From positions 672,001 through 736,000 of the forward strand of contig CAVYVF010000023.1 of the NCBI GenBank assembly GCA_963771885.1: DNA of 64,000 nucleotides, written 5' to 3'. Positions within the stretch are counted from its first letter, which is position 1, and each line of letters begins with the position of its first letter. The notes under the pieces are model-generated. The model was not told the origin of the DNA. It did no database searches and saw only the letters and a list, made by a program, of their open reading frames with translations. This DNA comes from Candidatus Bathyarchaeota archaeon (lineage in GTDB: Archaea > Thermoproteota > Bathyarchaeia > TCS64). Of the stretch, positions 1 to 64,000 are shown one piece after another. A program made the translations under genes and the position numbers.

Positions 1-1
1 C

Positions 2-364
2 ATGCTACCGATAAGATTCGGCGTGGATCTCCGCCCCGAGCTCGGGCGTGTACTCGAGGCATCGTTTTCACTCGCAACAACCCCCGCCGTCCTCGACGAG
101 TTACGGCGGCTCAAAACGAACGTGAAGACGCGCGAGCTGAAGAACATCGAGTACGCGCTGACTATAGCGGAGGGAGTGGAGAAGATCGACGACGTCCTCT
201 GCCCCGGGGAGGATGTCGATGATCAACTAGTACGCCTCGCAGATATGGAGGGTGTAATAGTCGCGACGACGGACTCAGAGCTCCGCCGGAGAATCAGGCA
301 GAAGTACCGGCCGGTCGTGTTCATGAGGCAGAGGCGCTACCTCTCAATCGACGGCATAATCTAG
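2..364 (+). CDS. PIN-domain protein (Fcf1/Utp24-like), probably 5'-truncated by window edge
   Basis: V..EL, DVDD and VATTD.ELRRR motifs typical of archaeal Fcf1-like PIN nucleases. Confidence 0.8.
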   Translation: MLPIRFGVDLRPELGRVLEASFSLATTPAVLDELRRLKTNVKTRELKNIEYALTIAEGVEKIDDVLCPGEDVDDQLVRLADMEGVIVATTDSELRRRIRQKYRPVVFMRQRRYLSIDGII

Positions 365-394
365 TATTTCTGTTCTATGTAGACCATCTGGGTT

Positions 395-447
395 TTTATA
401 CAAAAAGCTGGTTATTCCTTGCGGTCTCAAGAGACCGAAATAGGAGG
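395..447 (+). promoter_or_regulatory. hppA promoter: TATA box, palindrome and SD
   Basis: TTTATA at 395-400; CGGTCTC-AA-GAGACCG at 422-437; AGGAGG at 442-447 before TTG 455. Confidence 0.55.
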
Positions 448-454
448 CTGAAGG

Positions 455-2512
455 TTGGCTTTCGAGAATGTTTGGTTGATAGCGCCCGCGGTGGCGATTT
501 TGTCAATATTCACAGGCATCTACATACTCCGGTGGGTAAAGTCTCAGGACCCCGGGAGTGAGAGGACCCGATTCATAGGTGGCGCCATCAAGCAAGGCAG
601 CCAGGCCTTCCTGAATCGTATGTATCGCACACTCGCTGTCTTCGTCGGCATCATGGCGGCCGTGCTATTTGTCTTCCTCCCCCACCCCATCTGGCTCACG
701 AGCACGCCGATGAGCAACGTATTGCTCGCGGCTGCATACATCTTCGGTTCAATTTGTTCTGGAGTTGCTGGCTTCATCGGGATGGACGTGGCCACTGACA
801 GCAACATGAGGAGCGCTACGGCGGCTCAGACGGGCATCTCCAAGGCGTTCCAGATCAGCTACCGCGGCGGAGCAGTCATGGGCCTCGCCGTCGTCGGCCT
901 CGCCCTCGCAGGCGTTAGCGTCGTCTACTTCATCACGAAGGATCCCACATTCATAGTTGGGTTCAGCTTCGGCGCGAGCGCTATGGCGCTCTTCGCCAAG
1001 GCGGGTGGAGGCATCTTCACTAAGACCGCCGACATCGCAGCAGACCTCGTCGGCAAGGTCGAGATGAACCTCGAGGAGGACGACCCCCGCAACCCCGCCG
1101 TCATAGCCGACAACGTCGGAGACAACGTCGGAGACTGCGCCGGCATGGGCGCCGACTTATTCGATAGCTACGTTGCCAGCCTCATGGCGGTCATGCTCCT
1201 CGGAGTCATACTTGGAGGCTACTACGTCGAGCTGCCCCTCGTCTTTGCCGGTATAGGTGTCCTCACATCAATCATCGGGGTCTTCCTCGTTAACGTAAAG
1301 GAGGGCCAGGAACCGGGACCAATACTCAACAACGGAACCTACACAGCGACAGCGATCTATCTCGCCCTGAGCGGCATCGCCACCTACCTGCTCGGATATG
1401 AGTGGAGGATCTGGGGAGCAGCCGCATGCGGCCTAATCGTAGGCGTAGTGATCGGGCTCACCACTGACTTCTTCACGAGCGGTGACAAGGGTCCAACGCA
1501 GAAGACCGCCGAGGCGAGCGCAACCGGTCCCGCCGTGACGATAATCACCGGGTTCAGCTATGGCCTCCTCAGCGTTTTGCCTCCGCTCGTAGGTATAGGC
1601 GTCGGCTCATGGCTCGCCTACTCCCTCTGTGAAGGCATAGGCCCCGGGTACGGTGTCTACGGCGTCGGAATCGCCGCTTTCGGTATGCTCAGCATCGTCG
1701 GCATGGTCATTGCGAGCGACAGCTTCGGCCCCATCGGCGACAACGCAAAAGGCATCGCCGAGATGAGCGGCATGAAAAGCGAGACCGTCGACATCCTCGA
1801 CAAGCTCGACGCAGCCGGTAACACGAGCAAAGCGATCACAAAGGGCTTCGCCATCGGCGCAGCCGGCTTGACCGTCATCAGCATACTCGCCGCCTACAAG
1901 GAAGTGGCAGACGCGCAGCTACACGGTAACCTTACGTTTGACCTGATGAACCCCGTCGTCATGGCGGGCGCATTCATAGGAGTCGCCATGCCTCCGGTCT
2001 TCAGCGCCCTTCTCATGCTCGGCGTCGGAAGGAACGCGCAGAGGATGATCGAGGAGGTCCGCCGCCAGTTCCGTGAGATACCCGGTCTACGCGAAGCCAA
2101 GCCCGGCGTCAACCCGGACTATGCCAAGTGTGTCGACATCGCCACGATCGGCGCGCTAAAGGAGCTCATGCCTGCGACGGTCCTCATTATCGTAGCCACG
2201 CTCGCTGTGGGCTTCGTATTTGGTATACAAGGCCTCGGTGGCTATCTCGCGGGCACCATCTTCAGCGGCCTCGTCTTCGCGCTACTAATGAGCAACGCGG
2301 GTGGCCTCTGGGACAACGCCAAGAAGTACATCGAGGCGGGCAACATGGGTGGCAAGCACAGCGAAGCCCATAAGGCAGCGGTTATAGGCGACACAGTTGG
2401 TGACCCCTTCAAGGACACCGCCGGCCCGAGCCTGAACACGATGGTGACCGTCATAGGGCTCGTAGCCAACATCTTCCTGCCTCTATTCCTCCTCTACGCC
2501 CTCATCCACTGA
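455..2512 (+). CDS. hppA: Membrane-bound ion-translocating pyrophosphatase, K+-independent type
   Basis: [40 protein letters not shown] and [14 protein letters not shown] motifs; GNTSKA (Lys); many TM helices. Confidence 0.97.
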
Positions 2513-2585
2513 GGCTAGAGGCGGATCCCATTACATTTATTAGACCGTACCCGCTTTCTACGTCTTCGCATAGGAGAATCCGTCA

Positions 2586-3038
2586 ATGTACCGGCACCTC
2601 GAAGAGGCTTGGAAACGTCCGGCGAAGAGCTACGTGCAGGATCTCATGCGCCAGCGCGTCATCGCTTGGAGGCGGCAGCCCGCCGTCAACCGGGTCGAGA
2701 AGCCGACGCGTCTAGACCGCGCCCACAGGCTTGGCTACAAGGCCAAGAAGGGCATAGTGGTGGTTCGCGTACGCGTCCGCCGCGGTGGCGCCCACAAGCT
2801 CAGAGCCATACTCGGCCGCAGGCCGAAGAAGATGGGTGTGACAAAGTACACCCCCGCGAAGAGCATACAACTCATAGCAGAGCAGCGAGCTTCGAAAAAG
2901 TTCATCAACCTTGAGGTCCTGAACAGCTACTGGGTCTGGCAGGATGGTGTGAATAAGTGGTACGAGGTCATTATGGTTGACCCTGCGAGCCCCCACATCA
3001 AGGCCGACAAGAACCTGAACTGGGTCTGCAGAAAGTAG
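2586..3038 (+). CDS. rpl15e: 50S ribosomal protein L15e (short form)
   Basis: PTRLDRA..LGYKAK.G and [22 protein letters not shown]. Confidence 0.96.
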
Positions 3039-3047
3039 GCCAATTCT

Positions 3048-3065
3048 GGGGTTTTTTATAACCCC
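3048..3065 (+). terminator. T-tract with inverted repeat after rpl15e
   Basis: GGGGTT-TTTTAT-AACCCC 10 nt after the stop codon. Confidence 0.4.
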
Positions 3066-3372
3066 TAAATTAATAGATACAAGCTTGAAACAGGTTGTTT
3101 TGAGTCTATCACATAATCATTAAGGATGTATAATTTAGCTAAATTCAGTAATTCCTACGAATAGGGGATTAATATATTTCTACCAAAAGGAACTGTTTCG
3201 AGTATTTCTTGTATAAACTACATATTATTCTATAAAAATAACTAATTTCAATGATGATCCTTAGAGTTGAATGATTTAGCGGGACTCATCATGGACGACT
3301 CCTAAGATTGGTGTTTTCGATTTACAACTAAAAAATATACTTTCTGCAATTTTATCTGAATTCACACGCACT

Positions 3373-4101
3373 TCAGTTGTAATCCTGCTTGGCGTAGTTA
3401 CCTTTAATGGGCTTCTTACCGAGGAGCATGACGTTGAAGTCATTCTTCATTATCATCCACGTATACCTAGCGATACCGAGCTTCTGGATGCGACGGATGC
3501 TGTAGTCGACCTGGATGCGGTCGTCCATGGCCATTCTGCCATGTGCGCTGAGCCTCTTGGCTATCTCGACATCGTCGCTGTAGGCGAGGTCGCTGTAGCC
3601 CTTTACCTGTAGGAAGGCTTCGCGGCGGAACGCTGTGTTGGCGCCGCAGAGGTGGTGGTAGCCCATTTTGGATCCCGTCCAGCGGAGCCCGTTCGCCACC
3701 CAGAAGGCGCCCTTGTATGCCCCCGCCTCGAGGGCGTGCATCTCCTTCGGTATCATGGGGTCTAGGTAGCCGGTGACGGCGACAACGCGATCGTCGCTGA
3801 AATCCTCGCGTATGACCTCAAGCCAATTCTCGTCAGGTAGGCAATCAGCGTCAGTTGTGGCTATGATCTCGCCCCGGGCAGCCATCGCGCCGTCGTTACG
3901 TGCGCCTCCAACACCGTGGCTCACCTGCTGGATTACCATATCGGCGTACTTCGCCGCTATTTCGGTGGTCTTATCCTTACTGTTGCCATCGACGACGATG
4001 ATCTCATAGGTGTTCCGGGGGATGCTCTGCTTAGTGAGCGCTTCTAGGCAGAGCTCTATGTTCTTTTCCTCATTGTACGTTGGGACTACTACCGAGATCA
4101 T
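3373..4101 (-). CDS. Glycosyltransferase family 2
   Basis: ISVVVPTYNEE, VVDGNSKD and TDAD; likely start ATG 4101 overlaps the upstream stop (ATGA). Confidence 0.92.
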   Translation of the reverse strand: MISVVVPTYNEEKNIELCLEALTKQSIPRNTYEIIVVDGNSKDKTTEIAAKYADMVIQQVSHGVGGARNDGAMAARGEIIATTDADCLPDENWLEVIREDFSDDRVVAVTGYLDPMIPKEMHALEAGAYKGAFWVANGLRWTGSKMGYHHLCGANTAFRREAFLQVKGYSDLAYSDDVEIAKRLSAHGRMAMDDRIQVDYSIRRIQKLGIARYTWMIMKNDFNVMLLGKKPIKGNYAKQDYN

Positions 4102-5387
4102 TTCTTCGCCAGCTCCTCCGCGGCCTTCTTCCCGGAGAGTATAGACTTGTCCATGTTGAGGTACTCCCACTCGCCGAAGCGCCCTATGGGTGTTACCCTG
4201 AGGGCTTTAAGGTACGCTTGGATGAGATTAACGTTACGACGGTGGTTTAAGTCGTAGATTACGTAGGCGTACTTGAAGTCGAGGTCGTCAAAGACCTCAA
4301 ACTTGTCCTTCTCGTGGAGGATGTCTGCGTCGACGAGGCCTTCCCTGACCCTCTCCTTGGTCTCCTTCACCTCTGGCTTGCTGCCCCTGTAGGTAACCTC
4401 TACGACGATGCTACTTTTACCCCTCGGCACGGTCTCGGGGGAGAGGTTCATCGGGAAGCTGATCCTGTTGAATGGATATTTCTGCTCGGGGAAGTAGAGC
4501 CAGTGTTTGTCGCTGATTGCCTCCCTGTCGACGCCGATGTTGAAGCAGGCGAGGCTGTTATAGATGAGCGCCTCGGATGCCTTGATGACGTCCTCGGGGG
4601 CTGTCTTGATCATCTTGACAAGCTCTGGGAGAGGTACTGATGAGAACACCCTGTCGACCTCCTGCCGTTTCAACTCCCCCTTTTGGGTGTAGGTCACTTC
4701 GAGTCGTTTACCTTTCTGGCTTATCTCGGATACGTTTGATTCGAGTGTAATGTTACCGACCCTCTTGGCAAGGGCGTTTGGTATTGCACCAATGCCCCCG
4801 ACTCGGGGGTAGAGGAAGTAGGCATTTGGGCCGTATTCCCTCTCTACCTTGCCCTGGGCCCCCTTAACCATCTCCTCGATGCTCGGGGCGGGAACTCTAC
4901 CGGCGACCCACTCTGGGCTCATCTTCTCAAGCGGGTACTTCCATATCTTCTCGTTGTAGGGCACCATGTAGTGCTTAGCGACGCCCTCGCCCATCGTTGT
5001 GCGTATCCAGTCCAGGAAGTTGATAGGCTCCAGCTCAGGCCTGTGACGTGCGCCCTCTATACACTCGTCTATAACGTCTTGTGGGAGCCCATGGAGGTTG
5101 ACCTCGAAAGGGTACTCGACGTATATGCCTCTAATATAGATGTAGGCTCGTCGTCTCTGTCTGATCAGATCGCCGCTGAGAAGCCCATCTACGAGGCTGT
5201 TGACGTACTGGCTTCCAGAGAAGAAGATATGTGGTGCGAGGTCGAACGTGTAGCCCTTCGCCTTGATGCTTCTGCTGAGGCCGCCGACCTCGCCGTCGCG
5301 TTCGAGGACAATGTAGTCTTTACCGAGGTGGTAGGCTGCGCTCAGACCGGAGAGGCCAGCTCCGATTATTATATTCATTAAATTCAA
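4098..5387 (-). CDS. FAD-dependent oxidoreductase (HemY/UDP-galactopyranose mutase-like)
   Basis: GAGLSGL dinucleotide motif, GGLSRS, PYNEKIW and C-terminal GRFGEWEYLNMD. Confidence 0.8.
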   Translation of the reverse strand: MNLMNIIIGAGLSGLSAAYHLGKDYIVLERDGEVGGLSRSIKAKGYTFDLAPHIFFSGSQYVNSLVDGLLSGDLIRQRRRAYIYIRGIYVEYPFEVNLHGLPQDVIDECIEGARHRPELEPINFLDWIRTTMGEGVAKHYMVPYNEKIWKYPLEKMSPEWVAGRVPAPSIEEMVKGAQGKVEREYGPNAYFLYPRVGGIGAIPNALAKRVGNITLESNVSEISQKGKRLEVTYTQKGELKRQEVDRVFSSVPLPELVKMIKTAPEDVIKASEALIYNSLACFNIGVDREAISDKHWLYFPEQKYPFNRISFPMNLSPETVPRGKSSIVVEVTYRGSKPEVKETKERVREGLVDADILHEKDKFEVFDDLDFKYAYVIYDLNHRRNVNLIQAYLKALRVTPIGRFGEWEYLNMDKSILSGKKAAEELAKK

Positions 5388-5442
5388 CTCGCTTGGAGTT
5401 GCTTAGTGGTTGTGTGAGCGCCCTTTAAACCCTGCGTGGAGG

Positions 5443-6378
5443 TCAGCCGAGAGCCTTGATGAGCTTCTCTGCGACGATCGTGCTATTGCCCAACTGCGCC
5501 TCTTTGGACTCGGCACCTATGTGGGGGGTGCAGATGACGTTCTCCATCTTGACGAGGTCCATGTTCTTCGTGGGCTCCTCTTCGTAGACATCGAGGGCGG
5601 CGCCAGCGAGGTGGCCCGTCTTCAGAGCGTCGACAAGCGCCTTCTCCTCTATGATTCCTCCGCGGGCGGCGTTGATAATATATGAGCCCTTTTTCATCTT
5701 CTCGATGGTAGGGGCGTTGAACATATGCTTCGTCTGTGGGAGTAGTGGGACATGGATTGTGACAAAGTCTGACTCAGCGAGCAGCTTGTCGAGCGGCACA
5801 GACTCGGCCCCAACCTCGTTTACGAAGTTCATCATCTTATCGATCATGACGTCGAAGCAGAGGACGCGCATGCCGAGGGCCTTCGTCTTCTTGCCGACGA
5901 GGTAGCCGATACGGCCGAAACCGACGATTCCCATCGTCTTGCCACTGAGTTCAAAGCCTGTGAGCTTGTTCTTAGCCCACTCGCCTCTCTTCATTGAGGC
6001 GTCACCTCTGGCGATATTGCGGCTAAGGCTGAGCATGTAGCCGAGGACCAGCTCGGCGACGGCGTTGCTCGGCGCCTCAGCGCTGTTTACTACCTGTATG
6101 CCGAGCACCTTGGCTGTCTCGGTGTCGACATTATCGAGGCCAACGCCGCTGCGTGCTACTATCTTGAGCTTGGGCTTACCCGCCTGGAGAACCTCCTTGG
6201 TGACTTTGGTGCGGCTCCTTACGACGAGTGCATCGTAGGCTCCTGCGACCTTAACAAGGTCGGGGGCGGTTATCTCGGTCTTGAGGTCGACCTGATAGTC
6301 GGCTTCCTTGAGCAACTTGACCCCCACATCGTCGATGGGGTCGCAGACCAGAACTTTAACGTCCTTCATGGCATTCAC
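5443..6378 (-). CDS. serA: D-3-phosphoglycerate dehydrogenase-like D-2-hydroxyacid dehydrogenase (no ACT domain)
   Basis: RSGVGLDNVD, GFGRIG, INAARGG, ALDVYEEEP, TPHIGA. Confidence 0.8.
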   Translation of the reverse strand: MNAMKDVKVLVCDPIDDVGVKLLKEADYQVDLKTEITAPDLVKVAGAYDALVVRSRTKVTKEVLQAGKPKLKIVARSGVGLDNVDTETAKVLGIQVVNSAEAPSNAVAELVLGYMLSLSRNIARGDASMKRGEWAKNKLTGFELSGKTMGIVGFGRIGYLVGKKTKALGMRVLCFDVMIDKMMNFVNEVGAESVPLDKLLAESDFVTIHVPLLPQTKHMFNAPTIEKMKKGSYIINAARGGIIEEKALVDALKTGHLAGAALDVYEEEPTKNMDLVKMENVICTPHIGAESKEAQLGNSTIVAEKLIKALG

Positions 6379-7583
6379 CCTTTCTTCGCGGCTACGATCT
6401 GTATAACGTCTCTGTCCTTGAGTACTTGAGCTTCTCCAAGGCGGCGCTTTGTGCGTGCATCAACGGCGAATAGGAAACTCTTGGCGAGGTCGGTGTGGAC
6501 GACGCCCGCGAACTGGCGCGCCGTTGTGCCCCGTGGGACGAGGAAGCAGTCCGGGAGAACCCTACCCTTACCATCCATGAGCTTCTCGGCGTCCTCGACT
6601 GGGTAGACCACAATCATGTCGAGGAGCCCGAAGAAGGCTTCGTTTATCGCCTCCTGGAGCCCAGTGCCGCCCCACGCCTTGAAGACCTTCTCCCTGATAC
6701 TCTCCAGCCCCTTGATCTGGCTGGGGTTGAGCTTCTCGGGGTGGAGTATCGTGAAGTCCTTGTCGCCAGGCGTGTATTTAATGAGCCCTGCCTCGGAGGC
6801 CCGGCGGAGCGCCAGCTCGGCCTCGGCGCAGGTTGGGACGACCTTATAGCCCGCTGCCCGTATGCGCTCGATGTTCGCCTTGGCTGGCTCCTTATCCGCC
6901 TTGTTAGCGGCGACGATGAGGGGCTTTGACGCCTTGCGGAGCTCGGTGGAGAACCTCGACCTGTCCTCCCGTGTCCATTGGGCCCCCTTGAATGGGTTGA
7001 GCTTCGCCTTCTCGCAGGCAGCCTGTATATGATTGCGTGTAATACCTAGCCCGCTGAGCTTCTCGTCTATGTGCTTCCATATCTCCTCATGCTTCATCTC
7101 GGCGGTGCGGGCTGGGCGCTCCCAGTCCTTACTGACTATGGCGTTGATCCAGGCGTCGAACTCCTCCTCGAAGAGGCGTATATCGTCGATAGGGTCATGT
7201 GTGCCCGGGGGGCAGCTCTGCCCGCCCTCGTCTGTGCAGCCGGCGGCGTCGCAGACCACAATGAGGGCGTCGGCCCTTCGGACCTCGTCTAGGAACTGGT
7301 TTCCCAGACCCTTTCCCTCGTGGGCGCCTCGGATTAAGCCAGGGGTGTCGATGAGGTCAATCGGGACGAGGCGGGTTCCGTCGACGCAAGCGCTGTTGTT
7401 CGGCTGGTCCTGTACGTTGAACTCGGCGTGGACACAGGGTGTGCGGAGGTAACCAACTCCCCTGTTCGCCTTGATCGTTGTGAATGGGAAGTTGGCTATC
7501 TCGACGGGTTTGAGTGTAGCGGCGGCGAAGAACGTGCTCTTGCCGACGTTTGCCTTGCCTACGAGTCCTACGAGGGGCGGCAT
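6375..7583 (-). CDS. Obg-family translation-associated GTPase (YchF/Ygr210-like) with TGS domain
   Basis: GKANVGKST, FPFTT, DTPGL, GKGLGNQFL, NKAD; C-terminal TGS. Confidence 0.92.
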   Translation of the reverse strand: MPPLVGLVGKANVGKSTFFAAATLKPVEIANFPFTTIKANRGVGYLRTPCVHAEFNVQDQPNNSACVDGTRLVPIDLIDTPGLIRGAHEGKGLGNQFLDEVRRADALIVVCDAAGCTDEGGQSCPPGTHDPIDDIRLFEEEFDAWINAIVSKDWERPARTAEMKHEEIWKHIDEKLSGLGITRNHIQAACEKAKLNPFKGAQWTREDRSRFSTELRKASKPLIVAANKADKEPAKANIERIRAAGYKVVPTCAEAELALRRASEAGLIKYTPGDKDFTILHPEKLNPSQIKGLESIREKVFKAWGGTGLQEAINEAFFGLLDMIVVYPVEDAEKLMDGKGRVLPDCFLVPRGTTARQFAGVVHTDLAKSFLFAVDARTKRRLGEAQVLKDRDVIQIVAAKKG

Positions 7584-7715
7584 ATGTACCGGGCTATCCT
7601 TCGTGTGTGGCTCTAAAACCCTTTTCGGCTCAACTTATGCTATAATGCTTATCATAACTGAGTTTTTTTCTCAGGAGCTATTAGCTGCATCCTTGGGTTG
7701 GGTGCCCTGTGCGCT

Positions 7716-8024
7716 CTAATCGATCTTCAGGATGCCTTTCTGCTTTAGCTCCTCGACCTGCCCCTGAGTGTAGCGCCAGAATATCTCTCCACGCTCCTCG
7801 CTCTGAAAGTCCCATGGGCTGACGAGGACTATGTCTCCCTCGCGTATCCACGTGCGGCGCTTCATCTTGCCCCTGATGCGGCAGACGCGCACGAATCCGT
7901 CTTGGCACTTGACGCTCACCCTGTCGAAGCCGAGCATCTTCTGGGCGATACCTAGGACGTCGTTCTTCGAGGGGTAGACCATCGTGTGCAGGCTCTTCTC
8001 GCTGAGCACCTTCTTTTTACCCAA
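7716..8024 (-). CDS. eif1a: Translation initiation factor aIF-1A
   Basis: RVCRIRGKMKRRTWIREGDIVLVSPWDFQ. Confidence 0.96.
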   Translation of the reverse strand: MGKKKVLSEKSLHTMVYPSKNDVLGIAQKMLGFDRVSVKCQDGFVRVCRIRGKMKRRTWIREGDIVLVSPWDFQSEERGEIFWRYTQGQVEELKQKGILKID

Positions 8025-8121
8025 ATACCTACCTTCTGTCTCTTTCCACGCGGCGCCGCTTAAAAAGTGGACTGTTAAAAGGAGGGTACAACAATGATTT
8101 TCCCCCCTCTAAGCGAGGGCG

Positions 8122-8454
8122 TCAAAACCTAATAGTGGCGGTGAGATCCCTCTTCAGCTTCACTTTTTCGTTCTGTAGGCTGTCTATCATGTCGACGTTG
8201 CATTTCATTTTCGCCTTGTACTTGTTAATGCAGTCGTCAACGTCGGAGCTGTTCTTTCTCATCTCGATAGTGCGAGTAAGGTCGTCGGGAGAATTCACGA
8301 CGATTATGCCACCGCCTCCGCCGGCGCGGGCGGTCTCCAGAGCCTTGAGTCCCCTCTTCATTGTCAGGTACTCCTGGCTGTGCTCTATGTCCTTAATGTC
8401 CTCCTCAATCTTGAGGAGCCTGAGGAGGGTTGCCTGCCGATCGGAGAAGGACAT
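8122..8454 (-). CDS. Hypothetical coiled-coil protein
   Basis: 110-aa ORF with host-like codons and an upstream TATA-like AT tract; no family recognised. Confidence 0.6.
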   Translation of the reverse strand: MSFSDRQATLLRLLKIEEDIKDIEHSQEYLTMKRGLKALETARAGGGGGIIVVNSPDDLTRTIEMRKNSSDVDDCINKYKAKMKCNVDMIDSLQNEKVKLKRDLTATIRF

Positions 8455-8508
8455 CGGGGTATAATGGGTATCCGGCGCTTATATTTCTTTTAAACCCGGC
8501 TAGGTGCC

Positions 8509-8841
8509 TTATTTCTCGTAGAATCCGGGTCCCTTGTGGGGTCCAAAGCTCCTGAGCCCGTTCTGCTTGAGCTGCCCCCGAAGCGCGTTCGCCTCGGCCT
8601 TAGTGATGTCGCCCTTCTTCTCGAGAAAGTTTATAATTTCCTCGGCCTCCTTTGGCTTCCTACATCTCCTTATGAAGTCGACGGCACCGGGGGTGAATCC
8701 CGTGTACTTGCGGTCCTCGGCGTAGCCGGGTTCGGTGGAGGGCGGCAGCTCGGTCGCCGCTTCTAGGTCGACCTTTGAGGTTCCCGTCTCCATCTCCTCG
8801 GCTATGTGTGGGAAGAGCCTCTTGAAGTCCTTCTTCTCCAT
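8509..8841 (-). CDS. DUF2095-like conserved archaeal protein
   Basis: FKRLFPHIAEE, P.AVDFIRRC, EA.EIINFLEKKG.I, GLRSFG..K.PGFY. Confidence 0.8.
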   Translation of the reverse strand: MEKKDFKRLFPHIAEEMETGTSKVDLEAATELPPSTEPGYAEDRKYTGFTPGAVDFIRRCRKPKEAEEIINFLEKKGDITKAEANALRGQLKQNGLRSFGPHKGPGFYEK

Positions 8842-8869
8842 CGGTGGAAGACGCTGTGGAGCCTGAATA

Positions 8870-10139
8870 TTAACCTGACTTCTGCTTCTTCTGAGCGCCG
8901 GATTGGGTTAGGAGGACGCCCTCGGGGACGTCCTTATCGACGGTAACCCCCGGAGCTATCCATGCTCCGGCGCCTACCTTGACGCCGGGGTAGAGGCTGA
9001 CGTTAACACCAGTTTGGCAGTCGTCGCCGAAGACAGCGCCGAGCTTCCTGTGTCCTGTGTCGACGCGTTTGTCCTTAACAGTCATCTTAACGTTCTTGTG
9101 GTCGAAGCGGAGGTTGGCGGTTATTGTGCCGGCGCCGAGGTTGCAGCGCTCGCCGATGATGGAGTCACCGATGTAGCTGAGGTGGGGGACGGCCGCCTTC
9201 TCCATGAATATGGTGTTCTTTACCTCGCAGCTCGCGCCGACGCGGTTGCTGCCTACGAGTGTCGTGCCGGCCCGAATGTAGTTGTTGGGGCCGACGTCGC
9301 AGTCGGGACCGATGTATACGGGTCCCTCTATGTAGACGCCACTGCGAATGCGGGCGCTGGGCGCCACGTAAACTGGTCCAGTTAGGTGTGCGCCGTCTTC
9401 GACTGTGCCCTCGATGCGGGGTTCCATTCGTGCGAGGGCGCGTGTGTTAGCCTCGAGAATGTGCCATGGGTGGCCGATATCAAGCCAATCCTCCTCTCCG
9501 AGCATGTGGACGCGTGCCGTAACCCCCGATGATATGAGACGGTTCACCGAGTCGGTTACCTCGATCTCACCCCGCGGGCTGAGATTCGTCGCCTTGATGG
9601 CGTCGAATACGCTGGGAGGGAAGACGTAGATGCCGGCATTTGTGACGTTACTCGGCGCCGTGCCTGGCGCAGGCTTCTCAACTATGCCCTGCACCCTGTC
9701 TCCCTGCAGCCTAAGGGCGCCATAGAGGTAGGGGTCACGCTCCAGCCCCGTAACGGTGAGCTCTCCTTTCCCATGTGCCTTGACGACCTCCTTTAGTATG
9801 CCGGGGCTGAGGTATAGGTCGCCATTCATGCCGAGAAAGTCCTCCTTCCCGGCGAACTTCTCGGCGTACCTGAAGGCGTCGCCTGTGCCCCTCATCTCCT
9901 CCTGCCGAGTATAGTGCAGCTTGACGCCGAGTTCTTCGCCGTCGCCGAATCTGGACTTGATCTGTCTCTTCCATATAGTTGGTGATTAGGAGTACATCCT
10001 TGATGCCTGAATCGACTACCCCCCTGAGGAGCCATTCCAGCTGGGGCTTACCCCCTATGGGTATGAGTTGCTTCGGTTTCGTGGATGTTAGTGGCCTGAG
10101 CCTCTCGGCCTTGCCCGCGGCTATGATAACTGCCTTCAC
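8870..10139 (-). CDS. glmU: Bifunctional sugar-1-phosphate nucleotidyltransferase/acetyltransferase; frameshifted near 9966
   Basis: N-half MKAVIIAAG..RLRPLT..KPK and C-half GTGDA, EKP and hexapeptide repeats lie in different frames; removing one base in GAG-A-CAG gives MEEQIKSRFGDGEELGVKLHY. Confidence 0.88.
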
Positions 10140-11476
10140 TTAGTTGCCTCCTTTACGAGTCTCTGACCACGCTCCAGCAGGAAGGTGGTCGCCTTCTCGT
10201 CTCGTCCCTCTGCTGTGAGCCTTATGAGGGGCTCGGTGCCTGAGGCACGTATGAGTATCCAACCTTCTGGGAGCTGGAGCCTGAGGCCGTCGACGCGGTT
10301 GACCTCAGCGCCACCGAATGCTCCCCTGTAGCCCTGCTCCACTCCCTTCATCGTCTTAGCCCTATCCTTAACCTCTATCTTAGCACTTCGTGTTGGGTAT
10401 TCGGGTGCCTCGGATACGAACTGTGATAGTGTCTGGTCGCGTTCTTCGAGTGCCCGGAGCAGTTTCAGGGCGCCGAGGATACCGTCGGGACACATATGGA
10501 CCTCTGGGAAGATCCATGCGCCAATGGGCTCGCCGCCGAAGACCGCCTTTCTCCGCTCCATCTCTTCTGTGATGTAGGCATCGCCTACGCGGACGCGAAC
10601 TACCTTACCATTAGAGGCTTCGACGACGTCCTCGATGCACATCGAGGCACCGACGTGTGTGACCACGGTTCCGCCGCCGTTTTGCTCAACGGCGTACCCA
10701 GCATACGCTGCTAGGAGCCTGTCTCCGCTGACCGACGCGCCTTTCTCGTCAACCGCCATGAACCTGTCTCCGTCCCCGTCGAAGCCAAAACCCGCTTCGG
10801 CTCCCGTCGCCGTCATATAGGCGCCGAGTCTGCCAAGGTTCTCAGTAGTAGGCTCCGGGTCGCCGGCGGGAAAGTGGCCATCGGGGTGGCCGTTTATGAT
10901 CGATGCGTGAAGTCCAACCGTCTCGAACGCCTGGGAAGCGATAATGCTAGTGGCGCCGCAGTAGCAATCACAGGCGATCTTCCACTCCTTGCTCAATTCT
11001 AGACTTTCTTGTAATACGTCGAGGTACATCCACGTGGCGTCAACCTCCTCTGCCGAACCTACGCCGTCCCAAGGGGCGAAGTCGATTTCGTCGCCCTGGA
11101 GAAGGGACTCGACAGGCCCCTGCTCCTTCTCGGTGAGGCTCATGCCCCGGGAATTGAAGACCTTTAGCCCGTTGTACTGAGGCGGGTTATGGCTCGCGGA
11201 TATTGCTACGCCTGCGTTTGCCTCGAGTTCTCGGGTTAGCCACGCAATGACTGGCGTCGGCAAGAGACCGATGAGCTTGGCGTCGCCCCCACAGGAAGTG
11301 ATGCCTGATGACAGTGCTGATTCTAGCATTGGTCCAGTGACGCGTGCGTCCATGCCGACGACGAACTCTCCGCCCTCGTGTATCGTGGCGAGAGCCGAGC
11401 CGAGCCTCTGGGCGAGTAGGGGCGTGATCTCGACGTTCGCCAGTCCGCGTATGCCTGATGAGCCGAATAGTTTCAC
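10136..11476 (-). CDS. glmM: Phosphoglucosamine mutase
   Basis: LFGSSGIRG, ISASHNP, FDGDGDR, IRASGTEP; adjacent to glmU. Confidence 0.9.
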   Translation of the reverse strand: MKLFGSSGIRGLANVEITPLLAQRLGSALATIHEGGEFVVGMDARVTGPMLESALSSGITSCGGDAKLIGLLPTPVIAWLTRELEANAGVAISASHNPPQYNGLKVFNSRGMSLTEKEQGPVESLLQGDEIDFAPWDGVGSAEEVDATWMYLDVLQESLELSKEWKIACDCYCGATSIIASQAFETVGLHASIINGHPDGHFPAGDPEPTTENLGRLGAYMTATGAEAGFGFDGDGDRFMAVDEKGASVSGDRLLAAYAGYAVEQNGGGTVVTHVGASMCIEDVVEASNGKVVRVRVGDAYITEEMERRKAVFGGEPIGAWIFPEVHMCPDGILGALKLLRALEERDQTLSQFVSEAPEYPTRSAKIEVKDRAKTMKGVEQGYRGAFGGAEVNRVDGLRLQLPEGWILIRASGTEPLIRLTAEGRDEKATTFLLERGQRLVKEATK

Positions 11477-12066
11477 CTAGAATGCCTCCTGGGGACGAAT
11501 CTGCGTATAGGGTCAACCCTCAAAAACCTTTCCAACTCGTGTATGGTGACACCCCGCTTGACGTCGCCGAAGATGTCACATCGCTCCTCCACGTACTCGG
11601 CAGGGCTCCTGACGACGACCTCGACCTCATCCGGCGGCACGTCAATCTTGAAGTGGTAGGCGTGGACGCCGCCCTTGAATGTGACGTCCCCCTTCTCCTT
11701 GATGACGTATCCTCCGAGAGCTGCCTCGACGTCCTTAGAGCTACGAGCTAGGGCGATGAGGTCGATGTCGCTCCCCCTCCTCGCGGTACCCCTCCACACG
11801 CTCCCGATGAGCCTGGGGCTGAAGCTTGAGAGACTACTCATGACGCGCAGGGCTGTCCGCCTCATTTCGACTAGACGCCTTCGCCTCTCGCCTCCCTCCT
11901 CCTCGTCCGCTATCCGGTCAAGCTCGATGGCAACTTCGTAGTTGCTCGGCATCGCTCTCAATCCGAGGCTGGCGGCCGCCATCTCCTTCGCCTGAATGTA
12001 CTCCTCGGCGGCGCCTGAATAGAGAAGCCTCGCCGCCTCAGCGGCCACAGATGATCTGTCACCCAA
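11473..12066 (-). CDS. Pol-beta-like nucleotidyltransferase-domain protein
   Basis: LIGSVWRG....GSDIDL motif after a helical N-terminus (A.EAARLL...EY..AK..AA). Confidence 0.75.
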   Translation of the reverse strand: MGDRSSVAAEAARLLYSGAAEEYIQAKEMAAASLGLRAMPSNYEVAIELDRIADEEEGGERRRRLVEMRRTALRVMSSLSSFSPRLIGSVWRGTARRGSDIDLIALARSSKDVEAALGGYVIKEKGDVTFKGGVHAYHFKIDVPPDEVEVVVRSPAEYVEERCDIFGDVKRGVTIHELERFLRVDPIRRFVPRRHSR

Positions 12067-12117
12067 CTTGCAGTAGAATTGAACTGAGGGGATTAAACCC
12101 CACCGGGAGTAAAACGG

Positions 12118-12675
12118 TCACTTGTTGTCCTGTAGGACCTTCTTGGTCACTGTTAGGAGGCTGTTCGGGCTGACGGGCTTCATCAGGATCTCCCTTACGT
12201 CCACAGGCTCCTCCTTGAGGCCCTCGGCGAGTTTCTCGTAACCTGTTATCATGACGATCTTTGTTTTCTTGCCCTGCTTCTTCATGATACGAGCTACCTC
12301 GTCACCGTTGATGTCTGGGAGTTTTATGTCGAGGATGATTAGGTCGTAGTTCTTGTCCCTCGTCTTGTGGATCGCCTGCATGCCAGAAGCGGCGATATCG
12401 ACGTGGTAGCCGACGGTCTCGAGTATTACCTTGAAGGTCTCAGTGAGGAACTCATCGTCGTCGACGATGAGGATACTCGACTTACTAGAGACCACCTCTT
12501 CCGCCTCCCTCTTTGCCTCCTCAATTAGCTTCTTATCCTCTGGTTTGATGTCCCCCGACTCGAGCTTCTCAGAGAGCTTCTCCAACCTCTGTGTGATATC
12601 ATATAGGCTCTCCTCATGCTCCTTGAGTATGCTAATTAGGAAGTCCAGGACGTCTATTTTCTCCTTAAGCGACAT
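12118..12675 (-). CDS. Response regulator: N-terminal coiled coil plus receiver domain
   Basis: ILIVDDD, LIILDIKLPD, MITGY, LMKP; likely start MSLKEK at 12675. Confidence 0.9.
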   Translation of the reverse strand: MSLKEKIDVLDFLISILKEHEESLYDITQRLEKLSEKLESGDIKPEDKKLIEEAKREAEEVVSSKSSILIVDDDEFLTETFKVILETVGYHVDIAASGMQAIHKTRDKNYDLIILDIKLPDINGDEVARIMKKQGKKTKIVMITGYEKLAEGLKEEPVDVREILMKPVSPNSLLTVTKKVLQDNK

Positions 12676-13144
12676 TATACGAGACCTGTAGTCTCCTCTG
12701 CGCCCGTGATAAAAGCGGTTGTGGATTTCTGATCCATATATTTTATAGGATTTTATGAGGTTTCCCACATTTTTTTTCCGGTATGGGTTAGTGGAAGGTG
12801 AGGAGAGGTCCGACTGAATAGTCATAGTTCTTGGTCGCGCATTTGGATGTCTTGGGTTGCAGGTTTTTTTTGGCTTTCTTGGGCGGCGGCTAGAACAACT
12901 GCGGGTGATCCTAAGGTGTTGTATGGGGTTCCATTTACTATCGTAGCGCTGGGCTAATGCATCCGCGCCGGCTGGTTGACTTGGCTGGTCTATCTCTTAA
13001 CCCTGTCTGCTACTCTACCTGGCCCACCCGCTCCGTTTTTTAAAGGATTGAGCAGGCGTACAGATGCCTAGGTGAAGTCTCAAACTCATATCAGTAAATA
13101 GCTTGGAAAACCTTATGTTTGCGCCCCCCAAGTGTGTGCTTAAT

Positions 13145-13414
13145 ATGCCTAGGAGAGGAAAGGTCGAGATCTATATTGAGGTCCTCGAAATTGTAATGAA
13201 GGGTGAGGCAAAGCCCACGAGGATCATGTATAGCGCCAACCTCTCCTGGAAGGTTTTCCAGAATGTCCTCACCAACCTGATTACTCAGGGGCTGATTAAC
13301 GAGAATGAGGAACCGGCAGGCAAGGACAGGGATGTGAAGAGATACGAGATCACCGAGTCTGGGATGAACGTGCTAAAGTACTTCCGGAAGGCGACGACTG
13401 CTCTCCCGAAGTAG
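13145..13414 (+). CDS. Archaeal winged-helix transcription regulator
   Basis: RR.K.EIY.EVL, PTRIMYSANLSW, YEITESG. Confidence 0.88.
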   Translation: MPRRGKVEIYIEVLEIVMKGEAKPTRIMYSANLSWKVFQNVLTNLITQGLINENEEPAGKDRDVKRYEITESGMNVLKYFRKATTALPK

Positions 13415-13452
13415 GACTTCGTTTATATCGAGTGGGCATTCACTGCCTGTCA

Positions 13453-14013
13453 ATGGACTACTCGGGGCCTCTCGACGCCGGTTCGCTCTTCAGCGAGATT
13501 AATGCTGTTTTTAAGAAGTATGGCGTCGGGAAGGGCGTCGGCTTCGTGCCGGATCGGCTTGAGGTCGTAATGGACCGTGCCACCTCAGGGGCATGTACAC
13601 TCATTTATAGGGAGTTCTTCACCTACCTGCCCCCTGACGTGATGGAGCTGGCGATGGGGAACGCCGTCGAGTTCCTCGGGGGCCTCGGCGTTCCGAGGGA
13701 GAGGATTAAGAAGCTAGATAGAGGCGTCGAGGTCACCCTTGAGGGCGACGCCCGGATCGCCTACTTCCCTATGCTGGAGATGCTCATACAGGATCGGGGT
13801 GTTGCGGGGAATGTAGACGCCGCCCTCGACTCCCTAAAGGGATCGATACGATCACTGATGGAGCTCTTCAACTTTACATGGGGCTGGGACAGAGAGTCTG
13901 AGACGATATGGAGGAGCAACGTAGCGAGACTCAACGAAGTCATCGAGGCCAACCCTGGTATGCAGGGGGAGATAGAAGAAATAGTCAAGAGACATTCACA
14001 GAGTCGGGCTTAG
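13453..14013 (+). CDS. Hypothetical protein
   Basis: Long ORF with host-like codons preceded by TTTATA; no family recognised. Confidence 0.6.
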   Translation: MDYSGPLDAGSLFSEINAVFKKYGVGKGVGFVPDRLEVVMDRATSGACTLIYREFFTYLPPDVMELAMGNAVEFLGGLGVPRERIKKLDRGVEVTLEGDARIAYFPMLEMLIQDRGVAGNVDAALDSLKGSIRSLMELFNFTWGWDRESETIWRSNVARLNEVIEANPGMQGEIEEIVKRHSQSRA

Positions 14014-14270
14014 TTTTTCCCTTTGGGAAAATGTGGCTCTCCAATTGTTGAATAGCCGCTTGATGTGGATATTCCGCTAAATGGTATGGCGTAATATCCC
14101 CATCTGAGTCGCTGTTGCTTGAGCGCTGGTTTGGGATTTTCTTCATCGTTGACGTCCCCGAGACGGCATCGTGAACTCGAATATTTTACAGGGAACGGTT
14201 TTTTTCCGCGTCGGTGGCTGACACCAGGGATGAAGTTGAGGGGATGAATGAAGAGGCACTCGACGCAGGC

Positions 14271-14746
14271 TTAGAATGTAATCTCTTTGCTTTTCTTCCC
14301 CGTCATTCCGGTTATTGTTATTCTACCAACCATGGCTCGAGTCAGGTTCGCGTCTAGCACCCTCTTCAGTCCCTCGGAGGGGGCGCCGAGCCCCTCGTTT
14401 GTGGCGATGAAGGCGTGCAGCTTCTCCACGGGATCGTCTATGAAGGTGAATGTGCCTTCAAACATCACAGAGGAAAAGTTCTGCCTACAGTCGTCTGCCC
14501 CGCCGTAGAAGCCATGATCTATTACGGCCTGCCCCCAGACGTTTGGGTTCTCTCTGAGTATGTTGAGCTTCTTTCCTTCTGGCGCGGAATGGACGTAGAT
14601 GCAGTTCCTCTCTTCGTCGTAGGCGTGCGTTTAAGGAGACGAGATAAGGCTTTTCGCCGGCACATAGCGAGGGTTATGTACTTGGCCTGCCGGAGGACGC
14701 GGCGGAGTTGGGCTGGGTCACTGAACTGTTTGTCACCTCTCCTCAT
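14271..14746 (-). pseudogene. Pyridoxamine 5'-phosphate oxidase-like flavin-binding protein with two frameshifts
   Basis: MRRGDK..LAMC / GEKPYLVSLN / HAYDEERNCIYVHSAPEGKKLNILRENPNV..SVMFEG in three frames; breaks at ~14630-14660. Confidence 0.75.
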
Positions 14747-14829
14747 ATGGAAGTCATGGTATCATAAGCGTCCCTCTGTGGATTAATACCGGCGGTCGAT
14801 CGCCCCCACCTCGATAATGGTATATAGGC

Positions 14830-16074
14830 GTGGACCCCCGAGCATGGGAAATGGAAGGCGGTTCCTCGGGGCCGGGTGGGTTCAAGTGGGCGGTCCTCGG
14901 CATAAGCTGGATGGCTTACATGAGTGCCTATCTCGTCAGAACTTCGGTGGCGCCGCTGTCTCCCTTCATAATCGAGGGTCTGAGCCTGAGCAAGTTCCAG
15001 GTCGGGCTCTTAGTTTCAGCCTCCGCCCTTGGCTACATGGCGTTCCAACTACCGGCGGGATGGCTCGTTGACCGAGTGGGTGTCCGGAAGATGCTCTTCG
15101 TGGGGCCCCTCGTGGCGGGGATATTCGCCCTCGGGATGTACTTCGCGGCGGGCTTCCCTATGGCGCTCGCTGTGATGGTGTTGGCGGGCTTCGGTTGTGG
15201 CTGCTTCCCCACCGTGGCGACGAAGGCTGTGCTCCAATGGTTCCCGCTGCGTGAGCGGGCAACCGCGATAGGAATCAACCAGACATCTCTGAACATGGCG
15301 GGCGTTATCACAGCATCAATACTGCCAACACTGGCACTCGCATACGGCTGGCGCGCCGCCTTCATCCCCGTCGGGCTGATACCCATCGCGGCCTCGATTG
15401 CCGCCTACACGCTCTACCGCGAGCCCGCTGGTTCGGAGCAGAAGGTGAACGCAGGGGGCGGTGCCTCGTGGGAGTCGATACGCGGCGTCTTCTTTGACAG
15501 GAACATCGTGCTTGTCGCCCTCGCGTGCATGGGGCTCTGCGTCTGCGAGTTCGCATTCATCGGCTACCTTGTAATCTACCTGAAGGAGGTCGTTGGAGTC
15601 TCCGTCGCCGTAGCTGGCGGATACTTAGCACTCGCAAACATGGGTGGGGCAGTGGGCAAACCCTTCTTCGGCGCCTTAAGCGACAGAGTCTTTGCCGGGA
15701 GCAGGAGAAAGCCCCTCATAATCGTGGGCGTCCTCATCCTTGTGCTGACGGTCGCCATGCAGGTGGTCAGTGCCTCGACACCGGGTTGGCTACTGTTCGG
15801 CGTTATCGTACTCTTCGGATTCACCGCCATCGGGTGGGGCGGGATGAACCTCGTCCTCGCCTCCGAGTTCGCGGGGAGGGAGAACGCTGGCCTCGCTGTC
15901 GGATACGCCGCGACCATATCCCTCATCGGCAATCTCGCTGGGCCACCGCTCTTCGGTTGGCTAGCTGACGCCTCCGGCTCATACACGCTAAGCTGGTGGC
16001 TACTCACGGCCTCCGCAATAGTTGCTGTGATTCTGCTCCTCCTCGTACAGGAGAGCAAGCGTAAGGCCGGCTGA
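14830..16074 (+). CDS. MFS transporter
   Basis: 12 TM pattern, GWLVDRVGVRK motif A, WFP.RERA. Confidence 0.92.
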   Translation: MDPRAWEMEGGSSGPGGFKWAVLGISWMAYMSAYLVRTSVAPLSPFIIEGLSLSKFQVGLLVSASALGYMAFQLPAGWLVDRVGVRKMLFVGPLVAGIFALGMYFAAGFPMALAVMVLAGFGCGCFPTVATKAVLQWFPLRERATAIGINQTSLNMAGVITASILPTLALAYGWRAAFIPVGLIPIAASIAAYTLYREPAGSEQKVNAGGGASWESIRGVFFDRNIVLVALACMGLCVCEFAFIGYLVIYLKEVVGVSVAVAGGYLALANMGGAVGKPFFGALSDRVFAGSRRKPLIIVGVLILVLTVAMQVVSASTPGWLLFGVIVLFGFTAIGWGGMNLVLASEFAGRENAGLAVGYAATISLIGNLAGPPLFGWLADASGSYTLSWWLLTASAIVAVILLLLVQESKRKAG

Positions 16075-16131
16075 GACCCGTCGTAAAGGTTTTTATCGGT
16101 TCTCCTCACGATGCTGTTGAAGGATGCGGGG

Positions 16132-17125
16132 ATGGATCCACAAATCTGCCTAGGCATAGAGTCCACTGCTGACAACCTAGGTGTGGGTATTGCCTCAAGC
16201 GACGGTAAGATCCTCGCAAACGAGGTGAAGGTGCACGTCCCCGACCTCGGTGGGATACACCCACGGGAGGCGGCACGCCACCACTCCGAGAATATAGGTG
16301 CCGTTATCACCGCCGCGTTGAACAAGGCACAGATCACGGCGAAGGACATCAACTTCGTCTCATTTGCTCAGGGCCCCGGTCTGGGTCCTTGCCTGCGCAC
16401 CGGAGCAACGGGGGCACGTGCACTCGCCAGTTACCTAAAGGTTCCCCTCGTCGGCGTCAACCACTGCATAAGCCACATCGAGGTGGGACGACTTGCCACC
16501 GGCGCCAAGGACCCACTCACGCTCTATGTCTCGGGTGGCAATACTATCGTCTCGGGTTTCGAATCGGGGCGCTACCGCGTCTTCGGGGAGACCCTCGACA
16601 TCGCCATCGGCAACTGCCTCGACACCTTCGCCCGCCTGGTTGGGCTGGAGTATCCCGGCGGACCCGCAATCGAGAAATTCGCCGCTGAGGGCAAGAAGCT
16701 CATCCCCCTCCCATACGCCGTCAAGGGCATGGACATGAGCTTCAGTGGCCTCCTCACTGCCGTGAGCAACGAATTCCGCTCCGGCGAGCATAGCATATCC
16801 GACCTCTGCTACAGCCTCCAGGAGACGGGTTACGCGATGCTTGGGTGAGGTCACTGAGAGGGCTCTCGCCCACACTCGCAAGCCCGAGCTACTGCTCACA
16901 GGCGGCGTAGGAGCCAACAAGAGGCTCCGCGGAGTCATAAAAGAGATAGCAGAGGAGCAGGGCGCCCAACCATACTATGTGCCCATCAGCCTCGCAACCG
17001 ATAACGGCGCCATGATCGCGTGGACTGGCATACTCGCTTACCAGAACGGCGTCAGGACCCCCATAGAGACGAGCTACGTCGACCCTAAGTGGAGGCTTGA
17101 CGAGGTGGATATACCATGGCGCTGA
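16132..17125 (+). CDS. kae1: KEOPS tRNA threonylcarbamoyltransferase Kae1; frameshifted at ~16844
   Basis: LGIESTA, GGIHPREA, GPGLGPCL, VNHC..H, SGGNT; the C-terminus EVTERA..TDNGAMIAW is in the +1 frame after CTT-GGG-TGA. Confidence 0.93.
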
Positions 17126-17754
17126 AAACCATCGCGAAGGGTGCGGAGGCAGACCTCATTCTCGACACCGACTGGAACGGGAGGAAGGCGCTCTTAAAGC
17201 GCCGAGGCGTGAAGAAGTATCGGCATCCACAGATCGACAGGGACATACGCCGTTACCGGACTCTCCATGAGGCGGACCTCATTCACCGAGCGAAGGAGGC
17301 TGGCGTGCCTACACCCCTCATCTACCAACTCGATCCTGAGGGCGCCACCATAGTCATGGAGTATATCGAGGGAATAAAGGTCAGAGACGCCGTTCCAATG
17401 CTGAGCCTTGAGGAGAACCGTTCCCTCTTCCGCCTCATCGGTGAGGAGTCTGGCAGACTCCACAAGGCGTCCCTCATCCACGGCGACCTCACAACCAGCA
17501 ACCTGATCAAGGACGGCGACCGCGTTGTCTTCATCGACTTTGGACTCGGCGAGGTCAGCAAGGAGGTCGAGAAGCGTGGCGTCGACTTCAACCTCATGGT
17601 GCGCATGCTTGCGAGCACCCACTACACCATCATGGAGCCCCTCCTCGAGTCATTCATGGAGGGCTACCGAAAATCTATGGGCGCGGAGGCGGAGGGGGTA
17701 TTCCAGCGCGCCGACGAGATCAGGCGCAGGGGACGCTACATTGATAAAGACTAG
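17116..17754 (+). CDS. bud32: KEOPS kinase/ATPase Bud32
   Basis: GAEA, K.YRHP..D, IHGDLTTSN, IDFGL, RGRY. Confidence 0.95.
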   Translation: MALKTIAKGAEADLILDTDWNGRKALLKRRGVKKYRHPQIDRDIRRYRTLHEADLIHRAKEAGVPTPLIYQLDPEGATIVMEYIEGIKVRDAVPMLSLEENRSLFRLIGEESGRLHKASLIHGDLTTSNLIKDGDRVVFIDFGLGEVSKEVEKRGVDFNLMVRMLASTHYTIMEPLLESFMEGYRKSMGAEAEGVFQRADEIRRRGRYIDKD

Positions 17755-18298
17755 CATCTGGTTCGCCACGGGAAACAGGCACAAGGTCCAGGAGGCGGCG
17801 GAGGTCCTCGCCTCATATGGCATAAGGCTCGAACACTACCCCCTCGAGCGCGTCGAGATACAGGCAGACGACCCGGCAGAGATAGCCGCCTACAGCCTCG
17901 CGCAGGTAGACGACCCTCGCCCCATGTGTGTCGAGGACGCAGGTGTCGCCGTGGACCGATGGGGAGGATTCCCCGGCCCCTACAGCAGCTACGTCCTCGA
18001 GCGCCTCGGAAACCCGGGGATACTCAGGCTCATGGAGGGCGAGGCGAACCGGAAGGCGCACTACGTCTCCGCCGTCGCCTACCGCGACGAGTCCGGTGAA
18101 ATCCACACATTCTACGGCTACGTCCATGGCGAGATAGCCCACAGCATCCGTGGCACCAACGGCTTCGGCTACGACCCCATATTCATCCCCGCCGAGGGCG
18201 ACGGCAGCACCTTCGGGGAGATGCCGCCGGAGGCCAAGAACGCGATCAGCCACCGGGCGCGCGCCTTCAGGGCCCTCGCCGAGTGGTTAAATACCTAG
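17741..18298 (+). CDS. rdgB: XTP/dITP diphosphatase (HAM1/RdgB)
   Basis: ATGN.HK, EDAG, GFPGPYS, FGYDPIF, KNAISHR; TTG start at 17741. Confidence 0.95.
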   Translation: MIKTSIWFATGNRHKVQEAAEVLASYGIRLEHYPLERVEIQADDPAEIAAYSLAQVDDPRPMCVEDAGVAVDRWGGFPGPYSSYVLERLGNPGILRLMEGEANRKAHYVSAVAYRDESGEIHTFYGYVHGEIAHSIRGTNGFGYDPIFIPAEGDGSTFGEMPPEAKNAISHRARAFRALAEWLNT

Positions 18299-18404
18299 TC
18301 CGTTTCGACCATGAAGTAAGCCATCTGCGGCTCGCTGAAAATTAGTAAAGTTTTTTAAACCACTCGGAGCCTTACACTGACGCATTCCAGCAAAGGCGAA
18401 CGCA

Positions 18405-18851
18405 ATGGTCGGCAAACTAACTAGCATGCGGGGGCGCTCCCTCAGCCAGAGGCCCGTCTCCAAGAGGCCACCCACCTGGGTGGTCTACCAGCCAGACGAG
18501 GTCAAGGCGCTCATAATCAACCTAGCGAGGGAAGGGCGCAAGCAGAGTGAGATCGGCAATGTCCTCCGCGACGAGCACGGCATCCCGCTCGTGAAGCCGA
18601 TAGTCGGCTACGGCATCCGCAAGGTGCTCACAGAGGCCGGCCTCGCCACAACTATCCCCGAGGACCTGTACAACCTCATGGTTCGCGCCACGAAGATGAA
18701 GCGCCACATGGAGCGTAACAAGAAGGACTACGGCAACAAGCGTGGCCTCCAGCTCACGGAGTCGATGATCTACAGGCTCACGAAGTATTACAAGAGCAAG
18801 AACATCCTGCCGAAGGACTGGAACTACAGGGACGAGATCGTCACCATCTAG
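18405..18851 (+). CDS. rps15: 30S ribosomal protein S15 (uS15/S13e)
   Basis: IG..LRDEHGIP, IPEDLYNL, RGLQLTES.IYRL.KYYK. Confidence 0.96.
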   Translation: MVGKLTSMRGRSLSQRPVSKRPPTWVVYQPDEVKALIINLAREGRKQSEIGNVLRDEHGIPLVKPIVGYGIRKVLTEAGLATTIPEDLYNLMVRATKMKRHMERNKKDYGNKRGLQLTESMIYRLTKYYKSKNILPKDWNYRDEIVTI

Positions 18852-18862
18852 TCTGAGCAGGT

Positions 18863-20290
18863 ATGGAGCCTCCAAGGGAGTTTTTATCCTCCTTTAAGCC
18901 CGCCGCCGATCTTTTCAGGGCACACGTGGAGAAGGGCTCCATCATCCGTATCCTCACACATAACGACGCGGACGGCGTCGCCAGCGGGGGCATACTGAGC
19001 AGGGCTACAAAGAGAGCGGGCGTCCCCTTCAAGATCACGATAGAGAAGCGCCTCGACGAGCAGATACTTAGGGGGGTCGCCGAGGAGAAGCCGTCACTCG
19101 TCGTCCTCACCGATTTCGGCTCCGGGTACCTTGAGCTCGTGGGCAAGGCGCTGCAGGGCGTCGATGCTATCATCCTTGACCACCATATGCCGATGGGGGA
19201 CGCCCCCCCGCGTGTCGTTCAGGTCAACCCCCTACTTCACGGCATCGACGGCAGCCGGGATCTCGCCGCCAGCGGTGTAAGCTACTTCTTCGCCAGGACG
19301 CTCGACGCTAAGAATGTCGACCTCTCGCCACTTGGCCTCGTTGGGGCGCTCGGCGACCAGCAGGACAAGGGGGAGAAGAAGAGTCTCAAGGGCGTAAACA
19401 CCTTCATCGAGGAGGAAGCGACAGCTGCGGGGCTCCTATCGAAGAGTGTCGACCTCATCTTCTACGGCCATGAGACACGCCCCGTCGCGCGCGCAATCGC
19501 GAACACGACCACACCCTTCATCCCCGGCCTAAGCGGGAGGGAAGATAGCACAGTTGCTTTCCTAGACCATATAGGAATCCCACTCAAGACGGGCGACCGT
19601 ATGAGGAGCCTAAGCGACCTCGACGAGGAGGAGAAGAGGAAGCTCTTCAGCTCCCTGAGTAGCCACATGGTGGCGCAGGGTTGTGACGCCAAAACCGTCC
19701 ACAACCTCATCGGCACAGTCTACACGTTCACGAAAGAGGAGGCGACCACCCCCATGCGGGATGGGCGCGAGTACTCGAGTCTCCTCAACGCGTGTGCACG
19801 CATGAGACGCCCCAGCCTTGGTATTGGTATTTGTCTCGGCGACCGCGGGGAGGCCATGCGGGACGCGGAGAAGACCGTCGACGAGTACCGCCGAAAGATC
19901 GGCGGCTACCTCGACTGGGTGAGGGCCGGCGATAGGATCAGGGAGATGAAGGCGATCTACGTCCTGAGCGCGGGTGGGGACATAGACGAGAACATAGTCG
20001 GCGTCGTCTCTAGTATACTACTCGGGCAGGGGATACTCAAGAGCACGAAGCCCATCGTCTCCGCAGCTAACAGCGACGACGGCACCGTAAAGATCAGCTC
20101 TCGCATCGCCGAGGGGACCGCCTACATGGGCATTCACCTCGGCAAGGTGATGCAGGAGGCGGCGGGAGGCGTCGGCGGGGCCGGTGGGGGGCATGACAAC
20201 GCCGCCGGAGCATTCATACCTCAGGGCAGGGAGGAGGATTTCATGAGGAGGGTCGACGATCTTGTCGCCGAGAAGTGGAGCGGAAGCTGA
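18863..20290 (+). CDS. RecJ-like DHH/DHHA1 phosphoesterase
   Basis: HNDADG, DFGSG, DHH, GGGHDNAAGA; conserved rps15-DHH-pcc1-rps3ae context. Confidence 0.92.
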   Translation: MEPPREFLSSFKPAADLFRAHVEKGSIIRILTHNDADGVASGGILSRATKRAGVPFKITIEKRLDEQILRGVAEEKPSLVVLTDFGSGYLELVGKALQGVDAIILDHHMPMGDAPPRVVQVNPLLHGIDGSRDLAASGVSYFFARTLDAKNVDLSPLGLVGALGDQQDKGEKKSLKGVNTFIEEEATAAGLLSKSVDLIFYGHETRPVARAIANTTTPFIPGLSGREDSTVAFLDHIGIPLKTGDRMRSLSDLDEEEKRKLFSSLSSHMVAQGCDAKTVHNLIGTVYTFTKEEATTPMRDGREYSSLLNACARMRRPSLGIGICLGDRGEAMRDAEKTVDEYRRKIGGYLDWVRAGDRIREMKAIYVLSAGGDIDENIVGVVSSILLGQGILKSTKPIVSAANSDDGTVKISSRIAEGTAYMGIHLGKVMQEAAGGVGGAGGGHDNAAGAFIPQGREEDFMRRVDDLVAEKWSGS

Positions 20291-20519
20291 GCTTACCCTG
20301 CGTTATCCGGACGAGGAGATGGCGAGGGCGGTCGCCGAGGCTGTCAGCCCCGACAACTATCAGGCTCCTCAAGGTATGGAGGTTACTATAAAGAGGATGG
20401 ACTCGCAAGTCGATGTCAGTATTAGATGCCCCAAGGGGGTTGGCAGTCTCATCTCGACTCTCGACGATCTGCTCAGCTGCTTCGCCGCGGCGGAGAAGGC
20501 CCTCGGTTGTATGGCCTGA
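20262..20519 (+). CDS. pcc1: KEOPS subunit Pcc1
   Basis: AV.PDN and SL.STLDDLL; size and context. Confidence 0.85.
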   Translation: MSPRSGAEAELTLRYPDEEMARAVAEAVSPDNYQAPQGMEVTIKRMDSQVDVSIRCPKGVGSLISTLDDLLSCFAAAEKALGCMA

Positions 20520-20934
20520 GGCGTAGGGTTTTCCACCCGCGACGATTTCTACCGGGCAAGGTTAATAAAAATGATGGTCACTTAGTCGTGACCTTATTCG
20601 CCGCCGTTTTCCATCGGAGCGTATTTCGGGTTTTTTTTCGTGATCAGGGTAACGGATCGGATTATTCAATGTATTTTTTTTTCGTTAATAATCTATTATT
20701 ACCTAATTTTTTCTATTTTTTTAATTTTAGTTTATTCGTATTTTTACGTATTATTTTCTCTTTTTCATATTTTTTTTCTCGCTTACCTTAAGGTTAGCTT
20801 TGATTGATTTCGACTTGTCCTTGCTGAGTGCTCACGGTTCCCACCGCCGCTTGAGCGGCACCTCTCCCCTAGAGAAAGGTATAAATGAGCGCCGAGCAGT
20901 TGCATGGTGCTGAAAATAGGAGAGATTCGATAGA

Positions 20935-21564
20935 TTGTCTAAGGCCGTCAAGGACAAATGGCGTAGGAAGGAGTGGTACGACATCATCCTCCCACGCTAC
21001 TTCGGCGAGACCAAGGTTGGTGAGACACCCGCCGAGGAGGATAAACTCCTCAACGGCCGCGTCTTCGAGACTACGCTCGCCCAGATCACGGGAGACTTCA
21101 GCCAGGAGTACATCAAGATGTACTTCCAGATCACCGGCGCTGAGGACCACAAGGCTACCACCGTATTCAAGGGACACGAGTACTTACGCGACTACCTCCG
21201 CAGCCTCGTCCGCCGCAGGAGCACGAAGGTCGACGGGATATACAGGATCACGACGACTGACGGCTACAAGGTTAAGGTCATAGTCACCGCCCTTACACAG
21301 ATCAGGATCAAGTCGAGCCAGGAGCACGAGATACGCGCCCTCATGACAGGCATAATCGAGGAGAAGGCGAAGACCCTCACCTTCGACCAGCTCGCGCACG
21401 AGATGGTGCTAGGTAAGCTCGCCAGCGATATCTACAGCCAGGTGAAGAACGTGACGGCGCTCCGCCACGTAGGCGTCAGGAAGAGTGAACTCCTCTCTGA
21501 GCCAGTCGGTGGCCCAGTCACGGCGACCGTAGAGGTCGTCGCGGAACCAACCGAGACGGCTTAA
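20935..21564 (+). CDS. rps3ae: 30S ribosomal protein S3Ae (eS1)
   Basis: KDKWRRKEWY, GRVFETTL, RDYLRSLVRRRSTKVD. Confidence 0.96.
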   Translation: MSKAVKDKWRRKEWYDIILPRYFGETKVGETPAEEDKLLNGRVFETTLAQITGDFSQEYIKMYFQITGAEDHKATTVFKGHEYLRDYLRSLVRRRSTKVDGIYRITTTDGYKVKVIVTALTQIRIKSSQEHEIRALMTGIIEEKAKTLTFDQLAHEMVLGKLASDIYSQVKNVTALRHVGVRKSELLSEPVGGPVTATVEVVAEPTETA

Positions 21565-21745
21565 ACTCATAATTGGGGCACATAGTCCCCCTATCATTTC
21601 TAGTAACTTACAAGGGGCTGAGTGCCTTTATTTCGTCATTTTTTGGGCTTCGTTCGCCGAAATAGCCTCTAGAACCCGCTGAATCGGTATCAAAAATGAA
21701 TATAAAGTGATAAAAAAGCACTGAAATGTACGTAAAAGAGAGGTT

Positions 21746-24661
21746 TTAGGCGACGTAGATCGCTGGGCGGTAGGGCTTGGCGCGGCTCGCCCTCTTCGCG
21801 GGGTCATCGATCCAGGGGTCGCTCTCGCCAGAGACTGTGACGTCGCAGCCGAACTCGGCGCGCAGGAACCTCTCGGCGTCCTGTAATAGGGTGGTCTCAT
21901 TTACATGTCCCATTCCACGGCGGATATTCAAGGTCTCCTCCGGGAGCTTCTTGACCTCGTCGAGGAGCGTCCTAGCGTAGGTGGGGACCTCCTTCTGTTT
22001 GGTCTTCATCTCCTCGTCCTTGAAGGCCTCGCGGATCATGGTGCCTATGTCTACGGCGCCCTTCGTCTGCGCCTCCATCGCTTTCTCGAGCATCTTCCAC
22101 TTCCAGTTGTCCGCGGTGTAGAAGTGGATTATCGTGGGCTTGATACCGGTGACTTTGGTGATGTTGGCGACGTCCTCGGCGCAGGTCTTAATGATGGTCT
22201 CTAGCTGCTCGGCGTCCTCCCTAATGAGTGCGCTGTCGACCTCGGGCCAGGGGGCGAAGGCGACGAAACCCTCGTTGCCCATCTGCTCCCATAACTCCTC
22301 GCAGAGGTGGGGCGTGAATGGTGCCAGCATCCTGACCTGGGCGTCCAGCACCGTCCACTCGACGTGGCTTATCGCCCTGCGCCGCTCCTCGTGGTCCCTG
22401 TCGAAGGCGACGCGTTTGAGGTACCAGTTCATGTCACCCTCTATGTCATATGTGGCGGCATGGATGGTCTTCCTGACCTTCAGCTCGGTCATCGCCTCGT
22501 TCGCGTCCGCGATGTGGCTCTGCAGCCTGCTCAGCATCCAGAGGTCTATCTCATGCAGCTCGTATGCGCCTTCCTGCTTCTCGCCTATTATCCTCTGGGC
22601 GCGGGAGTTGAGCCCCTCCAGTAGCCCGCTCATGCTCTTTGCTAAGTCAGGGCTGAAGTCGGCGTCCTTCAGCGGCTCGGCGGTGATCATTAGGCTGAGT
22701 CTCAATGGGTCGGCGCCGAAGCGGTCGATGGCGTTTACGAGGGGGATGATGTTGTTCATGCTCTTACTCATTTTCGCCCCCTCCATGAGTACGGAGCCGT
22801 TGACGAAGATGCCCTGTGGCCAGTTCTCCCTCCCCCAGATGGCGTCGTGGATGAAGATCATGAAGGTGAGGTGGTTGGGGATCAGGTCCCTGCCGCTGTG
22901 ACGGGCGTCTAGTGGGTAGAAGTAGCTGAACTCGTTGTGCAGTTCCTCTATCTTCTCCATTGGGATGCCTGTGGATGCCTCGACCTTGACTGGGGTGCCG
23001 ATTCCCAGGAAGACGTAGTCCCAGAAGGCTTCGCTCAGCTGCTCGGGCTTTGGCTTGATCTGATTTAGTCCCTTGATGATCGTGTAGTATGCCATGTAGA
23101 TGGTGGAGTCGCTCAGGGATTCGATGATCCAGTCAGGTGCCCATGGTAGGCGGGTTCCCATTCCGGCCTTGCGTGCGCATGCCTTCGCCTTGAGCCAGTC
23201 GACGACGTTGATGAACTCCTGCTTGAGCTCGCGGGGAACTATCTCCGCTTCATCGATGTTCTCCTTGGCGAGCTTCTTCCAGGCCTCGTCTCCGTAGTTG
23301 ATGAACCACTGGTTTTCGAATATCTTGACGACGACCTCGGTTCCGCATCTGCACTTGACTGGCTCGATCATCTCGTACATGGTGGCAGCGTTGTTGTTAG
23401 CGACCAGATCGTTCTTGACTGCCTCCTTCGCCGCCTGCACCGACAATCCGACGTATTGTTTTCCCATGCCTCTCATTTTGCCGGCGTGGAACTCGGCGCT
23501 GTAGATTTCCTTGGTGGCTTTTTCGAGGTCGGGGCTGTTCTGGTCGGTGATGTGCATCTTCTTTGCGATGTCGACGGCTGGTGACTCGCCGTAGCCGGGG
23601 AGCTCGATGACGCTGATGGGCTCGAGGCCGGCGACGTCGCCGTGCTTGATTGTGTAGGCGTCTGGGTTTGCCTTTACTTCGCGTTTTAGCTGTTCTAGTG
23701 CTACGTAGTCGAATGGGGCGTGTGCGGGGACGCTCATGACGACGCCTGTGGCGTTCTTCGGGTCGACGAAGGGGGCGGGGAGGATCATGATCTCCTTGCC
23801 AGTTCCGGGGTTGGTGAGTGTTTGCCCTATTAGCCGGGCACCCTGAAACTCGGTGACGACTTGTACCTTGTGCCCCAGCATCTCAAGCTTCTTCGCTGCC
23901 TCGGCGCTGACGATCCACGTCTCACCGTCGACGTCGGCCTCGACGTATAGGGCGTCGGGGTTTAGCCACATATTGGTGACGCCGTAGACGGTCTCGGGGC
24001 GGAGGGTGGCGGCTGGGAAGACGGTGTCGCCATTCCTGAACTTGATGAGTGTAAACTCCTCTATCTCGGGCTCCTTGTCACCGATGGTGTCGTGTTGGCC
24101 GACGGGGTTGCCGCAGTGTGGGCACCAGCCGACTGGGTGGCTTCCCTGTGTGATGTAGCCCTTCTGGCGGAGCTTGGCGAACTGCCACTCGATGAACTTG
24201 CTATAGTATGGGTCGACTGTGGTGAATGTTCTGCGCCAGTCGATGCTGTAGCCGATCTTCTTCATGCCTGTCTGGATCTCGTTTGCGAAGTAGTCGGCCA
24301 TGGCGGTGGGGGTTTCGAGCTGCTTGAGTTTGCGCTTGGGGATATTGTATAGCTTGGTGAATGTCTCGATTAGGGCTGGGTCCTGCTCTTTGAGGCGCTC
24401 GACCATGGCGAATAGGGGTGTGCCTGTGTAGTGCCAGGCCATTGGGTATAGGACATTGTATCCCCTCATGCGCATGTGGCGGGCGTGTACGTCAGTTAGG
24501 GTGTAGGTGCGTCCGTGCCCTATGTGTTGAGGGCTGTTGGGGTATGGGTAGGCGACGGTGAGGTAGTACTTTGGCTTGTCTGGGTCTGGGTCCGTCTCGA
24601 ATGCTGAGGCTTCCGCCCAGCGTGTCTGCCACTTGTTCTCGATTTGTTTCCAGTCGACCAT
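21746..24661 (-). CDS. leuS: Leucine--tRNA ligase (archaeal type)
   Basis: YPYPN..HIGH, TLRPET, GRDLIPNHL, KMSKS, C-terminal AKPYRPAIY. Confidence 0.97.
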   Translation of the reverse strand: MVDWKQIENKWQTRWAEASAFETDPDPDKPKYYLTVAYPYPNSPQHIGHGRTYTLTDVHARHMRMRGYNVLYPMAWHYTGTPLFAMVERLKEQDPALIETFTKLYNIPKRKLKQLETPTAMADYFANEIQTGMKKIGYSIDWRRTFTTVDPYYSKFIEWQFAKLRQKGYITQGSHPVGWCPHCGNPVGQHDTIGDKEPEIEEFTLIKFRNGDTVFPAATLRPETVYGVTNMWLNPDALYVEADVDGETWIVSAEAAKKLEMLGHKVQVVTEFQGARLIGQTLTNPGTGKEIMILPAPFVDPKNATGVVMSVPAHAPFDYVALEQLKREVKANPDAYTIKHGDVAGLEPISVIELPGYGESPAVDIAKKMHITDQNSPDLEKATKEIYSAEFHAGKMRGMGKQYVGLSVQAAKEAVKNDLVANNNAATMYEMIEPVKCRCGTEVVVKIFENQWFINYGDEAWKKLAKENIDEAEIVPRELKQEFINVVDWLKAKACARKAGMGTRLPWAPDWIIESLSDSTIYMAYYTIIKGLNQIKPKPEQLSEAFWDYVFLGIGTPVKVEASTGIPMEKIEELHNEFSYFYPLDARHSGRDLIPNHLTFMIFIHDAIWGRENWPQGIFVNGSVLMEGAKMSKSMNNIIPLVNAIDRFGADPLRLSLMITAEPLKDADFSPDLAKSMSGLLEGLNSRAQRIIGEKQEGAYELHEIDLWMLSRLQSHIADANEAMTELKVRKTIHAATYDIEGDMNWYLKRVAFDRDHEERRRAISHVEWTVLDAQVRMLAPFTPHLCEELWEQMGNEGFVAFAPWPEVDSALIREDAEQLETIIKTCAEDVANITKVTGIKPTIIHFYTADNWKWKMLEKAMEAQTKGAVDIGTMIREAFKDEEMKTKQKEVPTYARTLLDEVKKLPEETLNIRRGMGHVNETTLLQDAERFLRAEFGCDVTVSGESDPWIDDPAKRASRAKPYRPAIYVA

Positions 24662-25066
24662 TCGGTGTAGCCTCTGTCCTTATGTTCTCCTTGGCGGCTT
24701 TGTGGTTAAAGGTTATGAGCAAAAAAACTTGCGGAAAGTGTTAAACTATTTTTCTCCGTTGATCGCCAACGTCCTCATCATCTACTTCGGGCATCCTGTT
24801 CACGAATATCGCGTCGCGGTCGCCGAGACCACGTTTAAGTTCGTGGCCAGAACTTGCACGAGGCGAAGGAGATCCCGGAGAAGTCGATCACTATCCTTTC
24901 ACTGCACTTTTTGGGCACTTTTTCCAGTGTTGTCCTCGCTGTACTTCTATGACGGAGGGTATACGTTTGGAAAACCTCGTACAGCTTGATCTCTATAACC
25001 CTCGCTATACTATCCCCGTGTTTCGTATTTTAGAACGCTTCAAGATGAAGCATTAAAACGATTCTG

Positions 25067-26962
25067 TTACTCGACAACGGCTCTAATCCTTCGGATTCCG
25101 GCGGCGACCGCCTCTTCCTTTGTTATCTCAATCCTGCCGATCTTGCCTGTGCGGTCGATGTGTGGGCCTCCGCAGAACTCCTTGCTAATAGCTTCCTTGA
25201 TGTTTAAGCCCACATAGTAAACCTTGACGACGTCACCATACTTAGCCTTGAAGAAGGATAAGGCGCCGCTCTTCTCCGCCTCAATCCGAGGCATCTCCTC
25301 GCACTCCACTTTTAGGTCCTGCCTAACGATGTCATTGGCGATCTCTTCGACCCTCCTGATCTCCTCGTCGGTGAGCTTGCGGGGATAGGAGAAGTCGAAG
25401 CGGAGCCTCTCGGTGGTTATATCCGAGCCGGACTGCTTGACCTCGTCTCCGAGGACCTGGCGCAGAGCCGCGTGAAGGATATGAGTCGCTGTGTGCAGGC
25501 GTATCACCCTGTCCATCTCGGCCTGATCCTTTGCTTTCAGCTCCCCCGTGTCGAGAATGAGCCCGTGACCCCCGAACTTCTTCTCAGCTCCGGCGCGACT
25601 CGCTTGCCTGTGAGCCTCCAGCTTCTGCTCGAATGCCTCCCGTGTGAGGGACGCTGTCTTGGCGCCACCGAACTCCTTTATCACCTCGTAGGGAAGCCCG
25701 AAGCTCTCGTAGAGGGTGAAGGCGGTGTCCGTGTCGATGGCCTCGAGGCGCTCGAGGCGGCGCATGCCGTTCACGAAGGTCTTGTTGAACTTGTCTGACT
25801 CAGCGCGGAAGACCGTCAGTATACGTTCCCTGTTCAGTACGTAGGTACCGTCGTACTCGTCGCAGACGACGCCGAAGAGCTTCTCGAGCGTGTCACAGTA
25901 CACGGTGCCGAGGTCGCATGTCGGGTCGACACCCCTCGCCAGCATCCCGGCGTGGACGATGGACCTTCTCAGAACTTTTCGGAGCATGTAGCCCCTGTCT
26001 TTGTTCGAGGGCTCGACGCCGTCGGTGATGAGGAACGCCGCGGCGCGGAGATGATCTGCAATTATCCTCTTCGAGCGCATATCTGAGCCGGGTAGCCCGT
26101 CGATGAGCGCCTTCAGTGTATCGATCTGGAACATATCAGCGTTCCCCGTGACCGCCGCGCTTATCCTCTCAAGCCCACCGCCGAAGTCGACGTTCCTCTG
26201 AGGTAGCTTCTCGAAGCGCCCATCCTCAGTCTTTGTGTACTCCATGAAGACGGAGTTGCCTATCTCCATGAAGCGCCCGCAATCGCAGTTCGGGTGGCAG
26301 TGTGGCCCATACTTGGGGTCGTGGGGGGTACCGAAGTCGTAGAATATCTCCGAGTCGGGGCCACCCGGCTCCCTCGCCGGCATCTTCTCCGGGGGACCCG
26401 CCCTGCTCCACCAGTTCTTCTTCGAGCTGTAGGCGAATATCCTGCCGCCCTGCATACCGACCTCGTTTCCCCTATTCGGGTCGCCGATGAGGACCGCCTT
26501 CGAGTCGACGCCAGCCTTCGAAAAGATGGATTTCCATATTTGGACGGACTCTTCGTCCTTCGGAATGCCGTACTTCTCCTCCCCCGCGAAGACCGAGACG
26601 TAGAGCCGTGACGGGTTAACCCCCAGCTCCTTCACGAGGAACTCGAAGACCCAGGGCAGCTGCTCCGCCTTGAAGTAGTCGCCCAGCGACCAGTTCCCCA
26701 GCATCTCGAAGAAGGTCGTATGTCTGTTGTCCCCCACCTCGTCGATATCCTCCGACCTGAAGCACTTCTGCGAGTCCACGATACGCGTCCCACTTGGATG
26801 TGGCTCCCCGAGCAGGTACTTGATGAGAGGCTGCATACCAGAGCCGGTGAAGAGTGTCGTTACATCCCCCTCGGGCAGGAGGGAGGCTGACGGGACCACC
26901 GCGTGCCCTCGCTGTCTGTAGTATTCGAGGAACTTGCTGCGAATCTCGTCGGAGGTGAGCAT
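25067..26962 (-). CDS. alaS: Alanine--tRNA ligase, short bacterial-type form (~631 aa)
   Basis: LFTGSGMQP, HTTFFEMLGNWS.GDYFK, DFGGGLER, IADHLR; HTATH...CGGPH editing site; ends at GIRRIRA. Confidence 0.95.
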   Translation of the reverse strand: MLTSDEIRSKFLEYYRQRGHAVVPSASLLPEGDVTTLFTGSGMQPLIKYLLGEPHPSGTRIVDSQKCFRSEDIDEVGDNRHTTFFEMLGNWSLGDYFKAEQLPWVFEFLVKELGVNPSRLYVSVFAGEEKYGIPKDEESVQIWKSIFSKAGVDSKAVLIGDPNRGNEVGMQGGRIFAYSSKKNWWSRAGPPEKMPAREPGGPDSEIFYDFGTPHDPKYGPHCHPNCDCGRFMEIGNSVFMEYTKTEDGRFEKLPQRNVDFGGGLERISAAVTGNADMFQIDTLKALIDGLPGSDMRSKRIIADHLRAAAFLITDGVEPSNKDRGYMLRKVLRRSIVHAGMLARGVDPTCDLGTVYCDTLEKLFGVVCDEYDGTYVLNRERILTVFRAESDKFNKTFVNGMRRLERLEAIDTDTAFTLYESFGLPYEVIKEFGGAKTASLTREAFEQKLEAHRQASRAGAEKKFGGHGLILDTGELKAKDQAEMDRVIRLHTATHILHAALRQVLGDEVKQSGSDITTERLRFDFSYPRKLTDEEIRRVEEIANDIVRQDLKVECEEMPRIEAEKSGALSFFKAKYGDVVKVYYVGLNIKEAISKEFCGGPHIDRTGKIGRIEITKEEAVAAGIRRIRAVVE

Positions 26963-27097
26963 TACATGTGAATGGACTGGGCTCACCTCAAAAACCTTTT
27001 TTGAAATTAACAACGGTCACCGCCAGATGCGGCTAGGCTGGCTGCGCGTAGAATAACGAAACTAGAAACTGAATATGGAATGAATAAGGTTGTGAGG

Positions 27098-27400
27098 TTA
27101 ACCGAAGAGGGCGCCCAGACCTTGGAGGTCCTCTTCCTTCTTTTCCTCAACCTTCGGCTTAGCGGCTGCCTTCTTCTCTTCCTTCGCTTCAGCTGGCGCG
27201 GCGGCTGGGGCTGCGGCGGCGGCGAAGACCGGCGCCTTCAACGCCTCGTCGATGTTGACCTCCGCGAGGGCTGCGACGAGTGCCTTGACGCGTACACCGT
27301 CGGCGGCTACACCGGCGGCTGCGAGTATGGCGGTGACCGCCTCCTCTGTGATGGGCTTCTTAGCGCTGTGGAGAAGCATAGCGGCGTACATGTACTCCAT
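27098..27400 (-). CDS. rpl12: 50S ribosomal stalk protein L12 (aP1)
   Basis: [11 protein letters not shown], Ala-rich hinge, GLGALFG terminus. Confidence 0.96.
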
Positions 27401-27518
27401 TTTAATACACCTATTCCTTGAACTGCTATGAAAGGAACAATATATCCTGCATTTAATCTTTCCTATCTCCGCTGTGGCAACCGTTAAAGCGGGACAGGTG
27501 CCAGTAGAACCGATTGTA

Positions 27519-28448
27519 ATGGTCACTAGGATACCAAAGGTGCCCTTCGATAGGCTTACCCCCTCGGGCACGTCGACCCTCAGCCCCTTCAACAAGTCCA
27601 TCGCAAGGGTCAAGCCCGGCGACGAGGTCGAGATAGAGACCTGGGACGCCTTTGGCGGCTGCATAACCGAGACGCAAACCCGCCAGCAGGCGTTGGAGAA
27701 GGGCGTCAAGGTCCCCGTCAACCCCATAACCGGCCCTGTCTACGTCGAGGGCGCCGAGCCCGGCGACACACTCACAGTCGAGATACTAGGCATAGAGCTC
27801 CCCGACAGCGGCACCACAACAATCAGCCCCGGCTTCGGCAGCCTCGAGGGCTGGCTAAACCTAATGGCGCCACGTACCAAGATCAGCAAGATCAAAGCCG
27901 GTAAGGTCCTCTACAAGACCGACTCGGGAAAGGTCGTCGAGGTGCCCGCCGACCCGTTCATCGGCACCATCGGCAACTCACCCGTTTACGAGGCGATAAA
28001 CACACTCACTCCTGGCCCCCACGGCGGCAACATGGACTGCCCAGACATACGCCCCGGCAACACACTCCACCTCCCAGTCAACCAGCCCGGAGCCCTCTTC
28101 GGCCTCGGAGACGTCCACGCAGTACAAGGAGACGGCGAGGTCGGAGGCTCAGCAATAGAGGTCCCTGCCGTCGTAAAGCTCCGCTTCGGCATCAAGAAAG
28201 GTTACGCCATCGCTTGGCCCCGCGTAGAGTCAAGCGATGAGATAATGACCGTCTGCAGCGCCAAGCCCCTTGAGGACGCCGCCCGCCTCGCCTACCGCGA
28301 ACTCGTAAACTGGATGGTTAGAGACTACGGCTGGAACCGCGACGACGCCTACATGTTCCTCAGCATCGCCGCCAAGTCGAGGATAGCACAAATAGTCGAC
28401 CCACTATACACAGTCGTAGCGAAGCTACCGAAGAAGTACCTCAGGTGA
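27519..28448 (+). CDS. Acetamidase/formamidase family protein
   Basis: [36 protein letters not shown]. Confidence 0.92.
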
Positions 28449-28750
28449 CCACCATGGACGAGAAGTGCCCCAAGTGCGGCGGAGAGATGAAGCCCGGCGA
28501 AATTCGATTTGACAGCGACACCGTCATGCCAAGCCAGATGAACTCATACATGACGGGCATCCCCAGCAGCCCCCTCCCGAACGTCTACCAGAGCAGCACG
28601 AGCCGCCCCTACTGGGAGGAGAAGACGGGGAGAAAGACCGGTTTCATAATCAAGAGCGACGAGAAGCTCCGTCTTAAGGTGAGCGGCCTCCGCTGCGCCT
28701 TATGCGGCTACGTAGAGCTATACGCGACCGAGAAGCGCGACGAGGACTAG
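28445..28750 (+). CDS. Zinc-ribbon protein
   Basis: CPKCGGEM..G at the N-terminus and C..CGYVELYA at the C-terminus. Confidence 0.75.
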   Translation: MTTMDEKCPKCGGEMKPGEIRFDSDTVMPSQMNSYMTGIPSSPLPNVYQSSTSRPYWEEKTGRKTGFIIKSDEKLRLKVSGLRCALCGYVELYATEKRDED

Positions 28751-28989
28751 CCCCGCCCCGAGGACGCGACGCGAAGCTCCTCCCAGTCCTCCGAATTCTC
28801 GAGCCCCGATCCAACGCTCGTGATCAACTCGGGGTACATGTAGAGGTTGTCCTCCGGCCCGATCAGCGCTAGCTTCTGCCCCCAATCCTGAGCGAGGCAG
28901 CCGATGTTGATTTCCCCGACCTTCAGCTTGTCGGTCGCCCCCTCCATCAAGTCGAACATCGAATAGAACAACTCCACGAGCTTCCTCAT
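28747..28989 (-). CDS. Hypothetical protein
   Basis: 80-aa ORF with host-like codon usage, convergent with the zinc-ribbon gene. Confidence 0.45.
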   Translation of the reverse strand: MRKLVELFYSMFDLMEGATDKLKVGEINIGCLAQDWGQKLALIGPEDNLYMYPELITSVGSGLENSEDWEELRVASSGRG

Positions 28990-29224
28990 GATAGACTTGT
29001 GCAGCCTCTACCCCTAGGGGAAGGTTTTGACCTTCTTCGACATGAGCCCCAACTCTACGAGGAGCAGGTGGACTCATCCACCGACCCCCACGATGCAACG
29101 CGTCGCCTCGGCTAAACCTTTAAATTTGGAGGGCGTGGTTAACAGTTGCTAAAAAGCGGGAAAGGCACACACATATATGCCCGACCCGCACCGATAGAGT
29201 AGCATCTGGGAAAAGGGAAAAGCG

Positions 29225-29684
29225 ATGACCACCGCCTACGACGTGCCGGCAGACGTGCTCATAGGAAAACTGAGCGCCTACATCAAGGAGAATATTAAAG
29301 AAATCACCCCGCCGGAGTGGGTAGCCCACGTGAAGACGGGGGCACACGTCGAGAGGGTGCCGCAGGTGCCCGACTTCTGGTACGTCAGGACCGCAAGCCT
29401 CCTCCGAAAACTCTACATGAATGGCGAAGCCATAGGCGTGCAGAGGCTCAGGAAGGAGTACGGCGGACGCAAGAGGGTCGGCGACCACCCAGCACACCAC
29501 GCCAAAGCGGGCGGTTCGATCATACGCGCCAGCCTACAGCAGCTGGAGAAGGCGGGCCTCGTCGATAAGGTCGATAAAAGCGGCCGAGTCGTCAGCAAGA
29601 AGGGGCGCAGCCTTATCGATGCCATGAGCACCCAGATAAAGAAGGACCTGGACAGAGTGAATCCAGAATCTAAAGGCATACTAG
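29225..29684 (+). CDS. rps19e: 30S ribosomal protein S19e; +1 frameshift just before the natural stop
   Basis: PPEW..VKTG, WYVR.AS.LRK.Y, GSIIR..LQQLE; removing one base in GAA-T-CTA gives ...NPELKAY* with TAG at 29682-29684. Confidence 0.93.
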
Positions 29685-29696
29685 GCGGAGACCGCC

Positions 29697-30041
29697 ATGT
29701 CGAGGGACGAGGAGCTCGAAAGGCTCAAGGCTCAGCGGATGGCCGAACTTCAGGCACGCCAGCAGCAAGGCGCTGATCAGCAGCGCGCAGCCGCGGCGGC
29801 CGATGCGGAGGCTCAGAAGCAGGCCCTGATGCGCAGGCTTCTCACGCCCGAGGCGCGGCAGAGGCTCGCCAATATCAAGATGGTCCGGCCGGAGTTCGGG
29901 CAGCAACTCGAGCTCGAACTGGTCCAGCTCGCCCAGGCGGGCAGGGTGCCCCTCCCCATAACGGATGAGCAGCTGAAGAAGCTCCTCATCCAGATAGAGG
30001 GGCAGCAGAAGAAGAGGGACATAAGCATAAGGAGAGTATAA
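29697..30041 (+). CDS. PDCD5-like DNA-binding protein
   Basis: DEELE.L...[30 protein letters not shown]. Confidence 0.92.
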
Positions 30042-30043
30042 CG

Positions 30044-30202
30044 ATGGCAAGAAACAAGCCGCTCGCGTACAAGCTCCGCCTCATAAAGGCGGGCAAGTCC
30101 AACAGGTCGGTTCCCGCGTGGATAATAGCTAAGACCAACGGCACAGTACGCTGGAGCCCAAAGAGCGTGCGCGCATGGCGCACCAGGAAACTCAAGGACT
30201 GA
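30044..30202 (+). CDS. rpl39e: 50S ribosomal protein L39e (absent from ORF track)
   Basis: Manual translation [52 protein letters not shown]. Confidence 0.94.
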
Positions 30203-30208
30203 TGAACG

Positions 30209-30616
30209 ATGTCTGAGACTGAGCGCATATACACGGTCCCTCTCAAGGAGGCCTGGAATGCCCAGCGCTACAGGCGAAGCGAGAAGGCCATGATGGTCCT
30301 CAAGGCGTTCGCCGTCCGCCACATGAAGGCGGGCACCGTAAAGGTCGACGCAGCCGTAAACGCCGCCGTCTGGGCCAGGGGCATAAAGAGTCCACCTCAC
30401 AAGATCAGGGTCAAGATGACGAAGGACGATGAAGGCCTCGTCACTATCACCATGGCCGACATCGACCCTAAGGCCGAGGCCAGAAAAGCCCGCGCCGAGG
30501 CGAAGGCCGCGAAGAAGGAGAAGAAGCCGAAGGAGGCACCAGCGGCGGAGGCAAAGCCAACGGTGGCGGAGCCCAAGGCCGAGGAGCCTGCGGTTGAGGA
30601 GGAGAAGAAGGAATGA
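30209..30616 (+). CDS. rpl31e: 50S ribosomal protein L31e with Lys/Ala/Glu-rich tail
   Basis: ERIYTVPL, RHMK, N..VWARGIKSPPHKIRV. Confidence 0.94.
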   Translation: MSETERIYTVPLKEAWNAQRYRRSEKAMMVLKAFAVRHMKAGTVKVDAAVNAAVWARGIKSPPHKIRVKMTKDDEGLVTITMADIDPKAEARKARAEAKAAKKEKKPKEAPAAEAKPTVAEPKAEEPAVEEEKKE

Positions 30617-30819
30617 GTATCAAGGTCTTCCGCGTAACCGGCGAGATAAACAAGCAGAAGTTCTTCATCCCCATGAGCTTCAACCAGGAGATCAGGGCGG
30701 ATAAGATGGAGCACGCCGTCGAGCGCGTCTACACCGAGATGGGGAGCCGCCACCGCGCCAAGCGGAACCAGATAACCATCTTCAGCGTCGAGGAAGTCCA
30801 GCCGGAGCAGGCGGGTTAA
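30613..30819 (+). CDS. rplX: 50S ribosomal protein LX (eL20/L18a)
   Basis: KVFRVTG, A.ERVY.EMGSRH..KR..I.I. Confidence 0.93.
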   Translation: MSIKVFRVTGEINKQKFFIPMSFNQEIRADKMEHAVERVYTEMGSRHRAKRNQITIFSVEEVQPEQAG

Positions 30820-30824
30820 CCGCC

Positions 30825-31271
30825 ATGGCAGCTCCCCGACGTGAGGATCAGCTGCGCAGGATTCTATACGAGCTGCAGCTAATGGAGGGCACAGCCAACG
30901 TCCTCCAGCAGAGGATGCAAATACTCACACAGGCCCAGGCAGAGCTGCGCGTCAGCCAGCAGAGCCTCGGCGACCTCAAGGAGGTCCAGCCCGATACACC
31001 CATACTGATCCCGGTCGGCGGAGCCGCTTTCATACACGCGAAGACGGCGCCACTAGACAAGGTCATAGTCGGCGTCGGGGCAGACGTCTCCGTTGAGATG
31101 GACTACCAGAAGGCGGTCGACGACGTAAAAACACGTCTCGAGGAGGTTGAGAAGACCCTCACCTCCGTCGATGAGCAGCTTGGGCAGGTGCTCGCGCAGA
31201 TGCAGAGCCACCAGGACGCAGGGAACAGGCTCTCAGCCGAGCTTCAGGGTGAGGGCAAGGTTGTTCGATAG
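30825..31271 (+). CDS. pfdA: Prefoldin alpha subunit
   Basis: Coiled coils flanking LIPVGG.AF and VIVGVGADVSVE. Confidence 0.93.
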   Translation: MAAPRREDQLRRILYELQLMEGTANVLQQRMQILTQAQAELRVSQQSLGDLKEVQPDTPILIPVGGAAFIHAKTAPLDKVIVGVGADVSVEMDYQKAVDDVKTRLEEVEKTLTSVDEQLGQVLAQMQSHQDAGNRLSAELQGEGKVVR

Positions 31272-32172
31272 GCTCAAGCAGGGCCTCAAAGGCATAGTTG
31301 ACAAGATTTCTAAGACGGGGCTAACTGAGAAGGACCTCGAGCCCCTCGTCTGGGATCTCCAGATGCAGCTCATCGGCAATGATGTCTCCGTTCAGGTCGC
31401 TGAGAAGGTCTGCGAGGAGCTGAAGAAGCGCCTCGTGGGGCAGGAGGCGAGTCGATTCGGGGACAAGTCGGACGTCGTAAAGAAGGCGCTCAAGGAATCT
31501 ATAGAATCGGTCATGCAGGCGGGTAAGGGTGTTGACCTCGTCGCCGCCGCTAGGGAGGTGAAGAAGCAGGGGCGCCCATTCCTCGTCATGTTCGTCGGTA
31601 TAAACGGCACGGGCAAGACGACGACGATCGCAAAGGTCACCCACCTACTGCAGAAGAGTGGGCTCAGCGTCGTCCTCGCCTCAGGGGACACGTACCGCGC
31701 TGGGGCGATCGAGCAGCTGGAGGAGCACGCGCGGCGCCTCGACGTGAAGATCATAAAGCACCAATACGGGAGCGACGCCGCGGCGGTAGGCTACGATGCC
31801 GTGCAGCACGCGAAGGCGAAGGGGGTCGACGTCGTCCTCATAGACACCGCGGGGAGGATGCAGACCAACCGCAACCTCATGGACGAGCTCACAAAGATCA
31901 AGCGCATCGTCCAGCCCGACCTCACAATCATGATCCTCGACTCCCTCATCGGCAACGACGCGACAGAGCAGGCCCTCACCTTCAACAAGGCGGTCGGCTT
32001 CGACGCCGCCATCCTCACGAAGGTGGACGCCGACGCGAAGGGCGGCTCCAGCCTGAGCGTGAGCTTCCTCACAGGCAAGCCCGTAATCTACATTGGGGTA
32101 GGACAGGGCTACGACGACCTCCAGCCATTCGATGCTGGATGGTTCGCGGAGAAGCTGCTCGGGGATTCGTAA
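31261..32172 (+). CDS. ftsY: SRP receptor FtsY
   Basis: GINGTGKTTT, DTYRAGA, DTAGR, TKVD; TTG start at 31261. Confidence 0.95.
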   Translation: MFDRLKQGLKGIVDKISKTGLTEKDLEPLVWDLQMQLIGNDVSVQVAEKVCEELKKRLVGQEASRFGDKSDVVKKALKESIESVMQAGKGVDLVAAAREVKKQGRPFLVMFVGINGTGKTTTIAKVTHLLQKSGLSVVLASGDTYRAGAIEQLEEHARRLDVKIIKHQYGSDAAAVGYDAVQHAKAKGVDVVLIDTAGRMQTNRNLMDELTKIKRIVQPDLTIMILDSLIGNDATEQALTFNKAVGFDAAILTKVDADAKGGSSLSVSFLTGKPVIYIGVGQGYDDLQPFDAGWFAEKLLGDS

Positions 32173-32212
32173 AGATTTTAAGGCTCACGCGTCTCTCAGT
32201 GGGCGTTAAGCC

Positions 32213-32386
32213 ATGGGCGTAAACGAGTTCGTCGAGAGCGCAAAGCGCCTCCTAGTCACGCTGAACAAGCCCGACTGGAAGACCTTCAGCCTCAGCCTTA
32301 AGATCGTGCTGATTGGCGTGGGCATCCTCGGAGCGGTCGGCTACATCATACGCCTCATCGCCGTCGTCCTGCAGCCCGTCGGCTAA
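32213..32386 (+). CDS. secE: Protein translocase subunit SecE/Sec61-gamma (absent from ORF track)
   Basis: MGVNEFVESAKRLLVTLNKPDWKTFSLSLKIVLIGVGILGAVGYIIRLI...; KP motif plus one TM; position before spt5. Confidence 0.9.
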   Translation: MGVNEFVESAKRLLVTLNKPDWKTFSLSLKIVLIGVGILGAVGYIIRLIAVVLQPVG

Positions 32387-32452
32387 AGCTGCGACGTTTT
32401 CGACTTTTAGCCACTCAGCAACATTAATATTAGCCATCCACTTACGCTAACG

Positions 32453-32935
32453 GTGCAACCGGACGTGGCAGATGTGCCAGACAAGCCTGTATCCCAGCTC
32501 TACGCGGTAAAGGTCACAAACGGCCAGGAGAAGACTGTTGCAGAGATGCTCGCTGACAAGGCGAAGATCGAGCACATATCAGTCCTAGCCATACTCGCGC
32601 CGTCGGAGCTGAAGGGCTACATTATCGTTGAGAGCGTCAACCCTCATATGGTCGACGAGCTCATACGGGGCGTCAGGTATGCCAGGGAGCGCATACAAGG
32701 CACTGTTTCACCCGCTGAGGTGGATCACTACCTTGAGACGAAGCCAGCCATCGAGGGCCTGGCTGAGGGCACCCTGGTAGACGTCGTAGCCGGCCCCTTC
32801 AAGGGCATGCAGGCGAAAGTGGTGCGCGTGGATACCTCCAAGGAGGAAGTAACGATAGAGATCCTTGAGGCGGCATTTAGCCTGCCGATAACCGTCCACG
32901 CCGACTATGTCCGGGAGGTTAAAGGAGCTAGCTGA
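32453..32935 (+). CDS. spt5: Transcription elongation factor Spt5
   Basis: VT.GQE, LKGYIIVE, KOW motif GPFKG. Confidence 0.95.
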   Translation: MQPDVADVPDKPVSQLYAVKVTNGQEKTVAEMLADKAKIEHISVLAILAPSELKGYIIVESVNPHMVDELIRGVRYARERIQGTVSPAEVDHYLETKPAIEGLAEGTLVDVVAGPFKGMQAKVVRVDTSKEEVTIEILEAAFSLPITVHADYVREVKGAS

Positions 32936-32937
32936 GA

Positions 32938-33423
32938 TTGGTAGAAAAGAAGTTCAACTTTATCGTCCCGGGTGGTGGGGCGACAGGCGGTCCGCCGATT
33001 GGCCCAGCTTTGGGCCCGATGGGCGTCAACATCATGCAGATCGTCGCCGAGATCAACAAGCAGACCGGCGACTACAAGGGCACACCCGTCCCAGTGGACG
33101 TGTTGATTGACACGGACTCGAAGGAGTTCAAGGTCAAGGTCGGGATGCTCAGCACATTCGCCCTGCTAACGCAGGCGGCTGGCATAACGAAGGGCTCTGG
33201 CACTCCCCACTCCGCAAAGGTCGGGGACCTCGCCTTTGACCAGCTTGTGACGGTCGCCAAGAAGAAGAAGGCAGGCCTCTACGCTGCAAGCCTCAAGACT
33301 GCTGTACGCGAGGTGCTCGGCACATGCGTCAGCATGGGCGTCACCGTCGACGGCAAGCCAGCGAAGGACGTCGAGGCGCAGATAAAGGGCGGCGAGTACG
33401 ACGCCCAGCTAAAGGAGGACTAG
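32938..33423 (+). CDS. rpl11: 50S ribosomal protein L11
   Basis: GGATGGPPIGPALGP.GVN, GTCVSMGVTVDG. Confidence 0.96.
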   Translation: MVEKKFNFIVPGGGATGGPPIGPALGPMGVNIMQIVAEINKQTGDYKGTPVPVDVLIDTDSKEFKVKVGMLSTFALLTQAAGITKGSGTPHSAKVGDLAFDQLVTVAKKKKAGLYAASLKTAVREVLGTCVSMGVTVDGKPAKDVEAQIKGGEYDAQLKED

Positions 33424-33427
33424 AAGC

Positions 33428-34072
33428 ATGTCCCTACAGCGCAAAGATATCAACGAGGCTATCACGAAGGCGAGGCAGGCTTCCAAGAAGCGGAAGTTCG
33501 AGCAGACCTTCGAGATGGCGATCAACCTACGCGAGCTCGACATGAAGCGCCCCGAGAACAGGGTCAACCTGCGCGTCCAGCTTCCCAACGGGATCGGCGG
33601 GCAGAAGGTCCTCGTCTTCGCGGGCGGTGACCTCGCACTCAGGGCACGCAGGAGCGGAGCCGACGCCGTCATCGAGCCGCCGGAACTCGCCGAGCTAGCT
33701 AAGGACAAGAAGGCGGCTAAGAAGAAGCTCAAGGGTTTCGACATATTCATCAGCGAGGCGCCGTTGATGCCGACGGTGGGTCGTGTCGCAGGTCCCATCC
33801 TGGGCCCTCGCGGCAAGATGCCTACTCCGGTACCACCGCAGGCGCCCGTCGACACAGTCATCGAGCGCGAGCGCCGCGCCGTCGTTCTGAGGAGCAGGGA
33901 CAAGATGTTCTGCCACGTCATGGTTGGTCGCGAGAACATGACCGACGAGCAGGTGGCCCAGAACATCGAGACCATACTCACCAACCTCATCGGCGCCACA
34001 AAGCGTGGCTATGGTAACATCAAGAGCATCTACCTGAAGACGACCATGGGAGAGGCCGTCAAGCTCTACTGA
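33428..34072 (+). CDS. rpl1: 50S ribosomal protein L1
   Basis: RKFEQT, LGPRGKMP.P, Y.KTTMG. Confidence 0.96.
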   Translation: MSLQRKDINEAITKARQASKKRKFEQTFEMAINLRELDMKRPENRVNLRVQLPNGIGGQKVLVFAGGDLALRARRSGADAVIEPPELAELAKDKKAAKKKLKGFDIFISEAPLMPTVGRVAGPILGPRGKMPTPVPPQAPVDTVIERERRAVVLRSRDKMFCHVMVGRENMTDEQVAQNIETILTNLIGATKRGYGNIKSIYLKTTMGEAVKLY

Positions 34073-34082
34073 GGTGGCATGA

Positions 34083-34937
34083 ATGACAAACGTATCTGAG
34101 CAGAAGGCAGCAATCGTCGAGAGCACAGTGAGCCTGCTGAAGAAGTACGAGGTCATCGCCGCCGCCGACCTGAACAAGGTGCAGAGCGGCATGCTGATGG
34201 ACCTCAGGAAGAGCCTCAGGGGCCAGCTCGAGATCAAGACCGTGAAGAACACGCTGCTGAGGATCAGCATGGAGAAGGCGCAGAAGCCCGGTACGCCCGA
34301 GTTCATCAAGGCGATCGCTGGGCAGAACATGCTCCTCTTCACAAACGGCAACCCCTTCAAGCTGGCGATGAACCTCGAGAAGAGCAAGGTCGAGAGCTTC
34401 GCCAAGGCGGGAGACATCGCGCTCAAGGAGCTGACCATCCCCGCGGGCAACACGGGCATCAGTCCCGGCCCCATGATCAGCAAGTTCGGAGGACTCGGTA
34501 TAAAGACCCGCATCGAGGCGGGCAACATCTGGGTCGTCGCCGACACCGTCATCGCCGAGAAGGGTGACACGATCACCGCCGATATGGCCGACCTCCTGCA
34601 GAGGCTGGGCATCAAGGCGGCTCAGAGTGGTCTAGGTCTCAAGGTCGTCTACGAGAAGGGCATGATCATACCCGGCAGGGACCTGATCATCGACGTCGCC
34701 GACTACAGGAAGCGGCTCATGGAGGCTGCTGGTGGAGCGTTCGCGGTCGCCCTCAAGGGCCCCTACGTCACTCCCACTACGGCACCGACGCTCCTGAGCA
34801 TGGCGATGCAGCAGGCGAAGGCCGTCGCGGTCGAGGCGGGCTACCTCACGCCCGACACGGCTGCGGAGATCATCGCCAAGGCGAATGCCCAGGCGAAGTC
34901 GCTCCAGGATAAGGTCGACGCAAAGAAGACCGCGTAG
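34083..34937 (+). CDS. rpl10: 50S ribosomal protein L10 (aP0)
   Basis: KNTL, NPFKL, AKAGDIA, PAG.TG..PGP, LQRLGIK. Confidence 0.95.
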   Translation: MTNVSEQKAAIVESTVSLLKKYEVIAAADLNKVQSGMLMDLRKSLRGQLEIKTVKNTLLRISMEKAQKPGTPEFIKAIAGQNMLLFTNGNPFKLAMNLEKSKVESFAKAGDIALKELTIPAGNTGISPGPMISKFGGLGIKTRIEAGNIWVVADTVIAEKGDTITADMADLLQRLGIKAAQSGLGLKVVYEKGMIIPGRDLIIDVADYRKRLMEAAGGAFAVALKGPYVTPTTAPTLLSMAMQQAKAVAVEAGYLTPDTAAEIIAKANAQAKSLQDKVDAKKTA

Positions 34938-35045
34938 ACGAACTACGCGGCTCTTTTTCAGTTTTTTAAACGAATATTTTCGTTTTGATAGTGGTCATTC
35001 ACATCGAGAATAGCTAATATATGCGGACGCATCCACCCCTCCTGT

Positions 35046-35570
35046 ATGGACGTTCTCAAGACAATCGAGACACGCAGGAGTGTCAGGAAGTACAAACCCA
35101 TCCCCGTGCCGGACGGCGACCTGAAGAAGATCCTTGAGGCTGGGCGCCTCGCCCCTTCGGCGGGTAACAAGCAGCCGTGGGGCTTCGTCGTTGTACGCGA
35201 CGCTGAGGGCAAGAAGAAGCTCGCGGAGGCCGCGAGGAACCAGATGTGGACCGCGGACGCCGGCGCCTTCCTCGCCGTGTTTGGCGACGCCGCCAACAGC
35301 CCCGGCGGCTACTCCAAGTGGGTCGAGCGCGACCCCATGATCGCCGTCGAGAGCATGATCCTTGCTGCGTGGAGCCTAGGCTACGGCACATGTTGGATAG
35401 GAGCATTCGAGGAGGAGAAGGTCAAGCCCCTCCTCGGCATACCCGAGGACAAGAAGGTCATCTGCCTCCTACCCATAGGCGTCCCAGCGGAGACCCCCGA
35501 CCCCAAGCCACGCAGGGCATTCGGCGAAGTCTTTCACGCCGAGAAGTACGGTAAGTCTCTAAACCTCTAG
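35046..35570 (+). CDS. Nitroreductase family protein
   Basis: RRSVRKY, APSAGNKQPW.F, GYGTCWIG. Confidence 0.93.
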   Translation: MDVLKTIETRRSVRKYKPIPVPDGDLKKILEAGRLAPSAGNKQPWGFVVVRDAEGKKKLAEAARNQMWTADAGAFLAVFGDAANSPGGYSKWVERDPMIAVESMILAAWSLGYGTCWIGAFEEEKVKPLLGIPEDKKVICLLPIGVPAETPDPKPRRAFGEVFHAEKYGKSLNL

Positions 35571-35591
35571 CTGCGAGGAAAGAATCAGCGA

Positions 35592-35936
35592 CTACTTCTT
35601 CTCTTCCTTCTTCTGCGTCGGCTCTATCGTGAGGAACCTGAGGAGCTTCGTCCCAGTATTTACGATCTCGTGCAGCTCGTCCGGCCTAAGATAGATGAAG
35701 ACGCCGGAGCCAAGCAGGCTCGTCCCGTTCTCGTCCCTCACCTCGCCGGTGCCTTCAACGATGTACATGGTGTGCTCGTAGGGGTGGCGGTGGCGGAGAG
35801 TGTGTCCCCCCGGCGCGACCTCGATCATCGCCGTGGAGACAGTTGACTCTACATCGTTGAGCTTGCGCTTCTTCGACCCGGGTGCCTCGCTGCCTATCGC
35901 CGCCTCGGGCATCTCGGTGTAGTGGTAGATTCTCAT
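35592..35936 (-). CDS. Cupin-domain protein
   Basis: H.H.YEH..Y..EG.G and P...H.I.N cupin motifs. Confidence 0.88.
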   Translation of the reverse strand: MRIYHYTEMPEAAIGSEAPGSKKRKLNDVESTVSTAMIEVAPGGHTLRHRHPYEHTMYIVEGTGEVRDENGTSLLGSGVFIYLRPDELHEIVNTGTKLLRFLTIEPTQKKEEKK

Positions 35937-36016
35937 CGGTGAACGGTATAGAAGCGCCGTGGATAAGCCATCCGCCCCGGCAACTGTTTAACTGCCGCGG
36001 CGCGGAGACATCTGAG

Positions 36017-36673
36017 ATGCTCAGCGGGATAAGGCTCGTCATATACGACCTCGACGGTACCCTCATCGACTCCACTGAGGCGATAGTCGACACGTTCAAC
36101 GTCATCCTCGCTGAGGAGGGTATCGCGCCGCCCGCCCCTGGCGTCATCGCATCCCTAATCGGCGAGCCCATGCCCGAGATACTCAAGAGGCTCCTACCTC
36201 CCGAGAGGCGGGGTGAAGTCCAGCGCTTCTGGGACGCCTACATCCCCGTCTACGCCCGCATAAGCCCCGAGAAGACGCGGGTCCTCCCCGGCGCCGCTGA
36301 GACACTCCAAACATTCAAGGCGCGTAGCCTCCTCCAGAGCATAGCTACCCAGAAGAAGTGCGCCGTCGCAACACGAGTCCTCGGCGAGCTCGGCCTCCTC
36401 AGCGACATCGACCTCGTCTGCGGCATAGATGACGTGGTCCACCCGAAGCCGGCGCCTGACATCGTCGAACTCACCCTAAAGCGCCTCGGCGTGAAGCCCA
36501 ACGAGGCGGTGATGATTGACGACACGACCATAGGGCTCTCGGCTGGAAAGAACGCTGGCGTCCGCACCGTCGGCGTCACCACGGGGACACATAGCCGGGA
36601 GAAGCTGCTGACCCTTGACCCTGACTACGTCATCGACGGGCTAGACGAGCTGCCCCGCCTCATCGTTCCTTGA
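36017..36673 (+). CDS. HAD-superfamily hydrolase (phosphoglycolate phosphatase-like)
   Basis: DLDGTLIDS, KPAPD, IDDT motifs. Confidence 0.9.
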   Translation: MLSGIRLVIYDLDGTLIDSTEAIVDTFNVILAEEGIAPPAPGVIASLIGEPMPEILKRLLPPERRGEVQRFWDAYIPVYARISPEKTRVLPGAAETLQTFKARSLLQSIATQKKCAVATRVLGELGLLSDIDLVCGIDDVVHPKPAPDIVELTLKRLGVKPNEAVMIDDTTIGLSAGKNAGVRTVGVTTGTHSREKLLTLDPDYVIDGLDELPRLIVP

Positions 36674-37358
36674 TGGCGTGCTGGAAAGCCGCCTCGGCGT
36701 GGATGGTCGTCGTGTCGAAGACGGGTATCTTTGTGTCGCTCTGCTTGATGAGCAAGGGGATCTCGGTGCAGCCAAGTATGACTCCCTGGGCGCCCTTCGC
36801 CTTGAGCCTCTCCATAATGGCGAGGTAGTTCCTTCGGCTCTGGTCCTTAAGGACGCCGTAGGCGAGCTCCTCGAAGATGACGCGCCCTACCTCCTTCTGG
36901 TCCTCCTCGTCGGGGACGACCACTTTGACACCGTACTTGGCGAGCCCCTCGCGGTAGTAGGGCTTATTCATAGCGAACCTCGTCCCTATGAGCCCGACCT
37001 TCTTTATCCCAGCCTTCTTAACCTCCAACCCCGTCGCATCCACGAGGCTCAGCAGGGGTATGATGTTCCTCCTGTCGAGCTTCTCGTAAAGGTTGTGCAT
37101 CGTGTTGGTGGCGATGACTGCAAAGTCGGCACCTGCATCGTGGAGCGACTTCAGCCCCTTCGCGAGCTCAAGCTCCATGCTATCCCAGTCCTCCACCGCC
37201 ATCCAATCCTCAAAGCGCTGGAAGCTGACACTGAACACGACCACCTCCGGGTAGGCGTGGCTGTGGTAGAGCTCCTCGTAGCGGTGGATTATGTGCATGT
37301 AGTAGGGTACGGTCGACTCGGGCGTGAGGCCCCCGAGGATCCCGATCCGCTTGTACAT
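36660..37358 (-). CDS. Aspartate/amino-acid racemase (YgeA/RacX-like)
   Basis: IGILGGL.PEST..YY, ATNTMH, GCTEIP. Confidence 0.92.
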   Translation of the reverse strand: MYKRIGILGGLTPESTVPYYMHIIHRYEELYHSHAYPEVVVFSVSFQRFEDWMAVEDWDSMELELAKGLKSLHDAGADFAVIATNTMHNLYEKLDRRNIIPLLSLVDATGLEVKKAGIKKVGLIGTRFAMNKPYYREGLAKYGVKVVVPDEEDQKEVGRVIFEELAYGVLKDQSRRNYLAIMERLKAKGAQGVILGCTEIPLLIKQSDTKIPVFDTTTIHAEAAFQHAIKER

Positions 37359-37396
37359 GGTTGAAGATGTGCTTCGGGCTATAAGAGAGGTGCGGG

Positions 37397-37879
37397 TCAC
37401 TGGGCGACGTCGACGAAGTCACCGACCTGGCTTCGGAGTTGGGCAACCGAGAGATTAAGAACCGAGTTCGGTGTCCCCGCAGCAGCCCAGACCTTCTCGA
37501 ACCGGGTGAGGCTCCCGTCGAGGAGCACTTTAACGGAGGGCTCGTGAGGGAATGGCGGCACACCGCCTATGACGTAGCCGGTGAGCACTTTCACGGCGTC
37601 AGCATCCGCGTTTCCCACCTTGGTGCCGAGGAGTGCACCGACCTTCTTCGCGTCGACGCGCCTGTCGCCGCTTATCACGACGACCACCGCCTGCTCCTCT
37701 GCCTTGAAGACTATGCTCTTGGCAATCTCGGCGACGGTGCAACCGAGGGCGTCTGCGGCGAGCTGGCTGGTACGGGTCGACTCATCGAGTGTGACGACGC
37801 GTGCCTCTATGCCCTTCTCCTTCAGGTAATCGGCGACACGCTTGGAAGCCTTCGTCGCAGACACTAGAGGCTCCTCCAC
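37397..37879 (-). CDS. YbaK/EbsC-family aminoacyl-tRNA deacylase
   Basis: AA.ALG....IAKSIVF, TGY.IGGVPPF, VWAAAG. Confidence 0.92.
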   Translation of the reverse strand: MEEPLVSATKASKRVADYLKEKGIEARVVTLDESTRTSQLAADALGCTVAEIAKSIVFKAEEQAVVVVISGDRRVDAKKVGALLGTKVGNADADAVKVLTGYVIGGVPPFPHEPSVKVLLDGSLTRFEKVWAAAGTPNSVLNLSVAQLRSQVGDFVDVAQ

Positions 37880-38817
37880 CTCTCGATGAGTTCTAGGAGC
37901 TGTTCCCTAGTGGGTCCCCCACGTGTCTCCTTCCTCGTCGCCTTGAAGCTACCCCCTGCGTTGCCCCATCGGAGCGCGTCCTCATCGCTCAGCCCCTCCA
38001 CCTTCGCCGAGGCGAAGCCGCCGATGAAGGCATCGCCACAGCCGACACGGTTGACGACGGTCATCCCCAGCTTCTCCAGGGGGACGGCGTCGACGTGTAT
38101 CATGGCTCCGCCGCTATTCTGGGTGAGCGTGCAGCCCTCTGCGCCGTGCTTGATTATGCACTTGACCCCCCGGGCCCTCTCATGCATAATCCTAGCGATT
38201 TCATGCGCCGAGTCGGTGCCGAGGAGGTTCTCGTACTCCAGGTGGTTAAGTATGAAGTAGTCAGTGTTGGCGAGGGTAGGTATGAGTGCATCTAGCCCCT
38301 TCTCGGCGTAGACGCCGGGGTCCCAGATGACCATGACGCCCTTATCCTTGCACAACTCAGCGAGGCAACGCGCCGTCTCGATCGGCGGGTCCATGATGAC
38401 ACAGACCTTCGCCCCCTCGATTAGCTTCATCCTCTCCGGGTCGCGGAGGCACATCCCATCCAGCCGGAGGTTTGCGCCGAAGTAGGTATGAATCTCGTTC
38501 TCACCGTCGCCACCTATGCTGATGTACGCCTGCCCAGACTCCTCCCCCTGAACGAACAGCAGCCCAGAGTCGTCGACGCCCTCCTCCCAGAGTATGCTCC
38601 TCTGCTTGTCTCCTATCTCGTCCTTACCGAGGGCGCCTATGAAGGCGACACGCTTCTTCCCGAGTATCCGAGCCGAGGCTACGGCGACGTTCGCCGCCGT
38701 GCCTCCACTGACGCGCTGTATCTCGTTTACGGGCACCTCCTCCCCTGGGCGGGGCAGCCGGGGCATGAAAAGGTTGATGTCCCAGTTTATGGCGCCGCAT
38801 GTGATCAGGTCAGCCAC
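37864..38817 (-). CDS. PfkB-family carbohydrate kinase (ribokinase-like)
   Basis: GGTAANVA, G.D..G, VGCGDAFIGG. Confidence 0.9.
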   Translation of the reverse strand: MADLITCGAINWDINLFMPRLPRPGEEVPVNEIQRVSGGTAANVAVASARILGKKRVAFIGALGKDEIGDKQRSILWEEGVDDSGLLFVQGEESGQAYISIGGDGENEIHTYFGANLRLDGMCLRDPERMKLIEGAKVCVIMDPPIETARCLAELCKDKGVMVIWDPGVYAEKGLDALIPTLANTDYFILNHLEYENLLGTDSAHEIARIMHERARGVKCIIKHGAEGCTLTQNSGGAMIHVDAVPLEKLGMTVVNRVGCGDAFIGGFASAKVEGLSDEDALRWGNAGGSFKATRKETRGGPTREQLLELIERWRSL

Positions 38818-38819
38818 GA

Positions 38820-39770
38820 CTAGGCCCCCTTCGCTACCCTGTCGACTATCATCTTATGGAAACGCTGGGCATCGACCTCGGCGACTATCTGGTGCGCCGC
38901 CTTAGCATTCACCTCGACAGCGAACCTACGTCGGTCGATCACCGTCATCCCCATAGTGTGCTCACCCCTCGTCTCCACCTCTACATTGTATCGCTGTAGC
39001 TTGAACATGGTCGGGTCAGCGACGTAGGCGAGTGCCATCGGGTCGTGGAGGCTGAAGCCGTTGTACCTCTCGATGAGGGTGCCACAGAGCCCCTCGATGA
39101 GCTTCGCCCTCTTTGTGTTACCCTTCGTCATCTCTGCGAACATCGCCCTGCTCATCCTGTAGGCGGGGAACATCGTTGTGTCGAGGCCTATGCAGACAGT
39201 GGGTATGCCACTGTTGAAGACGAGCTTCGCCGCGTCCGGGTCGTGCCACACGTTAAACTCGGCGACGGCGTTCGCGTTTCCTATTCCGGCGGGGGTGAGT
39301 CCGAAGCTCCCGCCCATGATGACGAGTCCGTCAACCTTCTCGGGTATCTCAGTGTCCGCGAGTATCGCCGCTGCGATGTTTGTTAGGGGGCCGATCGCCA
39401 CGAGAGTAAGGTCCTTCCCCAGCCTCTCAACTTCGTCGAGTATGAGGTGGACGGCGCTACGCTCATCCAACTTCATCTTTGGCTCGGGGAGTTTCGCGTC
39501 CATAAGCCCCGTCTTGCCGTGGAAGTCCTCCGCGCTCCCCATCTCCTTAAGCATCGGGTGCGCTGCGCCCCGCGCGAGAGGCACGTCGGTCCTGCCGAGG
39601 AACTCGAGGAGCTGCCTTGCATTGCGGGTGCCCCTCTCAACGTCGACGTTGCCGTCGACCGTCGTGATGGCCTCGACGCTTATCTCTGGGCTAGAGAACG
39701 TGAGTAGGAAGGCTAAGGCGTCGTCTACGCCTGGGTCCGTGTCAAGCAGTATCCGCTTCAACGGTAACAA
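38820..39770 (-). CDS. Inosine/uridine-preferring nucleoside hydrolase
   Basis: DTDPGVDD, GPLTN, MGG, AEFN...DP, LHDP. Confidence 0.94.
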   Translation of the reverse strand: MLPLKRILLDTDPGVDDALAFLLTFSSPEISVEAITTVDGNVDVERGTRNARQLLEFLGRTDVPLARGAAHPMLKEMGSAEDFHGKTGLMDAKLPEPKMKLDERSAVHLILDEVERLGKDLTLVAIGPLTNIAAAILADTEIPEKVDGLVIMGGSFGLTPAGIGNANAVAEFNVWHDPDAAKLVFNSGIPTVCIGLDTTMFPAYRMSRAMFAEMTKGNTKRAKLIEGLCGTLIERYNGFSLHDPMALAYVADPTMFKLQRYNVEVETRGEHTMGMTVIDRRRFAVEVNAKAAHQIVAEVDAQRFHKMIVDRVAKGA

Positions 39771-39805
39771 CCTATGGAGTAGACGCCTCTGGGGGAATAA
39801 AACAT

Positions 39806-40498
39806 CTATTTCTTAAGGAGCGCCCTTGTGTACTCCTCGGTGAGCACTCTCATCCTCTCCGCCTGAGGCATCTCCGCCAGCTTGGCGAGCTCGCCGCGGC
39901 GCTTCTCCGCCATGATCTTCAACTCCTCGGGGTGCTCCCTCCACATCTGCTCCTCGAGCACACGCTTCACAACGATCTCAGTGAGCAGCGGGTCAGCTAT
40001 AGGACAACCTTCGAAGTTCTTCCCCTGCCCCATTGTGAGCAGCAGCTCGTTGACAGGGTAGCCGCGGCACGTACCTGGGCGGACGGGGTGTATGGCACAG
40101 AGGTTGCCCCTTAGGAAGGGGCAGGGCTGAGAGACGATGAACGTTCCGTCCCCCATGGGCACGGCATTTACCCTATCCTTCAGCTTCTTGTACTCCATGT
40201 GGAGGGTGTCAGCCACAGTCTGCAGTTCCTCCTTCTTCATCCTGATGCTACCCCTGCTCCTGCAGCAGTTGCCGCAGCGCTGGCAGAGCCTCTGCTGGAG
40301 CGCTATAATCATCGCGACCTCCGTCTCGAGTACGACGCCGAGGCTGCTGACCGCCTTGAGCACGTCCTCCTCCCTGACCGGGGGCATCTTGAGCCTCTTC
40401 TTAGCGAGATCGAGGACGCGAAAGGCGTGTGGGCCGGAGAATGGCTTGAAGTCGGGGCGCGCCAGGAGGCGGTCGAGGGGCGACTTCTCCTCGCTCAT
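39806..40498 (-). CDS. YkgJ-family CxxCxxCC cysteine-cluster protein
   Basis: CQRCGNCC, CPFL...C.IH..RP..CR.YP. Confidence 0.85.
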   Translation of the reverse strand: MSEEKSPLDRLLARPDFKPFSGPHAFRVLDLAKKRLKMPPVREEDVLKAVSSLGVVLETEVAMIIALQQRLCQRCGNCCRSRGSIRMKKEELQTVADTLHMEYKKLKDRVNAVPMGDGTFIVSQPCPFLRGNLCAIHPVRPGTCRGYPVNELLLTMGQGKNFEGCPIADPLLTEIVVKRVLEEQMWREHPEELKIMAEKRRGELAKLAEMPQAERMRVLTEEYTRALLKK

Positions 40499-40570
40499 GG
40501 TACGCCAATCAGCTCACGGGGTTATAACCCCATCCATGGCGCGTGTCGCCAGCTACACCTGCCCAAACCA

Positions 40571-40788
40571 TTTAAATAGAATATGGGGACCCAACACCGT
40601 AGTATCGAGAGAGGTGCAATAAATGCGCCAATTTACCGTAGCTTAAGCCGGAGCAGCGCTCCACACCTAGTTCTAACCACCCGGGTAGCATCCCCGGCGA
40701 TTCAAACCCCAAGCCAAGACGAGTTCAGCTTCTTCGGCTTCCAGGCCAAGGGCCTGTGCTGAAGGAGACCCCGGAGGCACAGGTCTTG
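40571..40788 (+). promoter_or_regulatory. aro operon promoter and structured 5' leader (candidate attenuator)
   Basis: TTTAAATA at 40571-40578; GAGGTG SD plus uORF MRQFTVA* at 40623-40646; Phe cluster at 40724-40741; hairpin 40747-40788 covering the aroF TTG. Confidence 0.5.
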
Positions 40789-41619
40789 TCAAAGCTAGTG
40801 ATATCTCAGAAGATCAGGCTCGCCGTCAAGAACGGGCACGGCGCCGTTAGAATCAGGGTCGGGGACGTAACAATCGGCGGTGACCAACTCACCGTCATGG
40901 CAGGGCCATGCAGCGTCGAGGGCAGGGAGCAGCTGCTCGAAGCGGCCCGCGCCGTAAAGGCGGCTGGTGGTCATATTCTCCGCGGCGGCGCATTCAAGCC
41001 CCGCACCCTCCCCTACAGCTTCCAGGGGCTTGGCGAGGAGGGACTCAAGATGCTCTCCGAGGCCCGCGACGAGACGGGGCTCCCAGTCATCACCGAGGTT
41101 ATGGCCCCTGAAGACGTGGAGCTAGTCGCATCCTACGCCGACATCCTCCAGATCGGGGCGCGCAACATGCAGAACTTCACCCTCCTCAAGACAGTGGGGA
41201 AGTCGGAGAGGCCCGTGATGCTTAAGAGAGGAATGTCTGCAACCGTTGAGGAGTGGCTTGGATGCGCCGAGTACATCCTCAACGAGGGCAACCCCAACGT
41301 CATCCTCTGCGAGCGAGGCATACGCACATACGAGACAATCACGAGGAACACCCTCGACGTCTCAGCGGTGCCCGTGATCAAGCAGCTCAGCGACCTACCC
41401 GTCGTTGTTGACCCATCCCACGGCACGGGGATCAGGAGCCTCGTCGCTCCGATGGCGAAGGCTGGCGTAGCCGCTGGGGCGGACGGCCTCATCATAGAAG
41501 TACACCCCCACCCCGAGAAGGCGCTCAGCGACGGCGACCAAAGCCTCCACCCCGAAGAGTTCGCAGACCTCATGCGCGAGATCGCCCCAATCGCGGGCGC
41601 AGTCGGGAAAAGGATGTAG
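40786..41619 (+). CDS. aroF: DAHP synthase type I-beta (catalytic domain only)
   Basis: [44 protein letters not shown] start after GGAGG. Confidence 0.95.
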
Positions 41620-41622
41620 CCC

Positions 41623-42706
41623 ATGAGCCTTGAGTCCATGAGGGCCGCCACGGTCCGCCTAGGCGGGAGGGACTACCCTGTCCTAGCTGGTGCAGAGCTT
41701 CTGGACCGGCTAGGAGAAGCGATCGCCGAGTACATCCCCGGCGCCACGGGGTGCGTGCTGGTCACCTCGCCCCAGGTCGACGCCCTCTACGGGGTGCGCG
41801 CCATGACTTCCCTCGAATCCCTACACCCGGGCAAGGTCACGATCCCCGAGGGAGAGGAGGCGAAGACATGGGACGCCACGGGTGAATTACTCGGGTCACT
41901 CATCAGGCAAGGTCTCGACCGAAAAGGCGTGGTTGTCGCTCTCGGTGGCGGCTCCGTAGGCGACTCCGCCGGCTTCGCCGCATCCCTCTATATGAGGGGA
42001 ATACGTGTCGTCCAAGTACCCACGACGCTCCTCGGGCAGGTTGACAGCGGCGTCGGCGGCAAGACCGCCGTCAACCACCCCGCCGGCAAGAACCTCATAG
42101 GCACATTCCACCAGCCCAGCCTCGTCGCCTGCGACACTGGGCTACTCTCAACACTCCCGAGGCGTGAGCTGCTCTCTGGCCTCGCCGAGGTCGTTAAATA
42201 CGGCGTCATCGCGGACGCCAAGCTCTACGTAGGCGTCGAGACAGAGGCGGAGAAGCTGCTCAGCGCCGACCCCCAGGCGCTGCGATGGGTCGTGGCGCGA
42301 TGCGTCGCGGCGAAAGCCCGCCTAGTCGAATCCGACGAGCGGGACGAAAAGGGCGTCAGAGCAGCGCTAAACTACGGGCACACCATGGGACACGCGGTCG
42401 AGACACTCTCGGGGTACTCGATCCGCCACGGCGAGGCGGTGGCGATCGGCATGGTCGCCGCTTCGCGGGTCGCCATCGCACTCGGGCTGCTCAAGAAGCC
42501 CGACCTCGAACGACAGCTCATACTCCTCGAGAGGCTCGAGCTGCCACACGGAGTCGCCCTACGGCGTCGACGAGGTAATTCCCCTCATGAGGCGGGATAA
42601 GAAGGCGGAGCGTGGCTCGATACGCCTCGTCCTCCCGACGGGGATCGGCGGAGAGCCTGCTATCAGCACCGTCTCTGAGGTGGAGATACGGGGGGCGCTC
42701 GCCTAG
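41623..42706 (+). CDS. aroB: 3-dehydroquinate synthase; frameshifted at ~42547
   Basis: GGG.VGD, PTTLL.QVDS.VGGKT, LNYGHT.GH; removing one base restores ...LMRRDKK...GALA* ending at 42706, abutting aroD. Confidence 0.93.
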
Positions 42707-43369
42707 ATGGTCAGGATATGTGGCTCTGTCGCCGCAAGAACCACGGGTGCAGCCGTCGAGACGATTCGGGGGCTCGCGAAACCCGACATGGTCGAGCTAC
42801 GCCTCGACTATGCCGAGGAGCGGTTAGACCTCGACAGACTTAGGGAATCAACAAGTACTATACTCGTCGCCACGGCGAGGCTGCCCTCTCAGGGCGGGCG
42901 TTGGGCGGGGGGCGAGGGCGAGCGACAGAGGCTGCTTCTCTCCGCTGCTAAGGCGGGCTTCGACTACGTCGACGTCGAGGACGACTCAAAACAGATCGAG
43001 ACGCTCGTCGAGAAGCTACACGCCTCACGCGCCAGGGTCGTGGTCTCGCGCCACCTCCTCGATAGGACGCCGTACCTCGAAGAGATACTCGAAATGCACG
43101 GCGTGGCGGAGGAGGCGGGTGCCGACGTCGTCAAGATCGTCGGGACGGCATCGTGCCCCGCGGACAACCTGCCGTGCCTCAGCTACCTAGCTCAGAAGCC
43201 CGGCAACGTCAGCTTCGCGATGGGTTCTCACGGCGTTCCCTCTCGCGTACTTTCGCCGCTCATGGGTGGCGCGTGGACATACGCCTCCGCGAGTGAGGTC
43301 GTCGCACCGGGGCAGATGACACTCGAATCGCTGAGGGAGGCGTACCGCCTCATGGGGGCTGAGCCTTGA
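42707..43369 (+). CDS. aroD: Type I 3-dehydroquinate dehydratase
   Basis: ELRLD, T.R...QGG, VSRH, DVVK, F.MG, SR, APGQ. Confidence 0.92.
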   Translation: MVRICGSVAARTTGAAVETIRGLAKPDMVELRLDYAEERLDLDRLRESTSTILVATARLPSQGGRWAGGEGERQRLLLSAAKAGFDYVDVEDDSKQIETLVEKLHASRARVVVSRHLLDRTPYLEEILEMHGVAEEAGADVVKIVGTASCPADNLPCLSYLAQKPGNVSFAMGSHGVPSRVLSPLMGGAWTYASASEVVAPGQMTLESLREAYRLMGAEP

Positions 43370-44202
43370 AACGCCTCTTCCTCCTTGGCTACCCCGTGGC
43401 CCACTCACTGAGCCCCGCGATGCAGAACGCCGCATTGAAGGCGCTGGGGCTTAACTACGAGTATGGTCTCATGCCCGTGCACCCTGGGGGACTCGCTACA
43501 CGCGTAGGAGAACTCCGTAGCACGTCTGCAGGCTTCAACGTTACCATCCCACACAAGGTCGCGGTCATCCCTCTCCTTGACTGCCTCGACGAGTCTGCGT
43601 CGGCCGTCGGCGCCGTCAACACGGTCGTAAACCACTACGGCCGCCTCACGGGGTACAATACGGATTGCACAGCCTCAACAAGAGCACTCCGCGAGCGTAA
43701 CGGTGACCTTGGCGGCTCCCGCGTCGTCGTCCTCGGCGCCGGCGGAGCGGCCCGAGCTGTCTCAATGGGGCTTGCGCGGCACGTGGAATGGATTAGGATA
43801 CTCGCTAGGGACGAGGCGAAGGCCCGTGCACTTGCTGACGAGGTTCGCGCCCGGACGGGGGCAAATGTCGAGGGCGGAGGCATCGAAGACGCGGCGGAGG
43901 TCACGCGTGCCGCGGATATCCTAGTCAACGCGACGCCCGTCGGCATGTCACCGAACATAGGCGCCAGCCCAGTGGCTCCCGAGGCGCTCCATGGGGGGCT
44001 CCTCGTCTTCGATCTCGTCTACAATCCCGAGAAGACCCAACTTCTCGCCGACGCCGAGAGGGCGGGGGCGCACATTATCGGGGGGTTGCCTATGCTCGTC
44101 TACCAGGGGGCGGAGGCGTTACGCCTCTGGACCGGGATGGAGGCGCCCGAGGCGCTCATGATGGAGGCGGCGAGGCGCGCCATCGGAGGTGCGGCGACTT
44201 GA
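43366..44202 (+). CDS. aroE: Shikimate dehydrogenase
   Basis: G.PV.HSLSP, NVTIPHK, GAVNT, NTD, GAGGAARA, DLVYNP. Confidence 0.95.
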   Translation: MKRLFLLGYPVAHSLSPAMQNAALKALGLNYEYGLMPVHPGGLATRVGELRSTSAGFNVTIPHKVAVIPLLDCLDESASAVGAVNTVVNHYGRLTGYNTDCTASTRALRERNGDLGGSRVVVLGAGGAARAVSMGLARHVEWIRILARDEAKARALADEVRARTGANVEGGGIEDAAEVTRAADILVNATPVGMSPNIGASPVAPEALHGGLLVFDLVYNPEKTQLLADAERAGAHIIGGLPMLVYQGAEALRLWTGMEAPEALMMEAARRAIGGAAT

Positions 44203-44708
44203 ACGTCGTAGTATTCGGATTCATGGGCGTCGGCAAGACCACAGTCGGCAGACTGCTCTCCCCGCGCCTCGGTTACAGGTTCGTAGACTCCGACGCCGAG
44301 GCAGAGAGAGAGGCGGGGATGAGGATCGCCGAGGTCTTCGCCGAGAGGGGGGAACCCGCCTTCCGCGAGATAGAGCGACGAGTCATAACACGGCTTAGCC
44401 AAGACGACAAACAGGTGGTAGCCATCGGAGGCGGCGCCGTCCTCGACCCACGCAACGTCGAAGAACTCCGTAAAAACGGAAAGATGGTGCTCCTCACGGC
44501 TAGCCCCGAGGAGATCGGGCTGAGGACACGCGGGGACATCTCGAGACCCCTCCTCGCAGGCGCCGACAAGCTGACATGCATCCGGACACTCCTCGACGAG
44601 AGGCGGGACCGTTACCTCGCCGCGGCGGACATGGTAGTGGACACGAATGGCGTGCCGCCGATACGCGTCGCCGAGGCGATACAAGCCAGGCTGGAGGCAC
44701 ATCTATGA
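44199..44708 (+). CDS. aroK: Shikimate kinase, bacterial P-loop type
   Basis: GFMGVGKTT, D.D, GE..FR..E, GGG, RPLL. Confidence 0.94.
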   Translation: MNVVVFGFMGVGKTTVGRLLSPRLGYRFVDSDAEAEREAGMRIAEVFAERGEPAFREIERRVITRLSQDDKQVVAIGGGAVLDPRNVEELRKNGKMVLLTASPEEIGLRTRGDISRPLLAGADKLTCIRTLLDERRDRYLAAADMVVDTNGVPPIRVAEAIQARLEAHL

Positions 44709-45964
44709 GTGTCAAGATACACCCCTCAACGGTGTCCGGCTCAGTCGCCGCCCCGCCCTCGAAGAGCATGACCCACCGCGCCTTCGTGCTCGCAGCGCTG
44801 GCTGATGGGAGGAGCATTATACGCAACCCGCTCACCGCCGACGACACCGAGGCCACCTCACGCGTGCTCGCGGGGCTCGGCGTGGAGACACACAGGGGCA
44901 GCGAGTGGGTTGTGGATGGTGGCCACCTCCACGCCCCCTCTGAAACACTTGACTGCGGCGAGTCCGGGACGACACTCCGCTTCATGGCGGCTGCCTGCGC
45001 CCTCGTCGACGGCAACTGTCAACTCGCCGGCGGCCCCTCACTCTCCTCGCGCCCCGTTGGTCCGTTGCTTGGCGCCCTCGAACAGATAGGCGTGCGCGGT
45101 GAAAGCCAAGGCGGATTGCCCCCAGTGACGATTAGGGGGACGGGGCACATCAGGGGAGGCGAAGCCCGGCTACCCGGAGACGTAAGCAGCCAGTTCGTCT
45201 CAGCGCTCCTAACCGTTGCCCCCCTCGCTGACGCCTCCGTGAAGATTACACTGACGACCCCGCTCGAGTCGCGCCCCTACGTGTCGATGACAGTGGACGC
45301 GATGCGCGCCTTCGGCGTCGAGGTTGAGCACACGCTGGACATGACGCGCCTGATGGCGCCTATAAGACCTTACAAGGCAACGACGGTCGTCGTCGAGGGG
45401 GACTGGTCGTCGGCATCCTACCCACTCGCAGCGGGAGCGATGGTTGGCGAAGCGAGGGTGACAGGGCTGAACCACGCGAGCTCGCAGGCCGACAAGGTGA
45501 TAATCACGATACTCGCGCAGATGGGCGTCGAAGTGAGAGCGCGCAGTGACTCAGTAACCGTAAGGTCGTCGAAGTTGAAGTGCATCGAGTCTGACCTCAG
45601 CGACTGCCCCGACCTATTCCCCGTCGTCTCCGCGCTCTGCGCCGCCTCCGAGGGTAAGAGCCGCCTCACAGGGCTCGGGCGGCTCCGGTTCAAGGAGTCG
45701 GACAGGGTCGCTGCGATGGCGGAGGGTCTCACGCGGATGGGTGCCAAGGTGAGCTACGATGCAGACTCAGCGACGATAATGGGCGGGAGGCTGCGTGGTG
45801 CAGAGGTCGACCCGTGGGGCGACCACAGGATAGCCATGTCCCTCGCCGTCCTTGCGCTGAGGGCGGAGGGAGAAACAATCATCAAAAACGCGGGGTGCGT
45901 CTCAAAGTCCTACCCGGGATTTTGGAGCGACCTCGCGGCACTGGGAGGAAGAGTAGAGCATTGA
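44705..45964 (+). CDS. aroA: EPSP synthase
   Basis: PPSKS.THR, GESGTTLRF, SSQF.S, KESDR, DHRIAM, KSYP. Confidence 0.96.
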   Translation: MSVKIHPSTVSGSVAAPPSKSMTHRAFVLAALADGRSIIRNPLTADDTEATSRVLAGLGVETHRGSEWVVDGGHLHAPSETLDCGESGTTLRFMAAACALVDGNCQLAGGPSLSSRPVGPLLGALEQIGVRGESQGGLPPVTIRGTGHIRGGEARLPGDVSSQFVSALLTVAPLADASVKITLTTPLESRPYVSMTVDAMRAFGVEVEHTLDMTRLMAPIRPYKATTVVVEGDWSSASYPLAAGAMVGEARVTGLNHASSQADKVIITILAQMGVEVRARSDSVTVRSSKLKCIESDLSDCPDLFPVVSALCAASEGKSRLTGLGRLRFKESDRVAAMAEGLTRMGAKVSYDADSATIMGGRLRGAEVDPWGDHRIAMSLAVLALRAEGETIIKNAGCVSKSYPGFWSDLAALGGRVEH

Positions 45965-47052
45965 GCAACAGCATTGGAACCGTTTTCAGGGTTACAAGCG
46001 TCGGTGAGAGCCACGGTAAGTGCGTAGGCACCGTCATAGACGGGTGCCCCGCAGGGCTCAAGCTGGATTACGACGCGCTCGACCGCGAGATGGCAAGGAG
46101 ACGCCCAGGCGCCAGCGCGGTCACCACAAGCAGGAACGAGGAGGACGCCGTCGAAGTGCTCTCCGGCGTACACGAGGGGCATACCACCGGGGCGCCAATT
46201 CTCATGCTCACATGGAACCGCGACATCGACTCATCCAAGTACGACGCCATCAGGGATACGCCACGGCCAGGTCACGCCGACTACGCGACACGCGCCCGTT
46301 ACGGCGGATTCGCCGACCACCGCGGGGGCGGTAGGGCATCCGGTAGGATAACCGCAGGATTCGTCATGGCGGGCGCTGTCGCTAAGCAGCTCATCGCCAC
46401 GATAGGTGTTGAGGTGCACTCATACACGCGCGCCATAGGAGGCGTTGAAGCAACCGGCCCACTTGACTGGAGGGGCGCCGCGGGGAGCATAGTCCGCTGC
46501 CCAGACACCGCCTCTTCCACCAGGATGGTCGAGGTCATCGAGGAAGCGAGTCGCGGCGGCGACAGCGTCGGTGGTGAGGTGGAGTGCGTCGCAACTGGGC
46601 TCCCCGCGGGCGTCGGGCAGCCCGTCTTCGACACCATCGAGGGCGACATCGCCAAGGCCCTCTTCGCTGTCCCAGCCGTCAAGGCAGTCGAGTTCGGCGC
46701 AGGGTCACGTCTAGCTGCCATGAGAGGGAGCGAGGCGAACGACCCTTATGTGGTCGAGGGCGGGCGAGTCAACACCGCATCGAATAACTCGGGCGGCGTG
46801 CTCGGGGGGGTCACTAGCGGCGCACCCGTCGTCGTGCGCGCCTACTTCAAACCGACTCCAAGCATACCGCGTCCCCAGAGAACCGTCGACCTCGCATTGG
46901 TAAGGGAGGCCGAGATACGCATAGCGGGACGCCACGACCCATGCGTTGTCCCACGCGCCGTCCCCGTCGTCGAGGCGATGGTAGCCATCGTGCTCGCCGA
47001 CCAAGCCCTGAGGAGGGGCATCATACCACAGGTTCTAGGTGAGGGAGTATGA
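45961..47052 (+). CDS. aroC: Chorismate synthase
   Basis: GESHG, RPGHAD, GGGRASGR.T, KPTPSI, GRHDPC. Confidence 0.96.
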   Translation: MSNSIGTVFRVTSVGESHGKCVGTVIDGCPAGLKLDYDALDREMARRRPGASAVTTSRNEEDAVEVLSGVHEGHTTGAPILMLTWNRDIDSSKYDAIRDTPRPGHADYATRARYGGFADHRGGGRASGRITAGFVMAGAVAKQLIATIGVEVHSYTRAIGGVEATGPLDWRGAAGSIVRCPDTASSTRMVEVIEEASRGGDSVGGEVECVATGLPAGVGQPVFDTIEGDIAKALFAVPAVKAVEFGAGSRLAAMRGSEANDPYVVEGGRVNTASNNSGGVLGGVTSGAPVVVRAYFKPTPSIPRPQRTVDLALVREAEIRIAGRHDPCVVPRAVPVVEAMVAIVLADQALRRGIIPQVLGEGV

Positions 47053-47321
47053 CGTACGAGGAAAAGATCGCACCCCACAGGAAAGAGATAGACCGGCTCA
47101 ACGCCGAGATAATCGACAGGCTCGCCAAGCGCGTCGAGGTCGCGAGGGCCATCGCAGAGGTGAAGAGGCGCCACGGGAGACCTGTTGTCGACGCAGCTCG
47201 CGAGCGCATAGTACTGGATCAGGCTAGGGCGAGAGCCGCTGAGAGGGGACTCGACCCCGATGGCGCCGAGCGCGTCTTCCGCGCCATTATCGACGTGTGC
47301 GTCGAGGCGGAGGAACATTGA
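47049..47321 (+). CDS. aroQ: Chorismate mutase (AroQ, monofunctional)
   Basis: R.EID.L...I...L..R, K, V.D..RE. Confidence 0.9.
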   Translation: MTYEEKIAPHRKEIDRLNAEIIDRLAKRVEVARAIAEVKRRHGRPVVDAARERIVLDQARARAAERGLDPDGAERVFRAIIDVCVEAEEH

Positions 47322-48130
47322 TGAGGATCGCCTATCAAGGCGTCCCCGGCGCCTACAGCGAGGCGGCTATAATCCAGCACTGGGGCTTATCCGCCGAGCC
47401 CGTTCCCAGGCCCTACTTGGAGGATATATTCTCTATCGTCGAGTCCGGGGAGGTCGACGCCGGGTTAGTCCCGGTCGAGAACACCCTTGAGGGCAGCATA
47501 ACCAGGACATACGACCTTCTTAACGAGCGTAGCCTCACGGTGCTCGGTGAAACCGTGTTCCGAGTAGTCCACTGCCTCATAGCGAACCCGGGGGTCAAAC
47601 CCGGAGACGTGAGGCGGGTCTACTCCCACCCCCAAGCCCTCGGGCAGGTGCGTGGCTACCTCGCCGCACACGGCTACGAGGCGGTCAACTACTATGACAC
47701 CGCCGGCGCCGTGAAGATGATCCGTGACGAGGGGCTGAGTGACGCCGCTGCAATAGCAAGCAGAAGTGCCGCCAAGATATACGGTGCGAACATCCTCGCC
47801 GAGGGCGTCGAGGATAAGAACGAGAACTATACCCGCTTCCTCCACGTGGGACGCGGCTCCACCGAGCCGACGGGGCGAGACAAGACGAGCCTCGCATTCA
47901 CCGTAGACCATAGACCAGGCACACTCATAGCCGCGCTGCGCGCCTTCGCCGACAGGGACCTCAACCTCACCAAGATAGAGTCGCGCCCCTACCCCGGGAG
48001 GCCATGGGAATACTTCTTCTTCATAGACTTCGAGGGGCACATCGGTGACTCAGTCAGCGAGGAGGCGCTCAGCGAACTGGCGGATTACGCGGGCAGTCTC
48101 AAGGTCCTCGGCTCCTACCCTCGCGCATAG
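47321..48130 (+). CDS. pheA: Prephenate dehydratase with ACT domain
   Basis: QG.PGAYSE, PVENTLEG, SHPQAL.Q, NYTRF, NLTKIESRP, LGSYP. Confidence 0.95.
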   Translation: MRIAYQGVPGAYSEAAIIQHWGLSAEPVPRPYLEDIFSIVESGEVDAGLVPVENTLEGSITRTYDLLNERSLTVLGETVFRVVHCLIANPGVKPGDVRRVYSHPQALGQVRGYLAAHGYEAVNYYDTAGAVKMIRDEGLSDAAAIASRSAAKIYGANILAEGVEDKNENYTRFLHVGRGSTEPTGRDKTSLAFTVDHRPGTLIAALRAFADRDLNLTKIESRPYPGRPWEYFFFIDFEGHIGDSVSEEALSELADYAGSLKVLGSYPRA

Positions 48131-48190
48131 GCAGCAGGGCCTGCCCTCAAGGCAGAAATATGCTCCATCAGGGATACAATCGGACACGTC

Positions 48191-49006
48191 TTGAAGGCTG
48201 CGGTCGTAGGCGCGAAGGGGGGCATGGGCGGCTGGCTAGTACACCACCTCGCAACCCTAGGCCACGAAGTCGCCGCGGTCGACACACGCACCGATCCACT
48301 CGAACAGCTCCACGGGTTCGACCTTGTCGTCGTGTCTGTGCCGATCAGCGCGACGCCCGGCGTCATCCGTGTTGTTGCCACGAAGATGAGGCGCGGCACG
48401 ATCCTTGCCGAGGTGGCCAGCCTCAAGGAAGAAAGCCACAAGGCACTCTCCATCGTGTCATGCTTAGGGCTCACGCCCCTCTGTATTCACCCCATATTCG
48501 GGCCATCGACGGATTCTCTCAGTGGTAGGGTGGTCGCGGTTGTCCCCGTTGTTGACGCCGAAGAGGAGGCAGGATTGGCCCGGTCGCTTTTCCCCGGCGC
48601 CGATGTCGTCACGCTCCCCGCGGCTCGCCACGACCGTTGCATGGCCGCCGTTCTCTCCCTCCCCTACGCTGTCAACCTCGCCCTCTCCCGCGTCCTCGGA
48701 GGCGAGGACCTAAAACTCGCATCACAGATGGCGGGCTCCACATTCGCAGTGCAGTACACGCTCGCCCAGAGCGTCGCGGGGGAGAGCCCCACACTTACAC
48801 GCGACCTACTTAGCTGTAACGCCTCGCTTGTGCCGCTTCTGAGGGCGTTCGAGGATGCCCTGGGGGATGTTGTCTGGGCGTCGGGTGACGATGCTCGGTT
48901 CTCCTCACTCCACACCGAGATCATAGATGTGCTATCCCGAGACCATTCCTTCGCGGGGGCGAATGGGCGCAGGCAGCGTGCCCATATGGCGGTCGCTGGT
49001 GCCTAG
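48191..49006 (+). CDS. tyrA: Prephenate dehydrogenase
   Basis: VG..GGMG, SVPI, EVASLK, IHPIFGP, HD..MA.V. Confidence 0.88.
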   Translation: MKAAVVGAKGGMGGWLVHHLATLGHEVAAVDTRTDPLEQLHGFDLVVVSVPISATPGVIRVVATKMRRGTILAEVASLKEESHKALSIVSCLGLTPLCIHPIFGPSTDSLSGRVVAVVPVVDAEEEAGLARSLFPGADVVTLPAARHDRCMAAVLSLPYAVNLALSRVLGGEDLKLASQMAGSTFAVQYTLAQSVAGESPTLTRDLLSCNASLVPLLRAFEDALGDVVWASGDDARFSSLHTEIIDVLSRDHSFAGANGRRQRAHMAVAGA

Positions 49007-49037
49007 ATTCTTAAACAGACGCAGCCCATCATCAGCC

Positions 49038-49988
49038 ATGATCACGATAGGCGACGTCTACGCGGCGCGCCGTAGGATGGGGCGCTGGGTCAGGCACACT
49101 CCCTTCGAGAGATCCCCTCTCCTCGGTGGCATAATTGGGGGTGAGGTCTGGCTCAAGCTCGAGAACAGGCAGCTCACCGGCTCATTCAAGATAAGGGGCG
49201 CATCGAATAGGATCGCCCTCCTCTCCGAGGACGAGCGGAGTCGGGGCGTCGTCGCCGCATCCTCGGGGAACCACGCGCAGGGCGTCGCCTACGCGGCGAG
49301 AGAACTCGGCGTGAAGGCCGCCATAGTCGTGCCTGGCAACACTCCTAACGTCAAGAGGGACGCGATAAAGGCGCTGGGTGCCGACCTTACAGTCCACGGC
49401 GACGAGTACATGGAGGCGGAGCGCCTCGCCCAGAAGATGGGCGTCGAGCGGGGCATGCCCTTCCTCAGTCCCTACAATGACGCCGACCTCATAGCGGGGC
49501 AAGGCACCGTCGGGCTGGAGATGGTCGAAGACGGCCCCGAGCTGGACGCCGTGCTCGTGCCCGTCAGCGGGGGTGGCCTCATCTCCGGCGTCGCCACGGT
49601 CATCAAAGGCGCCTCGAAGGCAGAGGTAATAGGCATCCAGACCGAGGCGAGCCCCGTCATGCACGCCAGCATAAAAGCGGGCAAGATCGTCGACATCCCC
49701 ATGTACGACACAGTCGCTGAGGGGCTCCACGGCGGTATCGAGCAGGGCAGTGTCACCTTCCCCATCTGCCAGAGACTTGTAGACGACTGGATAGATGTCA
49801 AGGAGGCGACCATCGTCGAGGCGCTCCAACTCATGCTGGTGCGACACCACGAGGTCATCGAGGGAAGCGGGGCCGTCGGCATCGCCGCGCTGATGGAGAA
49901 CCCCAAGCGTTTCAAGAACAAAAGCATCGGCGTCGTCATAAGCGGCGGAAACATCGACGAGGAACTCCTCCGCCGGTTGGTTCAATAG
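49038..49988 (+). CDS. Threonine/serine dehydratase (PLP-dependent, no regulatory domain)
   Basis: KLEN.Q.TGSFKIRG, SSGNHAQG, SGGGL, SGGN. Confidence 0.9.
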   Translation: MITIGDVYAARRRMGRWVRHTPFERSPLLGGIIGGEVWLKLENRQLTGSFKIRGASNRIALLSEDERSRGVVAASSGNHAQGVAYAARELGVKAAIVVPGNTPNVKRDAIKALGADLTVHGDEYMEAERLAQKMGVERGMPFLSPYNDADLIAGQGTVGLEMVEDGPELDAVLVPVSGGGLISGVATVIKGASKAEVIGIQTEASPVMHASIKAGKIVDIPMYDTVAEGLHGGIEQGSVTFPICQRLVDDWIDVKEATIVEALQLMLVRHHEVIEGSGAVGIAALMENPKRFKNKSIGVVISGGNIDEELLRRLVQ

Positions 49989-50029
49989 ATTTATACACGA
50001 CGCGCCTCCGCCCCCTATTGGGACCAGCA

Positions 50030-50218
50030 ATGCCACTCTGCGAAATATGCGGGATGGACGCGCAGGAGCTCCACGACTGCAAGGAGTGCGACGCCAAGTA
50101 CTGCTCCGAATGCGGCGACACCAAGAAGGGCCTCTGCTACGACTGCCTCGGCTGGAACGACGAAGAGATAGACGAAGAGTACAGCGAGGAGGAGTGGCAG
50201 CAGGACGACCTCAACTAG
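50030..50218 (+). CDS. Small Cys-rich (4x CxxC) protein with acidic tail
   Basis: CEIC, CKEC, CSEC, CYDC followed by a D/E-rich tail; TTTATA upstream. Confidence 0.7.
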   Translation: MPLCEICGMDAQELHDCKECDAKYCSECGDTKKGLCYDCLGWNDEEIDEEYSEEEWQQDDLN

Positions 50219-50258
50219 CCCACTCACCTTTTAAGACAAGCAAAGTGAATGATAGGCA

Positions 50259-50864
50259 ATGGCAGCGGGGGAGAAACGGGTCCACCTCGGCTACTCCGAG
50301 GCCTTCAGACTCGGCTACAACCAGTTAGTAAGGCGGCTAGATCGCTCCATGCTAAACGTAGCCTCGATCGCCCTCGGGCTTAGCTTCTACGCGAGCCTCC
50401 TGCTCACGGACGCCTTCTACCGCGCATACACGGCCCTCGGCGGCGCCAGCCTCAGCGTCGACGCGACCTACTACTGGCTCGTCGCTATAGCCCTCGCCGT
50501 TAGCATCGTCGGCATCACCAACGCGATGCTCATCAGCGTACAGGAAAGAGTCAAGGAGATCGGCACTATGAAGTGCCTCGGCGCGATGAACAGGCACATT
50601 ACACTTCTCTTTCTCGTCGAGGCACTGCTGCAAGGCGTCATCGGCGGCGTCATCGGCTTCTTCGGGGGAGTAGTAGCTGCGCTCCTCACGACGGGCGGCA
50701 CGACGGGCTACAACATTATTCTACGCGTTCCCCTCTCGGAGACGCTGACCCTCCTCGTTACGAGCCTCGCCCTCGCAGTGGGGCTGAGCGTCGCCGCGAC
50801 CATCTACCCTGCCTACAGGGCGTCCCGGCTCGACCCGGTGGTGGCACTACGATATGAGCTTTGA
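50259..50864 (+). CDS. FtsX-like ABC permease (short)
   Basis: I.NAM..SV.ER.KEIG.MK.LGA and PA.RAS.LDPV.ALR.E. Confidence 0.92.
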   Translation: MAAGEKRVHLGYSEAFRLGYNQLVRRLDRSMLNVASIALGLSFYASLLLTDAFYRAYTALGGASLSVDATYYWLVAIALAVSIVGITNAMLISVQERVKEIGTMKCLGAMNRHITLLFLVEALLQGVIGGVIGFFGGVVAALLTTGGTTGYNIILRVPLSETLTLLVTSLALAVGLSVAATIYPAYRASRLDPVVALRYEL

Positions 50865-51546
50865 CAACGTAATCGAACTAAAGGGGTTGAAGAGGCACTA
50901 CGACATCGGCGGAGAGACGGTGAAGGCACTCGACGGCGTCGACCTCACCATCGGCCGCGGCGAGTACGTCAGCCTCGTCGGCCCAAGCGGCTCCGGGAAG
51001 ACCACCCTCTTCAACATGATAGGCGGCCTCGACCGCCCAACTGAGGGAAGCGTCCTCATAGACGGCGTCGACATAAGCAAGCTCGACGCCTACGAGCTCG
51101 CCTGGCTCCGCTGCCGCCGAATCGGCTACATCTTCCAGAGCTTCAACCTCATAACAGTCCTCACGGCGCTTGAGAACGTCGCCCTCCCAACCGTCTTCGC
51201 GGGCACACCCCACGACGAGGGCATAAAGAAGGCGCAGAAGCTACTCGAAAGCGTCGGCCTCGGTGCCCGCCTCCACCACAAACCTACCCAACTCAGCGCT
51301 GGGCAGCAGCAGCGCGTCGCCATAGCCCGAGCCCTCGCAAACGACCCCGCCATAATACTCGCCGACGAGCCCACCGGCAACCTCGACCTCAACACGGGAA
51401 CAGAGATCATAGACCTCCTCCACGGCCTCAACAAGACGCGGGGCCTAACCCTCGTCGCCGCCACGCACGACCTAAAGATGATCAAAGCCTCGGACCGCGT
51501 CGTATGGATGCGCGACGGTGCCATCGAGAAAATAGAGCGCGGCTAA
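50854..51546 (+). CDS. ABC ATPase (LolD/MacB type)
   Basis: GPSGSGKT, LSAGQQQRVAIARAL, ADEPTGNLD. Confidence 0.95.
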   Translation: MSFDNVIELKGLKRHYDIGGETVKALDGVDLTIGRGEYVSLVGPSGSGKTTLFNMIGGLDRPTEGSVLIDGVDISKLDAYELAWLRCRRIGYIFQSFNLITVLTALENVALPTVFAGTPHDEGIKKAQKLLESVGLGARLHHKPTQLSAGQQQRVAIARALANDPAIILADEPTGNLDLNTGTEIIDLLHGLNKTRGLTLVAATHDLKMIKASDRVVWMRDGAIEKIERG

Positions 51547-51575
51547 GACAAACGGTGGCGAGGGATCACCCCTAC

Positions 51576-54353
51576 TCACCGTGGGCGGTTGCTCCACTCC
51601 ATCGTGATGAGACGAATCAGCGTCCCCGTCTCATGCGCCCAGTCCTCCCCACCGGCAGACTCTAGGCGCACAACGTAGACGCCGTCGCTTGGCTCGACGT
51701 AGACCGAGTTCTTCGTGTAGAAGTTGCCAGTCGTCGCCTGGTAGGACTTGTAGATGAACGAGATGATCCTCGCCTCACCCCTCCTCTCAATGGCGACTCT
51801 CGCCGTCAGCCTCACCTGGTCGTGCTCCAGCTCCTTGAGCCTATCCAACATGTAGTCTACATAGCTGTCGACGTCCGCCGCCTCCATCTTGACGGGGACG
51901 GGGATGATCCACGGTGCGTTGAAGCCGCCCTGTCCCTCGACCATTTTCCACTTGCGCGTCAGGCTCGGGGTGATAACGATGCTGCTCCTGAGGGCGGCGA
52001 AGGCGCCGACGAGGACCGCGGAGATGCTTATTCCGATCGCCGCGAGGGTCCACACGGCGGAGACCTTCTGGTGTACCTCAAGCGCCAGCCCCAGCGCCGG
52101 CATCAGCGTGTAGAGGCTGAGCCCTGCCAGGTAGCCAAGCCCGCCCGCTATGAAGCCGGTTATCGACGCCTCCGCCACGAAGATTGAGGCGATCTCCGCC
52201 GGGTTCAGCCCAACGGAGCTGAGTATGCTGATCTCGCGCCTCCTCTCGAAGAGGGAGTTGAGCATGGTGACCACTACGTTGAGCACGACTATCGCCCACG
52301 GGATTACGAGGGGCAGTCCCTTTCCCTCGAGGTAGCTGCCGAGGGCGGAGAAGACGACGCCCGTACCAGAGGCTGACCACGTCAGGTAGCCCCGCTGCAG
52401 GGCGAGCCTCTCGGCGAAGGCGTCCCGCCCCTCCTCTACCGCCAGCGCTATCCTCGTGACCCCGAGAGACCTCGTCAGCCTCGCTGTCGAGTAGTCGACG
52501 AGCGCCGCCTCAGACGCGAGGGTCGCCTGCCTCTCCCAGTAGGCTGGGTCGCCCGGCGGGCTCAGGTTCACCCACTTGTCGGGTATGTACGTGGTGCCGT
52601 CGAGGTCGGTTAATGCGGAGAAGGAGGCGTCGTCAAGCAACCCGGAGAGAGTCAGCACGCGGTCTCGTAGCCGGACAATATCGCCGAGATTGAGCCCCAG
52701 CTTCGTAGCGAGGGAGACACTAAGCGCCACTTCGCCGGGTCCCGGAAGAGTCCCAGAGGAGAGAGCCGAGCCCAGGGGGACGACCCGCGACTCGTTAGCG
52801 ACGTTCACACCGATTATCGAGTATATCCTGTTCCCAGAGAGCGAGGTGAGCGGGGACTGCTGGGGGACATTCTCGATCTTCACCGAGACTCCCTCTACCT
52901 CCCCGTGCCCGAGAATCCACTCTACCTCCGAGTCGACGAACTCCATGAACGTGGGCTCCGCCAACGTCCACGTCGAGGCACGGAGCAGCACACCCTCGTG
53001 GGGCGTGAGCGTTGTTGACCTCACGACCATGAGCCCATAGCCCTCCGAGAGAGAAGTGAGTGAAACGAAGCTCATCACAAGTACTGTCAGCGAGATGAGT
53101 GTAAGGGCGAAGCGCAACCTACGCCTCTTTAAACTCCTCTTAGCTATGCTGAAAACCGGGACGAGGACGCCGCCGACGCTTACCCTCCCGTTCCCACCTC
53201 CACCGCCGATTAACCGGGGGATGAACACCGCCGCCACCACGACCACGACGTAGGACACGGCCGACGTCAGCAGCAGTCCCTGCAGGGGCGTCGCCCCGAC
53301 TCCGGGGTAGACCTTCCATAGCAGTAGCAGGGAGGCGACGTAAACTACCGCCCCTAAAGCAATCTGCAGCCGCGTCGAGTCTACTAGCAGGAACCCAGCC
53401 GTGACCGAGGCTAGGGCAAGGAACCCTATGATTATGTAGACGCTGGACGTTGCGTCAAGTGCGAGGTTGCTCAACTCCCCGAGGGTGCTCCTCGCGTCAA
53501 TGTAACTCCTCTTCGCGAAGTCGAAGCCCGCGGCGAAGTCTCCCTCCTCGTACCTCTGCTGCGCCGCCTCGTAGCCCGCGACGGCCCTCGCCAGTATCCC
53601 CTTCTCCCTGACTAGGTAGAAGCCCTGCCCCTCCATCGAGAGGATTCTAGCGGAGGCATCCGAGATGGCGGACGCGACGAGGCCGAGGTTATACTCAAGG
53701 GTGACCCCCATCACTGGGAACTCTGTGAGTGTGCCCGCGCCGAGGGGCTGCTGGACAACCGAGGAGGCGGCTTTTGTCGTCACCTTCGTCCCAACGAGTA
53801 TCGACGCCCCGATCCAGACCCGATACTCAGCACCCGCGGGGGCTATCACCGTCGCGGCAGGAAGGTTCGGAACAGCGATCGAGTTCGTCGTCTTTGATCC
53901 AAAGACGAGCGGGTATCCACTCGGCGAGAGCAGCGTCCCGTTGGCACCCGAAACTTGGTAGCTGTAGGAGACTGGGATATTGTCAGTGTCCACGAAGAGG
54001 AGGTCGCCCTCCATGCGTAGGGATGCGGCGGGGAGAAGGGCGATTTCCACTGGGCCCTCTGAGACACCTATGAGGGCGGGGACGTAGTCGTACCCGGGCG
54101 TTGAGGGGTCGTCCAGGTAGACGAGGACCTTAGAGACTCCCGGGTCGAGGGGGAGCGTCCACGAGCCATCCGTTGAGGCTGTCACCGTCTTCACAATCTG
54201 GTTATTCGCTACGGTGGAGACGTTGGCCCGGAGCGGCTCGCCGCCTACACCGGTGACTTTCCCCGAGACCGTATCCTGAGCAGCAACACACGGCACCGAG
54301 AGGGTCATGGCGAACAAAAGCACTAGGGCGAGTGAAGCGAGCCTACGCGTCAA
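51576..54353 (-). CDS. Large multi-domain FtsX-like ABC permease
   Basis: Signal peptide, beta-rich extracellular domain, TM bundle, MacB-like region, ERRREI....VGLNP FtsX motif; TTG start at 54353 inferred. Confidence 0.85.
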   Translation of the reverse strand: MTRRLASLALVLLFAMTLSVPCVAAQDTVSGKVTGVGGEPLRANVSTVANNQIVKTVTASTDGSWTLPLDPGVSKVLVYLDDPSTPGYDYVPALIGVSEGPVEIALLPAASLRMEGDLLFVDTDNIPVSYSYQVSGANGTLLSPSGYPLVFGSKTTNSIAVPNLPAATVIAPAGAEYRVWIGASILVGTKVTTKAASSVVQQPLGAGTLTEFPVMGVTLEYNLGLVASAISDASARILSMEGQGFYLVREKGILARAVAGYEAAQQRYEEGDFAAGFDFAKRSYIDARSTLGELSNLALDATSSVYIIIGFLALASVTAGFLLVDSTRLQIALGAVVYVASLLLLWKVYPGVGATPLQGLLLTSAVSYVVVVVAAVFIPRLIGGGGGNGRVSVGGVLVPVFSIAKRSLKRRRLRFALTLISLTVLVMSFVSLTSLSEGYGLMVVRSTTLTPHEGVLLRASTWTLAEPTFMEFVDSEVEWILGHGEVEGVSVKIENVPQQSPLTSLSGNRIYSIIGVNVANESRVVPLGSALSSGTLPGPGEVALSVSLATKLGLNLGDIVRLRDRVLTLSGLLDDASFSALTDLDGTTYIPDKWVNLSPPGDPAYWERQATLASEAALVDYSTARLTRSLGVTRIALAVEEGRDAFAERLALQRGYLTWSASGTGVVFSALGSYLEGKGLPLVIPWAIVVLNVVVTMLNSLFERRREISILSSVGLNPAEIASIFVAEASITGFIAGGLGYLAGLSLYTLMPALGLALEVHQKVSAVWTLAAIGISISAVLVGAFAALRSSIVITPSLTRKWKMVEGQGGFNAPWIIPVPVKMEAADVDSYVDYMLDRLKELEHDQVRLTARVAIERRGEARIISFIYKSYQATTGNFYTKNSVYVEPSDGVYVVRLESAGGEDWAHETGTLIRLITMEWSNRPR

Positions 54354-54424
54354 TCCAGCGACCCCAATCCACCCATAATGCCGCGCCTCGGTAAAAAGCT
54401 TAAGCGGGCTCTGCAAAATACCGT

Positions 54425-54811
54425 GTGGTGCCCACAACGAGACTCAGGATAATCACGAAGAGCGCCGGCACGCTCACGGCGGAGCTAACGGGCGAGAACC
54501 CAGAGACCGCCAAGGCCTTCGTTTCCAAGCTCCCCATAGAGGGCAGGGCGAACACTTGGGGCGACGAGATCTATTTCACGATCCCCGTCGACGCTGGGGA
54601 AGAGTCACCGAAACAGGTTGTGGAGGTCGGCGACGTCGCCTACTGGCCCCCGGGGAAGGCCCTCTGCCTCTTCTTCGGCCCCACGCCCGCCAGCAGGGGC
54701 GGGGATATACGCCCAGCAAGCCCCGTCAACGTTTTCGCGAGGATAACAGGCGACCCCAAGCTCCTCAAACTCGTCCCCGCGAGTGAGAGGATACGCGTCG
54801 AGGGCGGCTAG
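54425..54811 (+). CDS. Cyclophilin-like fold protein (DUF369-like)
   Basis: P.TA....LP, WGDEIYF, GDVAYWPPG.ALCLFFGPTP. Confidence 0.88.
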   Translation: MVPTTRLRIITKSAGTLTAELTGENPETAKAFVSKLPIEGRANTWGDEIYFTIPVDAGEESPKQVVEVGDVAYWPPGKALCLFFGPTPASRGGDIRPASPVNVFARITGDPKLLKLVPASERIRVEGG

Positions 54812-55080
54812 TCCGCAGTGAGCCTAAACTTCTCGGCGAGGTTCCGCGACAGCTCGTCAGCACTGTATCCCACCTGTCAAAGGTACACATGTCAATAAGA
54901 TCGCGGGCGCGAAATGTCGAGACGACTATCTCAAAGCCCTCCACGCCGCTCCGCTGTTATCCTGAAGGCCTCTACATTCAAGTTGCATCGGCGTAGACAA
55001 AGTTCTAGGATGGATATTATTTATTATATACTGAATGTATTCGGGGGATTTTATATGGCGGGTGGGCGTCTGGCTATGCG

Positions 55081-55920
55081 ATGGGCAGAATAGGCGGCTT
55101 CCTACGGATAATACGTCCCGTGAACTCGGTTATGCTCGGGGCGGCGATCCTCGTGGGCGTCGCAATGGCAGGTGGCGCTAACGGTCCCCTCCTGAGCCTT
55201 GCCCTGGTCTTCCTCACTGGCTTCACCCTCACAGGCGCAGCCATGGTCATAAACGACTACTACGACCGCGACATCGACGCCGTCAACGAGCCGGGGCGCC
55301 CCATTCCGAGCGGCGAGGTGAAGCCACGCGAAGCCGTCGCCTACTCGATTCTCCTCAGCGCCGTCGGACTCGCAGCAGCCGGTCTTACGAGCATTTCAGC
55401 CCTTGGCGTCGCTGCCCTATCATGGATCCTGATGATGACCTACTCAGCGTGGGGGAAACGGATGGGCTTCTTCGGCAACCTGATGGTGAGCACCTGCATA
55501 GGACTACCCTTCGTCTACGGGGGTATAGTGGTTGGTAACGTCTCAACGTCACTGCTCTTCAGCGCCCTCGCATTCCTATCGAACACGGGACGGGAGGTGA
55601 CGAAAGGGATAGTTGACACAGAGGGAGACTCCTCCCGGGGCGTGAATACGGTCGCCGTGGTATACGGCGTGGATCGGGCCGCACAGGTCGCCTCAGCATT
55701 CTACATCATCGCCGTCGCAGCCTCTACGCTTCCACTGATCCTGAACATCGTGAGCGTCTGGTATTTGCCCTTCGTCGTGGTGACCGACGCCGGCCTCATC
55801 TACAGCGCATACACCCTTCTCCGCGACCACAGTCGCGAGACGAGCAGGAGGGTGAAGAACCAGGTCTTGTATTGGATGCTTTTTGGGCTCCTCGCCTTCT
55901 CGGCGGGGACCCTGTTATAA
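55081..55920 (+). CDS. UbiA-family prenyltransferase, probable digeranylgeranylglyceryl phosphate synthase
   Basis: RP.N, NDYYD..ID.VN.P.RPIPSG, RE..K.I.D.EGD. Confidence 0.88.
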   Translation: MGRIGGFLRIIRPVNSVMLGAAILVGVAMAGGANGPLLSLALVFLTGFTLTGAAMVINDYYDRDIDAVNEPGRPIPSGEVKPREAVAYSILLSAVGLAAAGLTSISALGVAALSWILMMTYSAWGKRMGFFGNLMVSTCIGLPFVYGGIVVGNVSTSLLFSALAFLSNTGREVTKGIVDTEGDSSRGVNTVAVVYGVDRAAQVASAFYIIAVAASTLPLILNIVSVWYLPFVVVTDAGLIYSAYTLLRDHSRETSRRVKNQVLYWMLFGLLAFSAGTLL

Positions 55921-55930
55921 AAAACTAGGC

Positions 55931-56542
55931 TTAACGTGAGGAGAGCGCTACGCGCTCCATCTCGCGCTTGCGGCGGACGCCGAAGCTGTTACCGTCGTTC
56001 TGCGCAGCGCCGATTATCTGGTCGGCGATGATCTCCTCGAAGGTCTTCCTGTTACCGAAGGTCTGCTCCTTTATGCCCCTCGAGATGAACCTGAGGGCGA
56101 GGTCGATCCTCCTCTGCGGGGAGATGTCGACCGCGAGGCGGTAGACGACGCCACCGTAGCCGATGCGCGTCGTGTCCTCGTTGGGGGCGCAGTTCTCAAC
56201 GGCTCGGACCAGCATCTCGATCGGGTTCCTCCCGCTCTTGACATTGACTATCTTGAAGGCCGTCCTCACAGCGTTGGTCACGCGTGGCTTGTCGCCGCCG
56301 CTGCTCCCAGGCTTGAGTATGCCGTTCACGAGGCGCTCCACGATACTCATCTCGCTCTTCTGGAACTTCCTGGCCTCGTGGCGACCACCGGAGTGGGGCA
56401 TGAAGACGGGGGCGACCTTTAGGTACCTCTTGAGGCCGGGGTCCCGGACCTCTATGTTCTCGAAGCTCCACTCGCCGAACAGCTTGATACCGCCTGTCCC
56501 CGCCGTAGTGGCCTCGATTGTTACTTCTGGTTCTTCGCTCAC
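55931..56542 (-). CDS. rps7: 30S ribosomal protein S7
   Basis: KLFGEWS, PHSGGRH, IVERLVN, AVDISPQRR.D.ALR, ERVA.SSR; GTG start at 56542. Confidence 0.96.
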   Translation of the reverse strand: MSEEPEVTIEATTAGTGGIKLFGEWSFENIEVRDPGLKRYLKVAPVFMPHSGGRHEARKFQKSEMSIVERLVNGILKPGSSGGDKPRVTNAVRTAFKIVNVKSGRNPIEMLVRAVENCAPNEDTTRIGYGGVVYRLAVDISPQRRIDLALRFISRGIKEQTFGNRKTFEEIIADQIIGAAQNDGNSFGVRRKREMERVALSSR

Positions 56543-56649
56543 TTGGCCGAATCGCCTCGGATTGCAGAGGGGAAGAGTGGGAACGTGAATAAAAGGCTTA
56601 CCGAAGCGTGAACAACCTTTTAACCCCGCGTCCGGTCCCACTAGGCGAA

Positions 56650-57846
56650 ATGTCCCTCAAGGACTACAAGCTCTCCTACATACTTCTATGTGTCATCGGA
56701 CTCGCCGCGATGTTCAGCACGAGCCTCGTAAACCCCCTGCTCTCGATATTCGCGAAGGAGATCGGCGCTGTCGGCGTCATGATAGGTTTCTCGGTCGCCG
56801 GTTACTGGGTCGCGAGGGTGCTCCTTGAAATACCGAGCGGCTTCATCTCGGCGCGCTACGGCTACTACATGCCTATGCTTCTGGGGCTTATCCTGACAAC
56901 CGCTGGCACGTTCTGGAACGCCTTCGTCACAGACCCCTACCAACTCATCCTCGCGCGCGCCCTGCAGGGTCTCGGGGCACCGCTATTCTTCGCCGTCTCC
57001 ATGACATTCATCGTCAACATGTTCAGCGCTGAAAAACGCGGCGCGGCGATGGGCCTCTTCCAAGGCGTCGAGTTCGGGGGCAGCATCCTCGGCTCGACGT
57101 TCAGCGGTTACATAATCACGGCGCTCGGCTTCCAAGGCGGCTTCTTCCTGTCAACGGCGCTCTGCGCCATAGCCGTCCTGCTCCTCGCCATACCCCCAAA
57201 TGTGAGGCACGAATCCTCGACGATGCCTAAGATTCCCGCCATGAAGCTCTCCTCACTCCCCAAGGTTTTCAAGAACAAGATACTCATCATAGTCTCCTTC
57301 GCGACCCTCATGGAGTTCGTGCTCAGCAGCGGCGTCATCTACACTATCTACCCACTCTTCGCTAAGGAGAACCTCGGCATGTCACTTACCGATATCGGCC
57401 TCATAATGGGCGCCAGGTCACTCGGCTACGTCATCGCGATGCTGATAATGGGTTCAATAGCCGACAGGATCGGGAGGAAGCCCGTCCTACTCTTCGGCAT
57501 GGCGAGCACCGCCGTCATGGCGGTCGTGCTCAACTTCGCCTCGGGGATCTTCATGACCGCCGCCGTCCTCTTCTGCATAGGTATCACGACGGGCGCCATC
57601 TGGATAGTCTGTCCCGTCATAGCCGCGGAGGCAGTTGAGCCCGAGAACAGGGGTGCAGCCATCGGCACCTATAGGACCTTCTTCGACTTAGGCTCCATCT
57701 TCGGCCCGATAATTATGACATACATCATGGGCGTATACGGCATAACGACATGCTTCTACCTCTCAGCTGTCCTGTTGGCGATAGCCTTCGTGCCGTGCCT
57801 CAAGGTTGAGGAGACGAAAAAGATCGGGACCGTCGTGGTCCATTAA
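56650..57846 (+). CDS. MFS transporter
   Basis: 12 TM pattern, GSIADRIGRK, RGAA.G. Confidence 0.92.
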   Translation: MSLKDYKLSYILLCVIGLAAMFSTSLVNPLLSIFAKEIGAVGVMIGFSVAGYWVARVLLEIPSGFISARYGYYMPMLLGLILTTAGTFWNAFVTDPYQLILARALQGLGAPLFFAVSMTFIVNMFSAEKRGAAMGLFQGVEFGGSILGSTFSGYIITALGFQGGFFLSTALCAIAVLLLAIPPNVRHESSTMPKIPAMKLSSLPKVFKNKILIIVSFATLMEFVLSSGVIYTIYPLFAKENLGMSLTDIGLIMGARSLGYVIAMLIMGSIADRIGRKPVLLFGMASTAVMAVVLNFASGIFMTAAVLFCIGITTGAIWIVCPVIAAEAVEPENRGAAIGTYRTFFDLGSIFGPIIMTYIMGVYGITTCFYLSAVLLAIAFVPCLKVEETKKIGTVVVH

Positions 57847-57864
57847 GAACTTGAACGACCCGTT

Positions 57865-58305
57865 TTACCGGGTAGGCTTCTGAATCTTGCCGACGACCAA
57901 GAGGTTGAGCGGCACACCGTTCACTGCGTTCACCTTGTAGCGTACGCCGGGAATGTCGCCCATCGAGCGGCTGCGGGGGCCGCTGATGCCCTCGATCGTG
58001 ACCTCGTCGTGCTCGTCGACGAAGTTCAGTGCGCCGTCGCCTGGCAGGAAAGCCGTGGCGAGGCGGCCGTTCTTGATGATCTGGATGCGAACACACTTGC
58101 GAATTGCGGAGTTTGGCTGCTTGGACTCGACGCCGACCTTTTGGAGTACGATACCCCTACCCATGGGTGCGCCCTGGAGTAGGTCCTTCTTCTGCGCCTT
58201 GCGCCTCATGCGTAGGACAAAGTCCTTGCTCTTGTACCGCATGTTTCTCCTGTTATTCTTGAGCCTGCGGCCGGCGAACATACCGTTAGTCAAGCGATTC
58301 TCCAC
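57865..58305 (-). CDS. rps12: 30S ribosomal protein S12
   Basis: [27 protein letters not shown]. Confidence 0.97.
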
Positions 58306-58478
58306 CTTCCGGTGTCGGCTGGTATGTTTAAACTTTACGCATTAACGCTTGGACGCTCTCACGAGTGTGCTGAGCCGGGGGATAAGTTCCGAAACCGCGC
58401 GGATCAGTATGGTTTATACATGTGAACCGAACCTTTTTATCCACCATCCAAGTCGGATTGAGTAAGGAGATTAGATAA

Positions 58479-59774
58479 ATGAGCGGAAAAGAGAAGCCAC
58501 ACATTAACCTGATCATCGTAGGACACGTTGATCACGGTAAGAGCACAAGCATCGGCCACCTGTTCTACGACGCCGGCGCGATCGACGAGAAGTACGCGAA
58601 GGACATGGAGGCAGAGGCGAAGTCCATCGGCAAGGAGTCCTTCAAGTACGCATGGCTCCTCGACAGGCTCAAGGAGGAGCGCGAACGTGGTATCACGATC
58701 GACCTCGCCTTCTACAAGCTCGAGACGGCGAAGAACTTCTTCACCGTCATCGACAGCCCCGGCCACCGCGACTTCGTCAAGAACATGGTCACGGGCGCGA
58801 GCCAGGCAGACGGCGCCATCCTCCTCATCTCCGCCAAGAAGGGCGAGTTTGAGGCAGGGACCAACCCAGGCGGCCAGACGCGTGAGCACGCCTTCCTCGC
58901 TAAGACGCTGGGCGTAAACCAGATCGTCGTCGCCGTCAACAAGATGGACGACCCCACCGTAGCCTGGAGCGAGCAGCGCTTCCAGGAGGTAAGGGACGGC
59001 GTCACGCGCCTCCTCCAGATGGTCGGCTACGACACCAGCAAGACCAACTTCGTCCCCACCAGCGGCTGGGGCGGCGACAACCTCGTCAAGAGGAGCGCCA
59101 ACATGGCCTGGTACAAGGGCCCGACACTCATCGAGGCACTCGACAACTTCGTCATGCCCGCAAAGCCAACCGACAAGCCCCTCCGCCTGCCCGTTCAGGA
59201 AGTCTACACCATCCGTGGTGTCGGCACAACCCCAGTCGGGAAGGTAGAGACCGGCGTGCTCAAGGTAGGCGACGACATCGTCTTCATGCCCAGCGGCGAG
59301 AAGGGGAAGGTCAACAGCATCGAGACCCACTACACGCGCCTAGAGAAGGCGGGCCCAGGTGACAACATCGGCTTCAACGTCAAAGGCGTAGACCGCGAAA
59401 AGGTAAAGCGCGGCGAGGTCGCCAGTCACACCAACACCCCCTGCAAGGTCGCTAAGTCGTTCAAGGGCAGGATCTTCATAATCCACCACCCAACGGCGGT
59501 CGGCCCAGGCTACACCCCCGTACTACACATCCACACCGCCCAAGTCGCGGTCAAGTTCGAGGCAATCGAGGCCAAACTCGACCCTAGGACTGGACAGGTA
59601 GTGGAGCAGAACCCCACCTACCTCAGGACCGGTGAGGCGGCGATAGTAAAGTTCACGCCCCTCATCCCGATCGCCATCGAGGCGTTCAAGGACTTCCCAC
59701 AGCTCGGCAGGTTCGCCCTGCGCGACATGGGCACGACCATCGGCGCCGGCATCGTCCTCGAAGTCGAGAGCTAA
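58479..59774 (+). CDS. tuf: Elongation factor aEF-1alpha
   Basis: GHVDHGKST, ERERGITID, PGHRDFVKNM, NKMD, LGRFALRDMG. Confidence 0.98.
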   Translation: MSGKEKPHINLIIVGHVDHGKSTSIGHLFYDAGAIDEKYAKDMEAEAKSIGKESFKYAWLLDRLKEERERGITIDLAFYKLETAKNFFTVIDSPGHRDFVKNMVTGASQADGAILLISAKKGEFEAGTNPGGQTREHAFLAKTLGVNQIVVAVNKMDDPTVAWSEQRFQEVRDGVTRLLQMVGYDTSKTNFVPTSGWGGDNLVKRSANMAWYKGPTLIEALDNFVMPAKPTDKPLRLPVQEVYTIRGVGTTPVGKVETGVLKVGDDIVFMPSGEKGKVNSIETHYTRLEKAGPGDNIGFNVKGVDREKVKRGEVASHTNTPCKVAKSFKGRIFIIHHPTAVGPGYTPVLHIHTAQVAVKFEAIEAKLDPRTGQVVEQNPTYLRTGEAAIVKFTPLIPIAIEAFKDFPQLGRFALRDMGTTIGAGIVLEVES

Positions 59775-59840
59775 ACCCTCTCGCAACCCCTTTTTCGATA
59801 CATTTAAGTTCTCAGCCCACTGATGAGACGGGGAATAGGT

Positions 59841-60149
59841 ATGGCGCGACGCGCACGCATCAAGCTCACGAGTGCCGACACCCAGAAACTCGAGGGTGTC
59901 TGCGACGAGATCAGGGACATCGCACAGAAGATAGGCGTCAAACTTGTAGGACCCATACCACTACCCACGAAGAAACTCCTCGTCCCCACAAGGAGGACGC
60001 CCTGCGGCGACGGCAGCAAGACGTGGGACAAGTACGAGATGAGGGTACACAAGAGGCTCATCGAGATCGACGCCCGCGACCGCGTCATGCGCAGCATAAT
60101 GCGCATCCGTGTACCCAACGAAGTCTACATCGAGATGGAGATAAAGTAG
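59841..60149 (+). CDS. rps10: 30S ribosomal protein S10
   Basis: GPIPLPTK, R.TPCGDG..TWD.YEMRVHKRLI. Confidence 0.97.
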   Translation: MARRARIKLTSADTQKLEGVCDEIRDIAQKIGVKLVGPIPLPTKKLLVPTRRTPCGDGSKTWDKYEMRVHKRLIEIDARDRVMRSIMRIRVPNEVYIEMEIK

Positions 60150-60249
60150 CTCCACCTACGTCTTCTAGCGACGTTTTCTACCCCATTTAGGGCAAGTGTT
60201 TTTAACGACATTCGTTCAACGGTTATCCCTTCCAAGGAAGCGTCAAACT

Positions 60250-61197
60250 ATGGGAAAGCGTGTCTTGGTCGCCCTCGGCGGGAACGCAATCAAGCAGCCC
60301 GACGAGAAAGGTACCTTCGAGGAACAGATGAAAAACGTCGAGACTGCCTCAAAACAGATAGCGCAGCTGGTGAGGCATGGCTACGAACTCGTCATCACAC
60401 ACGGCAACGGGCCTCAAGTGGGCAACCTCTCCATCCAACAAGAGGCGGCTGCTGACCAAGTGCCACCGCAGCCACTGGTCGTCCTCGGCGCGATGACGCA
60501 AGGCCAGATTGGCTACATGATGCAGCAGACCCTCCACAACATACTCGACGGCGACGGCAAGCAAGTCGCCACCATAGTCACGCAGGTGCTCGTCAGCCCA
60601 GAGGACCCCGACTTCCAGGACCCAACGAAGCCCGTCGGCCCATTCTACACGGAGGAGATCGCCAAGAAGCTCGCTGCTGAGCGCGGCTGGGTCGTCAAGA
60701 AGGTCCGCCCCACGGGTGACAAAACTTGGAGGCGTGTCGTGCCCTCACCCACGCCTCTCGGAATCGCCGAGGCGAAGGCGATCAGGACCATGGTCGAGGC
60801 GGGCATGATAGTTATAGCTTCGGGAGGAGGCGGCATACCCGTCTACAGGAACAAGTCGGGCAAACTGGAGGGCGTTGACGCAGTCATCGACAAAGACCGG
60901 GCGGGCGCAAAGCTCGCCGAAGAGGTCGGCTCAGACGTGCTCCTTATCCTCACCGACGTCGAGTATGCTATGATGGACTACGGTAAACCCACCCAGGCGC
61001 CGATACTAAAGATGACTGTCGCCGAGGCGAAGCAGCGCCTCAAGGAGGGTCACTTCGGCGCGGGCAGCATGGGCCCAAAGGTCGAGGCGGCGCTCGGCTT
61101 CGTAGAACGCGGCGGAGAGAGGGCGATAGTCACAAGCCTCGCCAAGGCAGTCGATGCCTTGGAGGGCAAGACCGGGACACACATAGTCCGCGCTTAG
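60250..61197 (+). CDS. arcC: Carbamate kinase
   Basis: ALGGNA, THGNGPQVG, PTKPVGP, RRVVPSP, GGGGIP, AVIDKD, GSMGPK. Confidence 0.95.
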   Translation: MGKRVLVALGGNAIKQPDEKGTFEEQMKNVETASKQIAQLVRHGYELVITHGNGPQVGNLSIQQEAAADQVPPQPLVVLGAMTQGQIGYMMQQTLHNILDGDGKQVATIVTQVLVSPEDPDFQDPTKPVGPFYTEEIAKKLAAERGWVVKKVRPTGDKTWRRVVPSPTPLGIAEAKAIRTMVEAGMIVIASGGGGIPVYRNKSGKLEGVDAVIDKDRAGAKLAEEVGSDVLLILTDVEYAMMDYGKPTQAPILKMTVAEAKQRLKEGHFGAGSMGPKVEAALGFVERGGERAIVTSLAKAVDALEGKTGTHIVRA

Positions 61198-61237
61198 GCC
61201 TCCGTTGTATATCTAGCTAAAACCTCATTTTCAACCA

Positions 61238-61553
61238 ATGAAACTAGGTTGAGATACTCACTCCCTTACTGACACAGCTCGGAGTAGGTGGCGTCGCGGG
61301 GCTCTGCACAGGGTATGCCCTGAAGAAGATGGGGAAGAACGTCGCCTTCATCGTTGGTATAATGTTCATAGGCCTAGAGCTGCTCGCCTACAAGGGTAAA
61401 ATCAACATCAACTACGACGCGCTCCAGCAGTGAGGGAGCGAGCTGTTCGGTCAGGTCGGTGCACTCGAGGGCGTGTTGACCCTTATCATCGCCAACCTGC
61501 CGTTTGCCGCCATCTTCCTCGTTGGGCTAGCCATCGGCCTTAAGATGGGTTGA
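61238..61553 (+). pseudogene. FUN14-family membrane protein, interrupted (absent from ORF track)
   Basis: Frame from 61248: ...QLGVGGVAGLCTGYALKK..LELLAYKG.ININY.ALQQ*GSELF...NLPFAA.F.VG...GLKMG*; in-frame TGA at 61431; no in-frame start codon at the N-terminus. Confidence 0.75.
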
Positions 61554-62076
61554 GCCGCGCGCAATAGATCGTCTCGAAGAACAGCCTCTTCTCACCCAGA
61601 ATCTCCCAGTCGTAGTCGAACCTGTAACCCGTGAGCCCTGTCTCTGAGGAGTAGACTAGGAGTATGGAGCCGCCGGGTGAGAGGTGGTCGTGCGCCGCGG
61701 CGAGAAACCTCTCAATGACCTCGGCGCCCCTCTCGCCTCCTGCCCATGCTAAATCATCGAGACTTCCCTCCGAGGGGAGGTACGGCGCGTTGAATAGAAT
61801 CCAGTCGAAGCTCCCCTCAACCTTCTCGAAGAGGTCCGACTGTACAAAAGTGATCTTAGCGAGGACCCCCGCCTCAGCCGCCCTCCTCCCGGCGGCTTTA
61901 AGCGCCTCGGGGTTGATGTCCACGGCTACCACCTGCGTGACACTAGTCTTCTCCGCTGCCGTCACCGCCTGTATACCACTCCCCGTCCCCATGTCGAGCA
62001 CTCTCCCAGTGGCGAACCTTCCCACGAAGCCCTGGAGCAGGTACGAGTCCTCGCCGGGACGGTAGACGGAGTCCAC
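61540..62076 (-). CDS. HemK2/Mtq2-family glutamine methyltransferase
   Basis: VY.P.EDS.LL, LDMGTGSG, DINP, FNAPYLP. Confidence 0.92.
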   Translation of the reverse strand: MDSVYRPGEDSYLLQGFVGRFATGRVLDMGTGSGIQAVTAAEKTSVTQVVAVDINPEALKAAGRRAAEAGVLAKITFVQSDLFEKVEGSFDWILFNAPYLPSEGSLDDLAWAGGERGAEVIERFLAAAHDHLSPGGSILLVYSSETGLTGYRFDYDWEILGEKRLFFETIYCARLNPS

Positions 62077-62212
62077 GCAACCACATCCACGCAGGGCTAA
62101 ATGGGCGTTGCGGCTGGTACTGTAAGCGTCTCACTACTTCATTTCATTAAAAAATAAACGTTGCGCACGCGAGCTCGGTGCCATAAAAGGGCCGTAGAGG
62201 CCCTCTACTAGG

Positions 62213-63667
62213 CTAATAGGTTCTCGAGACGTAGGCTACACTCTTAGCCGGATCACCGCAGACTATGCAGGGGCCCGTCGGCTCCTCCTTGTGGTCCCAG
62301 AGTGTGCCCCTGATCTCTCCGCTGACCTGCTCCTTGAGCCTCTCGGAGCAGTTCATGTCACCGCACCAGTTTATGCGGACGAGCTTTTTCTGCTCCATGT
62401 AGTCGCGCAGCTCCTCGGTGGTGTTCGCCGTAGCGAGGCGGTCCTCGAGGACCTTCCTGCTCCTCGTGGCGAGGTTCTCCTGTATCGCGGCGAAGAGCGC
62501 CCTCGTGGCGGCGGGGAGGTCTTTGAGCTCTGCCTTGCTCTTCTCGGAGGTGTCCCTCCTGACGAAGGTGACGGTCTTGGAGTCTGCCTCGCGGGGCCCT
62601 ACCTCGATGCGGAGCGGGACGCCGAACATCTCCCACTTGTAGTACTTCTCGCCTGGGCGGAGGCGATCATCGTCGTCGAGCACAGCCCTGATTCCGGCGT
62701 CTATGAGCGTCTTGACGACCTCCTTCGCGTAGCCCCTTGCGATCTCCTCCTTGCCCTTGACGGGGATGGGTATGACTACGGCCTGCTTCGGTGCCACTAT
62801 CGGCGGTAGGACGAGCCCGTGGTCGTCGCCGTGCTGGCTTATCACCGCGGCGAGGGTTCTACCGAAGCCCATTCCGTAGCAGGTGTTCGTCGCGTTGACC
62901 TGCTCGCCTTTCTCGTTCTCGTATGTGATCTCGAAGGCTTTGCCAAAGTTGTAGCCAAGCTGGTGGACAGTGCCGATCTGGTTAGACTTGCCGTCTGGGT
63001 TCCACGCGTCGAAGGCTACGCTGTAGTCTGCGCCGGCGAACTTGTCGAAGTCTGGGCGCTTGAGGCGTATGTAGGCGAGGCCGAGGGCGTCGTAGACCTG
63101 ACTGTAGATGTCGATCGCCATCCTGACGTTTGCCTCCGCCTCCTCGTAGGTCGCGTGGGCGGTGTGCCCCTCGTTCCAGAGGAACTCTCGCCCTCTGTAG
63201 AGCGGGCGAGTCGCCTTAGTCTCATAGCGGTAGACGTTGCAGGTCTGGTTCATGCGTATCGGGAGGTCGGCGTGGCTCCTCGTCCAGAGCTTGAACATAG
63301 GGTAGATGGCGGTCTCGCTCGTCGGGCGAAGCACCAGCCTCCTCTCCAACTCGTTCTCTCCGGCGTGGGTGATCCAGAAGACCTCGGCGCTGAAGCCCTT
63401 GATGTGCTCCTCCTCCTTCTGGAAGCTGTCCTCGGGTATGACTACCGGGAACTGCATGGGGTCGTGCCCCGAGGCATCCAGCTTCTCCTCAAGCATCGCG
63501 ATTATCCGCTTCGCCGTCGCGAAGCCCCACCCTGTGTAGACGGTGAAGCCCTTGACGGGGTAGCGGTCGTCCGCTATCTTTGCCTCTAGTAATATGTTAT
63601 CGTACCACTCGCTGAAGTTCTCCTTCTTCACGAGTTCCTTCTTATCTGAGGATTTGTTCCCGGTCAT
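62213..63667 (-). CDS. proS: Proline--tRNA ligase (archaeal/eukaryal type)
   Basis: FSEWY, LRPTSET, YRYETK, REFLW.EGHT, HGDD.GL.LPP; C-terminal Zn domain ending ...RTY. Confidence 0.97.
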   Translation of the reverse strand: MTGNKSSDKKELVKKENFSEWYDNILLEAKIADDRYPVKGFTVYTGWGFATAKRIIAMLEEKLDASGHDPMQFPVVIPEDSFQKEEEHIKGFSAEVFWITHAGENELERRLVLRPTSETAIYPMFKLWTRSHADLPIRMNQTCNVYRYETKATRPLYRGREFLWNEGHTAHATYEEAEANVRMAIDIYSQVYDALGLAYIRLKRPDFDKFAGADYSVAFDAWNPDGKSNQIGTVHQLGYNFGKAFEITYENEKGEQVNATNTCYGMGFGRTLAAVISQHGDDHGLVLPPIVAPKQAVVIPIPVKGKEEIARGYAKEVVKTLIDAGIRAVLDDDDRLRPGEKYYKWEMFGVPLRIEVGPREADSKTVTFVRRDTSEKSKAELKDLPAATRALFAAIQENLATRSRKVLEDRLATANTTEELRDYMEQKKLVRINWCGDMNCSERLKEQVSGEIRGTLWDHKEEPTGPCIVCGDPAKSVAYVSRTY

Positions 63668-63799
63668 TGTTCCTCAACCCTTCGAGGGGGATGGGGGTGA
63701 TTAAAAAGGTGTTGCGTTTGCGACCTTTTTTAGTGAGAAAAACTTTAAAAAAACTGATTCTCGCGCGGGCTTGTCCCGCATGCAGCTCACTTGTCTGGC

Positions 63800-63967
63800 T
63801 TAGTACCTTCTCGGTGGCCTGTGCTTAGCGAAGCATTCGTTGCAGTAGACGGGCCTGCCCTCGGTCGGCTTGAAGGGAACATCACATTCCTTTCCGCAGT
63901 CCGAGCAGGTCGTCTTGTGCATCTCCCGTGGTCCACGGTCGAAGCTGCGCCTCTCGCGGTAATCCAT
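63800..63967 (-). CDS. CxxC-x17-CxxC zinc-ribbon protein (absent from ORF track)
   Basis: MDYRERRSFDRGPREMHKTTCSDCGKECDVPFKPTEGRPVYCNECFAKHRPPRRY*; SD-like AGGAG upstream. Confidence 0.88.
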   Translation of the reverse strand: MDYRERRSFDRGPREMHKTTCSDCGKECDVPFKPTEGRPVYCNECFAKHRPPRRY

Positions 63968-64000
63968 TTCTTTTTACACTCCTTGTATAGTCGGCCACCT

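Follow-up and report, generated by a model that had tools for sequence, protein, structure and literature searches.

A candidate frameshift switch ahead of an archaeal aromatic amino acid operon and at the start of Tar-family genes

How might an archaeal operon for aromatic amino acid biosynthesis register that one of its end products is in short supply? The question is raised by the leader of an aro operon in a genome of Candidatus Bathyarchaeota (contig CAVYVF010000023.1), of which a stretch of 64,000 nucleotides, referred to here as the window, was analysed. A preliminary description of this DNA had proposed a translated, Phe-sensing leader in which a ribosome stalled on a cluster of Phe codons frees the ribosome-binding site (RBS) of the first gene, aroF. 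The features on which that proposal was built, i.e., a 59-codon open reading frame (ORF), two hairpin arms, a GGAGG motif and a TTG start codon, are all present at the positions given for them. Of the proposal itself, control of a hairpin-sequestered aroF start by a translated, Phe-sensing leader is supported, whereas stalling on the Phe cluster as the switch is not; judged from sequence comparison, the likely sensor is a single Phe codon (40632–40634) at a conserved site where the reading frame appears to change. The element would then be a regulatory frameshifting variant, more unusual than originally proposed.

Downstream of aroF, the operon covers the Phe and Tyr branches of the pathway, and the region of interest has the following layout:

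40521–40528, − strand: likely TATA box of a divergent CxxCxxCC gene, GTTATAAC (from its position and relatives' sequences; PF03692)
40571–40578, + strand: TATA box of the aro operon promoter, TTTAAATA
40786–41619, + strand: aroF, DAHP synthase, first gene of the operon (PF00793, E = 1e-85; TTG start at 40786)
41623–49006, + strand: aroB, aroD, aroE, aroK, aroA, aroC, prephenate dehydratase and prephenate dehydrogenase (a Pfam match for each, and ORF positions)

A TTAAATA element is located 49–53 nt upstream of the conserved leader ATG in 11 of 11 motif-bearing loci, and with the usual archaeal spacing between TATA box and start, transcription of the aro operon is placed near 40601. A forward promoter at the palindromic GTTATAAC at 40521, which had been considered as an alternative, finds no support; the palindrome is not kept in relatives and suits the position of the TATA box of the divergent gene (39806–40498), which it probably represents. 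Two places inside the operon are irregular. At 42550–42707, aroB falls short of the Pfam C-terminal model (positions 1–125 of 144), has an odd tail and is followed by a 100-nt gap before aroD, possibly reflecting a single-base assembly error. The approximately 270 nt between aroC and the prephenate dehydratase gene (47052–47320) contain no + strand ORF of 100 amino acids, and may harbour a small chorismate mutase.

Two overlapping frames in the aroF leader

The 59-codon ORF (40583–40762) is as previously described, with Phe codons at 40724, 40730, 40733 and 40739. Its ATG at 40583 is not the leader start, since it is not conserved in near-identical strains (ATA in the 98% identical L002, and G40585A in contigs of DNA runs X1 and X2) and is positioned only 4 nt past the TATA box. 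The likely start is ATG 40623, which is preceded by a Shine–Dalgarno (SD) sequence, belongs to the conserved core of the leader and occupies the same place in relatives. The core consists of the TATA box, GGTG, six bases, ATG CGC CAA TTT (40623–40634), and then an early stop:

40611–40616, + strand: SD sequence of the mini-ORF, GAGGTG (GGTG invariant in 22 of 22 aligned leaders; 12 nt upstream of CAA), possibly doubling as a −1 frameshift stimulator
40623–40646, + strand: zero-frame mini-ORF MRQFTVA*, with which translation of the leader most likely begins (SD-led ATG 40623; stop at 40644)
40628–40634, + strand: frame-change site C-CAA-UUU, read Gln-Phe in the zero frame and CCA-AUU in the −1 frame, the proposed Phe sensor (from sequence comparison)
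40631–40762, + strand: −1 frame leader ORF of 43 codons, ATT to TGA 40760 (open in 40 of 41 leaders)

In a first search of relatives, 11 of 16 aroF loci had the same leader, one was cut by a contig end and four had other upstream sequence. Subsequently used were 41 distinct aroF leaders gathered from genomes and metagenomes; these were chosen by the presence of the start motif, which makes the motif count circular, but not the tests for an open frame and for phase. In all 41 leaders the zero frame stops 0–9 codons past the Phe codon. In 40 of the 41, no stop interrupts the −1 frame until 30 nt or less from the aroF start, compared with 7.2 expected from base shuffles, and the same test gives 0/41 for frame 0 and 6/41 for frame +1. 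For the genus of the window, 22 leaders were aligned (3 of 25 were omitted as too divergent), and here the distance from ATG to stop takes eight values from 134 to 170 nt, all of them 2 modulo 3, in 20 of the 22. By comparison, the sequence 3′ of the −1 frame stop has lengths in any phase. The frame is broken by a one-base difference in two leaders (L040 and L041), the latter of which has a near-identical sister locus with an intact frame (L116).

The preliminary description had allowed for an assembly indel that would join ATG 40623 to the Phe-rich frame. This is contradicted both by the recurrence of the one-base offset in 20 of the 22 aligned leaders and by the contigs of both independent DNA runs, which have no indel. 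Among contigs of the RNA runs, one spans 40696–41076 and none the frame-change site farther 5′.

The −1 frame stops fall into two classes. In 23 leaders the stop is located 24–30 nt upstream of aroF and directly 3′ of the 5′ arm of the hairpin that covers the RBS, whereas 16 leaders from a second genus have it overlapping the aroF start or just ahead of it. The two arrangements look like two solutions to translational coupling with aroF.

Some other devices were considered for the leader and rejected. A T-box or other Rfam riboswitch gave no covariance model match (best E-value 2.9 in an Rfam scan of the leader, which folds slightly better than its shuffles, z −1.65). For a bulge-helix-bulge intron that would excise the zero-frame stop, no conserved pairing was seen by eye in the alignment, nor was a conserved landing codon seen by eye in the leaders for a forward hop to a matched CAA. 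As for an unusual tRNA as the cause of a shift, ARAGORN returned ordinary tRNA-Gln(UUG) and tRNA-Phe (among 36 genes, an incomplete set).

The Phe-codon cluster and the hairpin at the aroF start

Two elements at the 3′ end of the leader were central to the original proposal:

40724–40741, + strand: Phe-codon cluster (conserved in this genus only; in helix 4, which is 83% paired with no two-sided change)
40747–40788, + strand: hairpin hiding the aroF SD (40773–40777) and start codon (arms 40747–40759 and 40777–40788; TGA 40760–40762 directly after the 5′ arm)

Both are borne out by the alignments. In the 23 leaders of the type found in this genus, TTY accounts for 69 of the 299 codons close to the stop, compared with 22/299 and 15/299 in the other two frames and 7/758 farther upstream, and a Phe codon is found 7 codons ahead of the stop in 19 of the 23. 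Pairing in the hairpin core (40753–40759 with 40777–40783) is kept at 97% across 22 leaders, and two of the seven pairs have changed on both sides, G-C to A-U in three and U-A to C-G in four of the 22 sequences; two further leaders with unrelated 3′ ends were omitted from this alignment. A competing hairpin that had been proposed at 40742–40756 is missing from most of the aligned relatives.

The postulated coupling between the two elements fared less well. In folding models (37 °C, fixed ribosome footprint), a ribosome stalled 12 to 7 codons before the stop leaves the median cost of opening the RBS at 11.1–11.9 kcal/mol, compared with 12.1 kcal/mol for the free RNA, whereas a ribosome placed at the stop lowers it to 6.4 kcal/mol, i.e., a partial opening. 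In two leaders (L037 and L042) the modelled opening is negligible. Furthermore, the 16 leaders of the second genus, which carry the same upstream site, contain only five Phe codons in 800. Since the cluster is absent in the second genus and modelled stalls on it leave the RBS shut, it is not the primary switch. A role as a second checkpoint after the shift is conceivable, albeit doubtful, and the cluster may alternatively serve as the U-rich strand of a stem or as a U-rich termination tract. In one genome, an AT-rich leader (L011/L037) has a −1 frame that ends in a long T tract, which could constitute an oligo-U terminator that is passed only when translated.

The same site in a probable winged-helix gene family and in Thermococcus tar

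The site is not confined to aroF leaders. With one mismatch allowed, the start pattern occurs as a single copy in 41 of 70 genomes of the family and in 5 of 330 others, with no control match in the family; the five outside matches had no aro or winged-helix (wHTH) context by eye and were dropped. Of the pattern matches in metagenomes, 120 in number, most are due to chance, and 24 of the 133 pattern loci examined are linked to aroF. Many members have a conserved gene of 354–376 codons as their −1 frame; it encodes an N-terminal domain of about 105 residues joined to the transketolase N-terminal subunit, and at the 15 loci checked the first in-frame Met is located 51–126 codons into this gene. 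The out-of-frame start codon varies between ATG, GTG and TTG at one place. Stand-alone copies of the domain begin alike, as do homologs in other classes of the phylum. A structure model of the domain (pLDDT 82) has wHTH topology, with archaeal wHTH clusters as Atlas neighbours at 0.93; the best PDB matches are wHTH regulators, none reaching E 0.001, and no Pfam match is above cut-off.

A protein search with a threshold of at least 50 bits yielded 66 distinct wHTH loci, which are kin, so that the counts given here overstate their independence. CCA-ATW-Y is present in the gene frame at 65 of the 66, compared with 52 of 1556 Pro-Ile pairs (3.3%) in this genome, and the remaining locus has the site and a later indel. 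The −1 codon is ATT in 26 and ATA in 39 of the 65, and never ATC, though ATC accounts for 53% of the Ile codons here; hence CAA is always followed, in the zero frame, by a codon for Phe (26) or Tyr (39). The start frame reads NNC-CAA with an invariant C before CAA (65/65), and all 65 loci have, 2–4 codons upstream in this other frame, an SD-led ATG, GTG, TTG or ATT (using a permissive SD pattern). By contrast, an SD-led in-frame start is found at only three of the 65, and any in-frame ATG, GTG or TTG within 15 codons at 20. The SD signal shifts together with the out-of-frame start across the family (energies calculated with an assumed anti-SD motif, the 16S rRNA end not being found in the assembly), and its distance to CAA is 9–13 nt at 33 loci and 15–17 nt at the 32 where the start is 4 codons upstream. 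At L053, L326 and L328, in-frame stops right before the site exclude entry from upstream.

Eight of the 66 loci carry Phe and Tyr sites in tandem. Genes downstream of the family's sites include aro operons and, behind a Tyr site at L329, a beta-eliminating lyase, and many stand-alone paralogs neighbour genes without an obvious aromatic connection (HerA-like ATPase, sensor kinase, amidinotransferase-like). At L285 (G118), a wHTH gene with duplicated Tyr and Phe modules heads an operon for the alternative archaeal shikimate entry (aldolase, DHQ synthase II, aroD), and its stop overlaps the start of the next gene. Two stand-alone wHTH paralogs in the genome of the window (C23:538113 and C2:453851) are intact and begin at the out-of-frame start described, one with a Tyr and one with a Phe site; there is also a third, weaker profile match at C7:130903. 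In G066 (L053/L205), the start codon by the site is lost (AGG) and an in-frame ATG is located 10 codons upstream; the distance from GGTG to CAA is kept, and a perfect Tar box precedes the promoter.

The last observation leads to Tar (TK0271) of Thermococcus kodakarensis, described as the first gene and the activator of the aro operon (PMC6737238). Profile A1 of the family matches Thermococcales proteins, among them P0129 of Pyrococcus kukulkanii at 3e-25, and the Thermococcales protein P0310 is 42% identical to L200 (E 2e-19); the TK0271 reverse primer encodes the residues at the C terminus of P0310. Compared through these relatives of TK0271, the site-bearing genes are homologs of the Thermococcales Tar proteins. 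Primers published for the gene reveal a similar 5′ end (PMC6737238). The reverse complement of PTK0271_R contains CGC CAA TGG, where the −1 codon is the annotated ATG, and in TK0271_F, CAA TA comes two codons after an out-of-frame ATG. In over-long Thermococcales gene calls, three modules in tandem (GDVPPI, GDVPPM, GDAPPI), read in the frame of the gene, are found in at least 7 of the 47 sequences listed, and judging from the protein calls alone, the first of the three modules is presumably a Phe module. The primary start site of T. kodakarensis tar has been mapped 58 nt upstream of the annotated ATG (PMC4247193). This stretch could hold an additional module; alternatively or in addition, that start site may carry a leaderless in-frame GTG. 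Homologs of tar were not found in plasmids or viral contigs.

These similarities bear on a question stated as unanswered by the authors of the Tar study, namely how the lack of a single aromatic amino acid is sensed (PMC6737238). All three operons of T. kodakarensis are induced when any single one of Trp, Tyr and Phe is missing; binding of Tar is unaffected by Trp, Tyr or Phe, and erythrose 4-phosphate causes release in vitro (PMC6737238). Like the genes described here, Tar is of the wHTH family, takes first place in an aro operon and has an out-of-frame CGC-CAA-aromatic codon 5′ end, but in that report it is treated as an ordinary in-frame gene (PMC6737238). Tar-like boxes are also found at the matching promoter position in some of the aroF leaders, including that of the window:

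40546–40565, + strand: degenerate Tar-type operator of two hexamers with an 8-nt spacer, ending 5 nt upstream of the TATA box

Relative to the published Tar consensus TGGACA-N8-TGTCCA (PMC6737238), the window's copy has three mismatches, L039 has two and L205 none. Of 39 leaders, 16 have their best match at −74 to −78 relative to the start codon, and in 34 the best match has at least four mismatches, so the element at 40546–40565 is at best a weak candidate for an activator site. Given its position 5 nt from the TATA box, the intact wHTH paralogs, themselves gated, may act on operon transcription through it and thus add a transcriptional layer.

Unlike the Tar operon, the operon in the window has no wHTH and transketolase genes at its head, and only a cis-acting frame of 43 codons is left, which encodes no intact wHTH activator (no profile match). 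At the DNA level, likeness to the 5′ ends of wHTH-transketolase genes reaches z > 3 in 11 of the 41 leaders and z 2.1 in that of the window, and the window's leader peptide has no detectable likeness to the wHTH profile. As a group, the aroF leaders are likely to be decayed 5′ ends of Tar-family genes. The leader in the window may be such a decayed end in which only the cis switch was kept, with less certainty than for the group given the z of 2.1 and the lack of a match at the protein level. The leader of the window indicates that the frame change is under selection even where no protein product is at stake.

A proposed switch, its alternatives and related systems

We consider it likely that the site mediates a codon-sensing change of frame of some kind. 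The specific mechanism that we favour, with somewhat less assurance, is a −1 slip triggered by shortage of Phe, by which the ribosome would reach TGA 40760 and open the aroF initiation site. With Phe-tRNA plentiful, UUU would be decoded and the ribosome would stop at 40644, leaving the rest of the leader untranslated and the hairpin shut, and the naked leader RNA would possibly be ended by polarity. With Phe-tRNA scarce, the A site would wait at UUU and the peptidyl-tRNA(Gln) could slip from CAA to CCA, keeping two of three pairs and perhaps being pulled by the still-paired SD 12 nt upstream. Ile-tRNA would then read AUU and the ribosome would proceed to TGA 40760, where it would melt the hairpin, allowing aroF to be initiated or re-initiated, and shield the RNA from polarity. 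Elsewhere, the same site would gate the regulator gene itself, with a Phe, Tyr or Trp codon in the sensing position. A shift after decoding of the aromatic codon is disfavoured, since UAY cannot re-pair at AUA, as is a shift before CAA, which would not forbid ATC.

The individual steps have precedents. Slippage in the P site at hungry codons is an established mechanism (PMC8211752), an SD spaced 9–14 nt away stimulates −1 shifts in bacteria (PMC5009743), and translational coupling by unfolding or re-initiation as well as FttA-linked polarity have been described in archaea (PMC12548453). The junction itself is constrained at the codon level where the two frames overlap, as seen in the 65 of 66 wHTH loci and in the phase-keeping indels of the leaders. 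Points that count against a −1 slip are that the SD is 15–17 nt away at 32 of the 65 loci, outside the stimulatory range, that 20 of the 65 offer some in-frame ATG, GTG or TTG within 15 codons, and that the −1 codon of the Thermococcus Trp site is AUG, the annotated start, which fits re-initiation equally well. Moreover, C-CAA-UWY is not an X-XXY-YYZ slippery heptamer, and re-pairing from CAA to CCA involves a central mismatch; the shift site would thus be outside the slippery-heptamer rule. A small 3′ hairpin (helix 2) is present in this genus only. Avoidance of the heptamer inside ordinary genes of this genome was not found (Phe version 33 observed and 41.0 expected, Tyr version 53 and 44.9), which suggests that it is shifty only in its start-proximal context.

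The main alternative is that a ribosome initiating at 40623 is held up at the hungry Phe codon and loses its short peptidyl-tRNA, after which translation is re-initiated at the overlapping AU-N of the −1 frame (AUU, AUA, or AUG at Trp sites). Sensor and output would be unchanged, and only the chemistry would differ. The −1 codon is indeed always AU-N (ATT 26 and ATA 39 of 65), the AUG at the Thermococcus Trp module is an annotated and functional Tar start, a good slippery heptamer is absent, and the site is always 2–4 codons past the start, a region where peptidyl-tRNA drop-off is frequent. On the other hand, AUA and AUU are poor start codons, the SD spacing suits the zero-frame start and not AU-N, and a restart, unlike re-pairing, gives no reason for the invariant C ahead of CAA. 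We regard this as an unlikely course of events.

A second alternative dispenses with amino acid sensing: recoding at a fixed ratio, or weak initiation at a non-AUG codon, would serve only to hold expression at a low level. Many stand-alone paralogs are located beside genes with no clear link to aromatic amino acids, and Tar could be controlled by erythrose 4-phosphate, as in vitro (PMC6737238). This reading is very unlikely, as a fixed-ratio device needs neither the restriction of the zero-frame codon to Phe, Tyr or Trp nor the tandem arrangement of such codons.

Marginally less credible still is a motif that acts in the DNA or the transcript (a protein site, a small hairpin over the SD, or realignment of RNA polymerase that adds a base), with the open frame as a leftover of a decaying gene. 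In this genus, GGTGY-7nt-GCRCC forms a 5-bp hairpin or imperfect palindrome that is 100% paired, albeit invariant, and the likeness of 11 of the 41 leaders to the regulator's 5′ end would suit a leftover. Yet a homopolymer run for slippage is absent, and the palindrome is missing in most stand-alone paralogs, where CAA-TWY is retained. Intact genes of 354–376 codons require a change of frame in any case, and the leader peptides have diverged beyond recognition while remaining open and in phase, unlike a leftover. The original model, in which a leader from 40583 (or one joined by an indel) stalls at 40724–40741 and frees the aroF RBS, has in its favour the frame-specific, genus-wide conservation of the cluster and a covarying hairpin, but is highly improbable with a start that is not conserved, no indel, a modelled stall that leaves the RBS shut, and 16 leaders that share the upstream site but lack the cluster.

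The −1 slip at a hungry aromatic codon has counterparts, each of them partial, among known systems. In ketolide-dependent frameshifting at ermCL/ermC, a change of frame in the leader sends ribosomes into the spacer, unfolds the structure and frees the next start (PMC5009743), much as envisaged here. The trigger in that case is an antibiotic on the bacterial ribosome (PMC5009743), whereas at this archaeal biosynthetic operon the absence of an aminoacyl-tRNA seems to take that part. In prfB (RF2) and antizyme, an empty A site near the gene start sets the frame and a 5′ SD may stimulate (PMC5009743, PMC8211752), and in an IS element a single SD serves both initiation and stimulation (PMC5009743). 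Those shifts are +1 at stop codons with good re-pairing (PMC5009743, PMC8211752), unlike the proposed −1 shift at a sense codon that is matched to the pathway. Shifting at hungry codons as such has been described as starvation-induced, with unclear natural use (PMC5009743).

As in pheL/trpL and in cat/erm attenuation, a cognate codon in the leader would read tRNA charging, and the output would pass through the RNA structure at the first gene. Unlike in pheL/trpL, there is one codon and not a run, and switching would consist in moving to another frame: a conserved start is lacking for the frame that holds the Phe run, and the conserved start opens a frame with a single Phe. Nor is there a sign of mutually exclusive structures between which a stall on the run would toggle, the competing hairpin not being conserved and modelled stalls leaving the RBS closed, and a conserved terminator/antiterminator pair was not found in the leaders. 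The conserved hairpin over the downstream SD is shared with cat/erm. Frameshifting in pheL has been reported as incidental (PMC3082878, PMC5009743). The closest archaeal case is fucA1 of Saccharolobus solfataricus, which also involves −1 frameshifting on an archaeal ribosome and was given in a 2021 review as the only one reported (PMC8211752); predicted archaeal cases besides fucA1 are viral and magnesium chelatase genes (PMC5009743). In contrast to the site described here, fucA1 combines an A-rich slippery heptamer and a stem-loop, is limited to particular strains and responds to no signal known so far; the review gives no purpose for its shift (PMC8211752). Overall, the element joins an ermCL-like output and a prfB/antizyme-like logic with attenuator-like sensing, and is neither a classical attenuator nor a canonical slippery heptamer. 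Such a site may have been overlooked, as GeneTack misses shifts within 50 nt of the start (PMC3711429).

Taken more broadly, the data suggest, at slightly better than even chance in our estimate, that at least two archaeal phyla sense aromatic amino acids by a modular frameshift switch that starts tar-family genes. Each module of CAA with a Phe, Tyr or Trp codon would be an independent sensor, a tandem would act as an OR gate, and the switch could outlive its gene as a cis leader. If so, this would be an archaeal counterpart of attenuation, the first regulatory frameshift in archaea, and a productive use of hungry-codon slippage in the feedback control of biosynthesis; in the literature, with poor coverage of subscription journals, no description of an archaeal ribosome-based amino acid sensor or regulatory frameshift was found. 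It would also explain how T. kodakarensis detects any one of three missing amino acids, and imply that start codons are mis-annotated throughout a regulator family. For sensing in that genetically tractable organism, the element offers a specific and testable answer.

More distant wHTH genes display variations at the corresponding position. In a branch ahead of a sodium:solute symporter (L333–L341, L343–L345 and L347–L353; f44 and f65), a GTG or TTG that is preceded by an SD and set in the other frame leads to GGT-GTY-NNN-CTT-TTC at all 19 loci, commonly with a second CGT-TAY module and with an in-frame GTG also present. This resembles the +1 site of prfB, here with a Phe codon and an internal SD, and the branch may have evolved a +1 version of the same sensing logic. 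In f71 and f75 (L330, L331, L342 and L332), an SD-led ORF of four codons ends in TTG and a stop, with the wHTH body in the −1 frame; this is possibly a Leu-type site, though the neighbours are not leucine genes. Finally, a weaker wHTH homolog in G203 (L346) is located between LeuA-type and acetolactate synthase-type genes, a context that suggests related regulators for branched-chain operons.
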